Assembly (NCBI GenBank): GCA_045542775.1
Contig: JAZQLR010000023.1
Coordinates: 1 to 33,756 of the forward strand
Reading direction: 5' to 3'
Length of the DNA stretch: 33,756 bases
Source of the DNA: Clostridia bacterium
GTDB taxonomy: Bacteria; Bacillota; Clostridia; Monoglobales; Monoglobaceae
Shown: piece by piece, positions 1 to 33,756 of the stretch
Layout of the letters: every line of letters starts with the position of its first letter
Numbering within the stretch: the stretch's first letter is position 1
The notes under the pieces: generated by a model
The model's input: only the letters and a program-made list of their open reading frames with translations
Told to the model about the DNA's origin: nothing
Databases searched by the model: none
Translations under genes and position numbers: made by a program

Positions 1-1
1 A

Positions 2-1360
2 GCCGCTAAGACCAAAAAGGCAGAAAAATCCGAAGAAGCTGCACCCGTAGCCGAGGAAAAACCGGCTAAAAAGGCAGCTAAGTCCAAAAAAGCAGAAACC
101 ACCGAGGAGACCGCTCCCGTAGCCGAGGAAAAGCCGGCTAAGAAAGCATCAAAAAAGAAGACCGACGCAAATCTTGAAGTTGCTGACGAGCTTGCACCGG
201 AATCCGCAGAAAAGCCGGCTAAGAAAACCTCAAAAAAGGCAAAGGCACAGGCAGAAGGCGAGAAAAAAGTCGTTTCAAAGGAAGTGCAGAAGCAGGCACT
301 TCAGGAACTTGTAGAACTTGGCAAAAAGAACGGCGAGCTTACCTATGACGATATTCAGGCAAAGCTTGAGGCGGTTGAAATGGACCCCGACCAGATTGAA
401 AGGGTTTATGACTTCCTTGAAAAGCAGGGCATTGAAATCCTCACCAACTTTGAAGAAGATTTACCCGAGCTGGAAGAAGACTTTGAAATTTCCGAGGACG
501 AGCTTGCAGACTTAAGCGTTCCCGACAGCGTAAGCATTGACGACCCCGTTCGTATGTACCTTAAGGAAATCGGTAAAGTTCCGCTCCTTTCCGGTGCAGA
601 GGAAGCCGAGCTTGCACATAAAATGGCTGATGGCGACGAGGCTGCAAAGCAGAGCTTAGCTGAGGCAAACCTGCGCCTTGTTGTAAGTATTGCAAAGAGA
701 TATGTAGGCCGCGGAATGCTGTTCCTTGACCTTATTCAGGAGGGTAACCTTGGTCTTATCAAAGCAGTTGAGAAGTTCGACTACACAAAAGGCTACAAAT
801 TCAGTACTTATGCAACATGGTGGATTCGTCAGGCTATCACCCGTGCGATTGCCGACCAGGCTCGTACAATCCGAATTCCGGTTCATATGGTTGAAACAAT
901 AAACAAGCTTATCCGTGTTAACAGACAGCTTGTTCAGGAGCTGGGCCGTGACCCGCTTCCCGAAGAAATTGCAAAAGAGCTTAATATGCCCATTGACAAG
1001 GTTGGCGAGATTATGAAGATTGCGCAAGAACCCGTATCCCTTGAAACACCTATCGGTGAAGAAGAAGACAGCCACCTTGGCGACTTTATTCAGGATAACG
1101 AAACCCCTGCACCTCAGGACGCCGCAACATTCAGACTCCTTAAGGAACAGCTGGTTGATGTTTTAAGCACCCTGACCCCCAGAGAGGAAAAGGTTCTCCG
1201 CCTGAGATTTGGTCTTGACAACGGCAGAGCAAGAACTCTTGAAGAAGTTGGTAAAGAATTTAATGTTACCCGTGAGCGTATCCGCCAGATTGAGGCAAAA
1301 GCGCTCCGTAAGCTGAGACACCCCAGCAGAAGTAAGAAGTTAAAAGACTATCTCGAATAA
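2..1360 (+). CDS. rpoD: RNA polymerase primary sigma factor (sigma-70 / SigA), 5'-partial at window edge
   Basis: Sigma-70 regions 2-4 are readable ([51 protein letters not shown]; region 4.2 [28 protein letters not shown]). The track ORF starts at an internal GTG (284), but the same frame has no stop from nt 2 and encodes K/A/E/P-rich repeats. The true start is therefore probably upstream of the window. Confidence 0.95.
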
Positions 1361-1402
1361 TAAGGACAAAGACAAAATGCACAGACCGCATAAAGCAGTG
1401 TG

Positions 1403-1433
1403 TTGTCATTCTGAGGCAACGCCGAAGAATCTT
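1403..1433 (+). repeat. Short dispersed repeat, family D (TTGTCATTCTGAGG..CGAAGAATCTT type)
   Basis: ttgtcattctgaggcaacgccgaagaatctt. Related copies lie at 19825-19853, 19932-19960 and 30781-30811, with an inverted copy at 30736-30762. Confidence 0.8.
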
Positions 1434-1440
1434 ACAAGAA

Positions 1441-1570
1441 TTTGATTAATTTGCTTTATGCTACGAACAAACTTCACCTCTCGGCGTATCAATGTACGCC
1501 TTCGGGTAACCCCTTTGGGTTCAGTTTGTCCGTTCTGCACTATTTTCTCTTCGCCCTATGCTGAACTGTT
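1441..1570 (+). repeat. Structured 3'-UTR element, family A (copy downstream of rpoD)
   Basis: Core cacctctcGGCGTAtcaatgTACGCCttcgggtaaCCCctttGGGttcag, flanked by the pairing arms gctacgaacaaac / gtttgtccgttctgc. It is the same family as 20293-20447, 23335-23476 and 29451-29552 when those are read on the minus strand. Confidence 0.7.
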
Positions 1571-1574
1571 ATAT

Positions 1575-1613
1575 AAACAGCCCATCGTACATTATGTACG
1601 ATGGGCTGTTTGT
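1575..1613. terminator. Bidirectional intrinsic terminator between rpoD and the convergent small ORF
   Basis: Perfect hairpin aaacagcccatcgtaca-tta-tgtacgatgggctgttt, with A/T runs on both sides. Confidence 0.8.
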
Positions 1614-1632
1614 TATTCTGAACGAAGTGAAT

Positions 1633-1782
1633 TTACTCTTCCTCCTCTTCACCTTCTTCCGAGGATTCATCACAAGTTTCTATGTATATATCCTCACATT
1701 CTACCTGCAATTCTTTTAACTCTTCAATCACATCAGTAACCTTGTTAAACATTTTTAAATACATCTTTTTGTAATCCGGCAT
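1633..1782 (-). CDS. Small acidic hypothetical protein (49 aa: MPDYKKMYLKMFNKVTDVIEELKELQVECEDIYIETCDESSEEGEEEEE)
   Basis: ATG at 1782 is preceded by ataGGAGGGcgaaat. The longer 82-aa track ORF would run into the upstream terminator/RNA. I recognise no family. Confidence 0.6.
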   Translation of the reverse strand: MPDYKKMYLKMFNKVTDVIEELKELQVECEDIYIETCDESSEEGEEEEE

Positions 1783-1802
1783 ATTTCGCCCTCCTATAAA
1801 AT

Positions 1803-1970
1803 AAAAAATGCGCCAACCGAAGCTGACGCACGAAAAACGCAGCTCCAAATTGTCGCCAAACAATATTCTAACATAAACCAATAAAGCGTATGCAAAAGAA
1901 CGGAGCCTGCGTTTTTACCTAAAAGATAAAACGCCACGCTTCATTGATTTTTTATTGAATATCATTTGGC
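1803..1970 (-). ncRNA. Candidate structured RNA, family B copy 3 (terminator-containing leader of the 49-aa acidic ORF)
   Basis: It starts about 7 nt after a consensus promoter. P1 is GCCAAAUGAUAUUC/GAAUAUUGUUUGGC and P2 is CAAUGAAGCGU/ACGCUUUAUUG. The long-range pairing is AAAAACGCAG/CUGCGUUUUU. It ends with a hairpin plus a U6 tract only ~20 nt before the ORF's ATG. Confidence 0.6.
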
Positions 1971-1976
1971 TCTATC

Positions 1977-2005
1977 ATTATATCACTATAATTTTAAAAT
2001 TGCAA
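1977..2005 (-). promoter_or_regulatory. Sigma-A type promoter of family B copy 3
   Basis: Minus strand reads TTGCAA - 17 nt - TATAAT. Confidence 0.65.
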
Positions 2006-2035
2006 TAGTTTTCTGTAAAATTTTGTAAATTTCCA

Positions 2036-2073
2036 AACAAAAAGACCCGTATTTGATTTTTCAAATACGGGTC
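2036..2073 (-). terminator. Intrinsic terminator for the recO / 4Fe-4S gene transcription unit
   Basis: Hairpin gacccgtatttga-tttt-tcaaatacgggtc, followed on the minus strand by tttttgtttgg. Confidence 0.7.
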
Positions 2074-2179
2074 ATGAAATATTTTTCCCTTTCCACAACC
2101 AAGTCACAAAAAAATTATTTAGATTTCGTGATTTGACGAGCGCCGCTCAGACTTCTGGTCAACTGTAAAATTGATGAAG

Positions 2180-2240
2180 ATTGTTCGTTTAGCTGACCGC
2201 CGTGTACTGTGTGTACACAAGGGCGGCGAAACGGACGATA
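2180..2240 (-). repeat. Degenerate family A-like 3'-UTR element
   Basis: Outer arms ttgttcgttt / aaacggacga enclose ccgccGTGTACtgtgtGTACACaagggcgg. It lies directly after the stop at 2250. It lacks the second hairpin and the conserved CCCGA/GAGCGG flanks, so family membership is tentative. Confidence 0.35.
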
Positions 2241-2249
2241 TTCGCAATT

Positions 2250-2897
2250 TTACTTTGACCGCGGACAGACACGCATACAGATGCCGCATACTACTCCTCG
2301 CCCTATATGTTGGTACGCTTTTTTCATATAATCACTGCAGGCTTTGGCATCAACTATGTTTTCCCTTGCCTCTCCGGCTTTCCACTCGTTACCCGTTATC
2401 GCCATTGCAGGGCATGCATCCACGCAAAGCCGACATTCTCCGCATACCGACTCTTTGGGTTGCGCCTTGATGTCAAACGGATAATCGGTCAGAATTGTTC
2501 CAAGCCTTACTCTCGGTCCAAACTTATTTGATAAAAACAAACCGCTTTTGCCAATTGTTCCGAGCCCCGACATAACTGCGGCGTACTTGTGCGAAAATAT
2601 CCCCTGCAATCCATTCACCGACTGGGATGCCGGAACGCAGGCATATCTGTACCCCTCACGGGCAAGCATAAGCCCTACTTTGAGGGCAGTATTATCAATA
2701 AACGCATTAACCGTTCTGTAATGGTGAAAATATGTATGGGTCGGCTCGTTTGTGATACCGTCAATCACCGCATCCGACAGCGGAACTGCAAACGATACTG
2801 CGTATGGCAAGTTGAACGGATTTTCGGCATCAATCGGGCAGAAGCCTACCTCGCCTATTCCATTTTCGTATAAAAATTTTTCAATTTTATTCTTCAT
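2250..2897 (-). CDS. 4Fe-4S dicluster-domain protein, QueG / reductive-dehalogenase-like (possible epoxyqueuosine reductase-like)
   Basis: 215 aa with two ferredoxin-type Cys motifs (CGECRLCVDACP and CGICMRVCP). It overlaps the recO stop by 11 nt. The functional assignment is weak. Confidence 0.6.
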   Translation of the reverse strand: MKNKIEKFLYENGIGEVGFCPIDAENPFNLPYAVSFAVPLSDAVIDGITNEPTHTYFHHYRTVNAFIDNTALKVGLMLAREGYRYACVPASQSVNGLQGIFSHKYAAVMSGLGTIGKSGLFLSNKFGPRVRLGTILTDYPFDIKAQPKESVCGECRLCVDACPAMAITGNEWKAGEARENIVDAKACSDYMKKAYQHIGRGVVCGICMRVCPRSK

Positions 2898-3666
2898 TAC
2901 TTTGCTCCAACATCTTAACCTTATTTAAGTAATTCAGCGTTGAAAAGTCGCGGTCCAGCTGAGCTTTAAGGTACTCCTCGCTGACGCGGCTTAAATAACT
3001 AACCGTCTTTTCTCCGGCTTCAAACGAAAAAATCTGCCGGCTGTCGGCGGATGTGATATATTCAATCAGCTTGACCATCGTCGGTGTAACCTTTGCCACT
3101 CCGGCTTTTCCGCTGCCGCAAGCCTCACAAAATGCCGTACCTGTCGCAAACGAAAGATATGCCGCATCACCGCTTCCGCAACCCTCACACTCCGAAACCA
3201 AAGGTGCATATCCCGCCTCTGCCGCAAGCCGCCATTCAAAAACGGTCTTTATTTTTTCGTACGGACATAGTCCTTTGTCAAGCGCATACAGCGTGTTTAA
3301 AAGAAGCCGCAAGATATTCTCGTCGGGCGCGTCCTCTGTTGTTGCGGCAGTTGCCGCCTCGGCAAAATACGAGGCGTATGCCATCTTATCAAGGTCATAC
3401 CGAAGCGACGAAAAGCTCTCTAAAACCGACATCTCGTTGAGGTTATAAAGACCCTTTTTACTCTTTGCCTTATACATAACAATCTCGCTGTATGCAAACA
3501 GCTGAAGCCCTGCAAGCATCTGCGACTTTTTTGTTCTTACGCTGTTTGCAATTGCGGAAATCTTGCCAAAATCCTTGGTCAGCACGGTGACAATCAGGCT
3601 TGTTTCACCGTACTTGGTGGTTTTGGTCACAATCCCCGAGGTTTTTATCAATCCCAAAATCCTCAC
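2887..3666 (-). CDS. recO: DNA repair protein RecO
   Basis: N-terminal OB-fold-like GIVTKTTKYGETSLIVTVLTKDFGKISAIA, a Cys4 zinc motif (CEGCGS...CEAC), and its position after era-yqzL as in Bacillus. The exact start is uncertain because it overlaps the yqzL-like ORF. Confidence 0.85.
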   Translation of the reverse strand: MRILGLIKTSGIVTKTTKYGETSLIVTVLTKDFGKISAIANSVRTKKSQMLAGLQLFAYSEIVMYKAKSKKGLYNLNEMSVLESFSSLRYDLDKMAYASYFAEAATAATTEDAPDENILRLLLNTLYALDKGLCPYEKIKTVFEWRLAAEAGYAPLVSECEGCGSGDAAYLSFATGTAFCEACGSGKAGVAKVTPTMVKLIEYITSADSRQIFSFEAGEKTVSYLSRVSEEYLKAQLDRDFSTLNYLNKVKMLEQSNEE

Positions 3667-3775
3667 CGGCCTCGACTTTCATTTTCTCTTCACAAAACAG
3701 CTTGAATTTGAGGTAGCTATACACACTCCCCGTATTTTCAAAAGCTGCCCACAGTATATCTTTATATTCACGCAT
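3605..3775 (-). CDS. yqzL: YqzL-like small protein (56 aa), absent from the ORF track
   Basis: aaacGGAGGattaaatcaATG precedes MREYKDILWAAFENTGSVYSYLKFKLFCEEK... The W..F..TG.....YL.FK pattern and the era-recO intergenic position match the YqzL family. The C-terminal third overlaps the annotated recO start. Confidence 0.55.
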   Translation of the reverse strand: MREYKDILWAAFENTGSVYSYLKFKLFCEEKMKVEAGEDFGIDKNLGDCDQNHQVR

Positions 3776-3865
3776 TGATTTAATCCTCCGTTTATCTGAT
3801 ACTTTTAGTATTGAAAGAAGATTAAATGTATATGCTGTTACTTTTTACCACGGTCACCAAAAATT

Positions 3866-4750
3866 TTATTCAAAACCAATAGTGTTCATAAAGGCTTCCT
3901 TATTCCGCCAGTCCTCCTTGACCTTTACCCAAAGCTCAAGGTACACCTTTGTGCCTAAGAACCTTTCAATATCCTGCCTTGCACGGCTGCCTATATCCTT
4001 GAGCTTTTCGCCCTTTCTGCCTATAATAATCGCCTTATGGCTCTGGCGTTCGCAGTAAATAGCCGCCAAAATCTCGTATGTGCCGTTGTCACGCTTTTTC
4101 ATTTTTTCAATCTCTACGGCAATTCCGTGGGGTATCTCCTGATTGAGCAAACGGAGTGCCTTTTCACGGATATATTCCGCCGCAATCTGGCGTTCCGGCT
4201 GGTCGGTTATCAAATCACCGGGGAAGAACTGCGGGCCCTCGTCAAGATGATTTTTGATTTCCTCAACAAGTGCGTCTACATTATCGCCCATCTTTGCCGA
4301 AAGGGGAACTATCCCTGCGAAGTCATATAGCTTAGTCAGCTTGTCAATCACGGGGAGAAGTGCCACCTTTTCAACCGTGTCTGCCTTGTTGACAACCAGA
4401 ATTACCGGAATATCCGACTTTTTGAGTCCCTCAAGAGCAATCCGCTCCTTTTCATACTCGTTCTCGTAAAGGTTGCAGTCAACAACATACAAAAGAACAT
4501 CCACATCCTGAGTTGCGGTGTAGATATATTTTTCCATTTTCTGACCCAATTTGTTATGCGGCTTGTGAATACCGGGCGTGTCGATAAGAACAATCTGACA
4601 ATCCTCGGTGGTATGAACCCCCATAATTTTTGTTCGGGTGGTCTGGGGCTTGTTTGAAACAATAGCCACCTTTTCACCTATAATCCTATTCATAAGTGTT
4701 GACTTGCCGGCATTTGGTCTGCCACAAATCGCAACAAAGCCTGATTTCAT
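3866..4750 (-). CDS. era: GTPase Era
   Basis: G1 motif GRPNAGKST, DTPG, NKAD, and a C-terminal KH domain (IIIGRKGEKLKDIG). Confidence 0.95.
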   Translation of the reverse strand: MKSGFVAICGRPNAGKSTLMNRIIGEKVAIVSNKPQTTRTKIMGVHTTEDCQIVLIDTPGIHKPHNKLGQKMEKYIYTATQDVDVLLYVVDCNLYENEYEKERIALEGLKKSDIPVILVVNKADTVEKVALLPVIDKLTKLYDFAGIVPLSAKMGDNVDALVEEIKNHLDEGPQFFPGDLITDQPERQIAAEYIREKALRLLNQEIPHGIAVEIEKMKKRDNGTYEILAAIYCERQSHKAIIIGRKGEKLKDIGSRARQDIERFLGTKVYLELWVKVKEDWRNKEAFMNTIGFE

Positions 4751-4776
4751 ATTCTTCCTCTTTTCTTATGTGAGTA

Positions 4777-5262
4777 CTATCTCTCTAAATTCATTTCCTT
4801 TAAAATTTCCTTTTGGTAGCCGAACATTTCCTCCTCGTCATCGGGGGTCTCGTGGTCATACCCCAAAAGGTGCAGCATTGAATGAACCGTAAGGAATCCC
4901 ACCTCACGCTCAAACGAATGTCCGTACTCCTCTGCCTGCTCTGCAGCACGCTCAAGGGAAATTACAATGTCACCAAGAACCATTTCGCCGTTTGGGTTAA
5001 AATCCATATACTCCTCAATCACATAGCCTTCGTCGTCATATTCAATCAAAGGAAACGACAAAACATCGGTGGCACGGTCAATACTGCGGTGTTCACGATT
5101 AAGCTCACGGATTTCCTCATTATCGGTGAACATAACGCTTATCTCCACCTTTGTTCCGAACTCCATATATTCAAGCGAAGCCTTTGCCGCACTCCGCACC
5201 AAATCCCGAAGCTCCTTTGTAACCTTGAACTTTTTCTGATTATTTCTTATCGCTATTTTCAT
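4777..5262 (-). CDS. ybeY: rRNA maturation endoribonuclease YbeY
   Basis: Zinc motif HSMLHLLGYDH; position between phoH and era. Confidence 0.93.
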   Translation of the reverse strand: MKIAIRNNQKKFKVTKELRDLVRSAAKASLEYMEFGTKVEISVMFTDNEEIRELNREHRSIDRATDVLSFPLIEYDDEGYVIEEYMDFNPNGEMVLGDIVISLERAAEQAEEYGHSFEREVGFLTVHSMLHLLGYDHETPDDEEEMFGYQKEILKEMNLER

Positions 5263-6253
5263 ATCTCTTTTTGCCTCTGTTATTTTTTTCGCTTATCCGT
5301 TCACGCTCAATGGTCTTTTTCTCGTATGCCTTAACAATCTGCTGTACCAGCGGATGCCTTACAACATCCTTTTCGCTTAGGTACATAAATTCAATACCCT
5401 CAACACCCTTGAGAACAATCTCTGCATCACGCAGACCCGACTTTTTGTTGGAGGGCAAATCTATCTGGGTTATGTCACCCGTAACAACTATCTTTGACGA
5501 AAATCCCATACGGGTGAGGAACATCTTCATCTGCTCGGGCGTGGTGTTCTGCGCTTCGTCTAAGATAATAAACGCATCGTCAAGAGTTCTGCCGCGCATA
5601 TAGGCAAGGGGTGCAACCTCGATAAGTCCCCGTTCAATATTCTTGTGGAACGATTCGCCGCCCAGCATATCGCCAAGGGCATCATAGAGCGGTCTTAAAT
5701 ACGGGTCAACCTTGTCCTGCATATCCCCCGGCAGAAAGCCCAACGACTCGCCGGCCTCAACCGCAGGTCGGGTGAGAATAATCTTGTTAACCTCTTTATT
5801 TTTAAACGCCTTAACCGCCATAGCCACCGCAAGATAGGTTTTACCCGTTCCGGCAGGGCCTATACCAAAGACGATGGGGTTCTTCTCGATAGCGGTGATA
5901 TAGCTCCGCTGACCAAGAGTCTTTGCACGAATGGGCATTCCCCTTGAAGTTATGCAAACGCAGTCCTGACCAAGAGTTTCAAGCTCCTTATCATTGTCCT
6001 CCTCAATCTGGGAGATTACATACCGAACCTCCTGCTCGCCAAGAGCAGTGCCGCCCCGTGCCATACCCATAAGATGCTGAATAACACGAACAGCACGGTC
6101 AACATTATCCGGCTCACCGCCAATTTTGATGTCCGAGCCACGGTTAATCACCGCAACATCGAACTCTTTCTCGATAAGTCTGATATTTTCGTCAAAGCTG
6201 CCGAAAAGGTTAATCAGAACCTCCATTTTTTCAACCTCAATGTGTCGCTCCAT
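5240..6253 (-). CDS. phoH: PhoH-family ATPase (PhoH/YbeZ-like)
   Basis: Walker A GPAGTGKTYLAVA and an N-terminal KH-like region. The track ORF extends to a GTG at 6331, but that extension runs into the family C repeat. I prefer the ATG at 6253 (MERHIEVEK...), which has aggaagga upstream. Confidence 0.9.
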   Translation of the reverse strand: MERHIEVEKMEVLINLFGSFDENIRLIEKEFDVAVINRGSDIKIGGEPDNVDRAVRVIQHLMGMARGGTALGEQEVRYVISQIEEDNDKELETLGQDCVCITSRGMPIRAKTLGQRSYITAIEKNPIVFGIGPAGTGKTYLAVAMAVKAFKNKEVNKIILTRPAVEAGESLGFLPGDMQDKVDPYLRPLYDALGDMLGGESFHKNIERGLIEVAPLAYMRGRTLDDAFIILDEAQNTTPEQMKMFLTRMGFSSKIVVTGDITQIDLPSNKKSGLRDAEIVLKGVEGIEFMYLSEKDVVRHPLVQQIVKAYEKKTIERERISEKNNRGKKRYENSDKK

Positions 6254-6322
6254 ATACGCCTTTTTCCTTCCTTTTTCATACCCCCAACTAACCTGTTTCA
6301 GCAAAACCATTGCGTTGTTTTT

Positions 6323-6383
6323 GTAGGGCACAGCCTTCAGGATGTGCCGGTTTGCCGGTTCGTCAGAAATCGCCGAACCCTAC
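6323..6383. repeat. Dispersed structured repeat, family C (three-way junction type)
   Basis: GTAGGG-GGCACAgccttcaggaTGTGCC-ggtttgcc-GGTTCGtcagaaatcgcCGAACC-CTAC. A near-identical inverted copy lies at 26632-26690. Confidence 0.8.
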
Positions 6384-6440
6384 AATAGCAAATTAAAATT
6401 GGGAGTGCTATCTCTTTTTAATTCCAAGCATAGTTTTCCA

Positions 6441-7667
6441 CTATGTATTTTCACTATCCTCATTGTAATTCAAATTTTCAATTTTGTCAATTGCAGATTG
6501 CTCCGCAATGTCCTCATAGCACAGGATTTTAACCGTTACCGTCACCGAATTTTTCTCCTCCACAAAACTCATCTCGATATCCTTAATCTCGGCTGACGGC
6601 GAAATCTCCGATTTAAGCTCCTTTTCAAGCTCTTTTTTTGCCAGATTTACCGTCTGCTCTGCTGTCCGTTTCCGTTTTTCGGGGGTGTATTCTCTGTAAT
6701 TCACCTTGCCTATAGCAAAGGGCGGAAGCTTATTCCCAAACAGGCTGTACTCCGTACGGGTTTCAGTCTTGTCAGAATATTCAAATGGCGACCCCGATTT
6801 AAAATAAAGCGGCAGTGCCTTGCCGAATGCCGAAACGGTGAATTTTGATTTTGCCTCGCCCGTATATATTTTTTCAACATATTCCAAAGGATATGTACCC
6901 GATTTCTGGTACTCGGTATCGGCGTACACCTCGCCAAAGGAATGTGCGTAGCGGATACCCTCCTTTGTGCTGTCTATCACGCCGCTGACAAGCAAATCGC
7001 CCTTTTCGACCATATCATTGACCTTTACCGTTGTCTGACCTGCCTTCACCTCCAGGAGCCTTATTATCCCGTCACGGCACGCAATCAGGTTGCACGGAAC
7101 ATCTGCGTTCTCCACCCGCTTGGTATCAAGGCGTTCACGCACCTCGATATACGCCTTTGAGCCTTTGATATTTACCCCAATCCACGCAATATCGTCAAAC
7201 GCCGTCATCATTTTATTCTGCACCGATTTCGGCTCAATTCTCCGCACCGCCGCACCACGATAAACTCCGGCGTTCTTCAGCCCCTGCTCAATCTCTGCGG
7301 CAGAGAGCCTTTCGCAGCCGATTATGTCAATCCCCATAATATGTGATGAGAGATACCACAGCACAGCAATAAATAAAAACACCCCCGAAAGCGCAAACCG
7401 CCTTTTGTGAAAACGATGGAGAAAAAACGGCAAGCCGTAGCGCCTGCAGAGCCTCACCCGTGTTCGGGTTTTGCGTGCAATGGGGCGGATTTCGCGAAAT
7501 CCCCGGATGCTTATACGGGCATCAATGGCATTTTCGCCGCGGCGTTTGACATCGCGGAGAAGTATGTTGCGATGCATACAAATGTTCAAAAACCGTTCAA
7601 GGAACATTCCCTCGGCACGGATTGTAACCGAGCCACGGATATAACCAATAATCTTTGAAATTGACAC
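6441..7667 (-). CDS. yqfD: Sporulation protein YqfD (stage IV)
   Basis: 408 aa beginning MSISKIIGYIRGSVTIRAEGMFLERFLN, with a central TM segment. Position is yqfC-yqfD-phoH as in Bacillus. Confidence 0.85.
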   Translation of the reverse strand: MSISKIIGYIRGSVTIRAEGMFLERFLNICMHRNILLRDVKRRGENAIDARISIRGFREIRPIARKTRTRVRLCRRYGLPFFLHRFHKRRFALSGVFLFIAVLWYLSSHIMGIDIIGCERLSAAEIEQGLKNAGVYRGAAVRRIEPKSVQNKMMTAFDDIAWIGVNIKGSKAYIEVRERLDTKRVENADVPCNLIACRDGIIRLLEVKAGQTTVKVNDMVEKGDLLVSGVIDSTKEGIRYAHSFGEVYADTEYQKSGTYPLEYVEKIYTGEAKSKFTVSAFGKALPLYFKSGSPFEYSDKTETRTEYSLFGNKLPPFAIGKVNYREYTPEKRKRTAEQTVNLAKKELEKELKSEISPSAEIKDIEMSFVEEKNSVTVTVKILCYEDIAEQSAIDKIENLNYNEDSENT

Positions 7668-7670
7668 CGG

Positions 7671-7985
7671 CTACACCTCCTGTCTGAATTCCACCGACGA
7701 GAATTTGCCCGTTACATACAGCATTTCCTTTGCGATGCTTTTTATTTCAAGCTCGGCGCCGCAAATTCGTATCCGGTTGGGGTTTGCCAAAAGAATTATC
7801 TCTTTTTCGGTATATTCCACTATACTTTTATAATTTTCGACCGTCAGCTCACGGTTGCCCAGCATTTCAATCCTTGCAAAGTCGAGGATTACCTCCTTTG
7901 CGGCATTCATCGACCCTGCAAGCCGCTCACGAACAGTAGTTTTTGGGGTCTCCGCTTTTTGTTTTGCTTTTTTCATATAAATCAA
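7671..7985 (-). CDS. yqfC: Sporulation protein YqfC
   Basis: Contains ...IEMLGNRELTVENYKSIVEYTEKEIIL... and sits immediately upstream of yqfD. A TTG at 7985 has GGAG 7 nt upstream; an alternative ATG is at 7976. Confidence 0.8.
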   Translation of the reverse strand: MIYMKKAKQKAETPKTTVRERLAGSMNAAKEVILDFARIEMLGNRELTVENYKSIVEYTEKEIILLANPNRIRICGAELEIKSIAKEMLYVTGKFSSVEFRQEV

Positions 7986-8059
7986 CGCCCTTCTCCTTTA
8001 AAATTATGCTTAAATACCGCCGTTAATGAATATATGTATTGTGAAAAGGAAGTGAAATA

Positions 8060-9154
8060 ATGAAAGTAAGCTTTTCAAAGGTCTTAAAGCTTGTATTTTT
8101 GCTATGCGCTCTGCATATCGCCTTGTTTTTGGTTATGTTCCCAACTGCCTGTATCGAAGTCGGGCGAACAGCGGTTAACCTTTGTTTGAATTCGGTAATC
8201 CCGTCGCTTTTTCCGTTTTTAATTTGCAGTGGAATTTTCTCGGCTACCGGTGCGGCAACCGCTTGCAGCCGATATTTATCCCCCGTTGTCAGACCTCTTT
8301 TCAAAGTGCCCGGCTGCGGTGCGGCGGCGTTTGTTCTCGGCATTGTCAGCGGCTACCCCGTTGGTGCGGCTTGTGCCGCAAACCTTTACGCCACGGGTCA
8401 ATGCACCAAAACAGAAGCCGAAAGGCTTTGCGCCTTTTGCAATAACTCCGGACCAATCTTTATTATTTCGGTAGTCGGCTGCGGTTTCTTAGGCAGTGCC
8501 GTTTTGGGGAAATACCTTTATATTTCCCACATTCTCTCCGCAATTCTCTCCGGCTTTGTTCTGAGCCTTTTTGAAAAGCAAAGCCAAAACCAAAGCTCCG
8601 CCTTGCCTCCAAAATCCGTGCCTAAACCAAAGGACGCCGTATTTATCCTTGGCGATGTAATGGACACCTCCATTTCCTCAATGCTGAAAATATGCGGTTT
8701 TGTGGTGTTCTTTTCGGTGTTTGCGGCGGCAATTCCAAAAAGCAATATCACCCCGTACCTCGCCGCAGCACTTGAAATCACCGGCGGTATAAAACAGCTT
8801 GCCGGACTTGAAATTCCCCTTGATACAAAGCTTTGCCTGATTTCGTTTTTTGCCGCATTTTCGGGAATTTCAATTATGCTTCAGGTAGGTGCAATAACCG
8901 CACCGCACCGCCTTTCGCTTATCCCCTACATTTTTGGCAAGCTGATTCAGGGCGGTTTTTCGGTGTTAATTATGAAAGCTCTTCTTTATTTCTTCCCCTT
9001 AAATCAAAGTACATTTCTGCAACAAAAAGACCCTGTCGCATTCGCGGCAGAGCCTTTAGGGAATCTCTTTTATTCACTTTCAGTTCTTGGTGCTGCACTT
9101 CTCGTTTTTGCAGCTATTATATCGATTATCAAGCTGTTAAAACGAGTGGTTTAA
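8060..9154 (+). CDS. ylbJ: Sporulation integral membrane protein YlbJ-like (nucleoside-recognition/Gate-domain membrane protein)
   Basis: Polytopic membrane protein of 364 aa. Motifs NSVIPSLFPFLICSGIF and CNNSGPIFII are typical of YlbJ. Confidence 0.75.
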   Translation: MKVSFSKVLKLVFLLCALHIALFLVMFPTACIEVGRTAVNLCLNSVIPSLFPFLICSGIFSATGAATACSRYLSPVVRPLFKVPGCGAAAFVLGIVSGYPVGAACAANLYATGQCTKTEAERLCAFCNNSGPIFIISVVGCGFLGSAVLGKYLYISHILSAILSGFVLSLFEKQSQNQSSALPPKSVPKPKDAVFILGDVMDTSISSMLKICGFVVFFSVFAAAIPKSNITPYLAAALEITGGIKQLAGLEIPLDTKLCLISFFAAFSGISIMLQVGAITAPHRLSLIPYIFGKLIQGGFSVLIMKALLYFFPLNQSTFLQQKDPVAFAAEPLGNLFYSLSVLGAALLVFAAIISIIKLLKRVV

Positions 9155-10497
9155 TATCTGGGTGGGTTGTAGTTATTCATTCTCCGCTTCTTCCTCTTGC
9201 TCTTTTTAAGAGCACGTACAAAGCCAACTATTATCAGCGTTATAAACGCCAGTACAAGGCCGAGCACGGTGTATACCACAAACTTCACCACTCGGAAACT
9301 CCACAGCCATTCAAAAAATGTCATTACAAAGCCGAAGAAATGGCGTTTTACCTCCTGAGTAGAACACAGGTTCACGCTGCCGATTTCCTTGCCGTCATAG
9401 GTAAATTTAACCTTGCCTATTACCTGACCCGAGGTGATTGGTGCATAGACCTTTTCGGGGATTTCGGTAACAAACTCTATTTTCTCGCTGTCGCCGCCCT
9501 CAGGGAAAAGTGCCTCAAGGTTTTTTTCGGCGGAAAGCAGAATATGGTCTGTTCCGTCAGCCGCCTGCTTAACCTTTACCTCGCCGAATATATCATCGCG
9601 TTTAGCAAGGGTTTTAAGGCTGAACGCCGTTAAGCCGTACTGTAAAATCTCCTTGGACTCGTTGTGCGAAATGGCAATATCCTCGGCATTGAACACTACC
9701 GAAATTACCGATTTGCCCTTATCCTCGGCAGATGACACAAGGCAGTAGCCAGCCTCGGAGGTAGAACCGGTTTTGATGCCGGTTGCCTTGTCATAGAAGT
9801 AATACGGATAACGCATCAGGGATACAAGATTGTTTGTATTTATAAAATAACGCTGGTCGGACATATTTGTTGCCGGAAGGTAGATATGCGCGCATTCCAC
9901 AATCCCCGCAAATGTCGGGTTCTGCATCGCCACTCTCGCAAGCTTTGCCATATCCTTTGCCGTGGTGTGGTGGTCCTTGTGATGCAGACCGTGGGGATTC
10001 ATAAACGAGGTGTTTTCAAGACCCAATGCCTTTGCCTTTTCGTTCATACGCATAACAAATTCTTCGGCTGTTCCGCCAATGCCCTCGGCAATCACCATTG
10101 CCGCATCGTTGCCCGAAGCAATCAGAAGTCCCTGCAGAAGTCCCTCAAGAGTCATGCTCTCGCCGACCTTGAGCGCAATACTGCTGCCGTCTATATCAAG
10201 AGAATCATACGCCGCCTGACTGAGTGTCAATGGCTGGTCGAGGCTGATTTCACCGTTCTTCACCGCATCAAGTGCCACAAGTGCCGTCATCATCTTGGTG
10301 GTGCTGGCAGGGTACATTACCTTTTCCGAGTTCTTTTCAAACAGCACATTTCCGGTGTTTGCGTCTATAAGAATAACCGCCTCCGCCGTGGGACTTGGCT
10401 TAGGAGTCGCAAAAGCCGGAACTGTCGCACCCAGCATAATTATCGCCGCAAGACACAAAACCATTGCCATGCGAGTGTATGTAATCGCCTTTTTCAT
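9151..10497 (-). CDS. D-alanyl-D-alanine carboxypeptidase (class C low-MW PBP)
   Basis: Signal peptide MKKAITYTRMAMVLCLAAIIMLGATVPAFA. SxxK (STTK), SGN and KTG boxes are present, with a C-terminal TM anchor and basic tail. The ATG at 10497 has a GGAGG RBS; the longer track ORF would overlap tsaB. Confidence 0.9.
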   Translation of the reverse strand: MKKAITYTRMAMVLCLAAIIMLGATVPAFATPKPSPTAEAVILIDANTGNVLFEKNSEKVMYPASTTKMMTALVALDAVKNGEISLDQPLTLSQAAYDSLDIDGSSIALKVGESMTLEGLLQGLLIASGNDAAMVIAEGIGGTAEEFVMRMNEKAKALGLENTSFMNPHGLHHKDHHTTAKDMAKLARVAMQNPTFAGIVECAHIYLPATNMSDQRYFINTNNLVSLMRYPYYFYDKATGIKTGSTSEAGYCLVSSAEDKGKSVISVVFNAEDIAISHNESKEILQYGLTAFSLKTLAKRDDIFGEVKVKQAADGTDHILLSAEKNLEALFPEGGDSEKIEFVTEIPEKVYAPITSGQVIGKVKFTYDGKEIGSVNLCSTQEVKRHFFGFVMTFFEWLWSFRVVKFVVYTVLGLVLAFITLIIVGFVRALKKSKRKKRRMNNYNPPRY

Positions 10498-10534
10498 CTC
10501 TTTTCCTCCAATATTATTAACAGTCGATACTGCA

Positions 10535-11242
10535 TTATTCACTACCCATTTTTTTGAGTCTGTCCTGCTCCGCCTGAGAAAGCCGCACATATTCGGGGAC
10601 AAGCTCACCGTAAGCTACGGTCTCGCCAGCCTTGAACTTTTCAAGACCAAGCTCCGCAACCGCTCCCGCAAGGTTCATACGGGTTGTTTTGGGGGCAAAA
10701 AACGCACGCTCGCCCAAAGTCTTGCGGATTTCATCCTCAAACACCAACGTTCCGTCGCCCATAAATATCACATCTTTGTTGTAGCTTTTAAGCTCCTCCA
10801 AAAGCTCGGACAGAGCAAGGGCACGGTCAGGAGTCATTCGGGTGGCACTTCCCTTTTTGCAATCAAACAACGCATTGTAGACCTGATTTCGCCTTGCGTC
10901 AAGGATGGGGGCAATAATCCCGTCAAAATACCTCGAAGAATACGCCAAAGCCTCCAATGTGGACACCGCAATACAAGGCTTTTGTGCCGCCTGAGCCATC
11001 GCCTTTGCGGTTGCAACACCGATACGCACGCCCGTGAACGAGCCGGGGCCAACCGCCGCCGCAAACGCATCAACCGATTTCGGGTCAATGCCGGTAAGTT
11101 TGAACATTTCCTCAACCTGCGGCATCATCATCTGGGAATGGTTCTTGCCGTGGTTCACCACCGTCTGGGCAAGCAAAACCTTCTCATCAACCAATGCCGC
11201 TGTTGCCGCCATACAGCAGGTATCTATTCCGAATATAAGCAT
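10535..11242 (-). CDS. tsaB: tRNA t6A37 biosynthesis protein TsaB
   Basis: N-terminus MLIFGIDTCCMAATAALV and an ASKHA-fold pattern. It sits directly after tsaE. Confidence 0.9.
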   Translation of the reverse strand: MLIFGIDTCCMAATAALVDEKVLLAQTVVNHGKNHSQMMMPQVEEMFKLTGIDPKSVDAFAAAVGPGSFTGVRIGVATAKAMAQAAQKPCIAVSTLEALAYSSRYFDGIIAPILDARRNQVYNALFDCKKGSATRMTPDRALALSELLEELKSYNKDVIFMGDGTLVFEDEIRKTLGERAFFAPKTTRMNLAGAVAELGLEKFKAGETVAYGELVPEYVRLSQAEQDRLKKMGSE

Positions 11243-11245
11243 AAT

Positions 11246-11671
11246 TTACTCCTCAATAATAATCTTTCTGTAATCGTTGCCCTTTTGGGGGTCTTTCTCT
11301 ATCCTTACATCAATATATCCGCCGGGAAGAACGGTTTCAATATTAACCGCCCACTCGATAAGACAAATTCCGTCGCCGAAGAAGTAGTCGTCCATCCAGT
11401 CGCAGCTGTCTGCACTGACATTTTCGAGGCGGTACGCATCAAAATGATAAACCGTTAAATCACCGCTGTACTCGTTGACCATGGTGAATGTGGGGCTTGA
11501 AACCTCGTCCTCAGGAACGCCAAAAAAACCTGCCACGCCCTTTGTAAACGCAGTTTTACCTGCGCCAAGCTCACCCGAAAGTGCGATTATATCGCCGGGC
11601 TTTAAGGTTTTGGCAAATTCCTTTGCAATCTCCATTGTTTCTGCCGCGCTGCGGCTTTCGTATATCTTCAT
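11246..11671 (-). CDS. tsaE: tRNA t6A37 biosynthesis ATPase TsaE
   Basis: P-loop GELGAGKTAFTKG and SPTFT motif; 141 aa. Confidence 0.92.
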   Translation of the reverse strand: MKIYESRSAAETMEIAKEFAKTLKPGDIIALSGELGAGKTAFTKGVAGFFGVPEDEVSSPTFTMVNEYSGDLTVYHFDAYRLENVSADSCDWMDDYFFGDGICLIEWAVNIETVLPGGYIDVRIEKDPQKGNDYRKIIIEE

Positions 11672-11745
11672 TGTTTTTCATCCAATCAAAAATGTATCTT
11701 AATTTTATTTTACCGATATTTGAGTATAAAGTCAATACAAAACTA

Positions 11746-11774
11746 TTGAAATTTGATTTATTTTAATATATAAT
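11746..11774 (+). promoter_or_regulatory. Sigma-A type promoter for the deaminase gene
   Basis: TTGAAA - 17 nt - TATAAT, about 40 nt upstream of the ATG at 11813. Confidence 0.55.
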
Positions 11775-11812
11775 CAAAATATAAATTTTATCGAAAAAAG
11801 GGGAACCTTGTT

Positions 11813-12310
11813 ATGGAAAAGAAGAGAGTTGACAAACACAACTATTATCTGGATATAGCTGAAACAGTTATTGAGCGAGGCACCTGTATCCGCCGCAACT
11901 TTGGCGCAATTATTGTTAAGAACGACGAAATCGTATCAACCGGCTACACCGGCGCACCCCGCGGCCGCGAGAACTGCTGCACAACGGGCGTTTGTATCCG
12001 TGAAAAGCTGGCTATCCCCCGTGGCGAGCGTTACGAGCTGTGCCGCAGCGTCCACGCAGAGGCAAACTGCATCATCAGCGCCGCACGCAGGGATATGATT
12101 GACGCAACACTTTACCTTGTGGGTAAGGACTACAACACCGGCGAGCTGGTGGAAAACACCTCAAGCTGTTCTATGTGCAAGCGTCTTATTATCAACGCCG
12201 GCATCAAGCGTGTTATTATCCGCAACACCCCCACCGAATACACTATTGTCAATGTCGAAAAAGAATGGGTCGAAAACGACGAATCCTTGGAGGGTATTCT
12301 GGGCTACTAA
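11813..12310 (+). CDS. dCMP (deoxycytidylate) deaminase, ComEB-like
   Basis: Zinc motifs VHAEANCI and CSMCKRLII; 165 aa. Confidence 0.88.
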   Translation: MEKKRVDKHNYYLDIAETVIERGTCIRRNFGAIIVKNDEIVSTGYTGAPRGRENCCTTGVCIREKLAIPRGERYELCRSVHAEANCIISAARRDMIDATLYLVGKDYNTGELVENTSSCSMCKRLIINAGIKRVIIRNTPTEYTIVNVEKEWVENDESLEGILGY

Positions 12311-12332
12311 TCCCGATATTTCGGGAAAACAT

Positions 12333-12364
12333 AAAATCCCTTGCAAAATTTTGCAAGGGATTTT
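12333..12364. terminator. Bidirectional intrinsic terminator (deaminase / PFK convergent pair)
   Basis: aaaaTCCCTTGCAAaattTTGCAAGGGAtttt. Confidence 0.8.
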
Positions 12365-12372
12365 GTTTGTTT

Positions 12373-13587
12373 TTAGCGTTTCGGTGCAAATTGCAAGCTG
12401 CCGTTCTTATATACCAAGTCAGGCTCACCGGTGATAAGGGGACGAGCATATTCGCAGAACTTGTCTGTAAGTCCAAAGCCGTCTGCAGTAATCATCTCGT
12501 CGGGAATTTTCTTTTCAAAGTTTGCAATATCGCATACGGGCAGGGGAACAATCTCCATATTATAGGGACTATTTGATGTTCTCTTGAAGCCTGCCATCAT
12601 TCCGGTATGGCCCGCAAGAGCAAATTCAACACCCTTAACACCTGCATTGAACGCCTCCGTCACATCGCAGAGTGATGTCCCTGCCGCAAAGCATCTCTGG
12701 AGAGTGCTCAGCTCAATACTACGTGTCTTGAAGCCAAGCTCGGATGCAATCCAACCCTCAACAGTCTTGCCGGCACCGCCAAGTGCTGCGTGACCAAACT
12801 TATCGCCTCTGGAATTGTTTTCCTTTATGTAGTTGCCGTCCTTGTCACGGATACCCTCGGAAACAGCAATCATAATTGTCTTCTTGGTCTTGCTTACTTC
12901 CTCAACCTTTTTAATGAACGAATCAGCATCAAATGCGCGTTCGGGGAGGCAGATAATATCTGCCGCAGAAAGCTCGCTGTCGTTTGCAAGAGCCGCTGCC
13001 GCTGTCAGCCAGCCGGCGTTTCTGCCCATTGCCTCAAGAACAACAACCGACTGCATCTTGTATACATCGGTGTCAAGTGCAATCTGGCGCATACAGTTTG
13101 AAACAAACTTTGCCGCAGAACCGTAACCCGGTGTATGGTCGGTAATAACCAAATCGTTATCAACTGTTTTAGGAACACCAATAACACGGATGCTCTTGCC
13201 CTTTTCAGCCGCATAAGCGCTCAGCTTATTTGTTGTATCCATTGAATCATTTCCGCCGATACAGCAAAGATAACCGATATTATATTTTTCAAGCACCTCA
13301 AAAATTCTGTCATAGAACGCATCGTCGCTGCCGAGGGGCGGAAGCTTTTTACGGCATGAACCAAGATATGATGCCGGAGTCTGCTTCAAGAGTCTGAGGT
13401 TTTCCTCATTTTTAAAGATGTCAAGTTCACGGATGGTTTCGTTTTCAACGCCCTCAATACCGTTCAGGCTGCCGTAAACCTTTCCTATTTTCCCCGGATG
13501 GTCAAAGCCGCCCTTGATTACGCCCGCAAGTGATGCATTGATAACCGCAGTAGGGCCACCGGACTGAAGTACCAGTAAATTCTCCAT
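12373..13587 (-). CDS. 6-phosphofructokinase, long (~400 aa) PfkA-family enzyme, possibly PPi-dependent
   Basis: Contains QSGGPTAVINASLAG, IGGNDSMDT and PKTVDNDL. The Asp in GGNDS resembles PPi-type enzymes (GGDD), but phosphoryl-donor specificity cannot be decided by eye. Confidence 0.88.
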   Translation of the reverse strand: MENLLVLQSGGPTAVINASLAGVIKGGFDHPGKIGKVYGSLNGIEGVENETIRELDIFKNEENLRLLKQTPASYLGSCRKKLPPLGSDDAFYDRIFEVLEKYNIGYLCCIGGNDSMDTTNKLSAYAAEKGKSIRVIGVPKTVDNDLVITDHTPGYGSAAKFVSNCMRQIALDTDVYKMQSVVVLEAMGRNAGWLTAAAALANDSELSAADIICLPERAFDADSFIKKVEEVSKTKKTIMIAVSEGIRDKDGNYIKENNSRGDKFGHAALGGAGKTVEGWIASELGFKTRSIELSTLQRCFAAGTSLCDVTEAFNAGVKGVEFALAGHTGMMAGFKRTSNSPYNMEIVPLPVCDIANFEKKIPDEMITADGFGLTDKFCEYARPLITGEPDLVYKNGSLQFAPKR

Positions 13588-13671
13588 TATTCGTCCCTAA
13601 CCTTTCGTAATTTCAGTTTTACTATCATATTTTAACACCTTTTACCTTTTTTGTAAAGAACATTTATTTAA

Positions 13672-13700
13672 TTGACCTTTTTGAAGATTTATGCTACAAT
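13672..13700 (+). promoter_or_regulatory. Sigma-A type promoter for the SDR gene
   Basis: TTGACC - 17 nt - TACAAT, followed by RBS aaaGGGAGGttgg and the ATG at 13723. Confidence 0.55.
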
Positions 13701-13722
13701 ACCTCAAAGGGAGGTTGGATAA

Positions 13723-14478
13723 ATGAAAGCACTAATTACCGGAGCAAGCTCGGGTATCGGTAGAGATATAGCACGAATTCTCCACGCGAGAGGTATTGAA
13801 CTCTGGCTTGTCGCAAGGCGTGAAAACCGACTTCTTGAGCTTAAAGATACCCTAGGCGAGGGCATACACATACTAACCCTCGACCTATGCCGGGAGGAGA
13901 ACTGTTATACCCTTTATAGCGAACTGAAAAATGAAGGTATTGATATAGTGATTAACAACGCAGGCTTCGGTCAGTTTGGCTTTTTCACCGATGTTGCGCT
14001 TGACTGCGAGCTTGAAATGCTTGACCTTAATATCCGTGCTCCGCATATCCTCACAAAGCTGTTTTTAAAGGATTTTGAAGAGCGTGGCAATGGGTATATA
14101 CTGAATGTCGCCTCGTCTGCGGCATTTCTGCCCGGACCGCTTATGTCGGTTTATTACTCAACCAAGGCTTACCTTTACCGCCTTACCCTTGCAATTTACG
14201 AGGAGCTTCGCCGAAAAAACAGCGGCGTTTATGTAGGAGTTCTTTGCCCCGGCCCGGTGGAGACCGAATTTAACAGCCGAGCGGGTGTCAGATTCAGCAT
14301 AAAAAGCCTAACCTCTGAGGCTGTGGCACGGTATGCCGTCAAAAAAATGTTCAAGAAAAAGCTTGTGATTATCCCCGGTCTTACCGTCCGGCTGGGAACA
14401 ATTTTTCAGAGATTTGTCCCAACAAAGCTGTTGCTTAAAATATCATACCATATCCAACATTCAAAAGAAAAAAATTAG
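13723..14478 (+). CDS. Short-chain dehydrogenase/reductase (SDR) family oxidoreductase
   Basis: TGASSGIG cofactor motif, NNAG, and catalytic YSTKAY (YxxxK). Confidence 0.9.
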   Translation: MKALITGASSGIGRDIARILHARGIELWLVARRENRLLELKDTLGEGIHILTLDLCREENCYTLYSELKNEGIDIVINNAGFGQFGFFTDVALDCELEMLDLNIRAPHILTKLFLKDFEERGNGYILNVASSAAFLPGPLMSVYYSTKAYLYRLTLAIYEELRRKNSGVYVGVLCPGPVETEFNSRAGVRFSIKSLTSEAVARYAVKKMFKKKLVIIPGLTVRLGTIFQRFVPTKLLLKISYHIQHSKEKN

Positions 14479-14526
14479 TCTTTGCATAAAAGACATAAAA
14501 AAGTGAGTTCGAAACCATCCTCACTT

Positions 14527-14802
14527 AAGCCGTGGGGAGTCGAACACCACAAGCCTTAAACTTGATTAATTTGTGCCTTTTCAACTTGTCATCCTAGAAA
14601 GGCGTCAGCCTGTCTTCGTCTTCCGCATTGAAATTGCACTAAATTTCTCTTCGTTTAAGGTCGAAGAGTTTAAAAATAAGAAATTTCGATGAAAGACAAG
14701 GAGAAATTTGCGAATAATACTGGCGTATATTTGCGGATTTTTCCGCAGTATTTCGCGAAATTTGTATTTTTAAACCTTATGGGATTCGGCTCTCCACGGC
14801 TT
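14527..14802 (+). repeat. Imperfect 34-bp inverted repeat pair enclosing ~209 nt, within the queT leader
   Basis: Left arm aagccgtggggagtcgaacaccacaagccttaaa (14527-14560). The right arm (14769-14802) read in reverse complement is aagccgtggagagccgaatcccataaggtttaaa. 27 of 34 positions are identical, and two of the mismatches would be G-U pairs as RNA. Confidence 0.6.
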
Positions 14803-14829
14803 TAAATCAAAACTAAGGAGACAAAAACT

Positions 14830-15312
14830 ATGAAAAAGAAAAATGGTGTACGGTTCACCGTACAAGCTGCCGCAATTGCGGCGCTTTATGTTGTGCTGAC
14901 CTTTATCTCGTCAGCTTTGGGTCTGTCGAGCGGAGTTATTCAGCTTCGACTGTCGGAAGCACTTTGTGTGCTCCCCGTGTTCTTTCCTGCGGCAGTGCCG
15001 GGTCTTTTTGTCGGGTGCATAATCGCAAATTTCCTCACCGGCAGTATTTTTATTGATGTAATCTTCGGGAGTCTTGCAACCCTGATTGGTGCAATCGGCA
15101 CACGGCTTTTGAAAAAACACAAATTTCTCTGCCTTGCGCCGCCGATACTTTCAAACACACTTATCATTCCGTTTGTTCTGGCGTTTGCCTATAACTTCGA
15201 CGGGTCGATATTCTACTTTATGCTTACGGTAGGTCTTGGCGAGCTGCTCTCCTGCGGAGCTTTAGGCTACTGCCTTGGCTCTGCACTTAAAAAGAGAATA
15301 AATATCATATAA
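14830..15312 (+). CDS. queT: Queuosine-precursor transporter QueT (COG4708-type membrane protein)
   Basis: 160 aa with 5 TM segments. Motifs VIQLRLSEAL, GCIIANFL and DVIFGSLATLIGA are typical of QueT. Confidence 0.75.
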   Translation: MKKKNGVRFTVQAAAIAALYVVLTFISSALGLSSGVIQLRLSEALCVLPVFFPAAVPGLFVGCIIANFLTGSIFIDVIFGSLATLIGAIGTRLLKKHKFLCLAPPILSNTLIIPFVLAFAYNFDGSIFYFMLTVGLGELLSCGALGYCLGSALKKRINII

Positions 15313-15359
15313 AAACAAATGTCATTCTTTGGCTTTGCCTAAGAATGACATTTTTGTTT
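15311..15359. terminator. Bidirectional intrinsic terminator (queT / ptsH convergent pair)
   Basis: aaaaacaaatgtcattctt-tggctttgcct-aagaatgacatttttgttt. Confidence 0.8.
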
Positions 15360-15615
15360 ACAAATTTTCTTCAAAAAACTTACGCATCGCCTGGGCAACT
15401 GCTTCTTCGTCATCGCCCTCAACGGTAACACGAATTTCATCGTCCTTTTTTGCGCCCAGACCCATAACTGCAAATATTTTTTTGGCATCGGCGGATTTTT
15501 CGCCCTTAAAGAGCTTAATATCTGCACCAAATCCGGTTGCAGCCTTTACAAGCAAGCCTGCAGGTCTGGCGTGAATACCTACCTCGTCCTTTATTTTGTA
15601 TAAAAATTCTTTCAT
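15358..15615 (-). CDS. ptsH: Phosphocarrier protein HPr (His-15 present, Ser-46 position is Lys)
   Basis: MKEFLYKIKDEVGIHARPAG..., with RBS aaaGGAGcgttgcaa upstream of the ATG at 15615. The 102-aa track ORF has an N-terminal extension that HPr homologues do not have. Confidence 0.9.
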   Translation of the reverse strand: MKEFLYKIKDEVGIHARPAGLLVKAATGFGADIKLFKGEKSADAKKIFAVMGLGAKKDDEIRVTVEGDDEEAVAQAMRKFFEENL

Positions 15616-15680
15616 TTGCAACGCTCCTTTTAAATTAGTTATTTTTAGTATGCCCGCAAATTGCAAAAATAAATATACTA

Positions 15681-15709
15681 TTTACAAATTACGAAAAATA
15701 TGGTATTAT
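15681..15709 (+). promoter_or_regulatory. Sigma-A type promoter (extended -10) of family B copy 1
   Basis: TTTACA - 17 nt (ending TGg) - TATTAT. Confidence 0.6.
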
Positions 15710-15715
15710 ATTGGT

Positions 15716-15874
15716 TGCCAGATAATTTTTTAAAACGACTATACAAACATGCTTTCTTGCCTTTTGGCAAAAACGCACTGTTTTTTTACGCATGTTTGTA
15801 TGTTGTTAAAATCTTGTCTGGCGACTTGGAGCAGTGCGTTTTTCGGTGTACGGCTCTGCCGTGCACCTTTTTTA
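15716..15874 (+). ncRNA. Candidate structured RNA, family B copy 1 (stand-alone)
   Basis: P1 is GCCAGAUAA..UUUU/AAAA.UUGUCUGGC and P2 is UAUACAAACAUGC/GCAUGUUUGUAUG. There is an apical hairpin UUGCC-UUUU-GGCAA. The long-range pairing is AAAAACGCACUG/CAGUGCGUUUUU, and the terminator is GGUGUACGG-cucu-GCCGUGCACC plus U6. Confidence 0.6.
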
Positions 15875-15927
15875 TTTAATGACGTACTCGCTTTCTCTTG
15901 TCGCTAAACAAATTTCACAAACAGAAA

Positions 15928-15954
15928 TTCCGCCGTTTTTTCGGCGGAGTTTTT
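15928..15954. terminator. Additional hairpin terminator between family B copy 1 and the tRNA promoter
   Basis: ttCCGCCGttttttCGGCGGagttttt. Confidence 0.55.
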
Positions 15955-15985
15955 GTGTATAAAATAAATATTTTTAAATAAAGTC

Positions 15986-16014
15986 TTGATTTTTCAAAGA
16001 AATTGTAGTATACT
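15986..16014 (+). promoter_or_regulatory. Sigma-A type promoter of tRNA-Ser
   Basis: TTGATT - 17 nt - TATACT, ending about 12 nt before the tRNA 5' end. Confidence 0.6.
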
Positions 16015-16025
16015 ATTTTAGTCTC

Positions 16026-16117
16026 GGAGAGGTGGTCGAGATGGTTTAAGGCGCAGCATTGGAAATGCTGTGTACGTTTATAGCGTACCGTGGGTTCGAA
16101 TCCCATCCTCTCCTCCA
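16026..16117 (+). tRNA. tRNA-Ser (anticodon GGA), class II with long variable arm, CCA encoded
   Basis: Acceptor ggagagg/cctctcc, anticodon stem-loop cagca-ttGGAaa-tgctg, variable arm tgtacgtttatagcgtaccg, T-arm gtgggTTCGAATcccat, and 3' tcca. Confidence 0.93.
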
Positions 16118-16153
16118 AAAATCGACAAGGTACGTTTGAACCTTGTCGATTTT
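16118..16153 (+). terminator. Intrinsic terminator after tRNA-Ser
   Basis: aaaATCGACAAGGtacgtttgaaCCTTGTCGATttt. Confidence 0.8.
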
Positions 16154-16186
16154 ACTTATTACTTTTTTCACTATTCACTTTTCACT

Positions 16187-16223
16187 AAAAAAGCTAACCG
16201 GTGCAAGATTGCACCGGTTTTTT
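16187..16223. terminator. Bidirectional terminator adjacent to the pdxK stop
   Basis: aaaaaagctAACCGGTGCAagatTGCACCGGTTttttc. Confidence 0.8.
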
Positions 16224-17093
16224 CTATTCAAAATCCGAAAAGAACTTTGACAGTATCTTTTCAAACACCACGCCGTATTCAATTTTTATATCCGGATACT
16301 TCATCGTTTCGGCAATTGCCGCCTTAACAAAGTCAACCGCAAGCTGTGCCGCATCCAAAACTGACCTGCCGCGAACCAACGCTCCCGTCATAACCGCCGC
16401 AAATATGTCTCCCGTGCCATGGAACGGTCTGTTGATATATCCGCAGTCGAGCAGCTTTGCCTCATTTGTTTCTTTATCATACACACCCACGCACATATGG
16501 TTTTTATCCGTCATAACACTTGTTACCGCAATTCCCCTAGGCCCTAAATCCGATAGCCGTTTCATCATTTCAACAAGCTCGGCTTCGCTCAGATAATCCT
16601 TTGGGAATTCCTCGCCCAGAAGCAGGCACGCCTCGGTGAGGTTAGGTGTTATAACATCAGCAAGTCCCACAAACTTTTGCATAGATACAAGCAGGTCACT
16701 CATTCTGTCATAATACACCGTCTCAACATCCGAAAGCTCGTTGTCGCCCAAAACGGGGTCAATTACCGCAATCGCACCCTCTGCCTTTTTCTCTTTTACA
16801 AAGTCGGTCAGAATCTCAATCTGCCGTGCCGACGCCATATATCCGGTACACACCCCGTCAAAACCTATGTCGATATTCTTCCAATGCTCCAGAATTTTTT
16901 CCATCTGGTCGGTCATATCACAAAAGGTGTAATCCTCAAACTTGTATGTATGAGTCGAAAGCACCGCCGTGGGAAGCGGACACGCCTCCACCCCCATTGC
17001 CGAAAGAATTGGGCACGCCTCGGTAAGCGAAACCTTGCCGAACCCCGACAAATCGTTCACCGCCGCAACTCTTGGTATAAAGCTTTTTATCAT
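16224..17093 (-). CDS. pdxK: Pyridoxal/pyridoxine/pyridoxamine kinase
   Basis: Ribokinase-like fold. N-terminus VAAVNDLSGFGKVSLTEACPILSAMGVEACPLPTAVLSTHT and C-terminal GTGDIFAA are typical of the PdxK/PdxY family. Confidence 0.85.
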   Translation of the reverse strand: MIKSFIPRVAAVNDLSGFGKVSLTEACPILSAMGVEACPLPTAVLSTHTYKFEDYTFCDMTDQMEKILEHWKNIDIGFDGVCTGYMASARQIEILTDFVKEKKAEGAIAVIDPVLGDNELSDVETVYYDRMSDLLVSMQKFVGLADVITPNLTEACLLLGEEFPKDYLSEAELVEMMKRLSDLGPRGIAVTSVMTDKNHMCVGVYDKETNEAKLLDCGYINRPFHGTGDIFAAVMTGALVRGRSVLDAAQLAVDFVKAAIAETMKYPDIKIEYGVVFEKILSKFFSDFE

Positions 17094-17111
17094 CTAAATC
17101 GTCTCCTAATT

Positions 17112-17822
17112 TCACACACTTTTTAAATCCTCAATCTCCGCATCGGTAAGCTCACGCATTTCGCCCAAAGCTAAATCCTCGTCAAGGACAAGGTTTTTCA
17201 TTCTCACACGCTGAAGAAAAACCACCTTGTTCCCAACCGCCTCGAACATCCGCTTTACCTGATGGAACTTGCCCTCGCAGATTGTAATTTCCGCCCAAGG
17301 CTCGCCGTCTGCCTCAAATCCCTCAAGCTCCGCCGGCAGAGTCTTGTAACCATCGTCCAAGGTTACACCGTTTTTGAATTTCTCAATATCCTCGTCCAAA
17401 GCCGCCCGTTCAAGCTGAGCCAGATAGGTTTTGGGGATATGATGCTTTGGCGAAAGCAGACGGTGTGCCAGCTCGCCATCATTGGTCAGAAGCAGCAAGC
17501 CCTCAGTGTCAATATCAAGCCGACCTACGGGGAACGGCTCGAAATGTGCGTATTCGTCAGGCAGCAAATCTATAACCGTAGGCAGCTTTTTGTCCCAGGT
17601 CGCCGAAACATAGCCATCCGGCTTGTTCAGCATAAGATAGATGAACTCACGATACCGGACAACCACCCCGTCAACCCTGACCTCTGCAGTTTCGGGGTCG
17701 ATATGGCTCTCGGCTTTTACTGCCGGCTTGCCGTCAAGTGTGACCTTGCCCTGCTTTATTAACTTTTTAACTTCTGTCCTTGTGCCGAATCCCGTTTCGG
17801 CAAGAAATCTGTCAAGACGCAC
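17112..17822 (-). CDS. Pseudouridine synthase, RsuA/RluB family (S4 domain + catalytic domain)
   Basis: S4 domain VRLDRFLAETGFGTRTEVKKLIKQGKVTLDG and catalytic PVGRLDIDTEGLLLLTNDG. I prefer the GTG at 17822, which has aGGGGGGTG 8 nt upstream. The track ATG at 17864 has no RBS. Confidence 0.88.
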   Translation of the reverse strand: MRLDRFLAETGFGTRTEVKKLIKQGKVTLDGKPAVKAESHIDPETAEVRVDGVVVRYREFIYLMLNKPDGYVSATWDKKLPTVIDLLPDEYAHFEPFPVGRLDIDTEGLLLLTNDGELAHRLLSPKHHIPKTYLAQLERAALDEDIEKFKNGVTLDDGYKTLPAELEGFEADGEPWAEITICEGKFHQVKRMFEAVGNKVVFLQRVRMKNLVLDEDLALGEMRELTDAEIEDLKSV

Positions 17823-17905
17823 GCGGCTCACACCCCCCCTGCATAAATTTTTATATTTAAACATATATTAGAAATAATACCCAAATTATAAAAGGACTGA
17901 TAAAT

Positions 17906-18358
17906 ATGAAACGAGTCGTTCGCCGCAACCGCTATATCCTTGCAACGCTATGCTTTGCCGCCATACTTTTTGTCCTGATTTGCGGCGTTTTCAGCATAGA
18001 CAACGCAACAAACAAAATGATTGTGGATTATGTCAAAACCCTTGGCTGGGAGGTAAACCCCACCCCGTGCGAAATCACGCACCTGACCGTACCCTACGAA
18101 TTTGATGCCGTGTTCGAGACCTACAACGCCGTACAGAAAAATTCCGGTTTTGATTTGACCGGATTCCGCGGCAAGCCTGTTACCCGTTACACTTACCGGT
18201 TGCTCAACCACAAGGAGTCTGCCTCGGTAAATGTTATGCTGGGCGTGCTTGTTTATGAGAACCGGATTGTTGCCGGCGACATCTCGTCAACCGACAAAAA
18301 CGGCTTTATGCACGCCATAACCGAGACGCACTACATCAACACAAATGACGGTCAATAA
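17906..18358 (+). CDS. DUF4830-like membrane-anchored protein
   Basis: N-terminal TM segment, then LGWEVNPTPCEITHLTVPYEFDAVFETYNAVQKNSGFDLTGFRGKPVTRYTY, which matches my memory of the DUF4830 pattern. Confidence 0.65.
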   Translation: MKRVVRRNRYILATLCFAAILFVLICGVFSIDNATNKMIVDYVKTLGWEVNPTPCEITHLTVPYEFDAVFETYNAVQKNSGFDLTGFRGKPVTRYTYRLLNHKESASVNVMLGVLVYENRIVAGDISSTDKNGFMHAITETHYINTNDGQ

Positions 18359-18398
18359 CAAGTATACCACAAACCTTTTGAGAATACCATAGTTTTTC

Positions 18399-18427
18399 TT
18401 GACTTTTTTGCAGGCAAAGAGTAAAAT
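18399..18427 (+). promoter_or_regulatory. Sigma-A type promoter of metY (short leader, no room for an S-box)
   Basis: TTGACT - 17 nt - TAAAAT, then RBS ttAGGAGGtttttt and the ATG at 18460. Confidence 0.6.
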
Positions 18428-18459
18428 GATACTATACTTACTTAGGAGGTTTTTTATAG

Positions 18460-19734
18460 ATGCGAATAGAAACCAAATGTATTCACGAAGGCTACAAGCC
18501 TGCAAAGGGCGAGCCGAGACAGCTGCCCGTATACCAGAGCACCACTTTTAAGTACGACACCAGCGACGAAATGGGCAAGCTTTTCGACCTTGAGGCTTCG
18601 GGATACTTTTATACAAGACTTCAGAACCCCACAAACGACAGTGTTGCCGCAAAAATCTGCGCGCTTGAGGGCGGTGTTGCAGCAATGCTCACCTCATCAG
18701 GTCAGGCGGCAAACTTCTATGCCATTTTCAATATTTGCGAATCGGGCGACCATTTTATAGCGTCTTCTGCGATTTATGGCGGAACATACAACCTGTTTTC
18801 TGTTACAATGAAGAAGATGGGTATCGAATGCACATTTGTTGACCAGACCCTGCCCGAGGAGGAGCTTGCAAAATACTTTAAGCCCAACACCAAGGCAGTA
18901 TTTGGCGAAACCATTACCAACCCCACGGTAACTGTACTTGATTTTGAGAAATTTGCACGCCTTGCACATTCCCACGGTGTACCGCTTATCGTTGACAACA
19001 CCTTTGCAACTCCCATAAACTGCCGTCCCTTTGAATGGGGTGCAGATATAGTTACCCATTCCACAACAAAGTATATGGACGGACAGGGCGTTGGCGTTGG
19101 CGGTGCTATTGTTGACAGCGGCAACTTCGACTGGATGAAATATGCCGATAAGTTCCCCGGTCTTACAACTCCCGACGATTCCTACCACGGAATTACATAC
19201 GCCGAAAGATTTGGTAAGGGTGCATATATCACAAAGGCAACAGCACAGCTGATGAGAGATTTAGGCTCAATCCAGTCTCCTCAGAACGCATTTTACCTGA
19301 ATCTAGGCCTTGAAACACTTCATGTAAGAATGGAAAGACATTGTCAGAACGCTCTGGCAGTTGCAAAGTTCTTAAAGTCAAGCGACAAGGTTGCGTGGGT
19401 ACACTATGCAGACCTCGAGGGCGACGAATACTATGACCTTGCAAAGAAGTATATGCCAAACGGCACCTGCGGCGTTCTTGCCTTTGGAATAAAGGGCGGC
19501 AGAGAAGCCTCCATCAAGTTTATGGATAGCTTAAAGCTTGCAAACATCGTAACACATGTTGCTGATGCAAAGACCTGTCTGCTGCATCCGGCGAGCCATA
19601 CACACAGACAGCTCACCGAGGAGCAGCTTATTGAAGCAGGCGTTGCACCTGACCTTATCCGTCTTTCTGTTGGTATCGAAAATGCCGACGACCTGATTGA
19701 CGATTTGAAACAGGCACTTGCAACAATAGACTAA
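18460..19734 (+). CDS. metY: O-acetylhomoserine sulfhydrylase (aminocarboxypropyltransferase), PLP-dependent
   Basis: 424 aa of the Cys/Met-metabolism PLP family, with HSTTKYMDGQG (PLP lysine) and a TRLQNPT motif. Confidence 0.92.
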   Translation: MRIETKCIHEGYKPAKGEPRQLPVYQSTTFKYDTSDEMGKLFDLEASGYFYTRLQNPTNDSVAAKICALEGGVAAMLTSSGQAANFYAIFNICESGDHFIASSAIYGGTYNLFSVTMKKMGIECTFVDQTLPEEELAKYFKPNTKAVFGETITNPTVTVLDFEKFARLAHSHGVPLIVDNTFATPINCRPFEWGADIVTHSTTKYMDGQGVGVGGAIVDSGNFDWMKYADKFPGLTTPDDSYHGITYAERFGKGAYITKATAQLMRDLGSIQSPQNAFYLNLGLETLHVRMERHCQNALAVAKFLKSSDKVAWVHYADLEGDEYYDLAKKYMPNGTCGVLAFGIKGGREASIKFMDSLKLANIVTHVADAKTCLLHPASHTHRQLTEEQLIEAGVAPDLIRLSVGIENADDLIDDLKQALATID

Positions 19735-19772
19735 TACACGGCTTGATAAAATCACCGACTACATAAACAATA

Positions 19773-19810
19773 AAACAGACATTAGTCCTTGGGCAAATGT
19801 CTGTTTTTTC
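19773..19810 (+). terminator. Intrinsic terminator of metY
   Basis: aAACAGACATtagtccttgggcaaATGTCTGTTtttt. Confidence 0.8.
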
Positions 19811-19824
19811 TGTTCTAACCCTAT

Positions 19825-19853
19825 TTGTCATCCCGAGTGAAACGAAGAATCTT
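19825..19853 (+). repeat. Family D short repeat
   Basis: ttgtcatcccgagtgaaacgaagaatctt. Confidence 0.75.
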
Positions 19854-19931
19854 AAAGCTGTCCAAGATGCTCGACAAGCAAGACCCTTCGACAAGCTCAG
19901 GGTGACATCACGGGTGGCTTTGTATCCGGAA

Positions 19932-19960
19932 TTGTCATTCTGAACGCAGTGAAGAATCTT
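19932..19960 (+). repeat. Family D short repeat
   Basis: ttgtcattctgaacgcagtgaagaatctt. Confidence 0.8.
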
Positions 19961-19991
19961 TCTTGTCATCACGCAAAATATATAAAACACC

Positions 19992-20021
19992 TTGATTTTT
20001 TTATCAAACCTGTGGTATACT
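19992..20021 (+). promoter_or_regulatory. Sigma-A type promoter (extended -10) of family B copy 2
   Basis: TTGATT - 18 nt (ending TGg) - TATACT. Confidence 0.6.
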
Positions 20022-20027
20022 ATATTT

Positions 20028-20191
20028 GCCAAATCAAATTAATACTTGCTTTATGTGATCAGCTTTTTTGTCTTTCGGCAAAAATGTACTGCTTATTTAA
20101 GCTTGATTGTGTAAAGCATTAGGTTTAATTTGGTTTGGCGACTGAGGGCAGTACATTTTTCGGTGTACGGTTCTGCCGTACACCTTTTTTT
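20028..20191 (+). ncRNA. Candidate structured RNA, family B copy 2 (stand-alone)
   Basis: P1 is GCCAAAUCAAAUUAA/UUAAUUUGGUUUGGC (15 bp) and P2 is UUGCUUUAUGUGAUCAGCUU/AAGCUUGAUUGUGUAAAGCA. The long-range pairing is AAAAAUGUACUG/CAGUACAUUUUU. The terminator is GGUGUACGG-uucu-GCCGUACACC plus U7. Confidence 0.6.
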
Positions 20192-20230
20192 GTGCTTCTC
20201 TCGGAGGTTACCACACACTTGCATCCGGCA

Positions 20231-20266
20231 AAACACCCCGACCATATTGGTCGGGGTGTTTGCCTT
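20231..20266. terminator. Bidirectional hairpin terminator (end of the minus-strand peptidase operon)
   Basis: aaACACCCCGACCatatTGGTCGGGGTGTttgcc, with T-rich sequence on both strands. Confidence 0.7.
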
Positions 20267-20292
20267 TCAATTTTAAACAGCCACTTTCCCTA

Positions 20293-20447
20293 GGGGATAG
20301 GAAAAATAGGTTCAGAATGAATAAACTGAGCCAAAGCTATGCTTTGGGTTACCCGACGGCGTACTGTGGTGTACGCCGAGCGGCGAAGTTTATTTATAGC
20401 AAAAGGCACAGTTTGCCTTTTGCGCTCTGGACTATTTTAACATCCCC
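20293..20447 (-). repeat. Structured 3'-UTR element, family A (copy A1, overlaps the peptidase stop codon)
   Basis: On the plus strand: GGGGATAGGAAAAATAG...gagCCAAAGCtatGCTTTGGgttaCCCGAcGGCGTACtgtggtGTACGCCGAGCGGcgaag...CTATTTTAACATCCCC. It carries an extra internal hairpin aaaaggcacagtttgcctttt. Confidence 0.75.
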
Positions 20448-20911
20448 TTTATTTTTCTCTTAATATTACCAGCTTTGCCACGCAGTCTTACCCAAATTCT
20501 CCAAATTGGTAGGACAACTTTTACGTACCGAGCGTAGCTTTTGCCACTGCAATCAAGCACCTTGTTTTTCCGGCTGACCGCCGTTAAAATACCGATTATC
20601 CATTCGGGCTTTACGCCGTGTTCAAGAATTCTCTGATTGTCGCCGCATAGAATATAGCCGTTTTTATCCTCGCCCACAATTCGGTGCAGAACAAACTGAC
20701 CGTCGGGTCGGCGATAGAAAATCACCTCGCCCACCTGAGGGGTTTTATCCAATGCTCCAACCGTAACGCTGTCCTTACCCTGACGGATAAGAGGCCGCAT
20801 ACTTATGCCGTGGGGACGAAATGTAACGCTGCCGCCCAGCCTTAGCTTTTCCTCAATAATCGGGAACAGCTCTTCAAGCCGGACTCCCTTTTTGCCTTGC
20901 AAACTACTCAT
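20432..20911 (-). CDS. Soluble signal-peptidase-like serine peptidase (S24/S26 superfamily, SipW/S26B-like Ser-His-Asp boxes)
   Basis: 159 aa with boxes HGISMRPL (nucleophile Ser), FVLHRIVG (His where LepB/LexA types have Lys) and CGDNQ. There is no N-terminal TM segment. The start overlaps the PqqD stop by 8 nt. Confidence 0.75.
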   Translation of the reverse strand: MSSLQGKKGVRLEELFPIIEEKLRLGGSVTFRPHGISMRPLIRQGKDSVTVGALDKTPQVGEVIFYRRPDGQFVLHRIVGEDKNGYILCGDNQRILEHGVKPEWIIGILTAVSRKNKVLDCSGKSYARYVKVVLPIWRIWVRLRGKAGNIKRKIKGMLK

Positions 20912-21170
20912 CTATCAGATTAGCCTCTTTCATTTTATTGATAAATGCCTTAACATCTCTAAGCGCAATATCCTCGGGAGCATCATATTCCGTAAGCAAT
21001 GCCGAAACAAGCTCTGCCTCGGTTGCACCGCCCTCCAGAGTCTTCCACAAAAACGCACCGCTCTCGTTAAGATTAATCATTCCGTTGAAGTCAATCGCAG
21101 CACTTCCAACAGGCACAACAACATTCTGACCTGCCACGCTGCGAAGCATAAATCCTGCCTTGATTTTCAT
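20904..21170 (-). CDS. PqqD-family protein (RiPP recognition element-type peptide chaperone)
   Basis: 88 aa containing ...MINLNESGAFLWKTLEGGATEAELVSALLTEYDAPEDIALRDVKAFINKMKEANLI, which matches the PqqD pattern (LNetg..iW..l.g..t..el...l...y.v.......Dv..fl..l...gli). RBS is GGAGAGG. Confidence 0.8.
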   Translation of the reverse strand: MKIKAGFMLRSVAGQNVVVPVGSAAIDFNGMINLNESGAFLWKTLEGGATEAELVSALLTEYDAPEDIALRDVKAFINKMKEANLIDE

Positions 21171-21195
21171 AAAATCTAAATCCTCTCCGGGCTTC

Positions 21196-21927
21196 TTATC
21201 TGTTCATTCCATTATATGCGGTATACGCCGCATCATCGTCCATATTACAGCCCATTCTGTATACCGTTGTTTGTTGCAAAAGCCGGTCAAGCAAATCAAG
21301 GAGCTTTGACATATTTCTGTTATCCACCGGACGAATTGTCTGATTGAGTATCCCAAACGCCGCATCCTTTGCCAAAATCGGCTCTATCCAGTTTTCCGCT
21401 GACCGTTCAAGGAAGCATATCCCCTGTAAGGGAACACCAATATTCTTATTCTGGTCGGTCTTGCCGCTCCACGGCGTGCCGTAAACCGTAACCTTGCCGT
21501 CCTTAATACGGATAACCGGCTTGTCATCGTTGAGAATATATGTGTTGTCCTCGCCAAACACCTTGCGCCAAAGCGTGGTGTGGGTTGACTTGCCCGTTCC
21601 GCTGGGAGCAGAAAAAAGGTATGCCTTGTTCTCATACACAACCGCAGATGCGTGGAGCATAAATCCGTCAAACTCTAAAAGCTTGCTGCAGAACTGCTCG
21701 CCCGTCCACATATACTCACATTCCAGAGTGGAAAGATGCGGAGCAAATTTCTGCTTTGCCAGAAGGAACTCGTCATCAAGCCCCACCACAATTTCGGGCG
21801 TGCCATCAAATTCGCAAAGGTACTCCTTTGCCTGCTTTTCAATTATTCCGCCTGAGCGGAGAATCATTCCCACATTAACATCGGCAATGGAATACTTACG
21901 CTTGCTGATACCGTCTGCAGAATTCAT
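21196..21927 (-). CDS. HPr-kinase-like P-loop protein (HprK-related kinase family)
   Basis: 243 aa containing GFMLHASAVVYENKAYLFSAPSGTGKSTHTTLW...LNDDKPVIRIKDGKVTVYGTPWSGK. This resembles the HprK/P C-terminal catalytic fold as found in HprK-related kinases of peptide-modification clusters. The start ATG overlaps the SLH gene stop (TAATG). Confidence 0.7.
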   Translation of the reverse strand: MNSADGISKRKYSIADVNVGMILRSGGIIEKQAKEYLCEFDGTPEIVVGLDDEFLLAKQKFAPHLSTLECEYMWTGEQFCSKLLEFDGFMLHASAVVYENKAYLFSAPSGTGKSTHTTLWRKVFGEDNTYILNDDKPVIRIKDGKVTVYGTPWSGKTDQNKNIGVPLQGICFLERSAENWIEPILAKDAAFGILNQTIRPVDNRNMSKLLDLLDRLLQQTTVYRMGCNMDDDAAYTAYNGMNR

Positions 21928-22886
21928 TATTCAGCCGCTCCTGGAAGCATAATGATTGTAGGAATTTCAAAGCTGCTGCCATCGCAGGAGTAAATCTTGC
22001 TTATATTAGCAACATCTCCCGAAACAACAATACCGGGAACAACAGTTGCAATCTCAGTAAATACACCATCAACCGAAACCTTTGTTCCTGCTCTTACAAC
22101 CAGTTTATTGAGGATTTCGGCATTCTTCACTTCAATGTTGCCTTCACCTACACCATCACCGATAACAACCATTTTCTCGGTCACTATATTATTAAGATTC
22201 ACGCCCGGAACTCTTATCATAACATTGCCATCGGTGGGAATTTCTGTCTCGGTATCATCAATATAGTACTTGATGAGTCTGTCCATAACAACCGCAAACT
22301 CTGCACGGGAAATGTTGTTGAGGGGATTGATGTAACCGTCATTGCCTGCAACATAGCCGCTTGCGACAATTGCAGCAACGCCGTTCTTTGCCCAATCATC
22401 AACCTTGTCGCCATCCTTGAACTGGTCAAGAATTGTTGTGTCAACATTGAATGTTGCAAGACCGAAAACTCTTGAAAGAACAAGGAATGCTTCCTGTCTT
22501 GTGATGGGGTTGTTGGGGTTAAGCTTATTGTCAGAACCGGTGAATGCGCCCATTGCAACAGCCTTTGCCATTGACGCATAGAACCAGTCGTCAGGATTAA
22601 CATCTGTAAAACCGGTAATTACCGCTTCCTTAGTTGCGCCGCAGGCACGAGCCATAATTGTTGCCATTTCGGCACGGGTCATATTATCTGACGGCTTGAT
22701 ATATCCACCGCTGCCGCCCAAAAGTCCGTTTTCAACTGCTGCGGTAAGTGCCGCTGTTGACCAGTCGTCGGGCATATCCTTGAAGTCAGCTGCAAATGCA
22801 ACTGTTCCGAGTGAAAGCATAAATACCAAAACCAATGCGAGTATCTTTTTCATAATAAAAATCTTCCTTTCTTTATGTGAATTCAT
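21927..22886 (-). CDS. Secreted S-layer-homology (SLH) domain protein with uncharacterised beta-rich C-terminal domain
   Basis: Signal peptide ...MKKILALVLVFMLSLGTVAFA/ADF. There are three SLH repeats (FKDMPDDWSTAALTAAVENGLL; FTDVNPDDWFYASMAKAVAMGAF; FKDGDKVDDWAKNGVAAIVASGYV). The ATG at 22886 has GGAG 7 nt upstream and lies just downstream of the promoter; an alternative ATG is at 22853. The track start at 22976 lies upstream of the promoter. Confidence 0.85.
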   Translation of the reverse strand: MNSHKERKIFIMKKILALVLVFMLSLGTVAFAADFKDMPDDWSTAALTAAVENGLLGGSGGYIKPSDNMTRAEMATIMARACGATKEAVITGFTDVNPDDWFYASMAKAVAMGAFTGSDNKLNPNNPITRQEAFLVLSRVFGLATFNVDTTILDQFKDGDKVDDWAKNGVAAIVASGYVAGNDGYINPLNNISRAEFAVVMDRLIKYYIDDTETEIPTDGNVMIRVPGVNLNNIVTEKMVVIGDGVGEGNIEVKNAEILNKLVVRAGTKVSVDGVFTEIATVVPGIVVSGDVANISKIYSCDGSSFEIPTIIMLPGAAE

Positions 22887-22907
22887 AGATAACTCCAGTA
22901 TATATTG

Positions 22908-22936
22908 ATTATACTGTATTTTACGAGGTTTTTCAA
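22908..22936 (-). promoter_or_regulatory. Consensus sigma-A promoter of the SLH/kinase/PqqD/peptidase operon
   Basis: Minus strand reads TTGAAA - 17 nt - TATAAT. Confidence 0.65.
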
Positions 22937-22984
22937 TCCTCTTTTTGAAAAATAATAAATTTGTAAGTTTGTACAAAAAATAAC

Positions 22985-23015
22985 AGGATTAGTGGTCAAT
23001 TTGACCGCTAATCCT
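22985..23015. promoter_or_regulatory. 31-bp near-perfect palindrome in the divergent promoter region (candidate operator or hairpin)
   Basis: AGGATTAGTGGTCAA-T-TTGACCGCTAATCCT, two 15-nt arms with one mismatch. Confidence 0.45.
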
Positions 23016-23121
23016 CATTTTTAAAGCAAAATTTGTTATTTTTGATTTTTTAAATTAAGTGTAAATTTCTTAAAACTGTTAATACTAAATATGTAAACTT
23101 TCTCTGGAGGTGAATTTTTTT

Positions 23122-23277
23122 ATGGAAAACAGCGGCGTTAAATGCAATGTTAACGAATGTATGTATCATGCAGAGGGAAACAAGTGTTCTCTTGACACAA
23201 TCGAAGTAAGCCACGAAAAAACAAGTGCTGATTCAATCGCAATTCCCCATTTCTGCAAGAGCTACGAGAAGAAATAA
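23122..23277 (+). CDS. DUF1540-like small cysteine-containing protein (51 aa), absent from the ORF track
   Basis: ctctGGAGGTGaattttttt precedes the ATG. The product is MENSGVKCNVNECMYHAEGNKCSLDTIEVSHEKTSADSIAIPHFCKSYEKK. The C.V..C.Y......C....I.V......C pattern fits DUF1540. A strong terminator follows. Confidence 0.7.
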   Translation: MENSGVKCNVNECMYHAEGNKCSLDTIEVSHEKTSADSIAIPHFCKSYEKK

Positions 23278-23287
23278 CTTCCAAATT

Positions 23288-23316
23288 AAGAGGCTGTTTA
23301 AACAGCCTCTTTTTTC
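23288..23316. terminator. Intrinsic terminator of the DUF1540 gene
   Basis: aAGAGGCTGTTTAAACAGCCTCTtttttc. Confidence 0.85.
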
Positions 23317-23334
23317 TTATATAACGAAATCCAA

Positions 23335-23476
23335 GGGATAGTAAAAATAGATTCAGAATGAATAAACCGAGCCAAAGCTTGTGCTTTGGGTTACCCGAAG
23401 CTGTACTAGGTGTACAGCGAGCGGCGAGGTTTATTTATAGCAAATTTTTTTGCGGTCTGGACTATTTTTACATCCC
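23335..23476 (-). repeat. Structured 3'-UTR element, family A (copy A2, directly after the rseP stop)
   Basis: On the plus strand: GGGATAGTAAAAATAG...gagCCAAAGCttgtGCTTTGGgttaCCCGAaGCTGTACtaggtGTACAGCGAGCGGcgagg...CTATTTTTACATCCC. The GTAC hairpin shows compensatory changes relative to A1. Confidence 0.75.
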
Positions 23477-23481
23477 TCTTT

Positions 23482-24558
23482 TTAAATTCTTGAAATTAGC
23501 CGCATTATATCATTCCATGTCGCAAACACCATAACACCCAGCAAAAGAACCAAACCGATAAAGTGAACAATACCCTCTTTTTCGGGCGGAATGGGTTTTC
23601 TGCGGATTGCCTCAATAATCACAAAGAATATTCTGCCGCCGTCAAGCGCCGGAATGGGCAAAAGATTCATAATTCCTATATTAACCGAAATAAATGACGC
23701 AAGCGACAAAAGCGCAAGGAGACCTGCAAGCATTCCCTTACCCTCTGGCGCAGAGCTTGCCGCATCGTTCACCGCCGAATTCATCGCATCAACCACGCCG
23801 ACAGGTCCGGACATCTCGCCGACACCTACCTCGCCGCTTATCAGCATCCCGAGCGATACAAACACAACCTTTCCCATCCACACTGTCTGGTAAAAGGATT
23901 CCCGTATTACGCTCACTGCACCAGCCTTTTGCATGGTTGTGGTGATGCCCAGCAGATACGCGGGGCTTCCGTCGGTGTACTTTGCCTCAATCGGTTTAAA
24001 GGGAAAGCTCAGCTTTTCGCCGTCACGCTTTACCGTAACCGTACACTCGCCACCATCGTATCTTTGCATTGCAAAGTCAATATCACGCTTGATATTAATT
24101 TTGCTATCGTTTATGGCAACAATTCTGTCACCGGGTTGCAGCTCGCCGTAAAGTGCCGATTGCTCAATGACAGTATCCACGGTGGTTGTGGGAATTCCGC
24201 TGCCCTGATAGAACACCGAAACAAAGATTGTAAAAATCAAAAAGCCTAAGATTATATTCATCGCCGAGCCGGCAGCAAGGATTATAAGCTTCTGCCACCA
24301 CGGCTTTGCGGAGAATGAGCCGGCATCGTCGGATTGTTCGTCCTCGCCCTCCATACTGCAAAAACCGCCCACGGGGATTGCCCTTATGGAGTACTTGGTA
24401 TCACCTTTTCCCTGCCGTGAATAAATCTGAGGACCCATACCGATAGCAAACTCGTGAACCTTAACACGAAACAGCCGTGCCGTGAGAAAGTGACCCAGCT
24501 CGTGAACAAATATTATAAGCGAGAATAAAAGAATTGCAAATACTATTGTCCAAATCAT
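23482..24558 (-). CDS. rseP: RIP (site-2) zinc metalloprotease RseP/RasP
   Basis: HELGH zinc motif in TM1, a central PDZ region, and NLLPIPALDGG. Confidence 0.93.
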   Translation of the reverse strand: MIWTIVFAILLFSLIIFVHELGHFLTARLFRVKVHEFAIGMGPQIYSRQGKGDTKYSIRAIPVGGFCSMEGEDEQSDDAGSFSAKPWWQKLIILAAGSAMNIILGFLIFTIFVSVFYQGSGIPTTTVDTVIEQSALYGELQPGDRIVAINDSKINIKRDIDFAMQRYDGGECTVTVKRDGEKLSFPFKPIEAKYTDGSPAYLLGITTTMQKAGAVSVIRESFYQTVWMGKVVFVSLGMLISGEVGVGEMSGPVGVVDAMNSAVNDAASSAPEGKGMLAGLLALLSLASFISVNIGIMNLLPIPALDGGRIFFVIIEAIRRKPIPPEKEGIVHFIGLVLLLGVMVFATWNDIMRLISRI

Positions 24559-25697
24559 ATTTTATGCTCCAATCTTACCGACCTGTCAATTTCTATTATA
24601 TCCTCAATTGTGAAATTTAATTTGTTTTCATATTTACTCAAAACCGACTCTACATATTCCCCAATTTCTAAAAAGCCGATTTTATCACGGAGAAACGCCG
24701 CAACCGCAACCTCATTGGCAGCATTCAGTACGGTTGGCATAATTCCGCCCATCTTTCCGGCTTTTTTTGCAAGAGCAAGACAGCGGAATGTCTCCTCGTC
24801 GGGTTTTGCAAAGGTAAGCGTCGCAAGCTCTGCAAAATTTACCGATCTGTCGGGGGACGGGAGTCTTTCGGGATAGGTGAACGCATACTGGATAGGATGC
24901 TTCATTGACGGCAGGCTAAGCTGTGCAATAACGCTTCTGTCGCAGAATTCCACCATCGAGTGAATGATACTCTCACGATGAACAACTACCTCAATATCAT
25001 CAAGTTCCACATCAAAGAGCCACTTTGCCTCGATTATTTCAAGGCCCTTGTTCATAAGGGTCGCACTGTCGATTGTGATTTTTGCACCCATCGACCAGTT
25101 GGGATGTTTGAGTGCCTGTTCCTTTTTTATGTCTTTCAGTTCGTCCCTTGTTTTACCAAAGAACGGACCCCCCGAAGCCGTGAGCAGAATTTTTTTAAGC
25201 TCGCCACGGTTTCCGCCGTGGAGAGATTGAAAGATTGCCGAATGCTCGCTGTCAACCGGCAGAAGTCTTACATTATGCCGCTTTACCGCATCGGTAAAAA
25301 GACCGCCAGCCGTAACAAGGGTCTCCTTATTGGCAAGGGCAATATCCTTGCCTGCCTCGATTGCCCTCATTGTAGGGACAAGTCCCGCAAAGCCAACGAT
25401 TGACGAAAGCACCATTTCGCATTTGTCCAAGGTTGCCGCCTCGCAAAGACCCGCCTCGCCTGCGCTGACCTTAACGCTCGTGTCGGCAAGCCGACACTTT
25501 AAGTCACTATACTTTGTCTCGTCTGCAATCACCACAAGTTGCGGCTTATACCGCCGTGCCTGAGCCTCTAAAAGCTCAACATTGGAGTTCCCCGTAATTG
25601 CAAGAACAGAGATGTCCTTTATTCCCTTTAAATCGTCAACAACCTCCAAGGCTTGTGCGCCGATAGAACCTGTTGAACCAAGTATTGAAATATTCAT
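24555..25697 (-). CDS. dxr: 1-deoxy-D-xylulose 5-phosphate reductoisomerase
   Basis: ILGSTGSIGAQAL NADPH motif, LPVDSEHSAIFQ and NKGLEIIEA. Confidence 0.95.
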   Translation of the reverse strand: MNISILGSTGSIGAQALEVVDDLKGIKDISVLAITGNSNVELLEAQARRYKPQLVVIADETKYSDLKCRLADTSVKVSAGEAGLCEAATLDKCEMVLSSIVGFAGLVPTMRAIEAGKDIALANKETLVTAGGLFTDAVKRHNVRLLPVDSEHSAIFQSLHGGNRGELKKILLTASGGPFFGKTRDELKDIKKEQALKHPNWSMGAKITIDSATLMNKGLEIIEAKWLFDVELDDIEVVVHRESIIHSMVEFCDRSVIAQLSLPSMKHPIQYAFTYPERLPSPDRSVNFAELATLTFAKPDEETFRCLALAKKAGKMGGIMPTVLNAANEVAVAAFLRDKIGFLEIGEYVESVLSKYENKLNFTIEDIIEIDRSVRLEHKI

Positions 25698-25700
25698 AAC

Positions 25701-26498
25701 TTATATACCCACCGTATTAAGATAAATATAAACCAACGGAGCAACGGCAATTACGCTGTCGAGTCGGTCTAAAATTCCGCCGTGGCCGGGGAACAGACTT
25801 CCGTAGTCCTTAACACCATATTTACGCTTGATAATGGACGCAGTAAGGTCGCCAATCTGAGAAACGGGCGAAACAATCACGCCCAAAACCGCAAGCTTTA
25901 TATAGTTTATATCCATATTAAATGCCTTGTTAAGAAGCAATCCGTAAAGGAGCATAAATACTATACAGCCTGCAGTTCCACCGATTGAGCCTTCAATTGT
26001 CTTTTTGGGGCTGATTTCAGGGCAAAGCTTGTGCTTGCCGAGGAAAACGCCCGTAAAATACGCAAAAGTGTCAGTCGCAAAAGCACCAATGAACACAATC
26101 CACAAAAGGAGTGTACCGTACTGCAGACCCTTTATATCAATCAAAGTGGAAAGCAGAAACGGGATATACACAAGGCTGAAAATCAAAAGGCCTGCCTCGC
26201 TGACGCTAACCGTTTTGTGGCATTTGAGCATTATACCAAAAACCGTAATCAGACCGATATAGAAAAGCGGCATATAAAGCAAAACCGGAATGTAGGTTCT
26301 GAGGCAAATAGCAATTGCCGTCACAAAGCCAACCACGCAGAGACCACAATGCTCCTTTAATCCGGTAGCCTTAAAGAATTCGTAAAGACCCATAACCGAA
26401 ATGACCGTTACCGCCGCCGAAACAATATAAATGTTTGAAAGCAGAACCCAGGCCAGAAGCGGAATCAGCACAAGAGCTGTTATAATCCTCGTTTTCAT
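25701..26498 (-). CDS. cdsA: Phosphatidate cytidylyltransferase
   Basis: Signature SIIKRKYGVKDYGSLFPGHGGILDRLDS. The ATG at 26498 (MKTRIITALVLIPLL) has a GGAGG RBS; the longer track ORF has none. Confidence 0.92.
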   Translation of the reverse strand: MKTRIITALVLIPLLAWVLLSNIYIVSAAVTVISVMGLYEFFKATGLKEHCGLCVVGFVTAIAICLRTYIPVLLYMPLFYIGLITVFGIMLKCHKTVSVSEAGLLIFSLVYIPFLLSTLIDIKGLQYGTLLLWIVFIGAFATDTFAYFTGVFLGKHKLCPEISPKKTIEGSIGGTAGCIVFMLLYGLLLNKAFNMDINYIKLAVLGVIVSPVSQIGDLTASIIKRKYGVKDYGSLFPGHGGILDRLDSVIAVAPLVYIYLNTVGI

Positions 26499-26631
26499 TT
26501 GTATTCCTCCAATTTGCAAAATAGGCGGATTAAAAAATCCGCCCAACATTTTCATAAAACCATCTGTCTTTTTTATCTCACGGTACAATGAAGTTAAACG
26601 CTATACGCCCTGCCGCCTTTAAATTTAAATC

Positions 26632-26690
26632 GTAGGGTTCGGCGATTTTCGACGAACCCCTTACGGCACATCCTAAAGGCTGTGCCCTAC
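26632..26690. repeat. Dispersed structured repeat, family C (inverted relative to 6323-6383)
   Basis: gtagggttcggcgattttcgacgaaccccttacggcacatcctaaaggctgtgccctac, the reverse complement of the 6323-6383 copy with a few substitutions. Confidence 0.8.
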
Positions 26691-26726
26691 ATAAAACGGC
26701 TGTAAAGTTGTGGTTTTTACCAGATA

Positions 26727-27470
26727 CTATACTTTTCCAAATCTACGGTTTCTCTTCTGATAGTCAAGCACCGCACGCTCCATATCCTTTTCGGAAAAGT
26801 CCGGCCAGTTGATACTGTCAAACCAGAACTCCGCGTATGCCGCCTGCCATAAAAGGAAGTTGGAGAGCCGCACCTCGCCGCTGGGACGGATTATCAAATC
26901 AAGCTCGGGCACATCCTTGGTATACATCAGGCTTGACATATACTCCTCGGTGATGTCCTCCGCTTTTATCTCGCCGCTTAATGCAGCCTCTGCCGCAAGA
27001 CGGGTTGCACGGCAGATTTCATCTCTGCCGCCATAGTTAAGCGCAACATTCAGCACAAGACCCGTATTGGTTGATGTATAACTTTCGGCATAGTCAATCG
27101 CCTTGTTTATTTTATCGGAAAGCGCACTGCGGTCGCCAATTACACGCAAGATTACATTTGTTCCGGCAAACTGCTCCTCCACCTGCTGAAGATACATATA
27201 AAGCAGCTCCATAAGCGCATCAACCTCAGCCTGAGGTCTGTTCCAGTTCTCGGTGGAAAATGCATAAGCCGTGACGCTTTTAACCCCGATTTTGTTGCAG
27301 TATACAACAATCTTTTTAAGGGTTTCCGCTCCGGCACGGTGCCCCGCACTTCTTGGCAGACCACGCTTTTTTGCCCATCTGCCGTTGCCGTCCATAATTA
27401 TCCCTATATGCTGCGGAATATTGGACATATCTAAGCTTTCCGAAATTTTATGTTTTTTAAAAAAGAACAT
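26727..27470 (-). CDS. uppS: Isoprenyl transferase (undecaprenyl-diphosphate synthase)
   Basis: HIGIIMDGNGRWA and RLSNFLLWQ motifs. The start is 3 nt after the frr stop. Confidence 0.93.
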   Translation of the reverse strand: MFFFKKHKISESLDMSNIPQHIGIIMDGNGRWAKKRGLPRSAGHRAGAETLKKIVVYCNKIGVKSVTAYAFSTENWNRPQAEVDALMELLYMYLQQVEEQFAGTNVILRVIGDRSALSDKINKAIDYAESYTSTNTGLVLNVALNYGGRDEICRATRLAAEAALSGEIKAEDITEEYMSSLMYTKDVPELDLIIRPSGEVRLSNFLLWQAAYAEFWFDSINWPDFSEKDMERAVLDYQKRNRRFGKV

Positions 27471-27473
27471 AAA

Positions 27474-28016
27474 TTATACCTCTAAGATTTCCTTTTCCTT
27501 TGCAGCCACGATTTCGTCAATCTGTGCTACAAACTTATCGGTAAGCTTCTGAATTTTGGTTTCAAGATTTTTGAGGTCGTCCTCGGTAATCTCGCCGTCC
27601 TTCTTCTGCTTTTTGAAAGCTTCAAGTGAATCTCTGCGGACATTGCGGACTGCAACTTTGCATTCCTCGCCACGCTTTGAAATGCCCTTTACCAGCTCTT
27701 TTCTTCTCTCCTCAGTAAGCGGGGGGAAGTTAAGACGAATCATCTTACCGTCGTTGTTGGGGGTAAGACCGATATCGGATTTCAGAATTGCCTTTTCAAT
27801 CTCGCCAAGGATTGATGCATCCCAGGGCTGAATTGTGATTGTTCTCGGCTCGGGAACTGCAACAGTGCCTACCTGCTGAACAGGTGTTGCAACACCGTAG
27901 TATTCAACTGTTACTTTGTCTAAAATTGCAGGGTTTGCTCTGCCTGCTCTGATTGCCGCCAAATCGTTCTGGAGTGCGGCGATTGCCTTGTTCATTCTTT
28001 CTTCTGCGTTTTGCAT
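27474..28016 (-). CDS. frr: Ribosome recycling factor
   Basis: 180 aa with ...RAGRANPAILDKVTVEYYG... and ...LTEERRKELVK... Confidence 0.95.
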   Translation of the reverse strand: MQNAEERMNKAIAALQNDLAAIRAGRANPAILDKVTVEYYGVATPVQQVGTVAVPEPRTITIQPWDASILGEIEKAILKSDIGLTPNNDGKMIRLNFPPLTEERRKELVKGISKRGEECKVAVRNVRRDSLEAFKKQKKDGEITEDDLKNLETKIQKLTDKFVAQIDEIVAAKEKEILEV

Positions 28017-28037
28017 AACTTAAATCCACCTTTCAGA

Positions 28038-28742
28038 TTATTTTACTATTGTTCCGATTGTCTCGCCCTCTACGGCACGCTTGATGTTTTCGGGGTCGCT
28101 GAGACCAAATACAAGAATCGGGATATTGTTGTCCATACAAAGTGATGTTGCGGTTGAGTCCATAACGCCAAGACCGCGGTTGAGAACATCAATATAGCTG
28201 AGTGAATCGAATTTTACAGCATTGGGGTTGAGATTGGGGTCGCTGTCATAAACTGCGTCAACCTTCTTTGCAAGGAGAATAATCTCTGCATCAATTTCCG
28301 CCGCACGGAGTGCCGCAGTTGTGTCGGTTGAGAAGAACGGGTTGCCCGTTCCGCAGGCAAAAATAACAACTCTGCCCTTTTCCAGATGACGCATAGCCTT
28401 GAGTCTGATATAAGGCTCTGCAATCTGGCGCATTTCAATCGCTGTCTGAACACGGGTGGGAACGCCCTGCTGTTCGAGCGCGTCCAGAAGTGCCAGAGAA
28501 TTGATAACTGTTGCAAGCATACCCATATGGTCGGCACGGGTTCTGTCCATGCCCTCGCCTGTTCTGCCGCGCCAGAAGTTACCGCCGCCTACAACGATTG
28601 CGATTTCGCAGCCCATCTCTGAGCATTCCTTAATTTTTGAAGCAATGGTGGTGATGGTTTTGTTGTCAAGGCCAAAGCCCTTGTCGCCTGCCAGTGCTTC
28701 ACCGCTGATTTTCAGCATAACTCTTTTGTACTTGAGTGCCAT
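28038..28742 (-). CDS. pyrH: UMP kinase
   Basis: [22 protein letters not shown] and [11 protein letters not shown]. The ATG at 28742 has GGAG 8 nt upstream. Confidence 0.94.
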
Positions 28743-28807
28743 ATTGATTTCTCCATTCCGCCGAAAACGCATATTCCGGCAAATATATTAATTTAGCATA
28801 TTTACAT

Positions 28808-29317
28808 TTATTCCGAAATATCGATTACCGTAACGGGAGCATCTACATCCTCGGGGGTTTCCTCCCCGGTGCTGGTCTCGGTCTCGGGAGCAAAGTCGCC
28901 GCTTGCCTCGTTTGTCTCCGGCTCAGGTGTAGCTTCCTCGCTACTCTCAGGTGTCTGGGTCGCAGGGGTCTGTGGCTTTTTATCCGGCTGAGTCTCAGTG
29001 CTTGGTGTTGTTACAGCAGGTGTTGTAACCGCCGGTTGGCTTGTTGCCGAATTCTTATACTTATCGACCTTTGCCTGAAGAACATCATTTTCGTCCTCAA
29101 GGGTCTGTACCTGCTCTTTGAGCTTTTCGTTTTCCTCCACCGTATCAGCATCGCTGACGGTCATAAAGTTGATGGGATTTACAATGAGCGTAAACGCCAG
29201 TATAAACGAAATCAAAAATGCCATAACTGTTCCAAAGGCGATGCCTATGCCCACCAGTATTTTTTTTGTCTTAGGTGACATTTGCGATTTTTCTTTCAAT
29301 ATAATCAAACCTTTCAT
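28808..29317 (-). CDS. Membrane-anchored coiled-coil protein with T/P/E-rich low-complexity tail (possibly FtsB/DivIC-like; hypothetical)
   Basis: One TM segment (ILVGIGIAFGTVMAFLISFILAFTLIV), a heptad-like segment (ENEKLKEQVQTLEDENDVLQAKVDKYK) and an acidic T/P-rich C-terminus. The start is ambiguous (29317 or 29281), and both have weak RBSs. Confidence 0.6.
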   Translation of the reverse strand: MKGLIILKEKSQMSPKTKKILVGIGIAFGTVMAFLISFILAFTLIVNPINFMTVSDADTVEENEKLKEQVQTLEDENDVLQAKVDKYKNSATSQPAVTTPAVTTPSTETQPDKKPQTPATQTPESSEEATPEPETNEASGDFAPETETSTGEETPEDVDAPVTVIDISE

Positions 29318-29401
29318 ATGGTTTCAAGCCATAAATTCACTTACTAAAGAGTATACCATACATTTGTCAACTATTCAAGACTTAATAGAAAATTTACAAA
29401 C

Positions 29402-29428
29402 AAAAAACGGTCACCGAAATGACCGTTT
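29402..29428 (-). terminator. Intrinsic terminator of ytvI (after the family A element)
   Basis: Minus strand reads ataAACGGTCAtttcggTGACCGTTttttg. Confidence 0.7.
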
Positions 29429-29450
29429 ATATTCAATTCATTATGGCAAA

Positions 29451-29552
29451 GATAAAATAGTGCAAAACGGATAAGCCAAACCCGCAGGGGCACCCGATGG
29501 CGTACAAAGGTACGCCGAGCGGTGACGGATTGTCCGTTTGGTGCATTTTATC
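29451..29552 (-). repeat. Structured 3'-UTR element, family A (copy after ytvI)
   Basis: On the plus strand: gataaaatagtgcaaaacggataa-gccaaaCCCgcaGGGgcaCCCGAtGGCGTACaaagGTACGCCGAGCGGtgacgg-attgtccgtttggtgcattttatc. The outer arms pair over about 22 nt. Confidence 0.7.
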
Positions 29553-29559
29553 AAAGCCA

Positions 29560-30654
29560 TTACTCTTTCCACAATCTGATTTTTCCTGCCTTATGCAAGC
29601 CAACTAAAATAGTGGTAAGAATGGGTATACCTATCATTCCGGCAACGCCGAAGAGACGGTAGCCGAGGTAGATTGCGATTAATGTTACCACGGGGTTTAA
29701 CCCTAGCTGGTCGCCCACGATTTTCGGCTCGGTGAAGTTTCGCACAACCATTATCACGACATAAAGTATTACAAGACCGAGTGCAAGAACAAAGTTTCGG
29801 GTCAGAAGTCCCCAGATTGCCCAGGGGATAAGCACGCCGCCCGTGCCGATTACCGGAAGAACATCGGCTACTGCAATTATTGCCGCAAGGCCGATAGAGT
29901 TTTCTATGCCGAGGATTGACAAACCGATTGAAAGCTCGGTAAATGTCATAAGGAATATTATCAGATACGCACGCAGATAACGGAGTACGGTTTTGCCTAT
30001 CTGCTGCTTTGCATCACTGAGGAATACTGCCGTTTTGGGCGGAAGCTGCTTTTTGAGAAAGTCCATAATTCCATTGTAATCCATTGCAATAAATACCGAC
30101 GCAAGAATGGTGAACACAAACGAAATCAAGAAGAACGGAACCGACTTTGTCATACCCGCAAGGCTTGACACCATCCCTGTCGAAAGGCTTATTACAAAGC
30201 CACGGGCGTTATCCGCAAAGCTTTCGAGCATAGAATAGACTTGCTGCAGAGTCTCGGGCGAAATGCGAGCCGCAAGGCTCTCCATCGACAAAGCTATCGA
30301 GTTGATAAACGGCAGAATACTGCTGTCGTAGTACCCGGGCAATTTTACAAAGAGGTCTCGAATCGACTCGTAAATTCTTGAGCCGAGTGCCCAGATAACA
30401 AAAACCAATAGCGCATATTCCAGAATAATAACCAAAAAGCCGCAAAGTTTTTTATTCAGCCGCGTCACCTTATGAACAGCGGCAATCGCAGGTCGCGCAG
30501 CAAAGGCAATTATAAAGCCGATAATAAACGGCATTATCCACTTTGCAACATATTTAAAGCACGCAACAACAAGCAGTGCAATTATCGCAATATACACCGC
30601 ATTTATGATAAATTCTCTGCGTTTTTCAACTTTTTCGTTTTGCACATTCTTCAC
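29560..30654 (-). CDS. ytvI: Sporulation integral membrane protein YtvI (AI-2E transporter family)
   Basis: 364 aa, polytopic, with an AI-2E-like architecture. The N-terminal region ...FIINAVYIAIIALLVVACFKYVAKWIMPFIIGFIIAFAARP is typical of YtvI. Confidence 0.7.
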   Translation of the reverse strand: MKNVQNEKVEKRREFIINAVYIAIIALLVVACFKYVAKWIMPFIIGFIIAFAARPAIAAVHKVTRLNKKLCGFLVIILEYALLVFVIWALGSRIYESIRDLFVKLPGYYDSSILPFINSIALSMESLAARISPETLQQVYSMLESFADNARGFVISLSTGMVSSLAGMTKSVPFFLISFVFTILASVFIAMDYNGIMDFLKKQLPPKTAVFLSDAKQQIGKTVLRYLRAYLIIFLMTFTELSIGLSILGIENSIGLAAIIAVADVLPVIGTGGVLIPWAIWGLLTRNFVLALGLVILYVVIMVVRNFTEPKIVGDQLGLNPVVTLIAIYLGYRLFGVAGMIGIPILTTILVGLHKAGKIRLWKE

Positions 30655-30681
30655 CCTCTCGGCAAAAAATAATTTTTATAT

Positions 30682-30710
30682 ATTATCCCACACAAGCCGC
30701 CGTTTGTCAA
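30682..30710 (-). promoter_or_regulatory. Sigma-A type promoter (extended -10) upstream of ytvI
   Basis: Minus strand reads TTGACA - 17 nt (ending TGg) - GATAAT, then RBS GAGGGTG. Confidence 0.55.
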
Positions 30711-30735
30711 GGGTTGGGAAAGGGCCTATTTCCAA

Positions 30736-30811
30736 AGATTCTTCACTTCGTTCAGAATGACACTTCATTCTGATTCACTTATTGTCATTCTGAGGCATAG
30801 CCGAAGAATCT
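30736..30811. repeat. Inverted pair of family D repeats (potential long hairpin)
   Basis: agattcttcacttcgttcagaatgaca (30736-30762) is the reverse complement type of attgtcattctgaggcatagccgaagaatct (30781-30811). Confidence 0.75.
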
Positions 30812-30914
30812 AAAAAAATTATCACAATTTGAGATAACTCATTGACAAGTATTTAGACAAGAATTATAATAGCTTTGCGCTGCTCCGATTGTCGCCAGCA
30901 AATCCATAGGCACA

Positions 30915-30945
30915 CAAAAACACCCGGACAAATTGTCCGGGTGTT
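30915..30945 (-). terminator. Intrinsic terminator of rnpB
   Basis: Minus strand reads ACACCCGGACAatttGTCCGGGTGTttttt. Confidence 0.8.
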
Positions 30946-30956
30946 TGCTTTTAAGT

Positions 30957-31306
30957 TATGCGGCAGACCTGTAAGCCGAGTTCTGTCTTTTAAGACGGTC
31001 ATCTATCTAAACCGCATATCACTATGCGGCTCAAGCCACCTTCTCGAAAGATGCCGGGCCAGCTTAGCCTTTCATTCAGGTGTTGCTCCGGATGGGGTTT
31101 ACAGCAAGGGTCAGTCGCCAGACCCCGAGTGAGCTCTTACCTCACTTTTCCACCCTTACCTGCAAAAAATACAGGCGGTATATTTCTGTTGCACTTTCCT
31201 TAAAGTTGCCTTCACAAGGTGTTACCTTGCACCCTGCCCTGTGGAGCTCGGACTTTCCTCACGCACAGGATTACTCCTTGTACCCGCGACCGTCCAGTCT
31301 GCCGAG
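30957..31306 (-). ncRNA. rnpB: RNase P RNA, bacterial type A
   Basis: Minus strand contains GAGGAAAGTCCGAGCTCCACAGGGCAG, AGTGCAACAGAAATATACCGCC, GGTAAGGGTGGAAAAGTGAGGTAAGAGCTCAC, GTAAACCCCATCCGGAGCAA and ACAGAACTCGGCTTACAGGTCTGCCG. P1 pairs CGGCAGAC.. at both ends. Boundaries are good to about 10 nt. Confidence 0.92.
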
Positions 31307-31386
31307 GATGACCTGCGAAAAAAGTGCAGGCCATCTATGCGCCTATTCGCATTTACTTTTCCCGAGATGCTTTAAAAAATGTTGCA

Positions 31387-31448
31387 GGGTGGTTAAACAC
31401 AGCCCGACGCTGTACTTTGTGTACTGCGAGTGGCGTGGTTTGACCGCC
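31387..31448 (-). repeat. Structured 3'-UTR element, family A (minimal copy after serA)
   Basis: On the plus strand: gggtggttaaac-acagCCCGAcGCTGTACtttgtGTACTGCGAGTGGcgtg-gtttgaccgcc. It has the outer arms and the GTAC hairpin with the conserved CCCGA/GAG.GG flanks, but lacks the second hairpin. Confidence 0.6.
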
Positions 31449-31471
31449 TATGCGCATTTTTTATGCATCCT

Positions 31472-32641
31472 TTACGCCTCTTTGTAAAGACTTACCTTTA
31501 TTACTCCATCGATACTCTTAATATCAGCAAGCATTGTATCTGTAACATCAGTGTGAGTATCAATCATTGTGTAAGCCAGCTCGCCACGGCTCTTATTTGT
31601 GAGATTTTCAATGTTGATGCCGTCTTTGGTGAACACATCTGTAATCTGGTTGAGCATTGCAGGAATGTTCTTGTGTGCGATTGTCACACGAGAGCCTGAG
31701 ACCTTGCCCATATCGCAGTTGGGGAAGTTAACTGAGTTAACGATGTTACCATTCTCCAAAAAGTCCTTAAGCTCCTGAGCTGCCATAACCGCACAGTTAT
31801 CCTCACTCTCGGGTGTTGATGCGCCGAGGTGGGGCAGGCAAACAACTCTATCTGACTTGAGAAGCTCTTCGGTTGCAAAGTCTGTTACATACTCTGCAAC
31901 TGTTCCGTCCTCGAGTGCTGCAAGAACTGCGTCTGTGTCAACCAGCTCTGCTCTTGAGAAGTTGAGGAGTCTTACACCCTTTTTAACCTTTTTGAAGAGC
32001 TCCGCATTGAACATACCCTTTGTGTCCTTTGTTGCAGGAACATGGATTGAGATGTAATCACTCTTTGCAAGAACATCATCAACTGTCTTTGCGTGCTCTG
32101 CAGCACGGGTCATACGCCAAGCAGCATCTACTGAAAGGTAAGGGTCGTAACCGATAACATTCATACCAAGTGCGTGAGCCGCATTGGCAACACGGATACC
32201 GATAGCACCAAGACCGATAATACCAAGGGTCTTGCCCTGAATTTCGGGACCTGCGAAGTTGGACTTGCCCTTTTCAACCAGCTTTGAAACCTGGTCACCC
32301 TCGCCAATTAATGTCTTTGCCCAGTTGATACCCTGAACAACCTTTCTTGACGCAAGCAGAAGACCTGCAATAACAAGCTCCTTAACCGCATTTGCGTTTG
32401 CACCGGGTGTGTTGAACACAACGATACCCTTTTCGCTGCACTTTTCAATCGGAATATTGTTTACACCGGCACCGGCACGGGCAACAGCTGCGAGTGATTC
32501 AGGCAGTTCCATCTCGTGCATATTGAAGCTTCTGAGGATTATACCATCAGGATTTTCAACTTCGTCACCGTATGTATACTTGTCGTCAAATACATCAAGA
32601 CCGATTTTTGCAATCTTGTTTAATGTCTGTACCTTATACAT
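31472..32641 (-). CDS. serA: D-3-phosphoglycerate dehydrogenase (with C-terminal ACT domain)
   Basis: 389 aa with a 2-hydroxyacid dehydrogenase NAD motif (GIIGLGAIGIRVA) and a catalytic ...PHLGAST... region. It sits downstream of serC. Confidence 0.9.
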   Translation of the reverse strand: MYKVQTLNKIAKIGLDVFDDKYTYGDEVENPDGIILRSFNMHEMELPESLAAVARAGAGVNNIPIEKCSEKGIVVFNTPGANANAVKELVIAGLLLASRKVVQGINWAKTLIGEGDQVSKLVEKGKSNFAGPEIQGKTLGIIGLGAIGIRVANAAHALGMNVIGYDPYLSVDAAWRMTRAAEHAKTVDDVLAKSDYISIHVPATKDTKGMFNAELFKKVKKGVRLLNFSRAELVDTDAVLAALEDGTVAEYVTDFATEELLKSDRVVCLPHLGASTPESEDNCAVMAAQELKDFLENGNIVNSVNFPNCDMGKVSGSRVTIAHKNIPAMLNQITDVFTKDGINIENLTNKSRGELAYTMIDTHTDVTDTMLADIKSIDGVIKVSLYKEA

Positions 32642-32679
32642 TTATATCAAACTCCTTTTTTGCCTTGCGGCAATATAAA

Positions 32680-33756
32680 TTAAAGATTTTCAGCTTCGAA
32701 CTTCTTCATAAATTCAACGAGCTTTTCAACACCCTCGTAAGGCATAGCGTTGTAGATGCTTGCACGCATACCGCCAACCGATCTGTGACCCTTGAGGTTT
32801 TCAAAGCCTGCTGCAGCTGCTTCCTTGCAGAACTTCTTGTCAAGGTCAGCATCGCCTGTAACGAAGCAAACATTCATCATTGAACGATACTTCTTTTCAG
32901 CGGTGGGCTTGAAGAGCTTTGAAGAATCAAGGTAATCGTAAAGAAGGTTTGCCTTCTTCTCGTTTCTCTCTTTCATTGCTTCAAGACCGCCATTCTTAAG
33001 CGCCCATTTGTAAACCAGACCTGCAACATAGATTGCATAGCAGGGAGGTGTGTTATACATTGAATCGTTGTCTGCCATTGTCTTGTAGTCGAGCATTGTG
33101 GGGATATCCTCACGGGCATTACCCATAAGATCCTCACGGATAATAACAACAGTAAGACCAGCTGGCGCCATATTCTTCTGTGCGCCGGCATAGATAACGC
33201 CGAACTTGGTAACATCAACAGGCTCACTTGTGATGCAGGAAGACATATCAGCAACTAAAACCTTGTCACCAACCTTGGGAACTTCGGGGAACTTAGTACC
33301 GAAAATGGTGTTGTTGTAGCAAACATGAACATAGTCAGCATCTGCGCGAACCATATCGGGGGTAATTTCGGGGATATAGCTGAATGTCTTGTCCTCGGAG
33401 GTTGCAATACATTTTGCATCGCCGTACTTCTTAGCTTCCTTGAAAGCCTTGCCTGAGAACTGACCTGACACAACATAGTCAGCCTTGCCGTTCTTCATCA
33501 GGTTAAGGGGAACTGCCGCAAACTGTGTTGAAGCACCGCCCTGAAGGAAAAGAACCTTGTAGTTATCAGGGATATTCATAAGTTCTCTGAAATCCGCCTC
33601 GGTCTGCTTGATTATTGCATCATAAACAGGGGAACGGTGGCTCATCTCCATAACGGACATACCTGAACCGTTGTAGTCTATCATTTCAGCCGCTGCCTGC
33701 TCCAGAACCTCAAGAGGAAGCATTGACGGACCTGCCGAAAAGTTGTAAATTCTGCT
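32680..33756 (-). CDS. serC: Phosphoserine aminotransferase, 5'-partial at window edge
   Basis: The frame stays open to the last base of the window (…SRIYNFSAGPSMLPLEVLEQAA…), so the track start at 33723 is internal. The class-V aminotransferase pattern is visible. Confidence 0.93.
   Translation of the reverse strand, partial: SRIYNFSAGPSMLPLEVLEQAAAEMIDYNGSGMSVMEMSHRSPVYDAIIKQTEADFRELMNIPDNYKVLFLQGGASTQFAAVPLNLMKNGKADYVVSGQFSGKAFKEAKKYGDAKCIATSEDKTFSYIPEITPDMVRADADYVHVCYNNTIFGTKFPEVPKVGDKVLVADMSSCITSEPVDVTKFGVIYAGAQKNMAPAGLTVVIIREDLMGNAREDIPTMLDYKTMADNDSMYNTPPCYAIYVAGLVYKWALKNGGLEAMKERNEKKANLLYDYLDSSKLFKPTAEKKYRSMMNVCFVTGDADLDKKFCKEAAAAGFENLKGHRSVGGMRASIYNAMPYEGVEKLVEFMKKFEAENL

Follow-up and report, generated by a model that had tools for sequence, protein, structure and literature searches.

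The leaders of the Bacillus subtilis pyr operon, which is regulated by PyrR, and of the trp-type attenuators contain several hairpins that act as terminator, antiterminator and anti-antiterminator. In the rep genes of the plasmids pT181, pIP501 and pAMbeta1, transcription attenuation is driven by an antisense RNA. Second-messenger riboswitches also control heterogeneous cargo that is rich in surface proteins, and attenuators or riboswitches can be the source of small RNAs, as with SreA and SreB of Listeria and EutX and Rli55 of Enterococcus and Listeria. Here we describe a leader RNA, copy a, encoded on the minus strand of a 33,756-nucleotide stretch of DNA from a member of the Clostridia (hereafter the window). 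It belongs to a widespread family of ~165-nt promoter-proximal leaders found in gut Clostridia (Monoglobaceae, Oscillospiraceae and relatives), and we consider it quite likely that these leaders gate the gene that follows them by conditional intrinsic termination.

All of the elements that a sequence-only reading had assigned to copy a were found base for base on the minus strand (Table 1). The promoter received 10/12 in a promoter scan, its TG-extended -10 element reads TGaTATAAT (TATAAT at 1982-1977), and 6 nt separate the end of this element from the first base of P1, a hairpin of ~35-40 bp that encloses an apical region. The structured RNA of ~168 nt that follows has a minimum free energy of -60.7 kcal/mol (z = -5.9; 0 of 200 shuffled sequences were as stable) and ends, as proposed, in a hairpin and U6, the terminator having a 10-bp stem with 5 G-C pairs and a UUCG loop. 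The Shine-Dalgarno (SD) sequence, the start codon and the 49-aa peptide are likewise exactly as had been read, and the gap of 20 nt between the U-run and the ATG is too short to accommodate a promoter of the ORF's own, as had been argued. No antisense promoter was detected by the promoter scan within 1803-1972; promoter-like sites on the plus strand (1993/1994-2021) overlie the promoter of copy a and are directed away from the leader. Upstream of the -35 element, a block, TTTACAnnnnTTTTACAgaaaaCTATTGCAA, is kept in the ORF-linked relatives L005, L017, L018, L019, L020, L022, L024 and L027, and this block or the TTTACA repeats may constitute a UP element or a regulator site. A leader peptide was considered and dropped, since the transcript starts at P1 and has no SD sequence.

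Table 1. Features of the three family members in the window, numbered from its first nucleotide
Feature	Position	Strand	Description
TTTACA direct repeats (two)	2029-2024, 2019-2014	-	Just 5' of the copy a -35 element; sequence reading
Sigma-A-type promoter, copy a	2005-1977	-	-35 TTGCAA at 2005-2000, 17-nt spacer, TG-extended -10
P1, long imperfect hairpin	1970-1855	-	5' arm 1970-1937, 3' arm 1888-1855; minimum-energy folds
Apical hairpin P2	1934-1909	-	X1 GCGUUUUA (1934-1927) pairs with X' AAAAACGC (1916-1909); minimum-energy fold
X' plus extension, loop strand AAAAACGCAGGCUCC	1916-1902	-	Complement of the tail; duplex -20.3 kcal/mol
Tail GGAGC-UGCGUUUUU (extension' plus X2)	1846-1833	-	Pairs with the apical loop or with the terminator 5' half
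Antiterminator hairpin (predicted)	1852-1814	-	CAAUU/GGAGCUGCGU (1852-1837) pairs with GCG-U-CAGCUUC-GGUUG (1829-1814)
Intrinsic terminator	1831-1803	-	GTGCGTCAGCTTCGGTTGGCGCAT at 1831-1808, T6 at 1808-1803
Shine-Dalgarno GGAGGG	1794-1789	-	8-nt spacer (1802-1795) after the U-run; 6 nt to the ATG
49-codon ORF	1782-1633	-	ATG at 1782-1780; stop ends at 1633
Family copy b	15681-15873	+	Promoter 15681-15709, P1, AAAAACGCACUG loop, CAGUGCGUUUUU tail, terminator 15845-15867 and U6
Family copy c	19992-20191	+	Promoter 19992-20021, P1, AAAAAUGUACUGC loop, GCAGUACAUUUUU tail, terminator 20162-20184 and U7

A covariance model identifies exactly three family members in the window (E ~1e-15 to 1e-20) and, in a metagenome scan whose figures are lower bounds, at least 90 distinct members among the matches listed (E 1e-5 to 1e-22). 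The RNA was unrecognised in the sequence-only reading and remains so: the covariance models of Rfam 15, those for T-box, PyrR, 6S and known Clostridia motifs included, gave no match at the gathering threshold over the window RNA or 16 other members, at E values up to 10 the window region returned sub-threshold chance matches only, and a search with the repeat termed Family A returned nothing relevant. Binding sites of the RAT, ANTAR, TRAP and PyrR types were dismissed by eye and have no Rfam match. Searching the literature by topic and by sequence string brought up no account of the family; it returned only broad catalogues of candidate structured RNAs, which may contain members. The leader had no BLAST match among plasmids; among phages it matched one unverified faecal contig, which carries a true family member 5' of an ORF that we call methyltransferase-like on an NPPF motif read by eye.

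The motif TGnTAnnnT occurs within the upstream interval searched in 54 of 86 members, ending a few nt before P1 in the printed examples, and P1 comprises a median of 43 enclosing pairs (89 members). The upper part of P1 could not be aligned by MAFFT, and RNAalifold returned either its basal 14 bp alone, with compensatory changes at variable pairs, or the loop-tail helix alone. This second helix, formed between an apical loop containing A5 and a tail containing U5, is paired in 99.6% of cells of the 90-member alignment, with exchanges among CG, UG and UA and among GC, AU and GU; it is universal in the family and covaries. The terminator helix is paired in 98% of cells, and its columns covary as well. 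Two G residues are conserved in 88 and 84 of the 90 members, respectively, and the nucleotides conserved in at least 80 of 90 are confined to A5, U5, GG and the base of P1 with its GACA.

Loop and tail are matched copy by copy. Duplexes between a loop and its own tail have a median energy of -18.1 kcal/mol, compared with -14.2 kcal/mol for non-own combinations (p = 6e-18, a value that, like the others given here, overstates independence because family members share phylogeny). The search pattern had fixed the pyrimidine or purine class beforehand at three loop-tail pairs; in the part that it left unconstrained the preference persists (p = 2e-4). In copy a the loop segment AAAAACGC (1916-1909) is complementary both to X1, which reads GCGTTTTA (1934-1927), and to TGCGTTTTT in the tail (1841-1833), and the conserved GG (1919-1918) forms the 3' end of the P2 loop. 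Both complements on which the sequence-only reading had based its mutually exclusive pairings are thus present, and the downstream one is the universal pairing; the upstream one, with GCGUUUUA, is limited to a subset of members. In a fixed-column test the X1:X' partners were paired in 63% of cells, not above controls, and the apical hairpin was therefore rejected as a family-wide feature. A U.A-U triplex of X1, X' and X2 was also dropped, the strand polarity being wrong for Hoogsteen pairing.

The tail has a further predicted partner, which the earlier reading had not identified. Pairing of the tail with the 5' half and loop of the terminator would form a copy-specific antiterminator, and in copy a the predicted antiterminator and terminator are mutually exclusive. 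This antiterminator lies within the minimum-energy fold of the entire copy a RNA, and the nascent segment folds with -13.4 kcal/mol (z = -2.5). Across the family, the tail and terminator 5' half pair with a median of -11.9 kcal/mol, compared with -8.4 kcal/mol for shuffled tails, with z < 0 in 79 of 89 members (p = 4e-14), and own tail-terminator duplexes are more stable than non-own ones (-12.6 versus -10.0 kcal/mol, p = 5e-15); these conservation tests are energy-based own-versus-non-own comparisons, not tree-aware covariation. The antiterminator is the predicted minimum-energy fold mostly in members that are followed by an ORF: it is the most stable structure of the 3' domain in 42 of 49 ORF-linked members and in 7 of 21 ORF-distant members (Fisher p = 3e-5). 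The window follows the same division, with the antiterminator favoured in copy a and the terminator in the ORF-less copies b and c.

Family members are tightly linked to downstream ORFs. In a set of metagenome members derived from a pattern blind to ORFs, a same-strand ORF with an SD sequence begins no more than 40 nt from the U-run in 39 of 71 cases, commonly at 16-30 nt, and within 100 nt in 49 of 71; among the other 22, 17 have one at 100-250 nt and 5 have none up to 250 nt. When all members are counted, such an ORF lies within 40 nt in 51 of 85, compared with 4 of 74 on the control side. The succession of RNA, terminator and SD-preceded ORF recurs in unrelated genomic contexts across Clostridia metagenome-assembled genomes. 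The claim of a cis-acting attenuator is borne out to this extent; two of the three copies in the window have no such ORF. A leader dedicated to the 49-aa ORF, as originally envisaged, is contradicted by the census, in which only 1 of 72 ORF-blind members has that protein family downstream. The cargo is varied, including lipoproteins, small helical proteins, an ECF sigma factor, a BglII endonuclease, a MazE-type antitoxin, XRE regulators, an AMP-binding enzyme, CpXC and a methyltransferase, and no common pathway was found among the downstream genes.

The ORF-less copies raise the question of a free-standing function. Copy b (RNA ~15713-15873, plus strand; fold z = -8.4) is followed by a second terminator and then a tRNA gene, and copy c (RNA ~20027-20191, plus strand; z = -8.7) by a GGAGG remnant ~18 nt downstream, with no family ORF. 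Both have perfect loop-tail complementarity over 15-16 bp, and two compensatory changes distinguish them, which indicates that the RNA has a function independent of a downstream gene and that it exists also as a free-standing transcription unit. The family could consist primarily of structural or trans-acting small RNA genes with constitutive terminators, in which case the ORFs would receive leaky read-through or be adjacent by chance. Each window copy does have its own strong promoter and canonical terminator, the 22 ORF-blind members without an SD-preceded ORF within 100 nt would fit, and copies b and c keep P1, loop-tail complementarity and terminator under apparent purifying selection. We nevertheless regard this account as rather unlikely, since it leaves unexplained both the excess of closely spaced ORFs relative to the control side and a copy-specific antiterminator whose formation is favoured in precisely those members with a following ORF; apart from the A5 and U5 tracts, we see no conserved single-stranded seed.

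The 49-aa ORF itself, the inner part of a mechanically called 82-aa ORF starting with TTG, is a real and conserved gene. Its product has 12 close homologues and, in a profile search, relatives in 1,824 clusters at 50% identity, and it thus belongs to a very large uncharacterised family of small proteins. It was unrecognised in the sequence-only reading, and no match was found in Pfam, NCBIfam, PHROG or the PDB; AlphaFold predicts a single long alpha-helix (residues 4-45) with an acidic tail. The module of RNA and 49-aa-family ORF is found after rpsF-ssb-rpsR, before rpsJ and next to rpoD, and occurs twice in tandem in one contig. Where genes of this protein family have no RNA, their neighbour at a distance of ~90-110 nt is a divergent gene for an XRE repressor, and at one such locus (L011) a promoter-like TTGACA-17-TAAAAT is readable. 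This arrangement suggests that the RNA stands in for a regulator at small-protein loci. Several database 'proteins' are the leader tail and terminator translated in fusion with the small ORF, an observation of relevance to annotation.

On the gating model, transcription would start a few bases 5' of the ~40-bp P1, and P1 would be followed by the short tail GGAGC-UGCGUUUUU and then by the terminator, with the tail serving as the pivot. Pairing of the tail with the 5' strand and loop of the terminator would allow RNA polymerase to read through into the SD sequence and the 49-codon ORF. Capture of the tail by the A5-containing apical segment of P1, acting as an anti-antiterminator, would instead permit the terminator to form and release a free ~168-nt RNA. 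Copy a may have an additional layer, in which the apical A5 segment is also held in a small hairpin with the upstream GCGUUUUA. That read-through is regulated, and in which direction the switch operates, we infer from the arrangement of these pairings. The trigger is more likely to be a protein, an RNA or a physical or kinetic cue than a metabolite.

The label 'riboswitch-like' given to the locus in the earlier reading is unsupported. If the apical region and tail formed a pocket for a ligand, such as a second messenger or an ion, that controlled the terminator, one would point to the terminator-type expression platform, the long-range pseudoknot-like pairing and the invariant A5, U5 and GG, and to a varied, surface-protein-rich cargo that resembles that of second-messenger riboswitches. 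There is, however, very little conserved unpaired sequence, the RNA being mostly a helix of free sequence in which the few broadly conserved nucleotides are A5/U5, the helix base and a GG; conservation of the apical hairpin does not extend across the family, the cargo, in which genes for a restriction enzyme, an antitoxin, XRE proteins and small proteins occur, shares no pathway, and no Rfam aptamer matches. A ligand pocket of this sort is very unlikely, and a metabolite riboswitch looks unlikely.

The geometry of the loop-tail helix bears on how the tail would be captured. With P1 fully formed, the reach ratio of the linkers is estimated at a median of 0.4 (~0.8 for copy a by hand calculation), a rough estimate that depends on a strict helix definition, predicted helices and a crude length model. 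The linkers thus look too short for an intramolecular loop-tail helix with P1 intact, and the helix may need partial opening of P1 or be intermolecular. An intermolecular helix would allow feedback by the product, in which terminated leaders accumulate and their exposed apical loops pair in trans with nascent tails, block the antiterminator and force termination. Such control would be akin to countertranscript-driven attenuation, but with a sense RNA as the regulator. The targets of a leader would be tails encoded at the same locus or at loci with a compatible code, and ORF-less copies would be dedicated regulators, a role that they could fill as judged from the duplex of loop a with tail b (-20.8 kcal/mol, as favourable as that of loop a with its own tail). 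Copy-specific pairing and the apparent steric strain against an intact 40-bp P1 are consistent with such a private code. So is the divergence of the leader, which is 43-66% identical between copy a and a syntenic relative, compared with 83-100% for the flanks and 100% for the SD spacer (L018); a pairing code that diversified, or was swapped as a module, would explain why the divergence of the leader so greatly exceeds that of its neutral flanks. This mechanism is entirely inferential: the same covariation would arise from intramolecular pairing after partial opening of P1, and leader divergence from module exchange by recombination among paralogues, and the steric estimate carries the assumptions given above. 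We consider it a slim possibility. The broader proposal that the family is a self-coded governor of accessory genes, with a private loop and tail code at each locus and read-through set by feedback from the terminated leader, is equally speculative.

A further view is that the leader derives from a mobile element or a repeat (MITE-like, or a cassette boundary), whose hairpin acts as DNA and whose RNA features are incidental. The element is multi-copy (three in 34 kb), occurs in tandem and back-to-back arrangements in L001, L095, L128 and L149, adjoins tRNA genes in three loci, accompanies cargo with a mobile or defence flavour and has sharp exchange boundaries. Those boundaries, however, are the transcription start and the U-run and not inverted-repeat termini, the promoter and the terminator, both conserved, share the orientation of the hairpin, pairing of the tail with loop or terminator makes sense in RNA only, and neither a transposase nor a target duplication was seen. 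The chance that this is the correct explanation is very small indeed.

If conditional termination is the function of these leaders, a single portable promoter-plus-leader module controls many unrelated genes in gut Clostridia of the Monoglobaceae, Oscillospiraceae and relatives, including those for surface lipoproteins, small helical proteins, regulators, restriction enzymes and antitoxins. The module is abundant, with three copies in 34 kb here, and is absent from Rfam. A 40-bp hairpin and a three-way competition for one short tail are a poor fit to the usual protein- or metabolite-sensing leaders, and identification of the trigger would reveal a regulon-scale layer of control in bacteria that are difficult to work with. 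A pairing code specific to each copy, together with divergence confined to the leader, raises the possibility of chromosomal RNA-RNA feedback control.

The family shares with the pyr and trp-type leaders a set of overlapping alternative helices that ends in an intrinsic terminator directly 5' of the regulated ORF, and an upstream element that, by sequestering the 5' strand of the antiterminator, would decide termination. It differs from them in having no PyrR, TRAP or T-box signature, Rfam match or leader peptide, in the heterogeneity of its genes and in the position of the anti-antiterminator partner, which lies in the apical region of a ~40-bp hairpin and not in a neighbouring stem-loop. Riboswitches with pseudoknot aptamers and terminator platforms resemble it in their 5'-leader position, in a long-range pairing of a loop with a 3' strand that competes with the antiterminator and in invariant A- and U-tracts, whereas in the family no conserved core resembling a ligand pocket is seen, the cargo has no common pathway and the apical architecture is variable. 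In the pT181, pIP501 and pAMbeta1 systems, an RNA loop pairs with the nascent leader, prevents the antiterminating structure and induces the terminator, with specific and fast-evolving codes, as might be the case here; in the family, however, the pairing loop is part of the sense transcript itself, there is no evident antisense promoter, and the many loci lie on chromosomes. With SreA and SreB, and with EutX and Rli55, no homology was found, and the family has no known target or sequestration partner; as in those systems, premature termination of the leader would free a stable small RNA with a possible role in trans, and the ORF-less copies would fit such a dual role.

Copy a of Family B, the leader RNA family under study, is laid out on the minus strand as the sequence-only reading had proposed, and every element of that layout matches the sequence exactly (see the table). 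The folding energy of this RNA is -60.7 kcal/mol (z = -5.9), matched by 0 of 200 shuffles. Two further copies in the window, b and c, each possess their own TG-extended promoter and terminator (fold z = -8.4 and -8.7). All copies share one architecture: a long imperfect hairpin (P1) that starts a few bases from the predicted transcription start; an apical region, GG-Y-AAAAA-YRY plus 4-6 more bases, comprising the loop strand X' and its extension; the 3' arm of P1, followed by a short linker, often GACA; a tail that is complementary to X' and its extension and has a terminal UUUUU; and a GC-rich terminator hairpin with a U5-7 run. The sequence of P1 varies widely among the three window copies and the pairing is kept. 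X' shows two differences between b and c (CGC vs UGU), both compensated in the tail (GCG vs ACA). Because these ORF-less copies retain perfect loop-tail complementarity of 15-16 bp, the pairing appears to matter even without a gene to regulate.

Positions of Family B elements and neighboring features in the window and in database loci (L-numbers)
Feature	Position	Strand	Description	Basis
Promoter, copy a	TTGCAA 2005-2000; -10 hexamer 1982-1977	minus	TTGCAA, 17-nt spacer, TGaTATAAT	promoter scan 10/12, TG-extended
Upstream block, copy a	2014-2029	minus	TTTACAnnnnTTTTACAgaaaaCTATTGCAA, 5' of the -10
Structured RNA, copy a		minus	~168 nt	sequence reading
Terminator, copy a	1831-1808; T6 1808-1803	minus	GTGCGTCAGCTTCGGTTGGCGCAT	terminator scan, 10 pairs
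Shine-Dalgarno, copy a	1794-1789	minus	GGAGGG after 8-nt gap	sequence reading
49-codon ORF	ATG at 1782, end 1633	minus		sequence reading
Copy b	~15713-15873	plus
Copy c	~20027-20191	plus
Second repeat	1440-1560	minus	past perfect hairpin 1575-1611
Second repeat	20290-20420	plus	past perfect hairpin 20229-20260
GTCATTCTGAACGAAGTGAAGAATC-type repeats	1607-1632	minus
GTCATTCTGAACGAAGTGAAGAATC-type repeats	19929-19963; 30740-30810	plus
RNase P RNA	30956-31305	minus	bacterial class A	278 bits
tRNA near copy b	16026-16114	plus	long variable arm
tRNA, L073	2221-2309
tRNA, L163	91-162
Clustered pair, L128	242-365; 369-508	minus; plus
Clustered pair, L001	5844-5979; 7058-7189
Clustered pair, L095	9048-9179; 12370-12502
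Clustered pair, L149	1206-1334; 4227-4366
Family B member, L163	406-532
ORFs, L163	575-1723; 1720-2829		methyltransferase-like; next ORF	motifs read by eye
TGTCGAA motifs, L016	~75-110
Deleted leader, L019	~9900-9980

The upstream block is kept among ORF-linked copies despite their differing RNAs, and it is also found in the upstream regions of L005, L017-L020, L022, L024 and L027. At L016 and L031, TGTCGAA motifs resembling Spo0A boxes occur in its place; either element may be the site of a transcription-level regulator.

Metagenome contigs were scanned with a DNA pattern that covers the RNA only, requires no ORF and demands complementarity solely at the level of purine/pyrimidine class, yielding at least 120 stretches. 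A covariance model of the loop-tail helix and terminator was made with 15 seeds; among the matches listed, it confirms 72 within the first 80 loci and 35 within the remaining 40. There are at least 90 distinct members (alignment A7). Members cluster as divergent back-to-back pairs, as tandem pairs or at a distance of a few kb on one contig, which suggests many copies per genome. At three loci, tRNA genes lie ~90-250 nt from a Family B member; that in the window follows copy b, past a second terminator.

The loop-tail helix is 99.6% paired in A7 (among the matches listed), every shuffle and slide control is lower, and its positions exchange as CG:44/UG:30/UA:15, GC:55/AU:29/GU:5 and CG:77/UG:9/UA:3. 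The median duplex energy is -18.1 kcal/mol with a member's own partner vs -14.2 with non-own partners (p = 6e-18), and the extension, free of the search-pattern constraint, is also copy-specific (p = 2e-4); the sequences are related, so these and the following p-values overstate independence, and the tests are of energy and partner-swap rather than tree-aware covariation. The tail has a second partner, the 5' half of the terminator. In copy a this antiterminator is part of the minimum free energy (MFE) structure, pairing CAAUU/GGAGCUGCGU with GCG-U-CAGCUUC-GGUUG, the terminator 5' strand plus loop. Across 89 members, the nascent tail pairs with the terminator 5' half at a median of -11.9 kcal/mol vs -8.4 for shuffled tails (z < 0 in 79 of 89, p = 4e-14) and at -12.6 for own vs -10.0 for non-own partners (p = 5e-15). 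Among the matches listed, 42/49 ORF-linked vs 7/21 ORF-distant members have the antiterminator as the MFE of their 3' domain (Fisher p = 3e-5); within the window it prevails in copy a, and the terminator is preferred in copies b and c.

The sequence-only reading had overlooked this antiterminator and had assigned mutually exclusive pairings to the A5-containing segment. The latter claim holds for copy a, where the upstream GCGUUUUA can also pair. The corresponding apical hairpin, between upstream segment X1 and X', is restricted to a subset of the family: its fixed columns are paired in 63% of cells, no better than controls, and other members form a different small hairpin there.

Most simply, the leader would work through several helices that compete in a chain, with the tail as their common pivot. 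Pairing of the tail with the terminator 5' half would permit read-through, and pairing with the apical loop would allow the terminator to form and the ~168-nt RNA to be released; the additional X1:X' hairpin of copy a could restrain the loop. A purely intramolecular picture is complicated by the loop-tail complementarity of the ORF-less copies and by geometry: if P1 is fully formed, the linkers that join the loop-tail helix to the P1 base and the P1 top seem too short (rough reach ratio, median 0.4; ~0.8 for copy a by hand calculation), and this helix would require partial opening of P1 or would form between molecules. On balance, we favor copy a RNA as a conditional-termination leader; comparison with relatives lends good support to the original proposal of a terminator-containing leader whose downstream ORF requires read-through.

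For the 49-aa product, 12 close homologues were found, and a profile search gave 1,824 clusters at 50% identity; nothing in Pfam, NCBIfam, PHROG or PDB matches it. Structure prediction (mean pLDDT 86) gives a single long helix spanning residues 4-45 and an acidic tail that is disordered. A Monoglobaceae MAG is the closest relative. RNA-preceded homologues occur after rpsF-ssb-rpsR (L001), before the S10 operon (L005), adjoining rpoD (L009, L010/L018, L020) and in several other Clostridia MAGs, with the Shine-Dalgarno sequence 16-36 nt past the U-run (68 nt in L021); L001 bears another RNA copy, 1.2 kb further downstream, in front of a 65-aa paralogue. These comparisons indicate that the 49-aa ORF is a real gene and that the RNA-ORF layout is conserved. 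Proteins P0012, P0029, P0034, P0038 and P0096 have N-terminal extensions such as ...CAFFGAWLRLCAFF..., which, with the frame read by eye, look like translated leader tail and terminator running in frame into the small ORF; such starts are apparently mis-called and would place the leader in more distant relatives as well. At L019 the L017-type leader has undergone a deletion that makes it a natural "loop-less" mutant, in which the P1 5' arm is joined straight to the U-rich tail and terminator, without apical loop and 3' arm, and the Shine-Dalgarno sequence and small ORF are still downstream.

Leader-less homologues, shown for L011-L015, lie ~90-110 nt from a divergent gene encoding a 76-79-aa XRE-type HTH protein, and a promoter-like TTGACA-17-TAAAAT is discernible in the L011 sequence. 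This arrangement suggests a repressor/small-protein pair, the small protein perhaps being an anti-repressor. Homologues in L023, L036 and L042 are likewise without a leader. An Oscillospiraceae MAG (ABMPRH_163_1; L025-L041) carries a diverged paralogue of the small ORF at contig ends, in 10 or more copies. Each copy is preceded by a different, GC-rich hairpin region that is not Family B, which suggests a repeated element at which the assembly breaks.

The window RNA (1855-1970) was compared with the leader (~9830-9980) of a syntenic Monoglobaceae locus, L018 (JBGVEN010000012.1). Identity is 86% in the upstream gene, 89% in the intergenic spacer and 83% in the promoter region, falls to 43% in the P1 5' arm, 46% in the apical region, 58% in the P1 3' arm, 63% in the tail and 66% in the terminator plus U-run, and returns to 100% in the Shine-Dalgarno spacer and 92% in the ORF. 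The boundaries of divergence are the transcription start and the U-run, and the architecture is kept throughout. The leader would have been either swapped for another family member or diverged much faster than its neutral flanks; either way it behaves as a module.

The 49-aa family is downstream of 1 of the 72 first confirmed members among the matches listed, so the dedicated RNA-ORF link first proposed is wrong. Again among the matches listed, a same-strand ORF with a Shine-Dalgarno sequence starts within 40 nt of the U-run in 39/71 of the members found by the RNA-only pattern and within 100 nt in 49/71; for all members, the 40-nt count is 51/85 vs 4/74 on the divergent control side. About 24 of 65 cargo products (among the matches listed) are lipoproteins, signal-peptide or membrane proteins, and many are small; the remainder include XRE regulators, a MazE/AbrB-type antitoxin, a BglII-family endonuclease, an AMP-binding enzyme, a CpXC protein and Cys-rich peptides, and ECF-sigma fusions lie 118-190 nt from Family B members. 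So broad a cargo speaks against a metabolite riboswitch tied to one pathway and in favor of a generic leader module. Reading the leader by eye gave no motif for known attenuation proteins, and neither a leader peptide nor an aptamer-like core was seen. The riboswitch interpretation is not supported.

Defence-type cargo may be common. In L096, a BglII-family endonuclease gene lies 22 nt past the U-run. On L163 (MT835503.1), an unverified faecal "phage" contig, the member precedes a methyltransferase-like ORF with an NPPF motif, and the next ORF shows DGQQR and HNH-like motifs.

The window contains other repeats. A second conserved repeat (consensus TAGGG..AAAAATAgGTtCAGAAyGrAyAAACTGAaCC...GGGTTACCCGAmGGCGTAC..GTACGCCGAGmGGyGAAGTTT) has two copies, and immediately before each comes a perfect hairpin that itself follows a Family B copy. 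No Rfam family matches this repeat. It may be the other family of the sequence-only reading, and it might represent a structured RNA or one end of a small mobile element. Short GTCATTCTGAACGAAGTGAAGAATC-type repeats flank several intergenic elements and adjoin the leader promoter in L009/L020. The RNase P RNA is ordinary and unrelated to the leader.

The covariance-model scan called for by the sequence-only reading, against Rfam 15, gave no family match to the window RNAs at the gathering threshold or at E up to 10, and the leader belongs to no Rfam 15 family. No description was found in the searchable literature; large catalogues of human-microbiome candidate structured RNAs may contain it. 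The leader is best classed as of the attenuator type, and is unusual in its 40-bp hairpin, three-way competition for the tail, heterogeneous cargo, ORF-less copies and apparent modular exchange. Its closest functional likeness is the pyr/PyrR leader, with its terminator, antiterminator and anti-antiterminator logic, and it resembles the antisense-driven attenuation of plasmid rep genes in the pairing of a loop with the nascent leader.

Follow-up and report, generated by a model that had tools for sequence, protein, structure and literature searches.

An uncatalogued family of rod-shaped RNAs in gut and rumen Clostridia, with leader-type members and probable free-standing members

The stretch of DNA analysed here (the window, 33,756 nt of one contig from a Monoglobaceae genome) holds three copies of a unit of about 160 nt, in all of which the same helices can be drawn although their sequences mostly differ. 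This raises the question of whether the unit is a functional RNA or a DNA repeat, and, if it is an RNA, whether copy 1, the focus of this study, is a small RNA in its own right or part of a regulatory leader. Monoglobaceae and Oscillospiraceae are abundant fibre degraders of gut and rumen that are hard to culture, and to our knowledge almost nothing is known about RNA regulation in either of them. The family to which copy 1 belongs controls or adjoins surface-protein genes and a conserved small-protein gene.

Copy 1 and the common fold

The three copies, which lie within 34 kb, were found where an earlier note had placed them, at 15717–15873 (+), 20028–20191 (+) and 1970–1803 (−), and nhmmer profiles of subfamilies A and B detected no further copy in the window. 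As that note had claimed, a good promoter precedes each copy (sigma-70-type with an extended −10, ending 6–7 nt upstream of GCCARAU) and each copy ends at an intrinsic terminator (15845–15867, 20162–20184 and 1831–1808) followed by a T-run. The copy-1 RNA is predicted to be about 157 nt long, its inferred 5′ end being the G of GCCAGAU and its 3′ end the U-run of the terminator, and has an MFE of −62.4 kcal/mol (z −8.1; nhmmer E 8e-28). The features are listed in Table 1.

Table 1. Features of copy 1, its surroundings and the other two copies in the window.
Feature	Position	Strand	Description and basis
Direct repeat AAAATAAATAT, left copy	15666–15676	.	11 bp; alignment with L005
Copy-1 cassette	15677–15960	+	284 bp: promoter, RNA, T1, ~55-nt spacer, T2
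Copy-1 promoter	15681–15709	+	sigma-A-type, TTTACA, 17 nt, TG-n-TATTAT; promoter scan 10/12 matches, extended −10
Copy-1 rod	15717–15822	+	MFE structure and helix parsing
Copy-1 P1	15717–~15735 with ~15805–15822	+	MFE structure, helix parsing; covaries family-wide
Copy-1 P2	15740–15752 with 15790–15802	+	MFE structure, helix parsing
Copy-1 apical hairpin P3	15757–15770	+	MFE structure, helix parsing
Copy-1 long-range helix, 5′ strand AAAAACGCACUG	15769–15780	+	3′ side of apical hairpin
Copy-1 single-stranded linker GAC UUGGAG	15823–15831	+	RAC after P1 conserved in all members
Copy-1 long-range helix, 3′ strand CAGUGCGUUUUU	15832–15843	+	directly 5′ of terminator
Copy-1 intrinsic terminator T1	15845–15873 (hairpin 15845–15867)	+	10-bp stem, 3-nt loop, U6; terminator scan
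Second terminator T2	15929–15954	+	UCCGCCG..CGGCGGA then U5; terminator scan; conserved with L021, L065
Direct repeat AAAATAAATAT, right copy	15961–15971	.	11 bp
tRNA-Ser promoter	15986–16014		
tRNA-Ser gene	16026–16114		
Copy-2 unit	19992–20264	+	promoter 19992–20021, RNA 20028–20191, T1 20162–20184, spacer, second hairpin 20227–20264
Copy 3 (leader type)	1803–2005	−	promoter 2005–1977, RNA 1970–1803, terminator 1831–1808
Copy-3 long-range helix	AAAAACGCAGGCUCC (1916–1902) with GGAGCUGCGUUUUU (1846–1833)	−	
49-aa ORF (MPDYKKMY...)	1633–1782	−	starts 20 nt past copy-3 terminator U-run; GGAGG SD before it

The MFE values of the three copies, −61 to −63 kcal/mol, compare with about −33 to −38 kcal/mol for shuffled sequences (z −7.6 to −8.6), and for each copy none of 200 shuffles folded as well as the native sequence. 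Every copy forms a long imperfect hairpin that contains exactly the P1 and P2 strands listed in the earlier note, followed by a GGCGAC..GGAG linker and the terminator. Per-sequence folding gave the same architecture in all 32 members derived from a search pattern (see below): a rod of about 100 nt that consists of P1 (12–18 bp), an AU-rich asymmetric internal loop, P2 (12–18 bp) and the small apical hairpin P3. A K-turn was looked for in the internal loop, where no conserved tandem G–A motif was seen. The long-range pairing proposed earlier was recovered in all three copies, with a cognate duplex energy of −18.6 to −20.4 kcal/mol; the two strands of copy 1 are complementary at 12/12 positions (−20.4 kcal/mol), and the helix of copy 2 is a U/A variant of that of copy 1. 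Across the family this helix measures 12–16 bp and joins a strand directly 3′ of P3 (A4–6 plus 7–11 variable nucleotides) to a segment directly 5′ of the terminator (7–11 variable nucleotides plus U5–6). Since the linker from P1 to the 3′ long-range segment is only 3–9 nt long, the rod must bend back at the internal loop and bring its apex beside the helix base; we infer this fold-back from the lengths only, and such a geometry would explain why the helices vary in sequence but keep their lengths.

It was also borne out that no ORF follows copy 1 and that a second terminator and then the promoter and gene of tRNA-Ser come next. Folding of the copy-1 tail gave T1 as its sole stable structure, with no antiterminator. 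The reading of the unit as a stand-alone sRNA is the best one for copy 1, because there is neither a downstream ORF nor an alternative to its terminator, but it does not extend to the family, in which about half of the members are 5′ leaders. With a predicted promoter and terminator of its own, copy 1 is probably a free-standing, separately transcribed small RNA. Copy 2 likewise has neither an antiterminator nor a downstream ORF; its unit is identical in L005 and L006, and its second hairpin is kept in L017 and L040. Both copies, which carry a terminator only, are best read as constitutively terminated sRNAs.

Covariation, conservation and movement of the unit

About 45 further members were collected from MAGs of Monoglobaceae, Oscillospiraceae and Acutalibacteraceae, i.e., gut and rumen Clostridia, most of them with a search pattern that fixes GCCARAU, UYUGGCGAC and UUUUUCG. 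Exact-protein look-ups for HPr and O-acetylhomoserine sulfhydrylase returned no record, and related loci were reached via homologues instead. A scan of JGI metagenomes yielded 40 matches, 3 of them real, which is too few for gene statistics, and a first DNA pattern run on viral contigs gave 4 matches, all of them chance matches in GC-rich coding sequence. When full-length members were aligned with MAFFT and analysed with RNAalifold, only the helix base and the terminator were recovered, the rods being too variable; per-sequence folding and register-anchored mini-alignments were used in place of the full-length alignment.

The covariation claimed from the three copies was put to a statistical test in 30 distinct members, using 500 shuffles and taking the first 12 bp each of P1 and of the long-range helix. 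In this test 95.0% of the cells were paired versus 76.4% after shuffling, and the covariation score was 0.487 versus 0.133, with 0/500 shuffles as high; conservation at P1 positions 1–7 and in the U-run is set by the search pattern for most members and hence overstated, so that the real evidence in P1 comes from positions 8–12 and from the members found independently of the pattern. Double changes occur at sixteen pairs of the two helices in these 30 members, and slid registers gave a pairing of just 33–50%. Divergent sequences still match: AAAAGGUGUUUCUCUC pairs with GAGAGAACACUUUU in L026 and L069, AAAAAAUGUGUU-CCUCG pairs with CGAGGcAACGCGUUUUUU in unit 4 of L046, and the members of subfamily B (L082, L083 and L089) have very different, yet still matching, pseudoknot sequences. 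The conservation of GCCARAU/GGCGAC that was reported from the three copies holds for one variant but is not universal in the family, for the helix base itself covaries (GCGACAU/GUGUCGC, ACCACAAC/GUUGUGGU and GGCAAAC/GUUUGCC); what remains is the single-stranded RAC after P1. Conservation at the nucleotide level is confined to the helix base, GGYAAAA, RAC and the U-run, and the spacing from promoter to GCCA is identical in all 32 aligned members. The folded strand is the transcribed one: its mean energy is −61.7 kcal/mol versus −42.0 kcal/mol for the reverse complement, the forward strand being better in 32/32 members, and the helices are rich in G–U pairs, with a U–G at P1 position 7 in 29/30 members. 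The compensatory changes, the abundant G–U pairs and this strand asymmetry vindicate the view that the unit is a functional RNA fold rather than a plain DNA repeat.

The second terminator, which the earlier note had taken for a separate feature, turned out to be part of the same conserved cassette of 284 bp as copy 1. A close syntenic relative, L005, has a single copy of the 11-bp repeat at the same HPr/tRNA-Ser site and is without the 295 bp between the repeats, a comparison that covers this one empty site. In L021 and L065, copy-1-like units occupy another locus, and the homology with them, which runs from ACTATTTACAAAT to GGCGGAGTTTTTGT, has the same boundaries as the cassette defined by the comparison with L005. 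At the locus orthologous to that of copy 3, relatives have a member of another subfamily, and the flanks on either side of it are nearly identical. The cassette indel and this swap suggest movement of entire regulatory RNA modules from locus to locus, which would matter for the evolution of regulatory networks in gut bacteria.

A primarily DNA-level element, such as a MITE-like transposable cassette, or a site of recombination like an integron attC or the end of an IS200/IS605-type element, would account for several of these observations, namely the clean presence or absence of 295 bp, the direct repeat that resembles a target-site duplication, the coinciding boundaries of cassette and homology, the replaced RNA body at an orthologous locus and the tandem arrays in L046, L057, L069 and L018, which reach four units in tandem (L046 has four family units). 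In addition, GCCAAAT..GTTTGGC is loosely like the R″/R′ boxes of attC, whose consensus is RYYYAAC/GTTRRRY. However, we regard such an element as very unlikely, given the G–U-rich helices, the complement that folds about 20 kcal/mol worse, and the promoter and terminator that bracket every unit on the same strand. Inspection of the cassette ends revealed no terminal inverted repeats, BLAST of the cassette against phage and plasmid collections gave no match, and no integrase or transposase family was matched among the selected window ORFs scanned. An attC site in particular was rejected, for P1 is an uninterrupted helix of 12–18 bp and has none of the hallmarks of attC, namely a 7-bp R box, an unpaired spacer, an L box and extrahelical bases, and GTTRRRY is matched by neither GTTTGGC nor GTCTGGC. 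Mobility of the cassette does not preclude a function of the RNA; the two can coexist.

Leader-type members and a predicted transcription switch

Approximately half of the members, including copy 3, end 18–30 nt before an SD and a start codon, and this distance from the U-run to the ORF leaves no space for a second promoter. For the 49-aa protein encoded behind copy 3, loci were fetched via its homologues, and in 8/8 of them a family RNA lies directly upstream of the ORF; this small-ORF family had no match at a meaningful score in Pfam, NCBIfam or PHROG. The tails of leader-type members have a second folding option, in which the 3′ strand of the long-range helix captures the 5′ half of the terminator together with its loop. 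The resulting antiterminator matches the terminator in stability or exceeds it by 1–5 kcal/mol. In copy 3 the tail MFE is this antiterminator (−16.0 versus −14.9 kcal/mol for the terminator), as it is in L019, L024, L033, L037, L039, L048, L051, L060, L079 and L080, and in 0 of the copy-1- and copy-2-like members. An automated tally gave a ratio of antiterminator to terminator of 13:3 in ORF-linked versus 7:16 in unlinked members (Fisher p = 0.003), with exceptions on both sides: the terminator remains the tail MFE in ORF-linked L037 (in a 64-nt test), L082 and L089, and unlinked L060 and L048 have an antiterminator. The GGAG/GAG of leader-type members can likewise pair with either the apex or the terminator loop. 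A leader peptide in the tail was considered and rejected, since the segment covaries as part of a helix and the NUG that follows GGAG is not kept across members (copy 2 has GUA).

Because the 3′ strand can build an antiterminator, the role that best fits the long-range pairing is that of anti-antiterminator in an attenuation switch. The features of a terminator-type attenuator are present in leader-type members, copy 3 among them, and absent from copies 1 and 2, and the ORF-linked members look like on/off transcription switches. In the OFF state the pseudoknot would form, the terminator would then form and transcription would stop; in the ON state the apex strand would be held elsewhere, by P3 or by a ligand, a protein or an RNA, so that the antiterminator would form and allow read-through into the gene. 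Sequestration of the apex strand in the nascent transcript was also modelled, and it did not separate leader-type from sRNA-type members. The downstream genes form a mixed set, coding for small acidic helical proteins, CHAP/RicinB/Fn3 proteins, BspA-LRR surface proteins, a PIN7 protein and membrane proteins, and therefore point to no coherent physiological signal. If the switch is real, its architecture, in which a rod folds back and its apex joins the terminator flank in a pseudoknot that serves as anti-antiterminator, would be new to Rfam, and the regulator would be an orphan.

It is conceivable, though rather unlikely in our estimate, that nothing is switched and that the unit is a constitutive structured 5′ module, e.g., a stabiliser, an insulator or a strong promoter with a leaky terminator, the antiterminators being by-products of GGAG/UUCG-rich tails. 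The absence of a functional theme among the downstream genes would fit this, as would the lack of invariant junction nucleotides of the ligand-pocket type outside the helix base, GGYAAAA and the U-run, and the not fully clean classification into leaders and sRNAs. However, a 3′ segment that is complementary to both the apex and the 5′ half of the terminator occurs in leader-type members only, where the antiterminator gains its 1–5 kcal/mol, the association with ORF linkage is significant, and a stabiliser would hardly account for a covarying pseudoknot of 12–16 bp that abuts the terminator.

For copy 1 itself, the reading that we favour, with a probability of roughly 0.6, is an independent RNA gene of about 157 nt, predicted to be constitutively terminated, in a family whose leaders would use the pseudoknot as an anti-antiterminator. 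Having neither an antiterminator nor an ORF, copy 1 cannot regulate in cis. It would be released as a stable, pseudoknot-locked sRNA, and its most likely role would be to act in trans, competing for the factor or RNA strand that controls the leader-type members or serving as its decoy, this last being the weakest step of the proposal.

The same features of copy 1, i.e., the lack of an ORF and an antiterminator, could alternatively mark an orphaned and decaying leader that has lost its gene and its antiterminator and is functionless in cis and in trans, all the more as the entire cassette is dispensable in a close relative and the family clearly includes cis-acting leaders. We consider this unlikely. 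The units of L021 and L065 at the other locus keep promoter, rod, pseudoknot, T1 and T2 via compensatory changes, at least nine MAGs conserve terminator-only units like copy 2, whose promoters are intact and whose second hairpin is preserved, and the copy-1 pseudoknot is perfect; these conserved units and this pseudoknot therefore argue for purifying selection rather than decay.

A more far-reaching proposal goes beyond the independent RNA gene and is offered tentatively, at odds well below even. It holds that the family may be a new class of signal-responsive riboregulator, with a hinged fold-back rod as the sensor of a ligand, protein or RNA input, on an exchangeable promoter–sensor–terminator cassette that is duplicated, inserted and swapped, and with terminator-only copies that act in trans on the leaders via shared strands or a shared factor. 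Action via shared pseudoknot strands is supported by computed energies, the copy-1 tail pairing with the apex strand of copy 2 at −19.1 kcal/mol and with that of copy 3 at −19.9 kcal/mol, about equal to the −20.4 kcal/mol with its own. Leader-type copies beside terminator-only copies would provide a natural system for the transition from a cis-regulator to a trans-acting sRNA.

Comparison with known RNA families

The Rfam scan that had been proposed for the element, 6S RNA included, was run, and no Rfam 15 family matches it. At the gathering threshold the window yielded RNase P and tRNA-Ser only, and 18 member-carrying loci yielded only RNase P, 6S, tRNAs and 5S, none of which overlaps the element; scans of copies 1 and 3 in E-value mode, with E up to 10, returned noise only. 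No published description of the family was found in full-text literature searches, although unnamed candidates in large-scale microbiome screens could include it. The family is thus absent from Rfam 15 and uncatalogued.

It seems to us scarcely credible that the family belongs to a known class (6S, T-box, c-di-GMP riboswitch or PyrR attenuator) as a divergent form which covariance models miss, even though the rod resembles 6S RNA and Stem I of the T-box in shape, leaders in multiple copies before surface proteins bring to mind the c-di-GMP-I riboswitches of Clostridia, and there is a weak match to the PyrR model. The latter scores 16 bits versus a gathering score of 54, and pyrimidine or amino-acid genes do not follow the units. 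For 6S RNA (RF00013) there is no model match, the rods have a small asymmetric internal loop instead of a large central bubble, and L046 has a canonical 6S gene (5520–5703, 79 bits) besides its four family units. For the T-box (RF00230) there is no match, no T-box sequence and no specifier loop, and the downstream genes encode surface, PIN7 and small proteins. A type III toxin–antitoxin antitoxin (ToxI-like) was likewise rejected, as these are units of about 160 nt with their own promoters, and the diverse downstream proteins include no ToxN/AbiEii-type match.

A close analogy is with three-structure attenuators, e.g., PyrR-controlled pyr leaders and many terminator-type riboswitch expression platforms, in which the pre-terminator segment also pairs either upstream or with the 5′ half of the terminator, so that upstream pairing decides termination, and in which a promoter-proximal leader is followed by an ORF directly past the U-run. 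In contrast to them, the anti-antiterminator here would be a pseudoknot of 12–16 bp with the apex of a rod of about 100 nt rather than a local hairpin or an aptamer P1, and, unlike PyrR leaders, the family has no PyrR-binding motif and precedes heterogeneous genes. T-box leaders share the long hinged rod before an antiterminator/terminator pair and the many copies per genome with variable helices; however, the family lacks their distal platform as well as the sequence and loop named above, its genes are not aminoacyl-tRNA synthetase or amino-acid genes, and its rod pairs with its own 3′ tail. The c-di-GMP-I (GEMM-I) riboswitches are also multi-copy terminator leaders before surface or secreted proteins, with two side-by-side helices, but their covariance model gave no match at any threshold, and conserved nucleotides and topology differ.

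Sibling sRNAs such as LhrC1–5, Qrr1–5 and the csRNAs resemble the family in that a genome carries several paralogues, at times arranged in tandem, and that every one of them has a promoter and a terminator to itself. Such siblings share a conserved single-stranded seed, whereas in the present family conservation is mostly structural, variable stretches are engaged in base pairs and about half of the members lead ORFs. SreA and SreB are SAM riboswitches that act in trans in Listeria, and EutX/Rli55 is an sRNA that sequesters the ANTAR regulator EutV. As in these systems, one architecture occurs here both as a cis leader (copy 3) and as a terminated stand-alone RNA (copies 1 and 2), and the stand-alone form could compete for the same factor; the present family differs in that each of its stand-alone copies has a promoter of its own and terminators in tandem, and in the cassette-like distribution of these copies.

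Fold and covariation of the RNA family

The three copies in the window lie exactly where the earlier note had placed them. Each is preceded by a sigma-70-type promoter with an extended −10, which ends 6-7 nt 5′ of GCCARAU, and closes with an intrinsic terminator, i.e., a G+C-rich hairpin and a U-run. The claimed P1 and P2 helices are found in the fold of all three copies, a long imperfect hairpin followed by a short linker and the terminator, with minimum free energies of −61 to −63 kcal/mol (z −7.6 to −8.6; 0/200 shuffles as good). In the claimed long-range pairing, the strand that follows the apical hairpin (the apex strand) and the segment immediately preceding the terminator are 12/12 complementary in copies 1 and 2, and form 14 bp with one bulge in copy 3. 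No further copies were found in the window using nhmmer profiles of subfamilies A and B.

A scan of 185,579 species genomes with the pattern GCCARAT-N80-110-TYTGGCGAC-N11-16-TTTTTCG yielded 73 loci, of which ~31 are true homologues and the remainder GC-rich chance matches. The hosts of all ~31 are gut/rumen Clostridia MAGs (Monoglobaceae, Oscillospiraceae, Ruminococcaceae, Acutalibacteraceae and "Clostridia bacterium"). Running nhmmer on these loci added extra units, including tandem arrays of four (locus L046) or two (L057, L069, L018). Every tandem unit is complete with its own promoter and terminator, and the terminator-to-next-promoter spacer is conserved within an array. Homologues of the small ORF downstream of copy 3 led to eight more loci, all eight with a family RNA ending ~20 nt before the start codon. 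The 5′ element GCCARAU, although present in the window copies, is not a fixed motif: GCCARAU/UYUGGC is one version of a covarying helix base, which reads GCGACAU/GUGUCGC, ACCACAAC/GUUGUGGU or GGCAAAC/GUUUGCC in independently found members, all of which share only a single-stranded RAC after P1. Subfamily B has a different apex and tail from subfamily A with the design unchanged.

All 32 members derived from the pattern share one rod-like fold, in which an uninterrupted P1 of 12-18 pairs is followed by an AU-rich internal loop (excess on the 5′ strand), P2 of ~12-18 pairs, and a small apical hairpin ending in GGYAAAA. Covariation was tested on a register-anchored alignment of 30 distinct members, taking 12 pairs from the start of both P1 and the long-range helix. 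Standard pairs occupy 95.0% of cells vs. 76.4% after shuffling, with double changes at 16 pairs; the covariation score is 0.487 vs. 0.133 shuffled, a value reached by none of 500 shuffles, and sliding the partner by 1-3 columns lowers pairing to 33-50%. P1 positions 1-7 were preset by the search pattern, so that the signal lies in positions 8-12, the entire long-range helix and the independent members. The long-range helix occurs in wholly different yet complementary versions, e.g., AAAAGGUGUUUCUCUC with GAGAGAACACUUUU. In 32/32 members the transcribed strand folds more stably than the complementary one (mean −61.7 vs. −42.0 kcal/mol), and the helices are G-U-rich, which therefore indicates selection on the promoter-strand RNA rather than DNA palindromy. 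The RNA fold and its covariation, as claimed from the three copies, are real.

Only 3-9 nt link P1 to the pseudoknot strand, whereas on a straight rod the apex would be 30-35 bp away; to form the pseudoknot, the rod would therefore have to bend sharply at the internal loop, which would lay P2 back along P1. The alike and conserved lengths of P1 and P2 would fit such a fold-back geometry.

Leader-type and sRNA-type members

Folding the tail alone, from linker to U-run, divides the family into two types. Leader-type members (L019, L024, L033, L037, L039, L048, L051, L079, L080 and window copy 3, among others) have an SD and start codon within 18-30 nt. In their folded tails, the terminator 5′ strand and loop are taken up by the 3′ strand of the long-range helix, forming a predicted antiterminator whose computed stability exceeds that of the terminator by 1-5 kcal/mol. 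Blocking this 3′ strand in folding, as the pseudoknot would do, lets the terminator form. In sRNA-type members (copies 1 and 2 and L011, L017, L018, L021, L040, L045, L047, L062, L065, L067 and L075), the terminator is the sole stable tail fold, with no antiterminator and no downstream ORF; a second conserved hairpin/terminator follows ~55-65 nt further on. An automated tally of 39 units gave antiterminator:terminator ratios of 13:3 for ORF-linked vs. 7:16 for unlinked units (p = 0.003), several exceptions being failures of the simple SD rule, e.g., L046 unit 4 and L079.

The long-range helix is thus best read as an anti-antiterminator, in which the OFF state would combine pseudoknot and terminator, and the ON state would leave the tail free to form the antiterminator. 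In both subfamilies the apex strand can alternatively sit in the local hairpin P3, plausibly a second switch state. The downstream genes are heterogeneous and give no pointer to the input signal; they encode acidic helical proteins of 42-68 aa, CHAP/RicinB/Fn3 and BspA-LRR/Fn3 secreted proteins, a PIN7 protein, and membrane and unknown proteins. The conserved family of small acidic helical proteins (42-70 aa, MPDYKKMY..L..Q.E.E..Y; in the window, L019, L026, L046 and L082-L089) has no counterpart in Pfam, NCBIfam or PHROG, and a leader-type RNA lies directly 5′ of its gene in every locus seen.

The earlier note had proposed a stand-alone sRNA, which fits copy 1, with its terminator only and no downstream ORF, but misses the cis-regulatory logic of the family and the cassette nature of the unit. 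In computed pairings, the apex strands of copies 2 and 3 suit the copy-1 tail roughly as well as its own apex strand does; for a possible role in trans this is a lead but not evidence.

Cassette, module exchange and neighbouring repeats

The window is ordinary chromosome (rpoD, recO, era, pfk, queT, HPr, O-acetylhomoserine sulfhydrylase, SLH protein, rseP, dxr). Its closest fetched relatives are the fully syntenic ENA contig L005 (13 shared proteins 92-99% identical, O-acetylhomoserine sulfhydrylase 97%) and the MAG "Monoglobaceae bacterium fecal_MAG_412", source of L017 and L082 (Era 99.7%, RpoD 98.9%). The HPr/tRNA-Ser spacer of L005 lacks exactly 295 bp, and AAAATAAATAT flanks these on both sides in the window and occurs once in L005. 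At another locus, 5′ of a GTPase gene whose N-terminus resembles TypA/BipA, L021 and L065 carry copy-1-like units; these match the window from ACTATTTACAAAT (−35 region) up to and including GGCGGAGTTTTTGT (second terminator), the same boundaries as those of the copy-1 cassette. The second terminator, previously taken as the next, separate feature, hence belongs to the copy-1 cassette. With a single empty site compared, a target-site-duplication-like insertion is the more economical explanation, and deletion between the repeats the less likely one. No inverted terminal repeats were seen at the cassette, and phage and plasmid collections gave no match to it.

At the orthologous Fer4/rpoD locus of the window, L082 and L089, the promoter regions are ~95% identical and the SD and small ORF near-identical. 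The RNA body from −10 box to U-run is essentially unalignable, being of subfamily A in the window and B in L082 and L089 (GCGACAU/CACGACA base, apex GGGGUUACGCUAUGCAAAAAGCGUACCUCUG), which suggests that paralogues exchanged or converted this part, once more along module boundaries. In L083, a several-hundred-bp repeat, ending in the hairpin TTAGGGGACAGCGTCCCCTAA just 5′ of the promoter, lies upstream of both RNA-plus-small-ORF modules, suggesting that larger segments may be duplicated along with the module.

A second structured repeat of ~170 nt (84% identity between copies) forms a three-way junction whichever strand is folded (z −3.7 to −4.4), with a compensatory change in one hairpin (GGCGUAC/GUACGCC to GCUGUAC/GUACAGC) and no Rfam match at E values as high as 1. 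Located immediately 3′ of two minus-strand genes and overlapping their last codons, it is probably the other RNA family of the earlier note. One copy is at the junction of the SLH gene and rseP, where L005 carries an additional ~2.6 kb with GH36 alpha-galactosidase and DUF1540 genes, both absent from the window. A minus-strand cluster, whose L005 counterpart has PqqD and ScmC Pfam annotations, adjoins an SLH-domain protein and an unannotated 159-aa protein, is convergent with the copy-2 unit, and could be a small peptide-maturation locus. A short dispersed intergenic repeat, TTGTCATTCTGAGG...GAAGAATCTT, is a potential hairpin.

Positions of features in the window and in homologous loci
Feature	Window	Homologous loci
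Copy 1 RNA	15717-15873 (+)	
Copy 1 promoter	15681-15709 (+)	
Copy 1 long-range helix	15769-15780 with 15832-15843	
Copy 1 terminator	15845-15867	
295 bp lacking in L005 (copy 1 cassette plus one repeat)	15677-15971	
Copy 2 RNA	20028-20191 (+)	
Copy 2 promoter	19992-20021 (+)	
Copy 2 terminator	20162-20184	
Copy 3 RNA	1970-1803 (−)	
Copy 3 promoter	2005-1977 (−)	
Copy 3 terminator	1831-1808 (−)	
Small acidic protein gene	1633-1782 (−)	L046 837-1047
Fer4/rpoD locus	1620-2110 (−)	L082 9690-10160; L089 3680-4140
Tandem arrays		L046 1-820; L057 5887-6239; L018 4886-5174; L069 (−)
L083 repeat		~3660-3790 and 4440-4570 / 4900-5020
Second structured repeat	20294-20476; 23335-23506	
Genes 5′ of second repeat	20432-20911 (−); rseP 23482-24558 (−)	
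PqqD/ScmC cluster	20432-22976 (−)	
Extra-gene site	~22976-23482	L005 14402-17091
Short dispersed repeat	1403-1437; 30782-30816; ~19934-19962	L005 ~11368-11395
tRNA-Ser	16026-16114	
RNase P	30956-31305 (−)	

Comparison with known RNA families

At gathering score, Rfam 15 recognizes only RNase P and tRNA-Ser in the whole window, and permissive scans of copies 1 and 3 returned only noise (at best a microRNA model and, with 16 bits vs. a gathering score of 54, PyrR). Among 18 loci with homologues, one of which additionally contains a canonical 6S gene, no Rfam family overlaps the RNA element, so that the suggested Rfam comparison, 6S included, leaves it matching no Rfam family. Full-text literature searches found no description of the family, which is uncatalogued. 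The description that fits copy 1 best is that of a putative constitutively terminated, pseudoknot-locked sRNA; the other half of its family would act as attenuation-type leaders.

Follow-up and report, generated by a model that had tools for sequence, protein, structure and literature searches.

The four minus-strand genes that are tightly packed at positions 20432–22853 of the window (the whole stretch of DNA that was analyzed, 33,756 nt in length) appear to form a reduced, SLH-coupled operon that belongs to a Clostridial sister group of the linear polyphosphorylated peptide (LPP) RiPP pathway and acts on a substrate encoded in trans; we give this reading a probability slightly above one-half (about 0.55). 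In Bacilli, Paenibacillus alginolyticus among them, LPP biosynthesis was reported for lppA-K-B-S-D-N loci (Popov et al., Nat Commun 2026; PMC13381572). With the P. alginolyticus enzymes, the kinase adds multiple phosphates to a core Ser, and the SipW-like peptidase, helped by the RRE, cuts away the YxxP leader; the core gene set comprises SpI (TIGR02228), PqqD, an HprK-like kinase (TIGR04249/04352/04355), NTP_transf_5, and an MsbA-type ABC transporter (PMC13381572). An earlier note on this DNA knew of no described function for such a gene combination; the module of kinase, RRE, and SipW-like peptidase was in fact described and tested in 2026, and the recognize-phosphorylate-cleave pathway on a trans-encoded peptide that the note put forward is essentially what experiments on the homologous LPP system have demonstrated (PMC13381572). 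The assignment of the window operon is based on homology, intact catalytic and binding residues, and a recurrent architecture; the biochemistry is that of the Bacilli homologues, and we infer both the encoding of the substrate in trans and the part played by the SLH protein.

According to the ORF calls, the genes are transcribed in the order SLH protein, kinase, PqqD protein, and peptidase. A sigma-A-type promoter, TTGAAA-17-TATAAT (22908..22936, minus strand), lies 5′ of the SLH gene, has 11 of 12 matches, and is the top match within 19700–23600. One nucleotide is common to the SLH and kinase genes (TAATG), the kinase and PqqD genes are separated by a 25-nt gap that contains GGAGAGG, and the PqqD and peptidase ORFs overlap by 8 nt. 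Direct reading of the sequence bore out the earlier description of ORFs, strand, junctions, and promoter, and the four domain assignments made there (SLH, HprK-like kinase, PqqD, and SipW-like peptidase) hold. Many species have this gene set, with flanking genes that differ, so that it is not the chance adjacency that the note had considered. All four genes are under purifying selection (dN/dS 0.07–0.17 relative to the related locus L013; 0.12 for the SLH gene). A 10-bp hairpin just past the peptidase stop codon (20399..20423, minus strand) is a possible terminator; it has no T-run, was not flagged by the terminator scan, and falls within one copy of a dispersed repeat. This ~200-bp repeat is present in direct orientation on both sides of the block, at 20272–20476 and 23297–23506. 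It was rejected as an att site or insertion signature, being a dispersed intergenic repeat with more copies at 1452–1546 of the window and elsewhere in the relatives L001, L012, and L013. The DUF1540 protein, previously suggested as a possible target of modification, was also rejected as a partner of the system: it is found alongside the kinase in the closest clade only, and a GH36 or AsnA gene stands between the DUF1540 and SLH genes of close relatives.

The LppK-like P-loop kinase (21196..21927, minus strand, 243 aa) is placed in Pfam ScmC (PF27840) by precomputed annotation and contains the motifs SGTGKST (Walker A), NDDKP, and GTPWSGK. Its top NCBIfam matches are TIGR04249 and TIGR04352, the best being TIGR04249 with an E value of 1.5e-7, which is under the cutoff of that model; these two families and TIGR04355 are grouped as "HprK kinase" in Supplementary Data 2 of the LPP paper (PMC13381572). 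As in LPP clusters, a kinase of this group adjoins the RRE, in the order kinase, RRE, peptidase (K-B-S). The AF2 model of the kinase has a pLDDT of 92.8 and its top Foldseek matches are ATP-PEPCK and HprK/P, so that the modeled fold is that of PEPCK/HprK; a sequence search against the PDB gave no useful match. The likeness to LppK was judged from family profiles and fold.

The PqqD-family protein (20904..21170, minus strand, 88 aa; Pfam PqqD E 2.5e-20) is an LppB-like discrete RRE. Its sequence matches in the PDB are TbiB1 (0.005), LppB (9x8z, 0.0076), TfuB1, and PbaB1, and it is no closer to LppB than to the lasso B1 proteins. The leader-contacting residues Asn35, Tyr62, Asp72, and Phe76, equivalent to Asn33, Tyr60, Asp70, and Phe74 of LppB, are retained and would form the pocket for a Tyr-type YxxP leader that is found in LPP clusters. 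The pocket for the leader Tyr and Pro is retained equally in loci of the SLH type and in those with an adjacent precursor. Clostridial RREs of this type were classed as "others", not as LPP, by the authors of the LPP study (PMC13381572).

The fourth gene (20432..20911, minus strand) encodes an LppS-like, SipW-type (S26B) leader peptidase of 159 residues. Its best NCBIfam match is TIGR02228, the archaeal-type signal peptidase I (7e-7, under the cutoff), and a weak match to signal peptidase I 4ME8 was also obtained. It is 41% identical to the Ruminococcus SpI SCH01704.1 from the dataset of the LPP paper. Its sequence identity to LppS is only ~23%; alignment of the family profile with LppS by hhalign gave a probability of 98.7% and an E value of 3e-16, with correspondence of the catalytic Ser, His, and Asp and of the N-terminal helix. 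The GISMRP, LHRIVG, and GDNQ boxes and the Ser-His-Asp arrangement read from them earlier are present, and the three residues (Ser37, His76, and Asp91) are invariant in 22 homologues. The N-terminal 35 residues (MSSLQGKKGVRLEELFPIIEEKLRLGG) are polar and helical and align with the α1 docking helix of LppS; the enzyme thus has no N-terminal TM anchor of the kind found in signal peptidase I, in agreement with the earlier reading. The C terminus is basic and amphipathic. As in LPP clusters, this TIGR02228-type peptidase is encoded next to a discrete RRE, here with overlapping ORFs.

The S26B/SipW-type motifs, the TIGR02228 match, and the presence in the same operon of a secreted protein with a signal peptide would also be consistent with a SipW-like signal peptidase dedicated to the SLH protein encoded with it, with the kinase and RRE unrelated or regulatory. 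There is a precedent for this in the tapA-sipW-tasA operon of Bacillus subtilis, where sipW serves tasA and tapA. However, the missing TM anchor and the alignment of the N terminus with a helix that docks on a cytoplasmic RRE do not fit this role; the peptidase is also found together with PqqD and the kinase where a locus encodes no SLH protein, and eight loci with SLH, kinase, and RRE genes have no peptidase. Bona fide SipW enzymes, moreover, fall in a different similarity cluster (PMC13381572). We regard a dedicated signal peptidase as highly improbable.

The window contains none of the other genes of the LPP set. A precursor-like ORF was not found in any of the six frames of the 33.7-kb window with a regular expression, a two-round Clostridial leader HMM, or a Bacilli LPP leader HMM, and no homologues of the ABC exporter (LppD) or of NTP_transf_5 (LppN) were detected in it at E ≤ 1e-4. 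A macrolactam cyclase and a transglutaminase-like B2 protease are absent from the operon genes and from the called genes of the loci of close relatives, and no radical SAM gene is adjacent to the operon. These searches upheld the absence of a precursor, lasso cyclase, B2 protease, radical SAM enzyme, and exporter that the initial inspection had reported. A product that needs to leave the cell would find no exporter encoded in the window; this and the missing precursor stand against an LPP-type reading. A search for conserved small ORFs in the loci of the SLH type returned only PqqD and shadow ORFs.

Relatives of the operon are numerous. The Clostridial sister group comprises ~600 or more loci in species-representative genomes, and thousands of kinase homologues are on record; it was listed without analysis in the LPP paper, as SSN clusters 4 and 9 with RREs under "others" (PMC13381572). 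Among its loci are some in which the precursor, ABC exporter, and NTP_transf_5 genes are found in the order of lppAKBSDN, as in Acetivibrio cellulolyticus (precursor-K-B-S-ABC-NTP_transf_5). In place of the LPP YxxP…FETxxS-type precursor, 16 of 87 related genome loci carry a precursor family with the variant motif YxxPEIEIxxFxxEDIIxxS, and the exporter and NTP_transf_5 genes that the window lacks are present in 21 (ABC) and 12 (NTP_transf_5) of the 87. The invariant Ser of this family is 16 residues past the Pro, versus 15 in LppA. A degenerate DNA-pattern scan of metagenomes gave 30 matches, every one a precursor. The precursors are not always close to K-B-S: two are orphans (L089 and L098), and in another locus (L073) the precursor is 7.6 kb from the kinase. 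LPP precursors have likewise been given as "elsewhere in the genome" (PMC13381572). Because the window has no precursor, exporter, or NTP-transferase gene, the substrate is most likely a trans-encoded precursor of the YxxPEIEI type.

The same absences could mean that a fuller cluster, of LPP or lasso type, is decaying and has left a functionless remnant. In one relative (L007) an LppD-like ABC exporter persists 1.4 kb upstream, and in another (L004) the peptidase slot is filled by a paralogue that is only 32% identical, as might be expected of loci undergoing decay. This is hard to reconcile with the window operon itself, in which every catalytic and binding residue is intact, the dN/dS values indicate constraint on all four genes, and a consensus promoter and tight coupling are maintained, or with the retention of the reduced architecture down to ~45–50% kinase identity. 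We consider decay very unlikely. The window type is rather a recurrent variant without A, D, and N in which an SLH anchor is directly upstream of the kinase; SLH-K-B(-S) is found, with differing flanks, in 26 of the 87 loci (~30%) and in at least five kinase clades.

The SLH protein (21927..22853, minus strand, 308 aa) has a Sec signal peptide followed by three SLH domains (Pfam SLH E 3.9e-31). The maximal ORF extends over 21927..22976, with its true start codon, ATG, at 22853 (MKKILALV…); the region of signal peptide cleavage reads …VAFA|ADF. The SLH triplet is followed by a "stalk" of ~110 residues and a short tail, with no cargo domain, so that the protein is a "headless" anchor. The stalk had been described as an uncharacterized C-terminal domain but is a common module: hundreds of larger wall proteins have it after their SLH triplet, and it was found in 425 representative proteins, mostly much longer than the window protein. 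A word-indexed protein search with this domain gave only 2 matches, which were uninformative. Homology between the module and the secreted proteins upstream of the precursors was not detected. The SLH protein is a co-selected partner that may, for example, hold or receive the anionic product at the cell wall.

It is also possible, if rather unlikely, that the SLH protein is itself the substrate and that the full-length protein replaces the precursor, the RiPP-type kinase and RRE, with or without the peptidase, modifying it prior to export, for example by phosphorylation of the C-terminal tail. The SLH gene overlaps that of the kinase and occupies the precursor slot of lppAKBS-type loci, and the subgroup that retains SLH, kinase, and RRE genes in the absence of the peptidase is a poor fit to a leader-cleaving pathway. 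An anchor with a stalk and no cargo is consistent with such a role. So is the tail, which in the window protein and the relatives closest to it reads S-x-F-x-x-P-x-[IL]-[IL] (SSFEIPTII; FEFPTL; FSAPLI), with a conserved Ser just before. In addition, four SLH partners terminate in GIEDGGE[LFI], and the core of the precursor of locus L041 contains YGIEDGEE. On the other hand, that locus has a separate precursor beside its SLH protein, the F-x-x-P tail is limited to one close clade, and neither the Clostridial nor the Bacilli leader HMM matched any SLH ORF, even at E values up to 10–50. The protein has a normal Sec signal peptide, and the AF2 model of the C-terminal part, built with three sequences, has a pLDDT of 56, too poor for the accessibility of the tail to be judged. 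The TAATG coupling and the recurrence of the SLH-kinase pair suggest a more direct link between the two proteins than a trans-acting module would have.

With a trans-encoded precursor, the preferred reading, the roles of the three cytoplasmic proteins would follow those of their Bacilli homologues. The PqqD RRE would bind the YxxP of the precursor leader as an added β-strand, by homology with LppB; the ScmC/HprK-like kinase, like LppK, would put one or more phosphates on the conserved Ser ~15–16 residues past that Pro; and the SipW-like peptidase, like LppS, would dock through its N-terminal helix on the complex of RRE and leader and cut the leader off. The precursor would be encoded elsewhere in the genome, probably beside a large secreted protein as in related loci.

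In the clade, the precursor follows a large Sec-secreted protein; loci with no adjacent precursor have an SLH anchor in direct coupling with the kinase. This systematic tie of the module to secreted or wall-anchored proteins points to a function at the cell surface. Tentatively, gut Clostridia may have recruited the LPP-type kinase and RRE, with or without the peptidase, to a cargo-less SLH anchor, either as the object of modification or as a dock for a polyphosphorylated peptide, although we think this doubtful. If true, either version would be a wall-tethered polyanionic peptide system, parallel to the pairing of the clade precursors with large secreted proteins. LPP peptides were first described in 2026; the published study covers Bacilli and includes speculation on roles in capsules or biofilms (PMC13381572). 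The window reveals a much larger unanalyzed sister group in gut and rumen Clostridia. An operon of four genes, together with a precursor family that is now defined and a candidate protein partner, provides material for finding the role of polyphosphorylated peptides.

Among known systems, tapA-sipW-tasA resembles the window in having an S26B Ser-His peptidase and a secreted protein in one operon, but the window peptidase has no membrane anchor and belongs with a kinase and a cytoplasmic RRE. The SynChlorMet cassette (TIGR04248–04251) includes ScmC, ScmD, and two radical SAM/SPASM proteins, ScmE and ScmF. The window kinase is in Pfam ScmC, with TIGR04249 as its best match, and its PqqD protein weakly matches ScmD (TIGR04248); however, the scores are 31 bits versus a cutoff of 125 for ScmC and 24 versus 100 for ScmD, and the window has no radical SAM/SPASM genes. 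Paeninodin-type lasso clusters of Bacillota (A, B1, B2, C, D, kinase, and nucleotidyltransferase) have in common with the window a discrete PqqD RRE for a [Y/W]xxP leader and an HprK-like kinase that phosphorylates a precursor Ser, and relatives of the window also have NTP_transf_5 and an ABC exporter. In contrast to these clusters, the window and related loci have neither macrolactam cyclase nor B2 protease; with a serine SipW-like peptidase in place of the cysteine protease and no cyclase, the product would be linear. LPP clusters are alike in the three protein families and their K-B-S order, in that the best HMM matches of the window are models of the LPP core set, in a Ser-His-Asp SipW-type peptidase with no N-terminal TM segment and a hydrophobic/basic C terminus, and in the predicted RRE pocket for a Tyr-type YxxP leader. 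They differ in that the window lacks lppA, lppD, and lppN and has an SLH wall-anchor gene coupled to the kinase, and in that the leader of the clade is YxxPEIEIxxFxxEDIIxxS rather than YxxPxVLxHQxIxFETxxS. Finally, the precursors of LPP clusters are found in capsule loci, whereas those of the clade are downstream of large secreted proteins, with the exception of that of L041, which is beside Wzz/CpsD-like genes.

The four minus-strand ORFs that the earlier note described for 20432-22936 are present. They encode a secreted SLH protein of 308 residues (21927..22853) that starts MKKILALV... and whose signal peptide ends in ...VAFA, before ADF, followed by a kinase of 243 residues (21196..21927), a PqqD protein of 88 residues (20904..21170) and a peptidase of 159 residues (20432..20911). 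The junctions are also as claimed, with a TAATG overlap, a 25-nt gap carrying GGAGAGG and an 8-nt overlap. The top promoter-like site of the region, TTGAAA-17-TATAAT (11/12 match), lies on the minus strand at 22936..22908. Purifying selection acts on each of the four genes: in comparison with the related locus L013, dN/dS is 0.12 for the SLH gene, 0.07 for the kinase, 0.17 for PqqD and 0.14 for the peptidase.

The operon is flanked by core genes, as judged from the annotation of the syntenic loci L001 and L004: an rseP-type M50 protease gene, dxr, cdsA, uppS, frr and pyrH on one side and a Cys/Met PLP enzyme gene on the other. A dispersed intergenic repeat of ~160-200 bp with several internal hairpins is found at 20272-20476, at 23297-23506 and, inverted and partial, at 1452-1546, and it also occurs in L001 (15183-15351), L012 (796-1059) and L013 (8392-8607). 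Two copies, spaced by 3041 bp, bracket the operon together with the DUF1540 block and extend into the final codons of both the peptidase gene and rseP. The repeat matches no Rfam family at the gathering threshold; its appearance is that of a MITE- or REP-like element belonging to this lineage. Between the convergent metY-like and peptidase genes, the 700 bp at 19735-20431 form a patchwork of other dispersed repeats: the terminator-like hairpin D3 (20127-20190, similar to 15810-15873), I3 (19929-19961, similar to 30734-30766) and the element D9, TTGTCATTCTGAGG...GAAGAATC; 1403-1437 and 30782-30816 are listed with these repeats. Tandem 72-81-nt repeats of families D1 and D2 occupy 2-238, where the first gene of the window has its 5' end. 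Class A RNase P RNA is encoded on the minus strand at 30956-31305 (278 bits) and tRNA-Ser (GGA) on the plus strand at 16026-16117.

The best NCBIfam matches of the kinase are TIGR04249 (ScmC) and TIGR04352 (HprK-related kinase A), both sub-threshold, and that of the peptidase is TIGR02228 (archaeal-type signal peptidase I), also sub-threshold. The Pfam release that was searched directly gave no match for either protein; precomputed annotation assigns homologues of the kinase to PF27840 "ScmC", a newer Pfam family. An alignment of 18 kinase homologues has an invariant Walker A sequence (SGTGKST, with Lys113 in the window kinase), NDDKP motif and GTPWSGK sequence. The AlphaFold2 model of the kinase is confident (pLDDT 92.8, pTM 0.89), and the structures most similar to it are those of ATP-dependent PEP carboxykinases and HPr kinase/phosphorylases, two groups that share one P-loop kinase fold. 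Pfam identifies the PqqD domain at E 2.5e-20, and the SLH protein has three SLH domains (E 3.9e-31). Among proteins of known structure, those matched by the PqqD protein are the lasso B1 proteins TbiB1, TfuB1 and PbaB1 as well as LppB (9x8z), and the E-values are similarly weak for each of them. In the peptidase, which lacks a hydrophobic N-terminal segment, G-x-S-M-x-P, H-R and G-D-N-Q are invariant among 22 homologues; with Ser37, His76 and Asp91 this is the Ser-His-Asp pattern known from S26B enzymes of the SipW/Sec11 type. The peptidase of L004 (9070-9489) is only 32% identical to that at 20432-20911 (BLASTP E 1e-19) although the kinases are 80% identical, which suggests that a divergent paralogue has replaced it there.

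Atypical lasso loci of Bacilli contain a SipW-like signal peptidase, and this enzyme led Popov et al. (Nat Commun 2026;17:6633; PMC13381572) to define a RiPP family, the linear polyphosphorylated peptides (LPP). Their precursor leader is YxxPxVLxHQxIxFETxxS, and the construct lppA-K-B-S-D-N was expressed in B. subtilis. Core Ser3 of the precursor LppA receives up to four phosphates from the kinase LppK, and the leader is cleaved after T-1 by LppS, a peptidase that requires the RRE protein LppB (WP_029196375.1) and is inactivated by the mutations S29A, H68A and D93A. The N-terminal helix of LppS docks on the RRE-leader sheet, and residues Asn33, Tyr60, Asp70 and Phe74 of LppB hold the leader Tyr and Pro and separate two pockets (PMC13381572). 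These four residues correspond to Asn35, Tyr62, Asp72 and Phe76 of the window PqqD protein. The profile of the window peptidase family aligns with LppS over 120 columns (probability 98.7%, E 3e-16), with the catalytic Ser, His and Asp and the N-terminal helix in register. The models behind the labels used in Supplementary Data 2 of that paper, "HprK kinase" (TIGR04249, TIGR04352 and TIGR04355) and "SpI" (TIGR02228), include those that best match the window kinase and peptidase; the label "NTP transferase" denotes NTP_transf_5. The HprK-like, PqqD, SLH and SipW-like assignments of the earlier note all hold. Because the enzymes, models, alignment and pocket residues correspond, its statement that it knew of no described function for the gene combination has been overtaken by the 2026 description of the homologues, and the recognise-phosphorylate-cleave pathway that it suggested as one possibility is right for those homologues. 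The enzymology of the window operon can be predicted with fair confidence.

More than 7,000 relatives of the kinase are on record at 90% clustering, and a kinase scan with one genome per species gave at least ~600 loci. Among the matches listed, the loci are almost all from Clostridia, and the closest kinase is that of an Oscillospiraceae MAG (93% identity). Within 4 kb of the kinase, in a set of 87 loci (the window itself, 80 loci taken from the scan and six obtained by exact look-up), a PqqD gene is found in 68, a peptidase in 60, an SLH protein in 30, an ABC exporter in 21 and NTP_transf_5 in 12, so the gene set co-occurs beyond this genome. In L005, from Acetivibrio cellulolyticus, the order small ORF-kinase-PqqD-peptidase-ABC-NTP_transf_5 is that of lppAKBSDN. 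Clostridial SpI homologues, among them proteins of Dehalobacter, Anaerocolumna and one Ruminococcus, fall in SSN clusters 4 and 9 in the table of Popov et al., where the RRE label for them is "others" and the precursor label "ND", and neither Clostridia nor SLH is mentioned in the main text (PMC13381572). The window peptidase and the Ruminococcus protein share 41% identity. On these grounds the window belongs to a Clostridial sister group of LPP that was tabulated in the paper but not analyzed.

The small ORF of L005, which begins MKNKKHYEAPEIEIQQFEVEDIIASSG..., defines a Clostridial precursor family that is modelled in neither NCBIfam nor Pfam and that adjoins the kinase in 16/87 loci. Residues P, E, E, F and S do not vary within the family; the Ser lies 16 residues past the YxxP Pro, and the phosphorylated Ser3 of LppA 15. 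When metagenomes were scanned with a degenerate DNA pattern based on the leader, 30 contigs matched, all 30 of which encode a precursor, the majority adjoining a kinase with B-S-D-N close by. In 44/49 cases the precursor is directly downstream of a large ORF of the secreted-protein type, with a signal peptide in at least 25 of these ORFs. Loci with this arrangement are L074, L042, L078, L026, L021, L017, L005, L015, L062, L086, L089, L098 and most of L087-L116. The upstream proteins are Sec-secreted and either carry Big_2 or Flg_new repeats or lack any known domain. Several share a C-terminal region (...AEDAKN[YC]..F..VTI.R...). Since orphan precursors, even those with no kinase, RRE or peptidase nearby, likewise follow a large secreted-protein gene, a secreted partner generally characterizes the Clostridial group, and the SLH anchor may be its equivalent in enzyme-carrying loci.

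The window carries a reduced, SLH-anchor-coupled variant within this sister group. It has no precursor (six frames, regex and three HMMs), and neither an exporter nor an NTP transferase was found anywhere in the 33.7 kb; the earlier note had stated the lack of precursor and exporter for the operon and its immediate surroundings. An LppD-like ABC exporter is present in L007, of the same clade, at 6007-7680, 1.4 kb upstream of the SLH gene. An SLH protein of ~300-350 residues is the direct upstream neighbor of the kinase in 26/87 loci, where it runs in the same direction, often with an overlap, or divergently. SLH-type carriers include Oscillospiraceae SIG440 (SVJR01) and GCA_017546145.1. Because such loci fall in at least five kinase clades, interleaved with A-K-B-S-D-N clades in a rough neighbor-joining tree, and their flanking genes vary between groups, the association is more than simple inherited synteny. 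The ~110-residue C-terminal domain noted earlier is present but not unique to this protein: an exhaustive search found it in 425 representative proteins, nearly all much longer, at residues ~190-300 right after the SLH triplet. The window SLH protein is therefore an anchor and stalk without a cargo domain.

The substrate is most likely a precursor peptide encoded elsewhere in the genome. The RRE pocket is equally conserved in SLH-type and precursor-adjacent loci, the precursor of L073 is 7.6 kb from the enzymes, no K, B or S gene lies within 3-10 kb of those in L089 and L098, and LPP precursors "elsewhere in the genome" are on record (PMC13381572). That the SLH protein is itself the substrate is unlikely, although its gene is tightly coupled to the kinase and six loci (L025, L029, L043, L051, L054 and L067) keep SLH, kinase and PqqD genes with dihydrofolate reductase in the peptidase slot; in this peptidase-less subgroup, which includes Ornithomonoglobus MAGs, the SLH gene is divergently oriented. 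The tail of the window protein, DGSSFEIPTIIMLPGAAE, for which structure prediction was of poor quality, has an F-x-x-P-x-[IL] motif after a conserved Ser that is shared with the closest relatives but confined to one clade, and in none of the SLH ORFs was a segment resembling a leader detected. In four loci (L041 8959-9984, L056 8832-9977, L068 8999-9979 and L079 5665-6867) the short tail is replaced by a Gly/Ser/Pro-rich low-complexity linker ending GIEDGGE[LFI]. This ending resembles the core of the L041 precursor, which contains YGIEDGEENDEE; however, that precursor is separately encoded (8739-8864), so that L041 carries both a precursor and an SLH protein.

The precursor-SLH-kinase set of L041 comes after Wzz- and CpsD-like capsule genes (7034-8647), an arrangement that echoes the capsule-locus context reported for the LPP clusters of Bacilli.
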